A stretch of DNA of 64,000 bases from Leptogorgia sarmentosa. Lineage: Eukaryota. The position numbers were made by a program, and so were the translations under genes. The notes beneath the pieces are model-generated. The model ran no database searches and was not told where the DNA came from. It was given only the letters and a program-made list of their open reading frames with translations. The number at the start of each line of letters is the position of its first letter. Position 1 is the first letter of the stretch. The stretch lies in contig OZ210885.1 of the NCBI GenBank assembly GCA_964658305.1, positions 558,001-622,000 of the forward strand. The letters run 5' to 3'. This document shows, piece by piece, positions 1-64,000 of the stretch.

Positions 1-1166
1 GCTCTTATTTAAGTAACAACAAGTTAGTATATATATAATGCGACGATGAAAAACAGGATTGTCAGCCGTCAGGATCCAAATCATCCAATGATTCATTTTC
101 CAATCATATCGTTATTTCCTCATGCATAATTTGTCAAATGTCAACGTAACAATGTTGTTATTGAGCCATGCGTGTAATAATGCTAAACAATATTGTTGAC
201 AACTATGAAGAAGGCAGGTGGCACAATATACTATTTTCAACAATACTGTTTTCATTAACCCGTTAAACAAGCTGATACTTTCTTGCCGCTGGCTCCTGGA
301 TGGACGACAACGTAAAAGCTGGAAATGCCTATGACCCCACTGACAAATGTTTCAACTTGCGATATATTCATTATTGCGCAGAAAAAATGCTAGGTTTCAG
401 TTCCCAAACTAATTTCTTTTAATGAAAACCAGACTCCCCCCCCCCCAGTCCCCTCTTAACTCTTAACTCTCCGCTTAATTTGAAATTAGTGAAACACGCC
501 AAACGACCACAACCATCCTCCGCCACACATCATCATTACTGATGTAAATATTACTCATGTAAACATTATTGATGTAAACATTATTGATTTAAACTAGCAA
601 CTACCGGGTATCGCCAATGCTTTGGACAGCTCAAAACGCAAATAACTTCGTTACATGGTTTGTTGCGAGGAAGCTAGCTTATTCAGCTTTATATTATGCA
701 TGTGAAAATTATTAGGCATGACAAGAGTCCAAGGTAACTCTATTAGTAAAAACCGTAAAGCCATCAGAATGTGACATTGTATATAATAGTTAAATTAATT
801 TAAGGCTTCTTTGGCCCGGCTGAGAATGCTAAAATCATTCTTATGACCCAATGTTTTGCATAATCAGGTTTAGAGTGTTTTTTTTTTCAACCGACGCACC
901 ATGGGTGTCTACCACATGCAAACAAAATATAATTATTGCCTGCTTGATTTCACACGTCGCACGAAAATGAGAAATAAAGGAAATTACATACCCATGATTA
1001 TAATATATATTCAGAAAAGCAACTATAATGTTGTAAATTTGAATACCTAATTGTCATTAGAATGTTTTCGAAAAAAAAGTTTTCTGTAAATAATGAAAAA
1101 TAAAAATTAGAAGTGAAAATTAAATATTTTTGGCATTGGCCTTGTCGTGTTGGATGGGGTCAGCAG

Positions 1167-1766
1167 CAAGGGACGCGGAAGCATCTGAAAAGTGGGAGGG
1201 GGACACCACCAAAAAAGGGCACCTGCCACGACGCGATGCCTATATGTTCGTAGCCCTAGCCCCTGCTTTTGCAGTACTTGAATCCCCTGCAAACAGTTTG
1301 TCAACTGCAGCTATCTGAGAAACAGAAGATTTAAACGTTAAGTTTGTTTATTGCTGCTTTATTCAATTCCTTGCCATTGTGAACTTTTTTTGATATTACA
1401 TTGTACACGACCACCAGTTTAGAACTGAAAGAATACCAATTATACTACTTTATATACATTACGAAGACCGCCGCCTATTTATCGCAATGGGCAACGAATC
1501 ATGCAAATATGTAATGTGAGAACTGAGCATTATGCAATATTTCAGTTTAAATAATATAAAGTAGGGCATTATGTATATTTAAAGCGACAAACTACTGTAC
1601 ACTCCGTAAAAAACTGACATTAATGATTAATCACATTATTATATCAAGCGCACACTATATGACACAAAAAGGGCACAAATCTAATCGAAAAAAGGGCCCA
1701 TTAATTTCTCGTTTTCAAAAGGTGGGGGGGGGGGGGCCGTGCCCTAGTGCTCCCCCCAGTCCCTTG
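1167..1766. mobile_element. Non-autonomous hAT-like element (about 600 bp)
   Basis: Termini CAAGGGAC...GTCCCTTG form an inverted repeat, flanked by an 8-bp direct repeat GTCAGCAG (1159-1166 and 1767-1774). Subterminal AAAAGGGCAC motifs occur near both ends. Confidence 0.75.
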
Positions 1767-1774
1767 GTCAGCAG

Positions 1775-1936
1775 CAGTGGCGTAGCCAGAACGATAATTG
1801 CGGGGGGGGGGGGCATATTCATATATTCGTGTTCACATACCATAAAAACAATGGATTTGAAAAGAAATTAATAACGCAGAACATGAATATATGAATATGG
1901 GCCCCCCGCCCAATTATCGTTCTGGCTACGCCACTG
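1775..1936. mobile_element. hAT-type MITE
   Basis: Long TIR CAGTGGCGTAGCCAGAACGATAATTG...CAATTATCGTTCTGGCTACGCCACTG with 8-bp TSD GTCAGCAG (1767-1774, 1937-1944). Confidence 0.9.
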
Positions 1937-2312
1937 GTCAGCAGGGGTAGTTATCTCCGCTTCATCGTTAACGTATTTAACATTTTCAACTTCTGATAAG
2001 GGTTTTCAATTACTTATAAAGGCTATATTACACAGGCCAATGAAGGTTTTCACACCGGCCACATATTGAAGTTTGTTTTCAAGTTACTGATATCGGCACG
2101 GTTAACCGCGTACTGCTGCATGGTAACATAAGTTTTGTGCTAAAATTAAAATAACTTACAATTTAATAATAATATTATATATTCTGTTCCGAACGGCATT
2201 CATGTATAAATTTTTAATGATATGAACATTCGAAAGATGAATCGAAACAGCTAGTCATAACTCCTGCATTAAAATAAGTCACTTAGGCTGGTACGCTGTA
2301 GATGAGAAAAAA

Positions 2313-4854
2313 ATGGATAAAATGTTTCTACTGATTGGCGTTTTCTTGCTCACGGCAATAACTTACACACTGGTTGCGGGAAACTGCTCAAGATACACAG
2401 CACATATTAAAGATACGAGCTTGCAGGATCGTGTCATTTCAGGCCATGTATTTAAGACAATAACTGGCGTAAATTTTGGAGAATGCTTTCGGCATTGTGG
2501 CCAAACATGTCATTGTCGATCGTTCAACTTGAGGCTTGATAGTAACGGCATTTGCGAGTTGAATGACGTTGATAAAGAAGAAGCACCACGAGCTTTGCGT
2601 GTAAGGAAAGGTTTTATACATGTTTCATTCAAAGCATTGACAGAGGTGAGCCATATTGTGATACGATTATTAATAATATAATATGAATCACTTTAGCTAA
2701 GTGTACTGTGAAGTAAGCTAAGCAAGCATATTGTTTTCCCTCTACATTTTCATCGTGAAAACATTTTGCCTTGATGTCTAATTTGAAGCTGTAGTAAATT
2801 CTTAAATAGAACTGAACATTTGCATTTGAAAAATCGTACGGTTTTCGAAAGGGAAAAATTAAAGAATGTGAAATTGTTTTTGTATGTCAATACGTTAACT
2901 TTTTAAATTTACATGTATTAGGCCACACCATTTTTCTCATGAAATTATAATGACTGCATGTTCAATTCTTTACTTTTCTTCAACTTCAAGTGACATCGAG
3001 TAAATAACAATATGAATATTACGTTTTCTCGTCCACAGCAACCAGATATGGTAGTGTTGATTTTTCGTTCACATTTTTACAGTATAGCTGGCTGAATAAA
3101 ATATAAATGAAACGCCCTGCAGTTGAATTTAGCGGCAATAATTTTTCAGCAATAACCGTCTATAATTTCTTTAGACACTCCTTTCAAATCACCGCTGCCT
3201 CTTGCCTGAAGGTTCTAGACTGGAGTATAATATAAAAATACGAATTGGGAATTCAGTGCACTCTTTCGATGATGACCTATTTCGGACTGGAAGTCTCTTT
3301 CTCGTCAGTCATTAACAAATTGCGAAAACCTTGTTCCAGGCCAAAAAAATAATAGTGAACGCATAATTATCGAAAATGTTTTTTTACTGATCTTTGAATT
3401 TAGTTCAATATATAACATAGATAGAACAACTAGACGTACAGAGGACGAAACAGGAGAACTTTGAATATTTCTTTCCTATGACAAGAAATAATTTTGTTGA
3501 TCAATTTTTCACTTTCACATTCTAGTCAACATGCACAAAGTCGGCTGAAGTATGTTGTGTTGAAAATCCTTGTAAAAATCAAGGAATATGCGTTCCAGAG
3601 ATACGCTTTGGTAAGAAAAGCTTTTCCTGTAAATGTTCGCCAGGATTCACCGGAAAGTTATGCGATGTACAAGTGAGAGGTTGCAAAGACTACCTTCGAG
3701 GGAACGAGTCAGCCACATCCGGAGATTATGAACTTTTCGTGAGCGAACTACAACTGACAAAAACTGTTTACTGTTATTTTGATCTCGTGAATATGGAAGT
3801 GTGGACTCTTGTGATGTCTTACTCATTTTCTTATCAAGGCAATATGGATAATTTGCCATTTCAGAAAGATAACCCAATCAACGAAGACAATCCTGCATTT
3901 AATTACTACCGTGCCTCGCATGCTTTGATGACATATTTGAAAAATGAAAGTACTTTCTGGCGAGCTACATGTAACCATGACACCAAACCACATGATGACG
4001 ATTACATGCAAAGTTATTTCACAACCTTGGACATCATGACCTATAATGGTAAGAAGCTTCTATTTTACACATGCGCAAATATTATATCTCTACTTCAAAT
4101 TCTCCAATGACGATATTTCTATCACGCCTGACGTCATCACTTATCGAGCCTGGGGAAGGTGGACTGGGATGGAGCATAATTCGCGTAAACAGAAAGAAAA
4201 GACGCACGACTAGGGGGAAGGTGTATAATATATCATTTGTAGACTCTCCGTTCTGTATTAACCTCAGGGGTAAAGTATTAACCTCAGGGGTAATATTTCC
4301 AATGGGGAGGCCTCGAGAACTATCATCGCTGAGTATAACTTTCGCCGCCACCCCAAACGCACGCAGGGTTGACTATAAATGATAAATGTGGCAACCGCAT
4401 AAATACTCTCTAAATTCAAGCGATTGAAAATTCAATCTATTTATCCGTAAAAACAATCTTTTTGGGATTGTTTTCTCGGACCGTTTTACGAAGTTGAGAG
4501 CGATTTCAAGATTGTCTTAATATTTTTGATATACGCTTTGTATAGCACTGACGATTTTTTTTATTAAAATTAAATTTGTTATTTTCTACTTTACAAGAAC
4601 ATAGATGTGCTGCTCTGGATGTCGTCAAAGTCGCCAACACGACTCACAGTCCTGCTAACACTTTTGTGGTTCAAGATGGGATGAGAATATTTGATATAAT
4701 CACAACCTATGGAGAAACAATGTGTACATCTCCTTTGAAATTACCATATGAAAACGACGGACTCTTTGGATGGTTCTCGTTACCAGTTCCCCAACATGGC
4801 TGCGCTGCATCACCTGATTCAACAACACAGTACTGGTTTGGAGTAAAATTGTAA
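2313..4854 (+). CDS. Secreted PAN/apple + EGF + fibrinogen-like domain protein (3 exons)
   Basis: join(2313..2645,3526..4048,4598..4854), GT-AG introns with consistent phases (0,1). Signal peptide MDKMFLLIGVFLLTAITYTLVAG; PAN motif CFRHCGQTCHCRSFN..CELN; EGF CVENPCKNQGIC..CKCSPGFTGKLC; fibrinogen-N-like GCKDY..SGDY..VYCYFD..WTLVMSY; ends STTQYWFGVKL*. Confidence 0.85.
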
Positions 4855-5439
4855 TCTGCCAATGCTGTTGCAAATTCTAAAGCCCGAAATGCTTGCACGT
4901 GTAGCAACCAGTATGGAGAAAAGTTCGATCCTTTGGTCGCATGAACATATATGTCTGTTTGAAAAGTTATTCATTTTGAAAATTAATCTTAATTCATAAT
5001 TATATCCCACAAACTTGATTTGCGTTGAAACTGCATGTACGATGAAGTTGGTACGTACGTTTCGGTATCATATCGTTTTTTCTTTTTCCAATATTAATTT
5101 TCTCGGCCAGTTTTGTTACAGATATGATTCTTTGCTGCAGCAACAGTTTTCGATTTGAAATGGTCAGTTTTGAGTGTTGTGTTGGAATCTTTCAAAGTGT
5201 TTCTTTGAACTTCGCTAACCTCACTAAGTGTTTTGTGATTTCGCATTTCTGGTATTAGAGCTCTCATTCACTTTGCAAATAATTCCGACAAGTTTATATT
5301 ATTGTCATGTAAACAAGAATCTGAAAAATTTAGAAAAAACAAAAATCAAAAATGATATATTATGCAATTCTGACATGTGAAAACAATTTTCAAACCAAAA
5401 TCATTTTCACCAATCACGAGTTTGGTGAACACATGTACA

Positions 5440-5570
5440 TATCATTGAAATAATAGATATAGAATGCAATAATATCATTGAAATCATTGAAATCATTAAA
5501 ATAATACATATAGAATGCAATAATATTTAAATCATTAAAATAATAGATATAGAATGCAATAATATCTGGG
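5440..5570. repeat. Imperfect short tandem repeat (TCATTGAAATAATAGATATAGAATGCAATAATA-like, about 3 copies)
   Basis: Directly visible. The paralogous segment near 10248-10272 carries only one unit. Confidence 0.7.
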
Positions 5571-6450
5571 AAATCTTTGAAATAATGCGTGCTGGTATTA
5601 TTTTTCTCTCAGTGATAAAATACGCTGTCTGTACCTATTATCTCTATGATAGATATGCACTCGCACATTTGTATTGCATGCACTCGCATATAATGTTGAA
5701 AACCATTGTATAATGGAGTTATGGAGGATAAACTTGCACTCCTTCATCTTCGCACTTATCAGGTGTATAAATAGCCGAGCAGAATATGGACCAGGATCTG
5801 CTGTTTAAATAGATTAATACCGCAAGTCTTTCTTTTATTATAAATGCACATGTACATATATTTGAAGTAGGCCTGTAATGTAAATAAATGTTTGAAATAC
5901 AAATGTTGCATGTTTTTGCATAAAGTTAGTTTTCAAAAGACTTAATTTATTGACTTAATAATTTTCACATACAAAAACCTGAAATTGTTCTCTTTTTCTT
6001 CCCTAAATTACATTAAGTATTTTCAAGTGCAACCGAATTTTAATAATCATTAAAAATAGACTATAGTTTATTTAAATGCTCCAATGCTCCAATTTGCATG
6101 TATCTGTGTTACATATAATGTAGATAATGAATTCTAACTTTGAGAAAAGGATTTTGTAGAAAGAAAGTTGCTGTAAAATTGGTTGGCTTATTTTCAACTT
6201 GGGAAAGATGGAAATGACCACTCAGTTTGAATATGGTGGAATTTTATGAAATAGAATGCTATGAAATGATGAAGACATTCTCCACTGATTCCACTGCTTA
6301 TGTAAATGCATATGACTCCAAAAAGGGGCACGTTTCTGCTTCTGCAAGCCTAATGCTGAATATATATTTGCCATTGGTGTTTTATGCAAAATATCACTTG
6401 CTTACAAATACATGCGCCATTGTATAATAGAGTTGAAGAGGATAACCTTA

Positions 6451-6642
6451 AGGCTCGTTCACACGAGCGATATTTTACTGCGTTTTTCTCCTTTTGATAG
6501 ATGTGAATGAGTGGATTAATACGAATGTGCTGAGTGCGTGCTTCCTCATCTAAACATTTCTGACTGGTTTACTCGTTCACATCCGTCAAAAGGTCAAAAT
6601 TCCACTAGAAATCGTGGCGAAATCGCTCGTGTGAACTGGCCT
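6451..6642. mobile_element. PIF/Harbinger-like MITE
   Basis: TIR AGGCTCGTTCACACGAGCGAT / ATCGCTCGTGTGAACTGGCCT, TTA TSD (6448-6450, 6643-6645). The empty site GGATAACC-TTA-CACTC is present in the paralogous copy near 10404-10419. Confidence 0.85.
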
Positions 6643-8508
6643 TTACACTCCTTCATGTTTGCAGTTATCAGCTGTAAATAGCCGAGCAGAATTTGAAACA
6701 GGATATACTGTATAAATTAATAAACACTTCATTCTACTTATTATTACATGATATTTGATGTAAACCTTTTCCTATATGATGTAAATATATGGTTGAAACA
6801 CAAATGTTATATATTTTTGCATAGTTATGCCTCGACAAATCTATGAACACAGAAATGATTTATTGACTTAATAATCTTCACATACGAAAAAACTTGAAAT
6901 ATGTTCCATTATCCCATAATCATATAAAACATAATGAACACGGAGACGAGCTTTAAACGCAACCATAAAATTCAACCCTTGTCTCAGGATAACCTGCTCT
7001 CGACTGTTGTGGCCACACACGCATATACCGAGTACGAACGGGAATATCAAAAGAGTGCTTAACGATGGATGTCTTATCTGTGTTTGCCTGAAAAATCTAG
7101 AAAAAATAATTATGACATTAATTAATTCTTTGAAGTTTACAAACAAAATATCTTAATAATGGACACTTCTTTCTTGTGGACAGACACGTATAGTAACTTG
7201 TTTTCTTATTAAAACCAGGACGTCTAAAACAATGGGCGGTGAAACACCAGTGTAGGCTTTTAGACATGTGTGCATGATGCACAGACCCCCCACGCGATCG
7301 AAATACTTTCGCAGTGGATGATCGTATTTCAAGATGGCGGAAGGCTGCCTGAGCAATGGCCAGAGTGAGGAAGAATTGGGGGTAGAAGAAATGTATGAAG
7401 AATATTGCAAGGTTTTTTACTTTTTTAATAGCATTCGTAGTTTTCTTTGTACACTATTTTGTGTATTCAGATCAGTTTTGGATATTCATGAGTTTATTTT
7501 TCCCGCCTTTCGTTTTTTGTTTACTCCTCCTATTCCCCTGAGCAGTTTTATATTCTGTAAAGTTTTTCGTTTGTGGAATTTGAGCGAAAATTGTGAAAAA
7601 AAGTTAAAAAGTTGTGCTACTGTACTCAGGTCAAGTGGATCTCATTAGTCAAGGCAGTCATTGTGCAATTTTCCAGCTTAGAGAGCCACAGCAAGCATCT
7701 CAATTTTTTATGGAAATTTCATCTTGAAATATTCGATGCCGACATAGCGGCGTGGTCAGGGGGCTACTGCAAAGTAACATAAGATTTTCTTATATTACAA
7801 CTCACATAATTTCTAAATACATTATATAATTAAAAATTTACCCTTTATACTTGGCCGCCATTTTGTGCATGGAGACAAAATTTCGACTGAGAAAAGATAG
7901 GAGCACGCATTCTATATAGTGTTTATTCATTTTCAACTAACACCTCTTAAGAGCCGAATTGCGTAACAGGGCCTTAAAAACTTCACCTGTTGTGAGTTTA
8001 AGAATTAGGATTAAAATTTGGCCAATATCTCAGCATTTATGGATATTTATCTAGCCTACAGAACTTGGATGAGGAGAGATGCTTTGAAAGCGCGATGATA
8101 CGGAATTTTTGGAAGCGGTTATACACTGTAGCAAGTATTCAGGAAGAATTCACCAGCTTAGTTTTGACATGCAAACGTGATTCCTTAGGGTGGTTCAATA
8201 CAGTATGGTATTATTGGTAAAAAAATAGGAAACAAAGGTTTAACCTGATACTTCTAAGAAATAAACATTGGGTCAAATTATCTTTACTGTATGGAGACAC
8301 CTTAAGAAAGATATGCTCAAATTGATACCTTTCTGGCAATTACTAGCCATAGAGATCAATAAAAAATTCTCTAACACTTATACTTTGTATACCTGATTCT
8401 TTCCCGCTTCTTGAAAAAAATACCAGTTTGTCCCGTCAGAACTATAGGAAATCGAGTATGACGTCATCCAATGATTTTCTCTGCAACTTCCCTGTGTAGC
8501 TATTCCCG

Positions 8509-8660
8509 TTACAGTAGTTGAGTGGTTAAATTCAACCTGAAGCCAGGAGTTAGTCTTCCATACGAAGGTTGATGGTAATTGTCGTGATAAGAAGACGCAG
8601 TAATAGCTTGATTTGGTATTTTACCACTCTCCATTCCTAATGCCTTCGACGATAGACAAT
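8509..8660 (-). pseudogene. Isolated F5/8 type C (discoidin) exon fragment
   Basis: Acceptor ttttgccag then CLSSKALGMESGKIPNQAITASSYHDNYHQPSYGRL, a typical discoidin-domain start. Similarity decays and a stop follows; no further exons were found. Confidence 0.65.
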
Positions 8661-9674
8661 CTGGCAAAAGAAATAAAATGGCAATGAAACAAGCATAATG
8701 TGCATGCAAATCATGCCACTACGTGGCTTTCCGAAACTCAAGCCGCATCCCAAGTGCATGGATGCACAAAATTTCCCGGCTTTAAGATCATTCGAAGAAT
8801 TACCAGAATCACAAATTTTGGAAACTTATAAGGAAACATGTACATAGAATATACTGTGGTTGTACTAGAACATTCTTATTATATCTTACAATTACTTCTA
8901 AAAAAGTTGATTTGATTAAATGCCAGATTTTTCAGTTTAAGTATTTCGCTTTAGTCATGCATCTTCCTATCGATCGCTCCCTCCCAGTTTTCATAGTTCT
9001 ATCCTCATTTCCTTTATGGCCATTGCTATACCCTATCGCCACACGCATGCCAAAAATATATGTTAAAAATAAGAAACTCTGTAAGATCACCCCTAATGCA
9101 ACATCTGACGCATGTAAATTAGCGCGGTTCAGATTTGACTTGTCTAGATAATTATACAGGTGGAAATTTATACTCAGTTCAGCCGATTTTTTTCAATTTG
9201 GCTGAAACGCATCACCTGGAAACGCATTTCACTTTCGCATGGGATTGAGAATTTCGCAGGCACAAAATATTAACAGTCTTAAGATTATACGAATTATGAA
9301 TGTCTGTATAGCTAAATCCTTGTAATCGATTTGTAATCATTGACTCAACAACTACTGGTAACACTTGCCTGTTATTTTATTCGAACAGAAAGTTTTATAT
9401 GCCATAATATGTTTTTCAACATCATTAGCGATATCTTTACAGCAGTTGGAAGGGTACTACCAGCAGCGCACAATGTTGTGTTTGCTTCAATCTTCTTGTC
9501 AACCAAGGATTTTATAGACTCACAACAGATGGCGATACTAAGTGTAGCTGTTAAATGAAAAGCCACGAAAAACTGCAATGATAATTTTTGCCATTTTTCT
9601 GCAGTTGTTCTGACCCATCTTCAACTCGATTCGAGTGTAATGTGATATAAAAAGTTTCCGTTTCAGCATTGTAA

Positions 9675-10671
9675 CCCAACATGGCTGCGCTGCGTCACCT
9701 GATTCAACGACACAGTACTGGTTTGGAGTAAAATTGTAATCTGCCAACTCCTGTTGCAATTTCCAAAGCCACAAATGCTTGGAAATGTGTGGAGAAAAGT
9801 TTGTGATTTCGATCCTTTGGTCTGTTTGAAATGTAAAGTTATTGAGTTTGAAAATCAATCTTAATTCATATTTGTATCACACAAATTTGATTTGCGTTCA
9901 AAGTTCTGTAATATATTTATAAACATCGATCATGTAAAGTTGGTAGCGACGTTTCAGTATCACATCGTGTTTTTCTTTTCCAATATGAATTTTCTCGGCC
10001 AGTTTTGTTACAGATATCATGATTCTTCGCTGCAGCAACAGCTTTCGATTTGAAATGGTCAGTTTTGAGTGTTGGCATCATTCAATGCAGAATTGCAAAT
10101 AATTGCGACGAGTTTATGCTATTGTAGCTAACGTAAGCAAGAAATCTGAAAATTAAGGAAAACAAAAATCAAAAATGATTTTGCAGTTGCATTTTTGACA
10201 ATGTGAAAACAATTTTCAAAACAAAATCATTTTTCCGCCAATACACGTCATTGAAATAATAGATATAGAATGGGTGCTCCTATTTTCTCTCTGTGATCAA
10301 ATGCGCTATATATTATCTCTGTGATGCTTATGCACTAGCACATTTGTATATATCGCATGCACTCACATATAATGAGAAAAACATTGTATAATGGAGTTAT
10401 GGAGGATAACCTTACACTCTATAAATAGCCGAGCAGAATATGGACCAGGATCTGCTGTATAAATTAATTAATACCGCAGTCTTTCTTTTATTATAATTGC
10501 ACATGTACATATATTTGAAGTAGGCCTGTAATGTAAATAAATGTTTGAATACAAATGTTACATGTTTTTGCATAAAGTTAGGCTTCATGAAGACCTAATT
10601 TATTGACTTCATAATTTTCACATACAAAAACCTGAAATTGTTTTCTTTTTTCCCCTAAATTACATTAAGTA
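9675..10671 (+). repeat. About 1-kb direct segmental duplicate of 4790-6019, including the last about 20 codons of the PAN-EGF gene (9675-9739)
   Basis: QHGCAASPDSTTQYWFGVKL* and the downstream region match closely. A third partial copy lies at about 6416-6900. Confidence 0.9.
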
Positions 10672-10709
10672 AACGAAATATACTGAAGTTGCAGCCAGGG
10701 ATAATGATA

Positions 10710-10962
10710 ACCGAAAAATTCTAGTTATTCCAACTGCAAATTCTCTTACATCGGACAAACGAAACGAGCTGTTTACAAACTGGACGGAAACTCAAAAATA
10801 GTTCAACACATTAACTTACATAACCACACAATGGATTTTGAAAACGTAAAAGTCCTCAACAGAGCACCCAATTATCATCAACGATTATTCATAGGGCATT
10901 CCTACCCAAGTTCAGGCAATGACCATATAGACTTTCCCGATGTGTACTTATCCCTTTCTTAG
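10710..10962 (+). mobile_element. Degenerate Penelope-like element, GIY-YIG endonuclease remnant
   Basis: Translates, with frameshifts, to SNCKFSYIGQTKRA...HNHTMDFENVKVLNRAPNYHQRLFI...SGNDHIDFPDVYLSLS*, the characteristic PLE C-terminus. Confidence 0.7.
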
Positions 10963-11937
10963 TCACTAGTAATTAACATATAATTATATTTTAATATAAA
11001 TGAAGTACAATAAACCCAGGTTCAACCAACACATTGAACTTGATTTTGATCGTTACACCTGATTGCGGGCTGATTCGGGCCTAATAATGCGGAACAATAT
11101 TGTTAACAACTAATAACAATGTAGACTGCACAACATCATTGCATCCTGATCTATTGAACCTTGAGCAAGTGTTACAGGTGTTTGTAATATAGATGGGAGG
11201 CGATTGTTATATAGGCTTATAGTTTGTAGCCCAATTTATTAATGAGGAAATTAAACCGAAAAATCTTAGTCCCTTAAATAAAGTATCAGCGTGTGCAAGC
11301 TCCGCTGATAGCGATAGTGCATGGGCAAAGTTTGCAAAAGGTGGACTTGAGAATTGTCAAGTTCCAGCAATAGGTTCGCAGCTAATTAGAATGTACACAC
11401 TATGTACTATATAATTTAATTGTCACTAGTGTGAAATGTACTTCTCGCCTAATCCTGAAATACAACGTCCTGAAATGAGGGACCGACATCCAAATAATTT
11501 ACCTTTCGTAACCATGAATTGATTAGCGTCGCAGTGCAAACGCCTTTACATGAATGCCGGAAAGCAACATTGATATTTTCAATGATTTTACTGCATGCAG
11601 CGGCTGGAAAAGCACCTTCAAGAAAGAAAATAACGTGTATAAAGTGTAGGAACCCACAGGCCTGAAAGGCTGCGTTGAACCTAATATACTGAAACAATAT
11701 TTTAGCCTACGAAAAGCCGTTTTAATTCTTTTTTAACTGAGAATGGGTCAATATATAACAATTAAATACAGTGCGGAGTATAACTTAATTGCTGCTGAAT
11801 ATCGAATATATTTCAATCGTACAATGACACCTGATAAATGTGTCACTTTGAGAATCCCTATATATTTCTTGCACAGGCAGCACAGCGCATATACAAGTAG
11901 AGTCTCGTGAAGCAAACGTTTGTACGACACATCAGGA

Positions 11938-12879
11938 ATGAATGCCACAAGTGAAGAATTCTTCCAGCAGTGCGTTATGTTGAACTCACGGTATGAAATT
12001 TTGGTAAAGATGCCATCGAAAGCACATTTCAACAACATGATCAGTGCCTGTTCAGTTTTTACGTTTTTAATCCTACCCACGATTTTCCTCAATGGCATAT
12101 CTGTTTTCACGATAATGAAATGCCCCCAACTGAAAGAAAAGATTCCTTATTTCCTGATAATGGTTCAATCACTGGCTGATTTAGCGGTAGGATTTGTCGG
12201 TTTACCTTCATTGAGCTACCTTTGTTTCAGTCAAGCGTTGGGTCACGCAGATTGCATCAGGCAGCGGTTGATAGTAAACATTATGATTCTTCCATTTCTA
12301 ATATCTTTAATAACGTTAACAGTAATGAGTATTGAACGATACATCAGCATTGTACATCCCATCAAACATCGTAACATGGTGACAAAAAGAAGAATCAAGC
12401 ATTTCCTGGTTGGCGGATTCTTGTTGATGCTAACAGCAACGATCACCTTATCTTTTCTCCAAAGTCAGATGTTTGAAAGATTTTTAATTATTTGCATGTT
12501 GCTCTTTATACTCCTTGCACTATTTGTGTACACAAAGATTTTTCTCGCTATTAAAAAGCTAAATCCTCCTGGGAATATTGGAGATATTTCCACGTCGAAT
12601 GGCCAAAATCAACGTTCGTTTTTGAAGAAGATTCAACAGGGGAAATCCTGTTTCCTTGCTGTGGGATGCTTCCTTGGTTGTTTTCTTGCAGGGATCTGCT
12701 TACTTGCCACTGTATCCTATGTTGATAAAGTACACTTTGTCGGACTCAGGGCATGGGCAGGAGCAGTTATGAACTTAAACTCAAGTATAAACTCAATAAC
12801 ATTTTTCTGGACCAGACCATTACTGCGTAACGAGACATTTAAAATTCTCAGAAACTTGTGTACTTCAAGAAGACATTAA
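11938..12879 (+). CDS. Intronless class A (rhodopsin-like) GPCR, orphan
   Basis: First ATG gives MNATSEEFF with an N-glycosylation sequon. Seven hydrophobic segments, TM1 N, TM2 LADL, TM3 SIERY, TM7 NSSINSITFFW. Confidence 0.9.
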   Translation: MNATSEEFFQQCVMLNSRYEILVKMPSKAHFNNMISACSVFTFLILPTIFLNGISVFTIMKCPQLKEKIPYFLIMVQSLADLAVGFVGLPSLSYLCFSQALGHADCIRQRLIVNIMILPFLISLITLTVMSIERYISIVHPIKHRNMVTKRRIKHFLVGGFLLMLTATITLSFLQSQMFERFLIICMLLFILLALFVYTKIFLAIKKLNPPGNIGDISTSNGQNQRSFLKKIQQGKSCFLAVGCFLGCFLAGICLLATVSYVDKVHFVGLRAWAGAVMNLNSSINSITFFWTRPLLRNETFKILRNLCTSRRH

Positions 12880-13220
12880 CATTGGTGTAAAAGTTTCCAA
12901 CATGCATCTGATAAACAGTTGTATTATGACTTAACAATCGATGAAGTTAAAAATGTGGGATTAAATATAGATCAGGTTTATGGACGGCCCTGCACTCAGC
13001 ACATAGTACACCAAACGCCGCTGAAATATCTCGTGCACCTTCCATACCTTAAATTATTTATAGGCTCTAAGCCAATGAAAAAAAAAACAGAGAATGCGGT
13101 AGAATGAATAATTCATGTATTGATTTTTAACGAGAGAAGATAATACTCTTCAAAAAGCCAAAACTGCATCAAACTTTTATTTTACTTTGAATTTCCAATT
13201 ACAATAAAAGTCCATTAATT

Positions 13221-13394
13221 TTAAGTCCCTGGGTCATCATTTCTCCCGACGAGACATTCTCCATTACTTTGTGGATTTGCACAATACATAGTATATAAAC
13301 AATTCCAACACTGTGCGTCATCATTACACGGCATGTGGTTGTGCGGGCAGTTCAATTGAGCAAGTTTTCTTATCTTCAAGTGACCAGGGTTTAA
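13221..13394 (-). CDS. 6-Cys secreted peptide family, copy A (intact exon 2, no adjacent exon 1)
   Basis: Acceptor ttttatag then LNPGHLKIRKLAQLNCPHNHMPCNDDAQCWNCLYTMYCANPQSNGECLVGRNDDPGT*. Inverted paralog of 22377-22553. Confidence 0.7.
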   Translation of the reverse strand, partial: LNPGHLKIRKLAQLNCPHNHMPCNDDAQCWNCLYTMYCANPQSNGECLVGRNDDPGT

Positions 13395-15290
13395 CTATAA
13401 AATGATGAAAAATATTCTTTGAAGTCACATGTATTAACATAAAACGTTACTCGAACAGGGTGTGTTTAAAAGACGCAACACTTAATATTCTAAAATATTG
13501 ACTTTGTTTTTTATCACAACACATTTTGAGCTCCTAGGGATTCAAAACTGCGTCTATTCCAACGTAACAACTGCATGTTTGATTACTACAAACTCGAGTA
13601 CGTAAAATTCATATGTCGTAATGTCGCGGGTGTGGCACATCGACATCTTGTGGCGGGGACGAAAACAGTTTGTTGTTGTTTGATGTGAAAATGTGTTGTG
13701 CGCTTTCAAATGTGTTGGGACAGATGCCCCAAATACCCATCATTTCCTGAAACGTTAATCCCCTTTGTTGATTCAATGTTGTGTTGTAGTTAACGAATTG
13801 GTTTTTTCGTACAATTAAACAGTGTATGTATTGGAAATACAGCATTGAATGGAGTAGGGGGGGGAGGGGGCAACTGATTGTTTGTATTTATTAGCAAAAT
13901 GCCACTGATTTCCTGAGACTATTGGTGTCCCAACTGCTTTTGAAAATGATTGTAGTAGCTGATATGGCAATTTTACATTTTTTGCGTTTTTTATATACAC
14001 CCTGCGTATGGACATCATTTTCAAAAAATTCGAACATGACGTTTCCCAAGTTTTGAATGTGCAGCACTAAAATGTTTATTTGTTTATTTTCCAAGATTTT
14101 GTCTCTCAAAATTTCAGTCGAAATTGATCTCCACACCCGGCGCTAGTTTCGCTGTTTTCCACCACAAACCTGAATATGTTTGATAAACCTTCGAATGATT
14201 TCACAAACTTAATTCGCTCACATTGCCGGTGTCAAGCGAAATTTATGATTTCTGCGAAATACCAGACTCATGCGTGACTGGTCGTGAATTTCCCGCGCGT
14301 GGACGCTAAATACATGACGCTTGCAAGACATCTTAATCCAGAACTGCAATATAGGTCGAGTGCTGAAGGAGTTAGGCAAACTAGCATGTCGCGATCGAGA
14401 AGCTCTGGATGATTTTTCGCTGGGAAATTTTGTAGTACTGTATGCAGTATGAATCTACTAAAAAAGTGATAAACGTATACGTGCCCATCCAGACGTTTTA
14501 ATTTGCAATTGATTTGTTTTAAAATTAAAGTGTACTCACCTTGAGCAATGTTTTGGATCTCCCTGAATGTAGATTGAAGGTCAAGAGCGCGAGGAAAAGG
14601 TAATGATATAAACAAAACATCTTTAACTGCAGTATTTGATCCAACTCTTATCGCTGTCAGTACCAAATGGCTTTTTTCAACCAAAACCCAATGTAGCTAT
14701 TTAAAACTGTGCGCAAATTAATTTAAGGGAAAACTGGGTAATCAAAGATTATCTCCCACGCTTATCAGACATCAGTAGACCAAAATGAGTATGATGTAAA
14801 TTCCAGGGTAATATTGCTTCACTTTCAACTTCTTGACTGCAGTAATTAATGAAACCTGGTTCCAATACCAATATTACCAAGGCTAAAAACATAGATTCTC
14901 CTAATCACCATGCAGTTTGGATTGGGGAACGGGCTTTATCCTTAAGTTTGTGTTTAGAAGAGTATTATACATGAATGATTTGATCATATGTTTTGTATTC
15001 AATTAGTTCCGGCCCTATAAAGTGTTTTCACCGTCAGCCTGAAGCCTGCGTGGGCGAAAAATCATCATTTGAAATTGATATTTTTTTAATTAGTTAAAAA
15101 CTGATGAATATGAGAAGTCATTTTCATAGCACAAAAAGTGCTATTAAGCTAGACGTCGACGTTATATTGTTCACGCGACTAAATTTGTTTTAACAAATGT
15201 TGGAAAAATTATTATAGCAGCTATATACGCACAAACAGGGCAGTCATACTCGTGAAGGTTGATTCAAGAAGTGCACGAATTTAATTTGAA

Positions 15291-15569
15291 ATGCAAATAA
15301 AATTTTTGTTATATTTTCTGGCTGTCATCATTTCTACGTTTGGCGGAAAACCGAATCGAATAGCCGTGGTGAGTGAGGAACCTCCTGGTCACTTCAGAGT
15401 TCGAAGGCTAGCTAACACCCAATGTCCCGATTTCGAGATGGCTTGCACCAGCAACAGTGAATGCAGTGATTGTCAAATATTTGCTTTGGTGTGTTCGAGT
15501 TATATCCCGCATAAATGTGTCGATGTTAAAGATGGAGATCCGGGGCGTCCTGGTTCTAACAATTCTTAA
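15291..15569 (+). CDS. 6-Cys secreted peptide family, copy B (single ORF, 92 aa)
   Basis: Signal MQIKFLLYFLAVIISTFG, propeptide ending RVRR, mature LANTQCPDFEMACTSNSECSDCQIFALVCSSYIPHKCVDVKDGDPGRPGSNNS; AATAAA follows the stop. Confidence 0.85.
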   Translation: MQIKFLLYFLAVIISTFGGKPNRIAVVSEEPPGHFRVRRLANTQCPDFEMACTSNSECSDCQIFALVCSSYIPHKCVDVKDGDPGRPGSNNS

Positions 15570-17491
15570 GCAAAGTGTACTGTGGCAATTAAATAAAATT
15601 TTAATAAATTATTTTTATGTATGCATTAAAAATGTACTGTGTTTGATAAATTAAAAATTACTATAATTCAGGCATTTGTTGCATTTTTGAATAGTTATAT
15701 ACTATAATAAAAATTTACAAATCAAAATTGTTCAACATATAAAAATGTTTCTTTAAGTTATACCTGGATTAAAAGATAAATATTATTATCATAATCCTTG
15801 GCGCGACAGCGAAGGAAACAGGAAATGCGAGTAATTGCATATTTTCAAATGCAAATGCAAATTACATATGCAAATATATTATATGCAAATATAATATATA
15901 ATATATAAATGCATGGAACCACAAAACTAAATCCATGATTATTATCAGTCTATATCACAGAAAGGAAGACAGAGCTAAAAAATCCTTCATACTCTAAAAA
16001 TTTTACTGCTGTCTTGGTTCTACTGTTTTTTCCAGGTCAGTCCATCAGTTATTCGTATAGGAAATTACACGGTTCGAGGGACTCGCGGTATTTCGCCAAA
16101 CACGTGTGCAATTTTTACTGTAGTTTTACTTGTTTTTAAATTTACCGCTCGCATATCGCGGGCTCGAAGCCGTGGTATTTGAAAAATTAATTACACACCT
16201 GTGTAATTAATGTTTAATTCGCACAGTTGTTGAAGCTTTTTAGACAATCAGCGTCCAAGAAATTGCCTACAATGATATTATTACTATAATTAGTTAATCT
16301 TAACTTGGCTTTGGCACACCCGAACTAAGGTAGTTGTTTGTGGACACTCATTTGTGAGACGCATGCATCGACATTTACTAGCCTGAGACAGACGATTGTT
16401 ATTATTCGTCTGTCTCAGGCTAACATTTACGGGCAAAATTTGATATTCGTGCGTGCCTTGCATTTTAACAACATCTCCACTGAAGCTGCTACATAGAAAG
16501 TGCGGTCGGACTGTAGAGAAACTGATGAAATACAGAGCAAAATGTAAAATATGATCTATATTAAGTTTTTGTTGAGACATAATACCGCATTCGATGACCG
16601 TAGTGAATGTTTCAAACGTTTTGCACGAAGAGTACACTTTATGGAACCGCAAAACTAATCCATGAATGGCTTTTCAAAATTCTCTATTCTGATTGGTTGA
16701 CAAGTGGTCCGTAAAAACCCATGAAGGCCACAGATATTTTTGTGAAGACATGATGCTCCCATGTTGAACTCTGGTCTAGTTTTAACTCTTTCAATTTTAT
16801 TTTACTGTTTATTCAACGAACCTATTGAAAAATTGTTCCTCTTGCATATGCGCAAAATTAAATAAAGGAAAGCTGGCAATAAAAAAATATCTCCCACGCT
16901 TATCAGACCGATACACCAGTATTGCTAATGACTTTCAACTTCTTGATCAACCTCTTGAGTAATATAATTAATAAAACCTGGTTCCATGACCATGGAATAT
17001 TATCAACGTTTTGCCCCAATCACCAGTTGGGCGAAAAGATTCAAAAAAATACAGTGCGAGAACGGGCTTTAACCTTCGCTTTAGCCTTCTAAAGCGAAAG
17101 ATAAAGCCCGTTCCACACTCTATTTTTTCAAATAATGTTGTTGTGTCCATTTTCATTATATGTAATTTATTTTTTATATTCAATTTGTTCCGGCCCTAAT
17201 GTATTTTTACACCCTGGTTAAATTCATGCACGGGCGAAAAATCATCAATTTAAAATGAATGAAATTTAATTTTCGAATTAAAAATTGATGAATATGTAAA
17301 GTAACGAACATAGCACAAAAAGTGCTATCAAGCTAGAGGTTATATATTGGTCGTGCGACCAATTTGTGTTCTAACAATTTGTCCAAAAAATAAAAAATAT
17401 AGAAGCTATATGTGCGCAAAACAGCGCAGTCATACCCGACCAGTTTTTTGTTCAATTGATTCAAAAAGTGCATTAACGGATTAAATTTGAA

Positions 17492-17565
17492 ATTCAAATA
17501 ACATTTTTGCTATATTTTTTGCTGTCATCATTTCTACATTTGGAAAACCGAGTCGAATAGCCATG
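17492..17565 (+). pseudogene. Dead exon 1 of the 6-Cys peptide family (B type)
   Basis: Homologous to 15291-15368 but ATG>ATT and a 1-nt deletion. Retains the donor GTGAGT at 17566. Upstream 16880-17490 duplicates about 14740-15290. Confidence 0.8.
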
Positions 17566-18038
17566 GTGAGTTAGGGGTTAGGGTTTTAGTTAGGATAGGT
17601 AAAGGGTATGTTTAGTACTGTAGGTTTACTTTTTTATAATAATACAATAGTTTATGCATCTCTAATATCTTTGATTTATTACCAAACTCATGCAAAATTC
17701 TTCTAATTTCGCCCCACACGGGACTGTAAAACAATTCAAAATGCCTTTAGCACTTGCTTTTTTTAATTGTATATTTTGATATTCTTAATATCAAATTACT
17801 ATTAAGCTAGAAGTTGTACTGGTCGTGCGACTAAATTGTGTTATAGAAAATGTCCGAAAAGTTTCCATATAAATAGCGCATAATTAGCAGTATATATAAG
17901 TTTAATTAGCAAATACTTCGCCAGTTTTCGTTTCAATCGGCGAGGAGATTGATTCATGTAGTGCAAAAATTGTCATGCATAATTGTCTAATTTTTATTAT
18001 AGTAATTATTCAAAAATGCCACAAAAGCCTGAAGTTAA

Positions 18039-18924
18039 CTAAACGTCAATCACAGGATCCCCATCATCAGCATCGATGCATTTATGCGGGGTATAACTCG
18101 AACACACCAAAGCAAATATTTGACAATCACTGCATTTACCGTTGTGGCTGCACGCCTTCTCGAAATCCGGGCACGAAGGAATCCTTGGAACTCTAAAATG
18201 ACCAGAAGGCTCCTGAATAATTGATGAAAATTTTTTTTATTGTAAATATTGATGTGTTCTTACATTGTAGATTCAAAAACCGTATGTTTCAAAGTTATTG
18301 TCGATTGCCCCTCCCCCCTCCCCCGCCCTCCCCTCTCTCCCCCGCCCTCCCCGCCCTCCCCCCCTCTTCCGCCCTCCCCCCTCTACTAATTCCCGACGAA
18401 GCCCCTTCGGTCGAAACGTCGAATCTGTTTTGTTTAGGTAGTGAGATTATCCCTCCTGCTCTTGTTCGTTTTGTAAAACCCTTTTTCAACAGTGCATTTT
18501 GAAAGTCAGAATCTGAACGTTATTTCGACGTTACTTAAACGTTGTTTGAACTTTCTGATCATGTCGAAACCTTATATAAGTGCCAATAATTGGCCATGGT
18601 CGTCCCTTACACCAATTTTGAACTTACATTAGGCAAAATAACATACGGATGACAAATATATCGCAAATGAAAAAATCCCGCGGAATAAAGGAAGATTAAA
18701 CAGGTGGTATTTGTTCTATTATATTTTTCTCCGTAGAAAACGACCCACAGATACTTCATATTTCTAGTATTTTAATATTTCTAGATACACATAATATTTC
18801 AATATAAACACGCGTGCCGCGTGGTACTCACCACAGATATTGCATTGGGTTTTCCAAATGTAGAATGACAGCTAAAAAATGTAAGAAAAATGATGCATGC
18901 GCAGACGTGTAATATTATCTGCAT
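18039..18924 (-). CDS. 6-Cys secreted peptide family, copy C (2 exons, 88 aa)
   Basis: complement(join(18039..18212,18832..18924)): MQIILHVCACIIFLTFFSCHSTFGKPNAISV|EPSGHFRVPRIPSCPDFEKACSHNGKCSDCQIFALVCSSYTPHKCIDADDGDPVIDV*. Phase-0 GTGAGT...TTCAG intron. Confidence 0.85.
18389..18424 (+). ncRNA. Minimal hammerhead-like motif of a Penelope-type terminal repeat
   Basis: ATTC-CCGACGA-AGCC-CCTTC-GGTC-GAAACGTC-GAAT: stem I ATTC/GAAT, CUGANGA-like core (U4>C), short stem II, GAAAC..GTC. Lies in an insert (about 18306-18467) absent from the paralogous intron near 25090. Confidence 0.5.
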
Positions 18925-19619
18925 TGCAAATGAAATTTGCTAAACTTTAACTGTGCTTGAATCAATCTTCACTAATTGCCGAACAGTCTCAATGACAACT
19001 GATTATATGGCATAATATATAATATTTGCTAATTTTATCATTTTAATAATTGATTGTCGCTGTTTGTATATCAGCTGTTACAATATTCCTAAACATTTGG
19101 TTTATGACAATTTAGTCGCACGGCCAATATATAGAGGATATTACATGGCGATGCGAAGATATGAATTTTACCCTCGAGCGCTCAAAAACAATACTGACAG
19201 CGCATAAAACATAAATATTAACTCGTGTTCAGTTGAGACCTGGATGCATGGGCGAATAAATCCATCATCAATAATTTATGAAATTACTTAATTAGCTAGA
19301 TAATCTCATGAATATGAAAAATCACGATCTTAGCACACAAATTGCTTATAGCTAGAAGTTGTACGTTGTACTGGTCGTGCGACTAAATTGTGTTATAGCA
19401 AATCTTTGAAAAGTTGCTATATAAATAAATAGCGCATAGTTATAGCTATAATTATCGCTGTTTGTATATATGAGTGTCCGAACATTTGCTATAACACAAT
19501 TCAGTCGCACGACCAATATAACCCTCACAGACACTGTTGCTGGACACTGTTTTGTAATATTAGTATAGCTATTAGCTAGTGAAAGTTGAATTTTCAAACC
19601 ATATCACAGTACGAATAGC

Positions 19620-21189
19620 AGACCAAGAAGACGTTTTTCCTTTGAACTTGTCAATCCCCGCGCATTCGCACACCAATTTCATTGTTGACCGGTCGGTCAA
19701 TAAATGTTTTGTTGTTGACTTATTGCGTCATCGCTACGGAAATGAGGTAAACAAAACGTTTTGTGAACGCCAACGTGGCATGGTTTTGTCCAATCGGAAA
19801 AGAAGAAAATTGAATTTTGGCACTTGTTATATAACAAATTGAACTAAACTGAACTTTTGCGTAGCCGCGTGCAATCTTTCAGTGTTTGATCTGGAGTAAA
19901 GTAAAAGTTTGGTAAATCAGGGAAGATTGGTTTTATTATTTTAAAATAAATTGGTAAAGTTTATATGTAAAAGAATACGAGCGAAGGTTGCCTTGAAATG
20001 GTTTTATTTCGAGCACAAAATTCACGAATGTCATGAATAAATATTTAGGTTATTGCGAAATTCTAATTGCAAATAATAGGTCGTATTTTACACCAAATTT
20101 GAGGTTACATTAGGAAAAATAACATATACGGATGACAAATATTTTGCAAATTAATTAATCACAACATTCTCACTGGATACTGGGTTGCAGTAGTTGCTAA
20201 TTAAATAGCTATAATTGTCGCTGTTTGTATATATCAGCTGTTATGAAATTCCAAACATTTGCTATAACACAATTTGGTCGCACGCCCAATATAACTTCTT
20301 AAATAGGACATACTTTGTCTGCTTTGGCTCTCTGGCTTTTTCATCTTTATCAGTTTTTAATAAAATAGAGCAAGGGATGTCAGGACAACGATAGATCTTT
20401 GCTCAATACGACAGTACATTTAAAATCTTATTGTATCGTTAAGTAGCGAGTAGAACTTTTTCTGCTTGTTAATTGATGCTATTATTATTGTATTTGTTCA
20501 ATGAAAAAACGACAAGTTTTTGTCGATAAAATGGAAATACTACAAGAAAACATTAAAATGATACCCAGGTATTCTCTGAATTTTTGATAATATGATGTAA
20601 TTAGCTGAAACATTTGGCTTTATCGATTAAAAATTATGATAATGCTGACTTTGTTTTCGTGTAATATCCTCCATATAATGTATTGGTCGTGCGACTAAAT
20701 TGTGATAAACCAAATGTTTTGGAAAATTATAACAGCTGATATACAAATAGCGACAATCAATTATTCAAATGATAAAATTTGCAAACTATATAACCAGGTT
20801 TCATTGAGACTGTGGGCATTGGTTCAAGCATTTCGTGAAGATTGATTCAAGTTTATCAAATTTCATTTGAGATGCAGATAACATTACACGTCTGCACATG
20901 CATCATTTTTCTTACAATTTTTAGCTGTTATTCTACAGTTGGAAAAGCCAATGCATTATCTGTGGTGAGTATCAAACGTGTTTATATTTAATAGCTATGT
21001 TTCAGCTAGAAATACAGAAGTATCTAGAAATATTAAAATATGAATTATCTGTGGATCGTTTTCTAATATATAATATATATAACAATATATATAACATAAC
21101 GTTTTCTAATAATATATATAATATATATTCCGGGTTTTTTCCATTTGCGATACATTTGTCATCCGTATGCTATCTTGTTTAATGTAAGT
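19620..21189. repeat. Left arm of an about 1.55-kb inverted duplication (right arm about 25690-27240)
   Basis: Reverse-complement matches throughout, e.g. GACGTTTTTCCTTTGAACTTGTCAATCCCCG vs GGGGATTGACAAGTTGAAAGGAAAAACGTC, including exon 1 of copies D and E. Confidence 0.85.
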
Positions 21190-22553
21190 GGAGATCTATT
21201 TCGACTGAAATTTTGAGAGACAAAATCTTGGAAAATAAACAAATAAACATTTTAGTGCACATTTAAAACTTGGGAAACAATATGTTCGAAATTTTTGGGA
21301 AAATGATGTCCATACGCAGGGTGTATATAAAAAACGCAACCATTTAATATTCTAAAGAATGTAAAATTGCCATATCAGCTACTACAATCACTTTCAAAAA
21401 AGTTTTTTAATTCCTTAGCTCAGTGATGACCACCCTTACACCATGACCCAAAATGGCGGCCGAGCAACTTCAGACTCCGCTATGCATGCCGAGTGCCCTT
21501 TACCCGGGTGTAAAAAGCCGTGCGGAATTATTGCTTCGCTCCGAGCTAACGCCAGGACGGCCCTTCGCTTCGTGGCTCGGGGAAAATGTAAAATTGCCAT
21601 ATCAGTTACTACAATCACTTTCAAAAGTAGTTGCGCAATCTTCCCCAACGAATTTGAAAGTGATTGTAATAATGGCGCTGCTGAAAACCGCACAACACAT
21701 TTTCATCAAACAACAACAAAGTGTTGTCCTCCCCGCCACAAGATGTCGATGTGCCACACCCGCGACATTACGACATCTGAATTTTGCGCACTCGAGTTTG
21801 TAGTAATCAAACATGCAGTTGTTACATTGGAATAGACGCAGTTTTTAATTCCTAGGGGCTCAATATTATACCTCAAATTCAAATTTTCCAATCAAAAGAC
21901 CGTATTTTTATCACGTGATGGGGTGCTTTTTCCGGGCATTTCGCTTAGAAAATGAGATACTGTCTGTATGTCACACTTTAAAAGTGAGATACAAAAAATA
22001 TTTCACGTTGCCAGGATCTCATTAGCTAACACACAAACAATTCAAACATGGCGGAAGCTGTAGATATCATGAGCGCGTATTGATCGATGTATTCTTTGCT
22101 CGGTCATTCCTATTTTCGGTATAATATATCATTTACTGATATACCCTCCGCTAGGGTGATTTGAAGAAATATTACCCAAAGATCATTGTATTTCCCTCGG
22201 ACTTCGTCCTCAGGAAATATCATGATCTTCGGGTAATATTTCGTCGAATCATGCAACCTCGCTCCGGGTCTATAAATATTTAATTATTAAGTGGTTGCGT
22301 CTTTTAAAAACACCCTGTTCGAGTAACGTTATGTTAATACATGTGACTTCAAAGAATATTTTTCATCATTTTATAGTTAAACCCTGGTCACTGGAAGATA
22401 AGAAAACTTGCTCAAAACAACTGCCCGCACAACCAAATGCCGTGTAATGCAAACGCAGAGTGTCATGATTGTATATATACTATGAAATGTGCAGATGACG
22501 GTCTTGGTATCAAAAAATGTATCATCCAGGATAATGGTGACCCAGGGACTTAA
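20872..22553 (+). CDS. 6-Cys secreted peptide family, copy D (2 exons, 89 aa)
   Basis: join(20872..20964,22377..22553): MQITLHVCTCIIFLTIFSCYSTVGKANALSV|LNPGHWKIRKLAQNNCPHNQMPCNANAECHDCIYTMKCADDGLGIKKCIIQDNGDPGT*. Phase-0 GTGAGT...TATAG intron; AATAAA downstream. Confidence 0.85.
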
Positions 22554-24845
22554 ATGGACTGTTTTATTGTAATTGAAAATTCAAAGTAAAATAAAAAGTT
22601 TGATGCAGTTTTGCTTTTTTGAAAAGTATTATCTTTTCTCGTTAAAAATCAATACATGAATTATTCATTGTACCGGTATTCTTTGTTTTTTTTCCATTGG
22701 CCTAGAGCCTATAAATAATTTAAGGTATGGAAGGTGCCCGATATATTTCAGCGGCGTTTGGTGTACGATGTGCTGAGTGTATGTTTCCTCCTGACATTTG
22801 TGCCTATTTCCCTCGTTCACATTCATCAAATGGGCCTTAAAGTTTTTTATACGGCCTGAAATGCAATAATTAGAATCGGAACATCTTTTAAAACATATTT
22901 AGCTCCCTCACTGTACCTTATTGTCCCTCAAAACATCAACTAACCCCAGTCCTTTGCTCGATTGTGAAATGGCTAATTTCAACATTGAAATAAGAGTTGT
23001 TATCTACTTGGATCAAATACTGCAGTTAAAGTAATACAAAATTTTGCAGGGGAAAATGATCCTGGGCTTCTCGGCATGCTGGTTTGCCGTTTGAGCCTTC
23101 AAGCACTCGACCTACAATCGTACACAAAATATTTGAGACAAACGCCCCTCTCCCCCAGCTTCAGTGTTGTTTTTGTCATGCATGCGATTTATTGACCAAT
23201 TTCTACGTTGGAAACTCAGCGCCATTGCGTTGGAATGACTGGTGATTAATATAATTGTTCACTAACATCAATAACTTGGTTACAACATTGAAATTTGGGG
23301 GGAAGGGGCTGTTTTTGGAAAGTCTCAATATATTTTGTGGGCGATTGTAGGTGCAGCTCTGGATTGGATTTCTCGGACCTGGGGCAAAAATACTTTGAGG
23401 ACCATGAATATAAAACAGATAATCACATCGAAATTTTTGCAACAGCATTACCATTCTAAAGACAGGGTAATAATGCAACAACAAGTAATAAATTTGCAAT
23501 ATTTAGACACTCATATCAACAAGTTTCTTTGGCTATAAGATTCTGCAAACAAGTTAAATCATTACACTTTATAAAAACGTTATTCACAACTGAAAAACAC
23601 GAAAGGCTGCAGGGCGTTGCGATCTGGGTGTCTGGGAGGGCGGGATCCCCTAAATCATCGCCCTGTGGGCAAAAATTGTTCTTCTATCAACAAATTTAAA
23701 TTGAGGTTTAGGTCCTACTCCAATATCAGAACGCAGAGAATGGCATTTGCGGTTAAAATTTCAGAAATTTTCTGTGCTCCCCCGCCCCGCCCCATCCCGC
23801 CTACCTAAGTGACATTAGCGACCTTTCGTTTCCTTCATAAGCTATAATATCTACAGTAATCAGAGTATGGCTAAAGCGTTGTGGATCATGACAAGAGAGT
23901 CAGGAGTTGCAAATTGATGTGGAAGCCAATGATTTTATAGTCTTCGTAGACCCCCAATTACCTTGAAGGCCTTAGATATTTTTGAGAAGACATTATGCTT
24001 CCCATGTTAAACTCTCATTACATTATCAACGCTTAATTGCCCCAATCATCAGTTGGGCGAAACCTTGTTCGCGATCTAAAGCGAAAGATAAAGCCCGTTC
24101 TCGCACTGTATTTTTTTAAATAATTTTGTTGTGGCCATTTTCGTTATAATTTATTTTTTATATTCAATTTGTTCCGGCCCTAATGTATTTTTACCCCAGG
24201 GTTGAATGCATGCACGGGCGAAAAATCATCAATTTAAAATGAATCAAGGTAGAGGTTATATTGCTCGTGCGACTATAAAAATTGTGTTTTAACAATTTGA
24301 CAAAATTAATGTCCAAAATTGAATAATAAGGCTGAAAGTGGATAAACCCTCATAGCATTCCTTTTGTTGTGCTTACGTTTTTCATTTGAATAAGACGTTC
24401 CTAACAATTAAGGTTGTTCTAAATAAGTACGAAGCATGCGATTCAAACAAAAACTGAACTAATGGATGATTCTAGCTGTAGACTAAATTCTGATGCAGAC
24501 AAAAATACCAAATTGTACAACCACATCTAAAAAAGGAGTCGTCAAATTTGTACAGTACATCCTTTCGGTAAGCTAGCTGTTGGTCAGTAGTCTCAGTTAA
24601 CGATTTTTGTCCTGTTGCTAACAGAGAGTGACTCTTGCTATACTTCTAAGGCTTAGCCATTCAGCCTTGCAGTAGTCTAATTTTTTTGTTTATGTATGAC
24701 ATGCGGACATTTTAACCACTTCCGGTTGGAAAGCGGATAATTTCATAGTCCATTGTTTGGTAAAATGAGATTATATCATAACTTACAATTTTTATTGCTA
24801 ATATTATAGTAATTATTAAAAAATGCTACAAAAGCCTGAAGTTAA

Positions 24846-37773: not shown

Positions 37774-40131
37774 TTATCTTTGTTTCCAATTACTCCTGCA
37801 TGGAGTACAACAGAGCAATTTCTTTAGTGTAGGTATCATCACTTTCATTAAAAGTTGAAATCCTTTTTTCCCAATTTTCCCTCTGCCAATATTTTCATGT
37901 CTATCGAGATGACAACCCAACTCCCCTTTAGAATCATTTAAATGTACACCTTTCAGATATTCTAGACCAATAATGTCACCAAAGTCATTCATCATCCCTT
38001 CATATCCATCTTTTGTTCTAAGGTCATAACCAGCAGCAAAAGCATGACAAGTGTCAAGACAAACACCTACACGAGATTTATCACGTACTCTATCAATAAT
38101 TCCTCTCAGTTCTTCAAATTTTCCACCAACCTATGAGTTACATTGACATCCTCAGTACAATCATACATGGGTAATGGAAAAACTATTGTACATATAAAAA
38201 CATTATACAGATAAATCTACTAATTATTGGTCATTTAGTGGCCGGTGGTTAAGGATGACTATATCCCAGAAAGCTCAGCAAAATAACTACTGTATCAATA
38301 TTGAAGTTTTGTTTAAAAGATTTTATCAATATATGTGCTGATTATTATATTTACAAGGAATTAGGTTACACGGTGGTAAGGATGTAGGATATTACGAAAG
38401 TGTAGGAGAATACATGGCAGGACGTATTCACGAAGGGACAAAAAACAGACGAGAAAACAACAATAGAGGGTAGTTAGGGAGGTTAAGTTGAATGCCTTGG
38501 AGGTTAAAAGAGGGTTTGAGCTTACAAATGAGAAGTCTTTCGTAAATCAATATTCAGAGTGGCCTGTAGTGTTTAGTGTTTTTGCATTCTTAACGTCCAG
38601 GGAGGCGTGTGAAAAAAGAATTACAGGAGAGAATTACAGTAATAGTTTACGTAGTTGCAAAAATAGATTAGTGATTTAAAAACAGGATAGATAATACAAA
38701 TTGAATAATAGCAATAGTAAAATATGTATTTATAAATAGTATATGCCTAGTAATAAACGTTACTAATAAAATCTTTACAAATTATTGTTTGATGGCTTCA
38801 TTAAAAGTTTAAAAGTTATATGTTGGGCTCTCATATTCATCATTAAGGAAGTGTAATACATACATAATTAAGAAATATGATGAACATATTGTTTTCTTCA
38901 TTATGACAGTATTCGGGTATTAAATATTATTTAAAGCTCTAAGAGTACTTTGTTTTCTCTTTTTCTCTATTGTACAATGTACGTTCCGTATGAACAAGCT
39001 ACACTAGCGAGTAAACAACTATCATGAACGATATGAATAATGTTTTTCACCAAAGAGATCGTGCACAAAAAGCTATGACATTACTGTTTCTTTTGGGGGG
39101 GGGGGGGGTGTGCAAATTTTTTTACGGTGGGTGCAAACATTTCTAGGGGGTGGTACCAAAAAATCCAGGGGGGAGCACACTCCCACCATCATGTTTTTTT
39201 TGCTCAATCATGCAAACTAACAGCTCCATAAAACCCAGGAGAAAGTAGCTGTGAAAAAAAAGCCAAATACTTGGGTTTTCCAACATTTTGCTATCTTATT
39301 AATCCACCTGGGGTCATAAAAAAGATGCAAATACGTAGGTCAATGTCATATAGGTCAATGTCTCTTACCTCCTTACTGCCTAAATGGTAATTCAACAAAA
39401 AGAATCTTTCTTACCGTGTTTCCCTGGCAACTCATATTTTCTAATACTGTCACGACAAACTTTGTCTGCTGATGTGCCATGTTAATACTTTCTCCTATGA
39501 GGTCTAAGCACTTCTCAACTGATATCTTTCCACAGGTGGACCCAGGGTGGAAGTTATACAATGTTAACCCCAGCATTTCACATCTCTTTAATTCATCAAC
39601 CAAAACTTGACGACTTTTGGTCAAAGTTTCAGGGTCAGGTGATCCACAGTTCATCAGGTAAATACCATGTGGTAAAATTTTGTTAGGAGAAAATCCAGAA
39701 TCTTTGCAAGTAGTTTTAAAAAGCTCCGCATTTTTTGGGTCTAAAGGCTTTGCAGCCCACTGTCGCTGTGAACGTAGAAACATAGCAAATGACTTAGCTC
39801 CGATGTCCAATGCACGTCGAGCAGCCAAATGCAACCCACCGCTTATGGAAACATGTGCACCAACATATTTCCCTTCTTTGGTAATTTTGTCTTCTGGTAG
39901 TTCGTGCTTCATTTCCAAAAACCCTTCATCTTTTTCTTCTTTTATTTCAATCGTATTTCCTAGTTGTTGTTTTTCATCGTGTGCAATCTCATCGGATGTC
40001 TCAACTTTCATTTTCTTGTCAAGATTTGAACGTTTTCTCTTTGAAGGCATGCTTGATTTATTAGGTGATATTTCATTTTCACACGCAGTTTCGCCAGCCC
40101 TCTTCGCAATTCTCGTGCTTCGTCGAGACAT
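37774..40131 (-). CDS. APN1: Endonuclease IV family AP endonuclease (APN1/Nfo) with apparent C-terminal deletion and frameshift
   Basis: complement(join(37774..38130,39415..40131)). Motifs VGAHVSISGG, LPHGIYLMN, YNFHPGS, VLENM, GVCLDTCHAFAAGYD, VHLNDSK, DRHENIG; basic N-terminal extension. The ETP motif is missing (see findings). Confidence 0.85.
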
Positions 40132-41327
40132 GAGGAACTAGTGATGTACTTCAAAGGATCAGAAGAAGTAAGAAGGTCGAAAACCTTTGAAAATTTTGCA
40201 AAATTTACGAGTCAATTCTCAAAAACAAGGTCGACTATATTTTAAAAACACCATGTGCATCGAGCCTGCGATATTCATTGCCGTAATTTCTCGAATACTT
40301 CATGAGATCAATACAAAATTGACCATAATAAACATTTGTCTAATTTTAAGATATTAAAATGTGACGTTTTCATGTACCCAGTTTTTCTAATGCGACCTGG
40401 CAAAAAATGATCAACTACGCATGCTCAGCAAGTTAGTCGTCATCCAATCAGATGCACGCATCAAGTAATTTGCCGAGCATGGGCACAAATAGTGGGTACA
40501 GTTATACCTCTGCATGGAATTACTCTGAGGTTTTGTCTTTTTGAGTTTTTCACAACAATGTATTTTACTGTACATCGTCCGTCCATTCGTCCAAAACTAT
40601 TCATTTTCTTAAATATACCCACCTGGATAGATTTCTGACAATATTTAATTAACTTGTTTACTAAACCTCTGTCGATTCAAATCTCGATTTCAAACTTTGT
40701 TAAAAAAGTTGTGAAAACTTTTTTTGAAAAAAATTTTGTTAATTAACTAATGACAAAAAAACAATCTCACTCCCCGGAACATGGCGCCTTGCCACAGGGG
40801 ACTGGGACGTCCATTATTTCTATGGATCATACCCCCACCCCCACCCCAGAATGCGTCAATTCACTAGATCTGCTTCAAAATAATATCACATAATTATATA
40901 GTATATTGAACCATTGTTGGCATATTAGTTTTCAACACAAAATACAATGATTTATTACAGTTTAATTAGTCAGTAAAATGAGATAAAAATCATTAAAGGA
41001 CAAAATCATGGACGGCAGCAACTGAGAGACGATGATGTATACTGAGCTACTATTCATTCGAGGCAAAATTATAAATAAGACCTAATTTTATATAGCTACA
41101 GAACTCCGAATACCAAATTTCAATTGATATATCAAACCAACCAGTATACGTACATCGATCCTAACCATTATATCATTTTAATGTCTGCATATGAAAAATC
41201 AGCAAACTGATAATCTGTTCCTTCCTGTGTTTTTGAAGTTATAAAAATAGGACGTCAAGTTTTAAAAAAATGCATGAATCAGCTAAATTACAAAATACAA
41301 AAAAGTGGTGATTGCTTTTCTTCACAT

Positions 41328-42269
41328 CTATCTTCTATTTTTGTATCTCCTAAAAAGAAAGAAGAATAAAAATTAATGAAAAATTAACAAAAAAGAACGG
41401 TAGGTATAACGCATTTACTGGAAATGCAAGAGAGAATGAATGATGTATTATATCCATTGATTCTGGAAATATTCTATATGTGTTCGTCATCTGTGACAAA
41501 CCTCAGTGAGTGCAATATAAAATGGGGCTGATTCGAAAAGTATATTTGGACCTAATGCTTGTTCCCAAGGCATATTATAGGTGGGTCCGGAGGTATGCTC
41601 CTCCACATTTAGAGAAATCTCAAGAACGACATTTGAGGCAAGTGGAAACAGTCCCTCCCAGTCCCCTCCCTGGCAACAACTGTGTGTGCGTTAAGGTTAC
41701 TGCGCACTTACAAGGCGTAGATTCCACAGCCAGCAAGAATAAGGAGAATGAGAGAGAGCCCCAACAACACGCCAGCCACCGAAATAATTATAATCACTTT
41801 GTCGTTGTAGTCATCATCTGATTCGGCTATAACAAAATGAAATAAACGTTCAACATTAGTCGCAAGGCGTCCGTGTACAATCAGTTCATAATTTATAATT
41901 GATGGGTGCCCGAACTACGGTGACATGGATTTTGTCTGGGGACCAACCACGCAAACCAATAGGCAACCTGCCCTTCCAACACTCGTGCGCCCTTTGCCCC
42001 CCCCCCCCGCATTCTAATTGATATGCGCCTGCGCAGACAAATATTGCGCGCGCAGAAGTTCTCATACCATTTGGTACCGTTGCTTGTCCAGAATATATGT
42101 AAATACTGGCAAACGTAATTTTTCATTGAATAAAAAGTAAATAGTAAATGAACAGAAATTTCAGTTCTGTCACTAATCCACAATGAAGAACAATAGTAAT
42201 GTTACCTTGTACAAAATTGGCAGCGAAAAGGAAAGCCAGTGCCAAGATGTATGAAATTTGACGCAACAT
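41328..42269 (-). CDS. 66-aa type I single-pass membrane microprotein (3 coding exons)
   Basis: complement(join(41328..41349,41712..41826,42206..42269)): MLRQISYILALAFLFAANFVQA ESDDDYNDK VIIIISVAGVLLGLSLILLILAGCGIYAL RYKNRR*. All four splice sites are canonical and phases match (1,2). Confidence 0.75.
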
Positions 42270-45200
42270 GATGGAACAACTAGAAAATAAACACAAACGC
42301 TAACTTAACCTTTGTTCTGATTTTGCTGGACCAATTTTAGCGTACCACTATAATTAGCATTTCTAACGAAATCCACCCTAGAAATCAACCACTATTCTGA
42401 GCATTCTTGAATACATTAATCTATATCATTATAATGATTATATTGCTGGGTTTGACCACAGTAAATATTCATTCACCTTGGAAACAGCATATAGCACGAC
42501 AAATTATAATAACTCGATGTTTCTAGAACTTCGACCAAAGTCTGTATTAAATCAAGATAATCAGAGTTGTGGGAAATGTTTGATTCATTTTACCAATGCT
42601 CGATGTCAGTAAAGAAGCATGCTGTTCATAGTTTACATCAAGACGCAACAAAAGTTTTACTCATCTATCATCTAAACGATACAGTATAAGATTTGATTTT
42701 GAACAAATATTGAATGTTCAGATCTCGAATGCATATTCGAATCATCAGATCTTATGCATTGTATCGCTATAGGTAGTGGGCAAAACTTTGGCTGCTTGCA
42801 TGTTGATTTTGTTATCATGTACCTACTCCAAACAAAGTCTGATTGAAGTTTGTTCGTTTTCATGCTTGCACTTTATTTGCAATGCGAAAAAAAGCGATGG
42901 TCAAATAATTTCCTATATTGTATGGATACCAAGGAGTACTGGTATACATCAAAGTTTTTAGCCTACTCATCGAGAACATGCAATTTTCCACTCCAGTCGG
43001 GTTGGGTGGCATTTCTGAAAAATAGTTTAAATTCCTAAAGATGGTACATCCCAACTATTTATATCGAAATATTGTATTATTTTAGTAGCCAGAAACAACG
43101 ACTTTGCTGGCGAGAAACGACAACTTGAAACGACAATTCGAGAAACGATAACTTAAAAATTCCACGTACCATAACCATGGGATTATACACAGGGAAGGAA
43201 ATCAAAATATAAATAGTGCCATATTTGTTCTAGAATCCTCGGATATATAATATTATATATAATATTGTCAGTTATATTGCATTCACATATGTTTTTTGAT
43301 AAAAATTTAGTTAACATTGCTAGCTAAAATGGGGCAAAAGTACCTCACATATATAAGTAGCTACGAAATGGTGATTGTACGAATAGTAAATACTGTTATG
43401 ATATATGCATACAAGTATACTTTAATTACTACAATGTATACATAAGAGAAGATATTGGCTTTACTGTTCCAATATTATATCAAAGTATACTTGACAATAA
43501 GCAACTTTATCAAAACAAACGATTTATTGATGCCCTTGGTGTTGATTTAAGAAGCGCACAAACACGTAATTTTTGCCGTGTACGCGGAGCCATTTGATAA
43601 GCAATCAAAAAAACTTGTTTGAAAGCACGTACGTTTTAGAAGGTTTTCATTCTTTACCAAACCCAAAAGGGATGCTATTGTTGAACTTCTCACACAAAAT
43701 AATCTGGTGAAAGGTGTTTAGTTCAGCTGCTTGAATCGACAAAAACTTCTTCTACTTTAAAGTATTATTTACATGGCGTGCCTTCGCGTTGTCATTAGAT
43801 TAACATGATGGAAGCAAATATTTACTAAATCAATTCACAAAGGCGGTTGTAGCCAAATGTTTCAAAATAAACGATTAAGAAACCACTTACTTGTAAAAGA
43901 AGAACTGGACGTGTAGTGCCAATATATCGTCGAAGTCTGTCTCTGTCGGTAGATATATTTTACTGCATCAAGAATTTTCTATCCACTAAATTTTTGCAAC
44001 TCATTACACGGCTGATTGGTATACTTTATTGTGCGTATAAAAGACTAACCAGTGGGAGGTTAAACTTTAATTGCCTGCAAGATTTTGGCTTTTGTCAGTC
44101 ACATATTGCCGATGGCAAGTTCAAATCTGGACGCAAACAGAAGGTTCATATGTGATAAAAAGTACGAAAAAATAAGCCCTATATAGTTGGAATTTGTTGG
44201 CTCGCCCAGATATAGCCTAGACCTTATTGTTTGATAGTAAATGGTCATTGCAATTGCTTTTCAAGTGTTTTGGCATATTAAAATAATCGTCTTGACTCTT
44301 GAGTGCAACTTTAAATATGATAGCGCTGTAAAAACAGATATAAAATAATTCAAAGTCATTTTAATTTCAGTGAACAGTTTACGAGGCTAGTTTTCGAGCC
44401 TAGCTCTTTACTTTGCAGTTTTTCATATGTCTGTAAGTACGAAGGTTTTAAACCTTAAATAATAAACAACATGGAGTACAATGTTTCAAATCATTGTCTA
44501 GAAGTGGGGAGGGGGGGGGGGGAGGGGTGAGGTACTGCAGTTATGGGGGGTTGTCCGAGCAATTCGGCTATATTTCGTATATATATTCCGAGCGAAAGGT
44601 GTAAATCGCAGTTGTTGTTTCAGGGGCCTGCAGCACAGGTACATAATTATGGTGACCAAAAAATATAACAAATTATTAGTAATTGGTATTATTCTTCAAA
44701 GATTATTAATTTTATTTTCAATTCCCGTTTAAACTTTACCTATTCATATCTTCACTATTCTGACTTATTTACAATCAGAAGATCTATAAAATATTTCGAT
44801 GCTAGAGCACGGGCGTGATGAAATCTCAGTAACTTTCGTATGGGCGACATGCCTCGTCATAAACTTAGAGAGAAATTAAAAGGGATGCTTTTCAACAGCC
44901 GAGAGAAATTTAGCATGGGTAAATATGTTACAAAGATATCAAAAAGCGCAGTGCTCTGCATGTCATATAATTTTTCATTTTTAAACCATTCTGAAATTTA
45001 CATTCCACTATCAACGATATTTGAAAAGGGATAATTTAGGAAGCATTCGGTTATTTCACAAAGGGAGTTGAGTTACGATGACAATAATCAAATTGGAGCG
45101 CGGACGTTAGGGAATGCGAGTGTTTCATCAGGGTTTTCAAACACCAGAACAATATAACTCACGAGGCTGCATGCTCTCTGAATTCAAACGATTGAAAATT

Positions 45201-45742
45201 CAATCTCGTTGGGATTGTTCTTACGGACCAAACATTTTGTATTGAAAATCAATCCTACGCGCGATTGAGAGAAAAATCAATCTAAAGAGTGACTTTTCAA
45301 TCAATTTTCAATCGATTTTTCGTCTCCATCGTTTCATGCACAATTTTTCTAAATTTTCAGTTCATTACATGGATTTCAAAGAACGCCAACGACTAAACGA
45401 ATCGAGAGCTTTGTACCTTTCCCGGTTTTAAAGTTCAGACTTCAAGGTCGGTTGTTCGTAGCTCATGCGATGCATGAGTCCAGAATATCATCAAGCAAGT
45501 CTAACACAATGGAATATTCTTTGATTCAAAATCAAATTTTCCGAACTGAAAAGAACTTTTATATCATGCATGTATGCAACTACATATTCATGTAGCGTTT
45601 AAAGATCAAATAAACAGGGGCGTAATTTTAAATTTGGCATAATCTAATGTTCATTGTCAACGGGCTACGAACAACCGTTCTCAGTTCAGAAACATTATTT
45701 AGCAGGTATTATCCTGAACCAATCAAACTAGGTACTTGCAGT

Positions 45743-48700
45743 CTAAAGACATGACAATCTCTCAACATGTTCATGAACGGCGAGAGAAACATCAAACCTG
45801 CGTCCCTGAGATTCGCGTTTTGAGAGTTCAGTCAACTTCCTGAAAGCTTCGACAGTCTTGGGATCACGATTACCATGGATCTTCTCACAAACTTTGAAGA
45901 CTTCAAAAGCATATTCCGTTGCTATGGAGAACTTTTGGTCAGCGATGTAGACCATCTTGAGGTTATGTAAGCTTGTGATGACTTCAGGATGCCACGACGT
46001 GGCCGAGTGCCGATGCCGAATACGAAGGGCCTGGATATGACAATATTCAGCCGCTGCAAGGTCACCTAAAAAGATCATAATGTTATGGGTAAGATAATTG
46101 AGAACAGCAATGTGCTTCTTAAGGGCTTTGTATGCAGGGTCTTTTTAAGAAGGCACTTACAAACATGGACCGCGTCGTTAATTTGTTGGGTGAGAGTGCA
46201 TGGATGAGAGTTGCCAGCCATGCACCCAACGTTGCATGACTGCAGTTGTTTTTGATGCTTTGCTAGGTAGAGCCTCAAATGACACCATAGCAATGCCCGA
46301 CTTTTACCCTCATTATTAGTTGACTGAGGTTTACGAACTACAATTACAACATCCGAGCACACAAGTCAATCGATTTTGGCAAAGTACTCGATCCATGCAG
46401 AAATTAATTAATGTAGAAGAATTTAGATATTTCTGCAGATTTCTTGGACAGAAATTGCACAGAAAATGGTACGACATACAAATACAGTACGTATCCAAAG
46501 TATTCAACGACCTAGTTTTTGCAATCGCAGATGGACGAAAGGATTTTTATCAAAGTAAATGAACATACCCTCGTCATAATAAACTTCTCCAAGTTTGTTT
46601 TGTGAGCATGCCACTGCCAAATGGTCTTCGCCATGGACCTTCTTTCGTATATCCAAAGCTCTTGTATGATACTTGCGCGAGGCAGATAGATCTCCAAGCT
46701 TGTGGTAAATTACTCCGATATTATTCAAACTGTCAGCGACATCCGGATGATTGTCGCCATAGAGACGCTGGCGAATCTTCAAAGCGCGCTTGTGGATAGG
46801 TATTGCGCCACACAGGTCACCCTGCTCGTGGGAAATCTCAGCGATATTATTGAAGCTGTTTGCCACATGTGGAAAATCCCAGCCATAATTTCGACCTTTG
46901 ATTTCGAGAGCTTTCCAGTAATATGTTTTCGCTGTAGCCAGGTCGCCACGCTCATGGTAAACAGCCCCGATGTTGTTCAGGCTGGTTGCTGTCGTGATAT
47001 GCTCGTTGCCATGGAGCTGCTCACGCATTGCTAACGCACGGTAGTGCAATTCACTTGCTCGATCAAGATCACCTGCGATGCAAAAAGGAAAAGGATTCAT
47101 TTCTGAAAACGAGATCCGTATACTAGGCTATATTGAGACGCAGGAGATGTTAGTTTGGTACGCTATGTAGTTCTTCATTCTCGATATATGAGCAACTGAA
47201 ATATAAATAGAGTAGATAACTTTGACCCAAACCACTATTCTGACTCTGGCTTATTTCGGTTGCGCATATATCGAGAAAGGGCCGATATTTCAGTATTTCA
47301 ATTAGATAGATCGTGTTCACTTTATGACCAAAACTGCATGCGATGACGCACGAAGAACGTTTTGACAGATGAGATTTATTGAAAACATGAAAAAGCGAAA
47401 GCGATATAGGGTCTAGTAGCTTTTAGGGTCTAGTAGCTAGTACTTTTCGAGGGGTCAGTGGAACTTACTCCATTGATTGCGCTCTTGGGAATAGAATTTC
47501 ATTTAATATCACATTATTACACGATTGAACGATCAAAACATGGGGTACCATACAATCAAATTAAGAATAAGTTTTATACCTTGCGAAAGACACACCAGAC
47601 CCAAACTACTCAAACAACTTGCAATGTCCTCACTGACGCTACCAACTGCGATCGCCTTGGAAATCTTCAACGACTTGCTCAGATATTTGCATGCGTCTTC
47701 CATGCTTCCAGTCAAACGCAACACATTTCCTAAACTGTTCAATAACTGCGCGTATTCAGGATGAGTAATCTCATTGGCTCGTTCGAAAATGGAAATGGCT
47801 TTCGAGAAACAGCGCACTGCCGAGCTATAGTCCACCAAAAGGCAGAGGAATGCTTTTCCCAATTCATAATGTAGACTTCTTTGCTCTTCATACTCACGAA
47901 AGCTGAGATCGAGCAAATCCACGTATTGCATGATCTGGGGAGACATGACTTTGAATACTTTGGTGACGGACGTGTCATCCGCGTTCAACACGCAAAATTG
48001 GCAAAGTCTTCTTAAACGACGAATCATTCCTTCTGTTCTGATGGAAGGTGCAAATACATCGCACAGTAATTTATAAATGACTCCACTAATTGTAATGTCA
48101 TCGTTGGCGTAGACACGTGTTAATGGCGAATCCCGAACAGAGAATTCCACTTCTCTCTCTGTAATGTTCAACTCATTTGCAACAAACCGAGTAACAACAC
48201 TCAGCGGAAGATGAGATCTTCCCGCTAGTAACAGCAGATGGAAGCATTCCTCGATAACATTGCTACGTTTTATCACCGTCTCAATAACAGACTCTAGCTT
48301 AGAGCGTGTTGTTTCATTCATAGCAGCAATGTGATAAGGCCACTCTTCTTCTTTGTACCGACTTTTAATATTCTCCAACATTTCGGTCCATGTGTCAGCC
48401 ACGGACTTCTTCTTTTTTCCCGAAAGTTGCTTCACTCGTTTTGCCGCGGATACAAGAAGAGCTGGTTGAAAGTCTAATTTTTCAGACAGGAATCGAGCTA
48501 CATCTTGCGGTATGTTTCCTACAAGTAGCGATAGCAGCTGTGATGATTCAGTTGCGGTGAGCTTGTCCAATACAACTGGCACGGAGCACGGATTATTGTT
48601 CACCAAACTGCAGTCTTGCGTTGTGACGATAATTTGTCCCACACCTTGGTAAATACAGAATTAGATAAATATTAACTGACACTGAAATAGGTTGAACAAA

Positions 48701-50615
48701 TGCATCTAATGGAAGATAAAAATTTTACAGTATTATCTCCTTGGAAAGTCGGAAAATGAATTACCATTAATGCAATGAAATAATAGTCTATTCTGGTTGT
48801 TTTGTAATAGTTGCACACATGGCCGGGCATCGGAAAATTTTGATTTGATCATGTATGTTGGGCTAATTATTCATTGAAGCAGCATATCACTTGATATTGA
48901 ATGGAAAGAATCAACGGCGTGAATCCTGGGACCAGCCCAGTTCTTGGCTTGGAAGGGAACACTATATAAGTGTCTCCCTCCGCCCAGAGTAGTTCTACTT
49001 TCTGTGATATAGGTTCTACGGCCTTTTTTTTATCTAGTTTTTTTTATGGAACATTACAAATGTGAGGTCTTGTGAGACAGCTTTTACGGATTTTGAGCGA
49101 AAATATAAGCCATGATGTTCCATTAACAAAAGTCGTGTACTAAATTTGGAGAACGTAAATTAAGGTTGTTTGTGACTTCGAATTTCCGTCGCGTCGAATT
49201 TAGTCAATAATGAGATTAGAGATGACTTAACTCATTTATCTATTGTTTGTTTTCCATTATTTGGCGCCCAGTGAAAAATATCAACAAAAAACTATTATTT
49301 TACATTCTTTCGAGGCTGGGGAGATTTGTTATGCCTCTCCAGCTGATAAATTATATGAAAATGATCGATGGCGCGAAAGAACAACGAATAATAACTTTTC
49401 GGCGGGAAAATAAGCGAAAACATAAAAGGCAAACGAGTTTAAAACAGGTCTTAAAGTTCTGTTATCGTTACCTTCGTCTCCAGGTTGAGGAAGATAACTC
49501 AACAGTTCCTTGGTTTCCTCCAGCACTTGATCACAAATTATCAGCCATGACGCCAACCCTGATATTCTTTCCTTCACGAACAGCGAAAGTATTTCAATTT
49601 GAGACGTAAGAGAAGCTTTATGAAGAGGAGGGAAGTTCGTGTGGTGGTATCCAAGTCTTTGTGCGAATTCGTGAAGCGAGGAAACAAAATTTTGAAAACT
49701 GTCACATCGAATCGTTGCAACAAAGGACTTGTGTTTCGAAAGAGCTTGACCGATCGCCCTGGCGCAGTCTGTCTTCCCTGACAGCGGTTCTCCAATTAGA
49801 ATAACGGATGATATTTTATGGCTGTGCATAATTCTGAGATCAGTTAGAGTCTTCACGGCCTCGTCAACTTGGCGGCGTTGAATGATAGGGTGATTTGGTT
49901 TGTCGGGTAAAATTACAAATGGCGCGAGAGAATCGTCTTTGTGAAATGATAAGTTAGAGTAATCATTGTACTCTTCGTCACTGTCAACAGGATACGTCTT
50001 GTTCTCGAGGTTCAATACTCTGTCTTCAAGATTACAGATCCTTCGATCAAACTCTAGTTGCATTCTCTTTTCAAATTCTAATTTCTCTTGCAATTCGTAA
50101 ACTTCCTCCGTTGAAAATGAATTCAAATTCTGAACTTGTTTCACTGGGGAAGTATCACGACCGAGTCCAAGGAGTGCTTGCAGTAATTTATTCAAGATCA
50201 CTTGAAAATCGGACGAAGTCACTTCTCCTTTGCTCACATGAGCAAAAGACTGGTTTCTAAATTCCCGTAAACTGTTCACATGATCACGAATTTCAGGTTC
50301 TAAATTCCCACCGATCGACGAAGAGTAGAGCAGCCCGTAAAAAAGCATTGTACAATCCCAAAACTGAGTGTCTCCATTTTGCATGGTATTCAACAATTCC
50401 TTGTTACGTTTTTTGTTGGCAGTCGATTCCATTGAGACAAAGTCGTGGCCATTTCTCGCGGTGTTACACCAGCGTCCATGTTGGCTGGAACAAAGTAAGT
50501 TCCACTGTTGAATGAAGACCTCTCGCAATTCGCACGGTAGCACATTCGTAGCAAGATGACAGACACGGAAGAAATTGAGTTGGTTTTTGCTAAAACAACA
50601 TTTATCTTCTCCCAT
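45743..50615 (-). CDS. DZIP3-like HEPN + coiled coil + STAND/NB-ARC-like NTPase + TPR repeat protein (1011 aa, 4 exons)
   Basis: complement(join(45743..46065,46569..47072,47580..48644,49472..50615)), all introns phase 1. HEPN NFFRVC..WDCTML..LREFRNQSFAH; Walker A GEPLSGKT; Walker B WLIICDQV; IIVTTQD; 42-aa TPRs (A.SLNNIG.VY...GDL..A..YH.RAL.IR). Confidence 0.85.
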
Positions 50616-53600
50616 GTTAAAATCGGAACTTTTGCATCAGTACCTGTAACGTAAAATAAGAATACTTATAATATTTATCCTCACATATAGCACAAAATTG
50701 AACTGTGAAATGCTACCACGCGATAACTCGCCATAAGCACAAAATAGCCAGCTCTACGGAGACTTGGTTTAAGGTGACTTAACCCTTTGTACGTAGTTAC
50801 TTGTCAAAAAATAACTAGTAGCAGAGAGCTGTTGAGTTTGGATGACGAAAATGCAAAGTTTAGTCGTAGTATAGAATTTCAATACTCAGATAGTGAATGA
50901 CTATTTATCAAATTTTAGATATAGCAGCTACAATGGATACAATACTCCAAGAAGGCAGCGTATAGGTAGCATTATTTAATTACAATACATATAAACTTTA
51001 AGATTACATCCTGTACTTGAACAAAATTAGAAGGAAAAATTAGTGAAACCTGATTGGCTAATGAGGAGGCTATTTTTTCTTAATTCAGGCGCATAGGCGT
51101 TGGGGACCAGTAATTCTGGGGGGTGCATGGGGTCTTTTCGCGCAAAAAAATCCACATTGCCCTTTGCATATGGCCTCTCTATAGGCTCGTTTGCACTTGC
51201 AAGTTTTGCTGCGATTTTTAGTGGGATTTTCTCCTTCTGATGGATGCGAAAGAGTGGATCACCAACGAATGTGCCGAGTGTGTGTTTCCCCACCTGAACA
51301 TTCACGACTGGTTTATTCATTCACATAACACATTCACACATTTAATGGCTTCCTCGCAGTATTTGTCGTGTGTGAAATCGACGAATTAGTTTCAGGCAAT
51401 TTGGTAAATATTTAGACAAATTTATTGAATGAACCTGTCGTTTATAAAATTTATTTATTCATTTCCCAACGTTTTTAAGTAACATTAATAAATATATTGA
51501 CTGTTTGTTTGTTATAAAGTGCCGAATCTAAAAACAAAATGAAGCTTCTAGTGAAATGTAAGCTGAAATTTTTGTCATGCGCAGCTCAAGCAATACAATC
51601 ACCAAAGAAAAAGTATTGAAAAACATAGCACACAATGGAAATAACTACATTGTGACAAAATCAGAAGAATCAGTTTTTGCTGCAAAGTATAAAATTAATC
51701 TATTGAAATAATTGAACCCACCATATTGAACATGCTCAGGCTTACATATTAGGAAACTGATGCTCAAAAGTATAACGTGCTACTTTAAAAAGACAAAGTA
51801 TGAAGTATGAAAGACCAGAGAGTTAGAGAAAATACGAAGTTGATTTTGGAGTTGCCTATAATTATTTTATATTTTAAAATTTTTTAAACAATATTTTTTT
51901 TAAACAACAATTTCTCATTGGACACAGAAAGATAATTCTCCACTGAAAAATTGCTAGATATTCCAAAATTGGTCGATAAACTACTAGGTGATTGGTTTTT
52001 AGATTTCTTTACTTGGTTTCAAGATACATGCAACCAAAGGGACATACTCTAGAATTAGCGAGTCACACTGGCTTTCATGTTTTGTGTAATTTTTTAATTG
52101 ATCAGGAGGCTCGTCTACGTAACATCAGTTCCTTCCGTTCAAATACTTTTAGGGTAATTTTTGGCCCACACAGTAAATCATTCAAGCCTTTTGTAACTTC
52201 TTGTCAGAATTTAGATCTCAACGACTACAAATATAGTCACTGTTAGAGTTAGAGGCGAAAACAAAGAATATTTTGGCGTCCTACTATTCCGCTATAAGCC
52301 TTACTGAACTGGAGCTGAAATAATAATAAAATATAAAACACTGTTTGTGCCTTCATTAGGGGAGACAGTAATGTGTCGTGTAGCTACTTGAACTTATTTA
52401 AGGTGTAGCCTAATTATTATGATCTAAAGGCAACGATATATTATATGTTTTAGGGGGTTCAAATTGGCTTTCTTTATATATTACGAACTAGATTTATCAA
52501 CTTATCCTATTCTTAAGGACTGGATCGACACACAAGCAACGAACGATGTTTTGGTCGTTGTACGTCCTCTTGAAATAATTCATGGCGGAAACGAAACCCC
52601 AATACTCGATTGTTGCCAAAAACTACAGTACGCATAATTATATTTTTCATACAATGTTGAAATTGATAGGTAGCTATATATTTTGTAGCTAACAATGAAC
52701 TCCGAGATTCACATATTTTTAGTTCAAAAGATCGAGCACTTTAACTTGAGAGTGAGAAGGTAACAAAATCAAAACTACGATGGCGGGCGATATTTTCTTG
52801 TTTATAACTCTCGATCGTTAATGGCGATAGATTCAGTTGTCAAGTCAAATTGTTATGTCATCAAAAATTTGTGTCTAGACTTTACTGGCATATTGCCGGT
52901 AGCCTAAAATAATGTAATTTATATCATGATTACAAACTCTACAAATTATATAGCCAAGGATTCCATGTATATAATATGTAATATGATTGTAAAATTTCAA
53001 ACATTGAAACTGTCAAAGGTAGTGTATATTGTCGTCGATAGTATATACACGCTAATCCGAAATGAATAGGCCTTTGTACCTATCACATTATTACATGATA
53101 ATGTCGCGTGCTTAATATCGTGCTGTAATACATTCATTATATTCCCTAAAATATATGAATATTACGCAGAGAAAATCAAACGTGTCTTAATTTTGTTTCG
53201 TTGATAAAATACTAGCAACTGCATGTAATGATTTTAAATAAAAAAGTTTGATAAATGTCAGAGTAGAATCAAATACCATTCCATGCTGGAAGCCAAACAT
53301 GTTGGATTAGAGTTTCCTATAGCATTCACAAACATTCCTTGGCCTTTCACCGACCTAAATTACTGCTACACTATTTGATATTCCACTTAAGATATTTCAA
53401 AATATTTTAATGGCTTAATGGCAGTCGAAAATAGATGAAATATATATAGGCAGTCTATGAAAGCATCCTAGAAATAATTAGGTTATTCGCAAGTACAAGC
53501 AATGCAGACACGCTTTATTACCAATACAATGAAATTGCTTACCATAACAATGTGGAAAGTCGCCTTTATGTGAAGCCAGTTACTCTCAATGTTTATATGT

Positions 53601-55422
53601 TCGGCTGTTTTCGATATTTTACATTATATTTTCATCACAGCAAAAGCAAGAAGCAGTGACTGTTATATCAAAATATGCCAGACGATTTGAGCAATTATGC
53701 CAAGGTTATAATATTTCATACTGTTTTGACCGGATATTTGGTATGTGGTATGTACAATAATCTGGAATGATTGTCTTGGATTCGGTGATGGTCATTGGTG
53801 GTTGTTGACCCGACCCGCATTATCAGCCAGGAAGGATGGGGGGTTGTATTGTACTAAAAAATCTCGTATTAGTAAATTTAGTAAACTTTTTGTACCAGAT
53901 GTCTTAAGCCTCAATGCACTTATATTATAATTTTGACAAAAATGAATCGTATATACCTAAACCGTGCAAAGCGTTCATGATCCATCGCGAGTGATCGTCA
54001 GTGAAATCGTTACGTTAGTATATACATATGTAATTTATGATCTAAAGCTTCGTTTACACCAACAAGTTTTATTTGGCAAGTTCCACTTTGCAATTGTTAT
54101 TTGCTGGTGTAAATTAGAAAAAAATTTTCAATGACAAGTGTACTTGTTGAAAATCTAGCATGCCAGCTTTTGAACAAGTACACTGGCCAAAGAAACGTGT
54201 AATCGAGGCTGAAGTATAATTCGTATATATAATGGGTTGGAAACTTGGAATGCCAAATTTACTGCCGAATTTACTGAATAACACCAACGCTGCATAGAAT
54301 TAAAAATACATCATCCAGATATAGAAGAAAGGCTGTAGCCTATATGGCTATATCCAGCCAATTTTTCACGCATGTGTTGGAAAAACTGGCGGCAAACAAA
54401 TAAATAACGGCTTACCATGACAGTCTTGACAGATACCAAAACAACATTGATATAGTCGATGAAGCCAGGATAATTACAGCGAAGACTTCATACATTCAAT
54501 ATTTATTGATACACATCTAAATCCATATTAGTTTACGTACACACTAGTACTCATCTGTGATCGTATAACTATTATAACAATAAATATTTCTAGCTTATTA
54601 ATGAAGGAATCATTTTATTGAGTCATACTATTGGGATCAATAGGAGTGCGATAATGACACTGCGGTCTGCTGTCACTGCATCGGAATGTCGAACCGTTTG
54701 CTAACTTTGCTTCATTGCTTGTTAATCGCAATCCGCGACTGGGCTTTGCATTGATCATGTTATCCGAACCGTATGTCAAGTGTCAAGTTATTTAAAGAAA
54801 TACAAACGTCATTACCTGCAAGAGTTTAGTGACAAACCAGCCGTACCAGAGTTCAGTCTTGGCTTCGTCTCTATCCGGATATCGCACTATAGTCTGGCAT
54901 TTCCCGAATAATTACTTTATCAGTAGTGGTTGGTCAGCACTTCAGGGAATACGGAAACACGTGCCAAGCAATTGAGATATTAGCTAATATTAGCTGCGAG
55001 ATAAGCCTTGGTTTGAAAAAGTTTGAAAAACGTTTTTGTTGATGTTGGCCACAACGGGATATCTGCACGAGGAACGTGAAATGTTAATCATGTATTGATA
55101 TCCACTGTCACTTTGTTGGTTTTACGAATTGGCATTAACTGCATCTTTGTTGGTTTTCTTGGTGTTAGATAGGAAAATGTTTAAAGAAACTGGCATAGGT
55201 TTGAGTTCAACATTCAGTGATGATATTGACGACTACATGATGTAAAAGAAATCCGAAATGTTATTAATATCTGATATCCAGTTCATTGATTTTATTACTT
55301 CGCAATCGCTTTGTCAGCAGTTTTCGTTTCCGTAACGCATTAATTGGTTAGCGTCACAACATGCAGTATAATTACATGGAAACCAACAACACACGTGGCC
55401 AGCGTAGGTAGCACTTCAGGAT

Positions 55423-55529
55423 AACGAACAAGAGCAGGAAGGTAATCTCACTACCTAAACGATAAAACAGATTCTGAATCCGTTTTATCGTTTAGGTAGT
55501 GAGATTATCCCGTTGCTGCTCTTGTTTGT
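55423..55529. repeat. About 105-bp near-perfect palindrome
   Basis: AACAAGAGCAG..TAATCTCACTACCTAAACGATAAAACAGATTC-T-GAATCCGTTTTATCGTTTAGGTAGTGAGATTA..CTGCTCTTGTT. One arm matches 18421-18470. Confidence 0.8.
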
Positions 55530-56529
55530 AATTACACTGATGTAAGTTCGCTTGGCTTGAGATGCGGAATGGACGAATCTGATATTGATAAAACTCTGGC
55601 AACATGTTAATATGTCGATATAGGAGGTTTACACTTGGATATGCATCCGGGTGAAAATATGAGATATATTGCTGGGTACAAAGGGGCAAAGGAGAGTAGA
55701 AGAGAAATAATGTAATGAAAAAAGAAATTTGTGATCGCAGTCAAGTATTTCTACCAAATTGAAGTCTTTAATTAGTGCGATTTACTTCATGACTGCTCAG
55801 AGCTGCTTGAAACTTGCGGCTCAGGAACTCAAATTTCTTGGTGTTAAAATCAGCTTGCTACCATTAAGTATTATATAGCTGCATAACACGCACGAGTTTC
55901 GGTGTTTATACGTTATATTTACGTTATAATTTATACGTCGTTTAGGTTAAACGCCTTTGATACAACCAGCCCACGACAATCAAACTCTTCTACGTTTGAT
56001 CTTCAGCAAACCTGTTACTCCCAGTGGACTATTCCTTAGCTTTTATCGATATTCGGTATTTTGCAACATTAATGTTGTCATGGGCCTGAGAATTCAGGCT
56101 AACAATGTTGACCAGTTGAAGAAATTCATTCGATTTGGTCACAAATCCTGTCGTATATATTGCATGATTAATAAAAAGAAAATGCGACCGACAGATTAAT
56201 TGAGCTTGCTCACACAAGCTGCACGAGCGTTTTCACAAAAGCATTGGGAAATATATTTTTAATCATTTCAGTTGGTGGGAATTTCAAATGTAAAAAAAGC
56301 ATTTTCAATTAAAAATAATTTAATCGACCCATTCACAATAAACTAAAAATCTAATTTCTACACCTGTAAACAGTAAACACGGCTGGCATTTGATTGCACT
56401 ACTATACAAAAGTCCAAAATAAATCAAGCCTAATACCCAAATACTACTAACTCAAAAATTGTATTCATTATCCTGATTGAAATAATTGTCTAATTTTGTC
56501 CCGTAATCTATGAATTAGTTTTCCATGAT

Positions 56530-58304
56530 TTAAAAAGCGGTGTTACATCCAGCACTAATAGTGCCAGTATTCCCATACTTCCTTGCTATACCATTTTGGT
56601 AGCCATCGTAAAGATTATGGGCTACAAGAGTGGCTACAACATGGTCTACAAGACGGGCTACAGGAGGGTGTACGGGATGGGGTACAAGAGGGGCTACAAG
56701 AAGGCCTCCATCACCGCCATCAATTTCTGTTGCACCACAGACGTGAGTATATTCTGGGGGAAGATGCGCAATTCCATCACCTTTTGCTACGAACCTTAGA
56801 GTACGACCACAACCAACCACCTTTCTGTAATAACTAGCGAAATCTTTCTTACCAGTCGCTGGAGATCCATACGTAACTACTGCATCCGGGGCACGATTAA
56901 GCTTTCCAGCGGCATACACAGCCGCGATAGTTGCTTCGGCTGCACCAAGACTGTGACCAGTGAGGATGATTTTGTATCCAGTAGAAATCGCTAATCTATA
57001 TTGTCTTTCAAACCAACTGGCAATGTTCATGTAAGCAATTTTGAATCCTGTGTGCAGCCGGAAAATGTTTCCTTTTACAACTGTACGGGAAGATGATGCA
57101 TTCAAATTCTTCAGCCAGTCAATACCTTGATTTGTTCCAGTAAAACCAAAGACAATTATGCGGTGGTTGTCGTTGACGAATTTCAGTACTTCAGTATCCC
57201 TGTTTACATGACTTATTGCTTGCCAGTTACCAATACTACACGCTGGTCTATCATAAGGAGATTCATACTTCGGTATAATCAAAAGCATTTTGATATAGCT
57301 GTACGATTTGAAAGCAACACCAGCACCACGATTGTAATTTGGACGAAGAATGGCATGAGAAGTTTTTTTACAAAGGCATCCATGGTTGCGATAACCTCTG
57401 GGACATTCTGAGCAACCTTTTGAATTTCTAAACCAAAGCCCGCATTTATCATACCAGGGACAGCTACTCTTGTCGGATCCAAAAATGTGAGCGTCACGAA
57501 AGCAGGTCATCAAACCATGACCAATAAGCCGATAACCAGCTGGACAGTTTCCAAAGCACTTGTCGGTAGATTTATGGGGATAATTTCTAGGACAATTACG
57601 ATAGCAGAGTGATGCTTCTTCAGAGGGGTGGCTTGATGGGCAACCCAAACACACGGGACCAACCGGTCTTGCGAACGCCCAGTCACTTTTTCTTTCACAA
57701 GGTTTGTGGCACCAAATCCCTCGAGATTGAGGATACCCGTAGGGACACCTTGGAACGGACTTCCAAGACTTACCAGTGTTTTCCATGATCTTACCATTCT
57801 GGAGGTACCTGGATCCTTGAAAAGGTAGATAACTAGCCTTACAAACAGCAAGGGTGAGTCGGATTACTCTCGTGGTTTGAAGGGCGTTGATTTGTGTGCA
57901 CACAGGTAGAAATGTTATTACTGCTAGTTGAAAAGCGATTCCAAAAATTGCCTATGGAAAATAGAAAAATATAGAACTTACTTATTGGTTAAATGAGTTG
58001 AAATTCATTGTATTGGTAATTATCCATTAAAGTGCACGCGTATATTGCTTAGAACACACATTCAAGATAAGATAAACACAAAACTGACGAAAGCGCATGT
58101 GAGAAATTTCATTTTCTTTTCATTTTCGATATACGTCATCGCACTCTTTGAAGGCCTTTTAACAATTAAATGCACATAATTAATAATTAAAGTGTAAATT
58201 ATATAAATCGTCACAAGTTTTTCGACTGGACCTGACAGTTTCTGATTTTAAAAAAATTATTATAAAAAGTAAATATTGGTAAACCAACTTAGTAAACTTA
58301 CCAT
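56530..58304 (-). CDS. Secreted class-3 (fungal-type) lipase with Cys-rich insert (474 aa)
   Basis: complement(join(56530..57951,58302..58304)); the first coding exon ends ATG|GTAAGT. Signal MAIFGIAFQLAVITFLPVCTQINA; FGFTGT..DWLKNL, LHTGF, ILTGHSLG, TYGSP, KGDGIAHLPP, AHNL. Confidence 0.85.
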
Positions 58305-58689
58305 TGTTTGTAAATTGTGACTCAACTATTTTCTCGATAGTGCCTTAATTGGGTTGAAGATTTGCTTTGATGCGCAAGAATTTATTCACGTTTCCACTGA
58401 ATTTCATTAAACTTTGCTCGGTAGATTCACTTCACCACGGTTCTACCTATGCGAAATTTATTATTAGTTCACTTTTACAACTGACGTGGGCGTTTTTGAG
58501 TGAATACAGTCCTATTTCAAATTAACATCACAATAATTTTTAAATTTAATGATATAGTGACTCGGTGAAATAGCAAAATATGCTATGATTGGCAGAAAGT
58601 TCTTAAAGCCGTTTTGTTTTAACAACAAAACTATTCAATAATGAAGAGATGAACAAAGGCAAATTCAAGACATGGGCAATAAGGCGGAT

Positions 58690-59398
58690 TATTATATGGC
58701 TGACATAAATGGCGCACGCTGATTGGTTGATTAGCGGTCCGGAAAAAGTCATCTTGCCCGCTCAGGAAAGTCATCTTGCCCGCTCAGGAAAGTCATCTTG
58801 CCCGCTCGTGAAACTATTATACAAATTAAATTTTTAAGGAAACTAAATCTTATTATGCCGTACCGTGACGTTGAAGAACACTCCCCGATTGAATTTTGCT
58901 GTCCCAGAAAAACACACGATCCAAAATGCTGAGTTTTAAAGTGAAAATAACGGCGAACAAAACAACAGTTCGAAAACTGTTGCGAACGTACATTGTTTTC
59001 ACAACACTTAAATGGCTTCATTTCGCATCGAACATTTGTTGTTTATCACGACATTTACATTATATTTTTTTATTCAATTTTTTCCTTTGTTGTATTTTTA
59101 TTGTTTTGTTGTTGTACAGCAGTGAACGGCCAGAAAGCGCCATTCAGTATGCCAGTGTATACGGCAGAACGTTTCAGCAGCGAAAGTGTTTTCTAGTTCT
59201 TTCTACAATGTCAGAACAAATTGCGATCGAACAAAGCCATATAATAAATCCCTTATTAACCTCGTTTGCTCGGTCTGTACGGGAAAGTATTGCCTTCGGT
59301 TTTTAACGCACAGACCTCGCTCCTTCGTCGCTCGGTCTGTACGAAAACCCTCAGGCAATACTTTCCCGTACAGACCTCGCACTCGGTTAATAAGTCCT
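58690..59398. mobile_element. Non-autonomous repeat with internal tandem (GGAAAGTCATCTTGCCCGCTCA x3) and terminal hairpin (about 59250-59398)
   Basis: Tandem at about 58741-58807. Inverted repeat CTTATTAACC..GGTCTGTACGGGAAAGTATTGCC / GGCAATACTTTCCCGTACAGACC..GGTTAATAAG. Confidence 0.55.
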
Positions 59399-60220
59399 TA
59401 ATACAAAAGGACACTATAGGAAATGCAGTTTCATTATCCGACATGCAAAGAAATTTTAAGGACGTATATTAAGAGTTGATCATTTTAACATTTTTTCAAC
59501 GTTTGCTTTGTATATAGGGTTGTGTTTTGCGACCGCGGAACATTTTCATACTGATCGAGTCGACAGCAACGCCCTCTGTGGCAAACTTTGCGAATTTTCA
59601 AACTTTATTAGCATCTTACTTATCAGTCTCCTTAATGCCTTAAAACATCTCTAGTGTAGAAATTTTGCAGTAAAATTTTAGTATTCAAAAAAGTTATACA
59701 CTAAAGAATTTAATTAAAGTTTGATATTATTAGCACTGATGAAGATCCGAGCTTTAAAATAATATTTTCACCAAGGAAACTTTTAAAAAATTGATTGCTA
59801 AAGCATTTCCGATGGTATATGAAATAAAACACATTGATAGATCGTGTAGTAAACAAATGACGTAACATTGACACCTGGAGAACACTACCTTATTAGGATA
59901 TAAACACGAGGGCAAGATATATAGATATGTATGTAGCAGTGGTAGACGCATTAAATAAATAAGCACACGACTATAAAAGAGATATATTACAGATCGGAAC
60001 ACTGATATTGTCGAGATGTAGTTATAATCTTCTTTAGGGTCGCCCATATTTTAAGGAAGTTAGAAAGGTTCGCGTTGTGGAGGAATTATTCAGCAAACAG
60101 CAAACTCGCAATTTTGTTCTCTGCCTTTTTTATCAGTGAGCCAGTTTGTGACATCGTAAATGACGACGACAAAAGACATCCATAGCTTGATTCGAGGTGT
60201 CCAAATTATTGAGCAGTTTT

Positions 60221-60676
60221 ATTTATTTAATTATTTATTCATTTACAAACTTTGCCGTTTCCGCCAGGCAATAACCCCACAGAGATGAACTCCAATTATG
60301 GGGTGCTTTTTTACCTATAATTACATAGCTACATGTGAAACAAAAATCATACACAACACAGTACAATACAGTTATTTCAGCAACATAACTTTACTCTAAG
60401 AGTGGTTAATGGACGACACGAATCACGAATGACATGACACTTTACACACAGTTTTAAAAATTTGCGGAATGTCAACTTGGTATACATGCTCAGTTAAATG
60501 TGCTAATAATCGAGAAGTCCAGTTTTAGATTGCGAGAGGAAAGTTTAGTGTTGCGCAGTTGTCCTGGCAGAAAGTTGAATATTCTGGGAGTCCTGCAGTG
60601 GAAGCTGATTTTAAAAGTTAATGTGTTGGCTTTTGGGATGTTCAAAGACCAAAGTGATCTGATGATATGATCTGAT
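60221..60676 (-). mobile_element. 5'-truncated LINE (CR1/L2-like) 3' end
   Basis: ORF2 C-terminus-like FKISFHCRTPRIFNFLPGQLRN, (TAAA)n-like tail, GTTTT TSD (60216-60220, 60677-60681). Empty site in the paralog at 63267-63271. Confidence 0.75.
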
Positions 60677-60920
60677 GTTTTCGACCACACATGAACATTC
60701 CGGATTATTCGTCATTGCGCGCAAGGTGTTCAGTTACAAATACGCAACGACATGCCTTTTCACAGACTTTGAATAAGAAAAGTTTAATGGGCTTCCTCAT
60801 GCATGTTCTTGTCAACATTGTTATTATGTTAAATATCTCATCATTTTCTCCATGATTCTAGACTGGGATATTTTAATGTATTATAGCAATTACTCAATAA
60901 GTGAACTCAACAAACCATGC

Positions 60921-61163
60921 AATAGACCTTATACCGATTATTCACATTATCCCCCAATGGCCTCGCTTTCACCCTCGATATTAATTCGTATTTCGTGCGC
61001 AATGTGATTAAAATTTAGAAAGATTTTGATTGAGTTTACTGTCAACAAACAAATTAATTCGGAAAAGGTCGGAAAATAACCCTCACGTGTGCTTATCAAA
61101 CGAAAAGAAGCAAACATGAAACCGAGGCCATTGGGTAAACAAGAATAATCGGTAAGGTCTATT
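60921..61163. mobile_element. MITE-like element
   Basis: TIR AATAGACCTTATACCGATTATT..CCCAATGGCCTCG / CGAGGCCATTGGG..AATAATCGGTAAGGTCTATT. Confidence 0.7.
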
Positions 61164-61169
61164 ATCGTC

Positions 61170-61229
61170 TAGCCTGCTCGCAGACGCCGTTTATTAATGA
61201 AATGATAAACAGCGTTTGCGAGCAGGCTA
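61170..61229. mobile_element. 60-bp hairpin mini-element
   Basis: TAGCCTGCTCGCAGACGCCGTTTAT...ATAAACAGCGTTTGCGAGCAGGCTA. Confidence 0.6.
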
Positions 61230-62599
61230 ATTACCGTCTGGTTTCGTGACAAAATCATTGTTCTAGCTGGAGAGCGGAAACCGATATGCAGTTTCCAATA
61301 AATTGCGAAACTTTTAAGTTAGTTGATATTTGATAAAAATAAACAGTCGAAACAACGTCATGTTCACTCCACACGAAATACGGTCGTTTTTATATGTTTC
61401 CGTAAAAACCCCGCTGATAATTGACTTATTTTGTGTAAAAATTAATCTGACGCTGCATGTGATCCTGATGAAATACGAATAGTAATATTAATGCTTTGTG
61501 TGCAATCGCTTCAGATTTCCTAGATGCAATATGGCTATAATTAGAATTAAATGCATAAACTTTAACATTCAAACTAAAGAATACATATGTTACAGTAAAA
61601 TTTGGTATGTCTTAAATTATATGAACACGCGGCATGTATTAACTTTCCGTATACAATATAACTAGAAAGGAAAAAATGTTAAAGCACACTAACGCAACAC
61701 GATATACTGCATGTATACTTTACAGCGCCCGAATTTTTGTTACACATACATATATATCAAGAGATAATAACATTTTTGCCTTCACTTATACATAAAACTT
61801 AGCGATCGAATCCTCCGTCCTGTATACTATCACGTTATAGATGCAACGCACCTTAAACCAAACATCTCGGCACACCATAATTCGCTATATAATTATAGTC
61901 ATATATGAACCTCTGAGTAAGCCATAGACATATATAAAATGAATAAGCCATATATTCTCCCTCCCTAAACCATATTTTGCCTATGGTGAAGCGCGTAAGT
62001 CTCTATAAAGCTTACTATATCCTACACGAAGAGTATTTAATAATTATAGAAACTTACCTCAATGTCTGTAGTGAATAAAACAACGTCATTCCAGCTCTGA
62101 AATCTGAATTGAAAATTAGCTGCGCTCTTATCTTCACTTATTTTATTGGTATAAATCCGATACGTATTACATCCATATTTGTCACACTTGCCTCTTATTG
62201 GGTGAAATAATGTTTTATTTAGGAATTAGTGATCGATAATCACTCCATATCAGTTTACAAATTCTTTGTGTAGTAGTAGCTAGTATATATACATTAATTA
62301 GTAGACTGTTTAGAGTTTTTCCCCCCTTAAATGGGATTTCCTTCTGTTCTAGTTAACCATCTAAGTTCATGATGCATTTCATTTTTCCTAGAACTTATCC
62401 AACTTTCTGTTGCAGAGCGAAAAAAATTGAACGCTTTGAAAAATACCCGCTTCATGAATTGTTTTGAAATGTAGAACTTAAAAATATTTAACCCTATGAC
62501 CGCAACATCGAATAATAGGTTTTTCCCCGCTGATTATCGATCGATTAAACCTCACTTTGATTATTGTTGTGGAGTTTGAGACATTATTCGTAAACTGTT

Positions 62600-62930
62600 T
62601 TCCTCTGCGTAACTCATTAATTGAGTCAGCGTCACAACATTAGATGAAAGTTCGCTTGACTTGAGACACGGCTGCTGACGGACAGATGATATGGATAAAA
62701 CCCTGGTTGCATATTAGCATGTGGATATACCAGGTTCAAACTTGGTTAATGCGGGTGAAAATATGAGATATATATTGCTGATTAGCTACAAAGGGTAAAG
62801 GAAAGTAGAAGAGAACGTTGAAATGAAATAATAAATTTGCGATCGCAATCATGTTTTATAGGAAAGTGAAGCCTTTAGTGAGATTTAGCTACTTCATGAC
62901 TGCTCGAATCTGCTTGAAACTGGTAGCTCA
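62600..62930 (+). repeat. Diverged direct duplicate of about 55330-55365 plus 55540-55825
   Basis: Shared blocks such as GCGTCACAACAT, AGTTCGCTTG.CTTGAGA, CGGGTGAAAATATGAGATAT and ACTTCATGACTGCTC. Confidence 0.7.
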
Positions 62931-63241
62931 AATCAAACGATTAAAGTTCAATGAATCAATGTGCAAGGCAACTTTGAACCTTGCTAATTAGTTAGGATGC
63001 GCACGCATCTATAAACAATGCACAACGCACAATGAACAATGAACAATGAACAATGAACAATGCCCAATGCACCTTGTCATAATGTAAAAGAGATCACTAC
63101 GCACATTAGTCAGATAGCTTGTTTTCTGCGCTTGACCGCGTTTCAGCTCCCTAAAGACTTCCTTTCCCGGGAACGTGAGTAACTTTCTTGTATATAAATT
63201 ATAAAATTTTCTCATGAAGCTATGAATTCAGGATAACCTAA

Positions 63242-63470
63242 TACGAGGTGTCTAAATTATTGAGCAGTTTTCGACCACACATGCGTTAACATTCCGGATT
63301 ATTCGTCATTGCGCGCAAGGTGTTCAGTTACAAATACGCAACGACATGCCTTTTCACAGACTTTGAATAAGAAAAGTTTAAAGTGCTTCCTCATGCATGT
63401 TCTTGTCAACATTGTTAAATATCTCATCATTTTCTCCATGATTCTAGAATGGGATATTTTAATGTATTAT
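63242..63470 (+). repeat. Direct duplicate of about 60193-60220 plus 60682-60885, lacking the LINE insert
   Basis: Near-identical sequence either side of the insertion point. Confidence 0.85.

Positions 63471-64000: not shown

Follow-up and report, generated by a model that had tools for sequence, protein, structure and literature searches.

A HEPN-NB-ARC-TPR gene of Leptogorgia sarmentosa with a slowly evolving TPR region and without the MHD-position histidine: a candidate ligand-gated RNase switch

The locus described here raises the question of what an animal protein with a HEPN-like head, a STAND NTPase core and a TPR sensor does, and in particular whether it is a variable receptor whose sensor is reshuffled, as an initial annotation of this DNA had proposed. 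All coordinates refer to the window, i.e., the whole stretch of 64,000 nucleotides that was analysed (contig OZ210885.1, positions 558,001 to 622,000), and all features lie on its minus strand. The coding sequence consists of four exons (50615-49472, 48644-47580, 47072-46569 and 46065-45743; 3036 nt with a single terminal stop) and forms an open frame of 1011 aa, interrupted by introns of 827, 507 and 503 nt, which are all GT-AG and all in phase 1. Coding exon 1 (49472..50615, aa 1-381) holds the HEPN domain, a coiled coil, an acidic linker and most of the nucleotide-binding domain (NBD), and its donor position is identical in the relatives P0087, P0097, P0098 and P0117. The sensor-1 strand, HD1, the winged-helix domain (WHD), a helical linker and the first TPRs follow in coding exon 2 (47580..48644, aa 382-736, phase 1/1). 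Coding exon 3 (46569..47072, phase 1/1) is 504 nt long and corresponds, as initially described, to four 42-aa TPR units, while coding exon 4 (45743..46065) holds the last TPR or TPRs, capping helices and the stop codon. Because all three introns are in phase 1, exon 2 is symmetric as well, and exon symmetry is no special trait of the TPR exon. An artefact or a pseudogene is ruled out by the open frame, the splicing and full-length relatives at 56-84%.

The introns of 503, 507 and 827 nt are skipped exactly in contigs of the runs X4, X5 and X6 (three samples from a single study, with no record of the kind of run), with no alternative joints listed in these runs; no run found with this gene in the run search is on record as RNA. 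The intron-free contigs suggest that the gene is expressed. Their alternative origin from a processed DNA copy is opposed by run X1, whose contigs cover the introns and contain none of these joints. The X4, X5 and X6 contigs also carry loose ends at 50644, of which the first 21 nt place uniquely at 53544-53564 and mark a 5' non-coding exon (53543..53696). Its 3' end is exact and its 5' end approximate, since the extent follows from the loose end of greatest length (153 nt); the intron between it and coding exon 1 is GT-AG and 2899 nt long. The first coding exon also includes 5' UTR (50616..50643), which holds most of a 9-codon upstream ORF, whose start spans the splice junction and whose stop lies 1 nt ahead of the main ATG. 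The exon ending at 53543 had been overlooked by the initial annotation.

No second copy or paralog of the gene occurs within the 64-kb window, and the genes around it encode an AP endonuclease, a GPCR, a lipase and PAN/EGF proteins. The summed contig depth at 80% likeness is about 102-168 over the exons (X2) against about 125-167 over unique upstream intron DNA, a likeness that gives only a weak hint on copy number because depth is no copy number, as the tool warns.

The HEPN/NB-ARC/TPR architecture, for which the initial annotation implied novelty, is ordinary for corals. Coral genes of this layout are catalogued as innate-immune receptors by Noel 2023 (PMC10236652), where OG0000193 (164 genes in 11 corals; 19 in Dendronephthya) is labelled 'NLR; receptor, innate immunity' and shows HEPN, NB-ARC or NACHT, and TPR in 21 of the 30 rows listed (of 53). 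By the domain tables of that source, OG0000193 coral proteins share the three-part DZIP3-like HEPN, NB-ARC and TPR layout of the present protein, and the HEPN-RNase reading of such proteins is likewise already in print (PMC3710099, PMC9646362). Over exon 1 the protein shares about 31% with its Porites homologs, and identity to Porites-type members is 25-28% over 89-97% of the relative P0001. TPRs occur in 23 of the 24 long relatives scanned (24 of 39), and the family comprises 354 clusters at 50% identity. Both domain order and full-length homology agree with the anthozoan HEPN-NB-ARC-TPR family, and the gene, judged by its predicted protein, is a member of it. The OG0000193 genes are expanded, mostly in tandem, whereas this gene stands alone in the window, on its own branch, with a slow TPR region of fixed length and without the MHD-position His. 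What is new here is the separate branch, a TPR sensor that evolves more slowly than the NTPase, and the absent MHD-position His.

This branch, clade A, has a support of 100/100 in a 27-row tree and is retrieved independently with the HEPN and with the NBD-WHD. The trees derive from 51 aligned rows, of which 24 (27-row tree) or 36 (HEPN and NBD-WHD trees) were omitted as near-duplicates, along with one fragment; they are midpoint-rooted with no outgroup, and a possible long-branch join with P0007 was flagged by the program. The members of clade A appear to be orthologous and single-copy.

A DZIP3-like HEPN domain, a putative RNase, is predicted at aa 8-165 (50121..50594). Its match to PF18738 (E 3.2e-4, 20.9 bits) lies under the curated Pfam cut-off of 27, and 19 of the 27 aligned family members match HEPN_DZIP3 at E<=0.01. 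The Atlas likeness to HEPN_DZIP3 clusters is 0.95-0.96, with a recognition score just below the tool's 2300 mark. The modelled head is all-helical (pLDDT 91.5). In a structure comparison (VIA) all matches have Z<=6.6, within the noise range, and the top match (Z 6.6) is not a HEPN; about 10 of the top 50 matches nevertheless count as HEPN proteins from their titles, from Table 1 of PMC3710099 or from general background. Matches with such noise-range Z scores are those to Csm6 4rgp (Z 6.3, rmsd 4.1, 114 aligned), AbiF 8vz6 (Z 5.6, rmsd 6.1, 153 aligned), 2hsb (Z 5.2, rmsd 3.6, 96 aligned) and the sacsin HEPN (Z 5.0, rmsd 4.0, 96 aligned). A phmmer search of exon 1 against the PDB returned a best E of only 0.46.

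The domain contains the Rx5H motif RNQSFAH (R120-H126, 50238..50258). The R-x4-6-H pattern alone is at chance level, since it is present 8 times in the protein, and it is the conservation of this copy that raises it above chance. R120, N121, A125 and H126 are kept in 49 of 50 homologs, many of them near-duplicates, with the 50th gapped there. The best 150 representatives at 50% clustering yielded 153 domains; after removal of 13 that do not cover the motif, Rx4-6H is found in 112 of the 140 left. Furthermore, clade A shows no variation at R120, N121, H126, R117, D87 and E63, and most of the family retains these residues. The loss of the motif in the remaining 28 domains suggests that some members of the family can do without RNA cutting. 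These patterns support a HEPN-like head, probably of DZIP3 type, with conserved R, N and H; by the HEPN family rule it would be an active RNase.

A predicted coiled coil follows (aa 169-207, 49995..50111), with 9 of 12 a/d positions hydrophobic and a helix over 169-204 in the model of P0001, as the initial annotation had it. In the NTPase core, Walker A GEPLSGKT (49770..49793) conforms to GxxxxGK[TS], and its Lys is present in all 84 representatives that cover the position; Walker B WLIICD (49530..49547) conforms to hhhhD, with the Asp in 75 of 76. The latter has one acidic residue and then Gln, a position taken by Asn in 44 of 50 homologs. The HD1 (GxP) Pro is found in 66 of 66 representatives, and clade A retains this Pro together with the Lys and Asp of the two Walker motifs. 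RNQSFAH and both Walker motifs lie exactly where they had been annotated. Atlas, Pro conservation and secondary structure indicate an NBD-HD1(GxP)-WHD module, and residues 232-585 of P0001 match NB-ARC clusters at Atlas 0.97. In Pfam, PF00931 has no match to this protein and is matched by the relative P0141 (E 6e-9). The top Foldseek match of the full P0001 model is the STAND-TPR crystal structure 6mfv (E 7e-14; TM 0.25/0.37); with a pTM of 0.41 the domain arrangement in the full-length model is uninformative. A STAND core of NB-ARC type is supported, as are the head and the TPR sensor of the initial annotation.

The residues of this switch are atypical. The segment IIVTTQ (48616..48633) is the putative sensor-1 equivalent and carries Gln391 where NB-ARC proteins usually have Arg; Gln is found in 70 of 75 representatives and thus is a family-wide trait. 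The putative MHD-equivalent position, assigned by its place in the alignment and by the motif, lies in ISGV (48079..48090), where Ser568 replaces the His of the family. This His is present in 45 of 45 homologs outside clade A and in none of the five clade-A relatives, which have Ser or Asn; it is kept in 52 of 55 family representatives, and two with Asn belong to clade A. Neither the MHD His nor the sensor-1 Arg of a canonical ADP-latched NB-ARC switch is present. The absent His is likely the residue that acts as the usual off-latch (for its role see 10.64898/2026.09.02.748808). The initial annotation had judged the NTPase from Walker A and B alone, and the missing His had escaped notice. Because the ADP-holding His of other NLRs is absent, contacts of the TPRs or of a partner would have to keep the protein off.

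About eight TPRs (TPR region aa 631-1011) follow the NTPase core, and no LRR family matches the protein at E<=1 (Pfam). Within clade A, exon 3 is the most conserved part of the protein (mean identity 82% versus 48% in the NBD), and the TPR region (74%) exceeds the NTPase (NBD-WHD, 50%) in 10 of 10 pairs; HEPN identity is 66% versus the same 50%. TPR identity exceeds NBD identity in 0 of 36 pairs of the Porites-type group, which shows the opposite trend with TPRs less conserved than the NTPase, and in 0 of 21 pairs among distant paralogs; a near-identical paralog group (28 of 55 pairs) has no rate contrast. Across all five full-length clade-A sequences compared, the repeat region measures 381-383 aa, and repeats share 57-100% with their positional counterparts versus 33-50% with neighbouring repeats. 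Among the coding variants listed, which set a lower bound, 12 synonymous and 2 replacement changes fall in the TPR region versus 8 and 10 upstream (p=0.03 for this listed set). Predicted groove positions are invariant at 30 of 48 sites versus 75 of 144 other non-structural positions, a difference that is not significant (p=0.24). The TPR fold is nearest to the peptide binders LGN (Z 29.3, rmsd 3.4, 316 aligned) and kinesin light chain (KLC1; Z 25.6, rmsd 3.4, 241 aligned), which suggests a peptide or protein as ligand.

Our favoured reading, held with moderate confidence, is that the gene encodes an RNase switch that is gated by a ligand and fixed in its specificity. Binding of one conserved protein ligand in the slowly evolving TPR groove would lead the NTPase core to oligomerise, as expected from the STAND rule, whereupon paired HEPN heads would cut RNA; the off state would be held by TPR or partner contacts. 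Such a protein would act like a guard over a single host protein or a single conserved fold of pathogens, and the outcome may be defence or cell death. Counted against it are the HEPN Pfam score below the cut-off, the noise-range structure matches, the groove statistics, the near-identical paralogs without rate contrast and the motif loss in relatives.

Slow evolution, an isolated non-immune neighbourhood and a drifting NTPase are also compatible with a non-immune job. An ex-receptor may have been domesticated for a constant cell function, such as RNA turnover or as a TPR adaptor, with its NTPase decaying to a scaffold. A most conserved TPR region beside a least conserved NTPase, the lost MHD His, the lack of a paralog among the neighbours in the window and the existence of the non-immune STANDs NPHP3 and TEP1 (PMC12803255) agree with this, but the Lys of Walker A, the Asp of Walker B and the Pro of HD1 persist in clade A, conserved singleton NLRs such as ZAR1 are known in immunity (10.1101/2020.10.12.333484), and the remaining family is expanded and classed as immune (PMC10236652). 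We regard domestication as unlikely. A role as helper or modulator, which senses no ligand and co-assembles with variable HEPN-NB-ARC-TPR receptors as primed executor or inhibitor, strikes us as decidedly unlikely: the absence of the latch residue from one conserved protein among many variable paralogs is reminiscent of atypical NLR modulators in plants, but the NTPase as oligomer interface would be expected to be conserved and is the least conserved part, and each paralog has its own HEPN effector.

It is improbable that the head binds RNA or dimerises without cutting, with signalling by another route. Inactive HEPNs exist, e.g., Swt1 (PMC3710099), the motif is missing in some relatives, and our search of open-licence PMC and bioRxiv found no RNase test of a DZIP3-type HEPN; against this stand the invariant residues of clade A. 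Sensor shuffling through the symmetric, whole-repeat exon 3 is highly improbable, even though TPR length varies in Porites-type paralogs (281-491 aa, some perhaps partial) and shuffling of TPR exons is reported for brown-algal NB-ARC-TPRs (PMC3341825), since in clade A the sensor is of fixed length, position-conserved and slower than the NTPase, and no alternative joints are listed in X4-X6.

The fixed-specificity switch has partial parallels in known systems. The DZIP3/hRUL138 HEPN family (Anantharaman et al. 2013, PMC3710099) and cnidarian and bivalve HEPN-NACHT proteins (PMC8260672, PMC9646362) share the R-N-x-H motif, STAND and TPR fusions and a predicted defensive RNase, but most described members have NACHT and often LRRs, unlike the NB-ARC-type core and TPRs found here. 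The effector-STAND-TPR logic is common to bacterial Avs antiviral STANDs, in which TPR sensors read conserved protein folds and oligomerisation turns the effector on (PMC12803255). The present gene is an animal gene with introns and its likeness to Avs is a works-like analogy; membership is rejected, as no AVAST model matched exon 1, P0001, P0025 or P0008 at E<=0.01 in PADLOC, which returned generic TPR and weak ATPase matches only. For clade A the best analogy is plant ZAR1, described as an NB-ARC receptor that is unusually well conserved, has rarely been duplicated and keeps its partner-binding surface constant (10.1101/2020.10.12.333484). ZAR1 differs in its CC effector, LRR sensor and retained MHD His, and its singleton status is established, whereas clade A appears to be single-copy. 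It is conceivable, though speculative and rather unlikely, that clade A represents an ancient 'guard' RNase of anthozoans present in a single copy, an animal ZAR1 counterpart on Avs logic, which dropped the ADP latch and is kept inactive by a conserved host protein in a frozen TPR groove, so that loss or modification of that protein by pathogen or stress would free the HEPN RNase and kill the cell.

If the guard reading were true, animals would possess a sensor-gated RNase death pathway independent of RNase L. HEPN-STAND proteins form some of the largest predicted immune families in corals and bivalves, yet for no animal member did our search of open-licence PMC and bioRxiv return an experiment on RNase activity or on the ligand. 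A spliced gene that is conserved and whose sensor is fixed offers the easiest entry, with one ligand to find and one gene to knock down instead of dozens. The absent latch histidine poses the direct question of what keeps such a STAND protein inactive.

A canonical animal NLR (NACHT and LRR) was rejected on the TPR sensor and the lack of an LRR family match. Likeness to nephrocystin-3 and kinesin-light-chain-type proteins is limited to the shared 42-aa repeat type, and nephrocystin-3 orthology is rejected, with the TPR_NPHP3 match of exon 3 at 82 bits below the cut-off of 100 and no NPHP3_N match on exon 1. The expectation that such genes would be auto-annotated as nephrocystin-3-like proved apt, as Porites lobata paralogs are called 'Nephrocystin-3' in UniRef.

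The minus strand carries a genuine HEPN-NB-ARC-TPR gene that is most probably transcribed. Its four coding exons, as read from the minus strand (50615-49472, 48644-47580, 47072-46569 and 46065-45743), give 3036 nt, 1011 residues and one stop, and all three introns have GT-AG borders and phase 1. The observation made in the initial annotation is confirmed overall, as its motifs lie where it placed them and exon 3 comprises 504 nt, or four 42-residue units. Exactly 503, 507 and 827 nt are absent from contigs of sequencing runs X4, X5 and X6 (a single study with three samples; the record does not give the kind of run), in which the introns are uncovered; contigs of run X1 span the introns without those joints. 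Loose ends of the X4, X5 and X6 contigs at 50644 map to 53544, which adds a non-coding exon at the 5' end, followed by an intron of 2899 nt. Full-length relatives (1010-1023 aa) match the gene product at 56-84%, and donor positions are identical in fragments called on other contigs, which read through there.

Leader splicing joins 53545-53543 to 50643-50617 (minus strand) and forms a 9-codon upstream ORF, the stop of which lies 1 nt before the main ATG; upstream ATGs number four in total. This might reduce how much of a toxic protein is translated, but upstream ORFs are common. Dispersed high-copy repeats, with summed contig depth in the thousands, occupy 47176-47285 (intron 2), 50920-51700 (leader intron) and 45170-45430 (downstream).

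The R-x4-6-H pattern occurs eight times in the 1011-residue protein, and the motif alone therefore has little meaning. On combined evidence, we class the head as a DZIP3-like HEPN. Pfam HEPN_DZIP3 matches residues 112-160 (E 3e-4, under the cut-off) and is matched at E<=0.01 by 19 of 27 aligned members, and in the ESM Atlas the head domain adjoins HEPN_DZIP3 clusters at 0.95-0.96. A search of 1.84 billion representatives returned 354 clusters at E<=0.001; the best 150 of these yielded 153 aligned domains, 140 covering the motif, which 112 of the 140 keep (R 122, N 128, H 114). The head-domain model is confident and all-helical. Its wide structural search stayed at Z<=6.6 throughout, within noise, and its top match lies outside the HEPN group. 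HEPN proteins nevertheless account for about ten of the first 50 rows, all at this noise level: the titles identify 2hsb and sacsin, Table 1 of PMC3710099 lists Csm6, AbiF, 1wwp and Swt1, and Cas13 and Roquin are HEPN proteins too. We infer a predicted RNase activity for the HEPN head.

For the NTPase core, residues 232-585 of P0001, an 83% identical relative, cluster with bacterial and fungal NB-ARC groups at 0.97, and Foldseek ranks a STAND-TPR crystal structure first for the full P0001 model. Family members almost always keep the Walker A Lys, the Walker B Asp and the HD1 Pro, and Gln at the sensor-1 position (70/75 representatives) is a family-wide trait. The sensor is a superhelix of about eight TPRs, most similar to the TPRs with which LGN and kinesin light chain bind peptides; of 39 long relatives, 24 were scanned and 23 of these have TPRs.

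This architecture is already known. Anantharaman 2013 describes fusions of DZIP3 HEPN with TPR and NACHT, notes that they are expanded in Nematostella and oyster, and suggests an RNase that acts in defence (PMC3710099); large HEPN-NACHT sets are reported by Emery 2021 (PMC8260672) and in the pearl-oyster genome paper (PMC9646362). Orthogroup OG0000193 of Noel 2023, classed as innate-immune receptor, comprises 164 genes from 11 corals plus 19 from Dendronephthya, with HEPN/NB-ARC/TPR in 15 of the 30 rows listed (of 53) and NACHT as middle domain in 6 more (PMC10236652). Named homologs of the gene product are Porites proteins, two labelled Nephrocystin-3, and they point to an anthozoan source for the window. 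Among other relatives, P0208 combines the same HEPN type with a Roc GTPase match, P0118 and P0119 carry tandem HEPN copies (motif His absent from both in P0119), and P0262 (2123 aa) continues from HEPN-NB-ARC-TPR into ankyrin repeats, a kinase and a Ribonuclease 2-5A domain. In P0262 the family layout is thus followed by a unit resembling RNase L; this protein may be a true fusion or two merged gene models.

A conserved, latch-less branch was not found in print among open-licence PMC and bioRxiv main texts. This clade A, the gene and five relatives, has support 100/100 (midpoint root, no outgroup) and is also recovered from HEPN alone and from NTPase alone. By alignment, the MHD-equivalent His is present in 45/45 other homologs of the first search but in 0/5 clade-A relatives, Ser568 taking its place in the gene product; among independent representatives 52/55 have it, and two with Asn belong to clade A. 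We base the "MHD" label on alignment position and on the general form of the motif. Both plant NLRs and bacterial AfsR use this His to bind ADP and become autoactive without it (10.64898/2026.09.02.748808).

In five full-length clade-A sequences the TPR region (381-383 residues) averages 74% identity versus 50% for NBD-WHD and is higher in 10/10 pairs. The pattern is reversed in the Porites-type paralogs (71% versus 90%, TPR higher in 0/36 pairs, length 281-491 residues) and in seven distant paralogs (35% versus 47%, 0/21 pairs); a third group, of near-identical sequences, is uninformative. Clade-A members share 88-100% identity in the second exon 3 unit; different units of the gene itself are 33-50% identical to one another. 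The coding variants listed lean in this direction too, with 12 synonymous and 2 replacement changes in the TPR region against 8 and 10 upstream (p=0.03), although two of the replacements share a codon. Enrichment of invariance at groove-facing TPR positions was not significant (p=0.24). A sensor that changes so little would fit a single constant ligand, by analogy with ZAR1 (10.1101/2020.10.12.333484).

We regard a switch of fixed specificity as the most likely reading and, on balance, a probable one: a ligand would engage the TPRs, the NTPase core would then oligomerise, HEPN heads would pair with help of the coiled coil, and the paired heads would cleave RNA, following Avs and NLR logic (PMC12803255). 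Anatomy and conservation are the demonstrated part of this mechanism. A domesticated, non-immune role is unlikely, a helper or modulator function for paralogs is still less likely, and a HEPN head that acts without cutting is improbable. A receptor with a shuffled sensor, as the initial annotation proposed from the TPR exon, has precedent in brown-algal NB-ARC-TPRs (PMC3341825) and may apply to the paralogs, but is very improbable for the clade A branch. The interpretation given in the initial annotation is supported in part.

The 64-kb window holds no second copy of the gene, and its neighbours there are unrelated. They comprise AP endonuclease 2 (endonuclease IV-type) exons (37777-40137, minus), a 473-aa ORF that is cysteine-rich in its N-terminal part and encodes a class 3 lipase domain (56533-57951, minus), a single-exon rhodopsin-type GPCR (11911-12876, plus) and two genes in which PAN domains precede EGF or COLFI-like domains (2241-4851 and 35057-36710, plus). 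Cysteine-rich exons at 29128-30091 (minus) have no clear Pfam match and presumably resemble three-finger/Ly6-type units; a short tandem repeat lies within this stretch at about 29570-29700.
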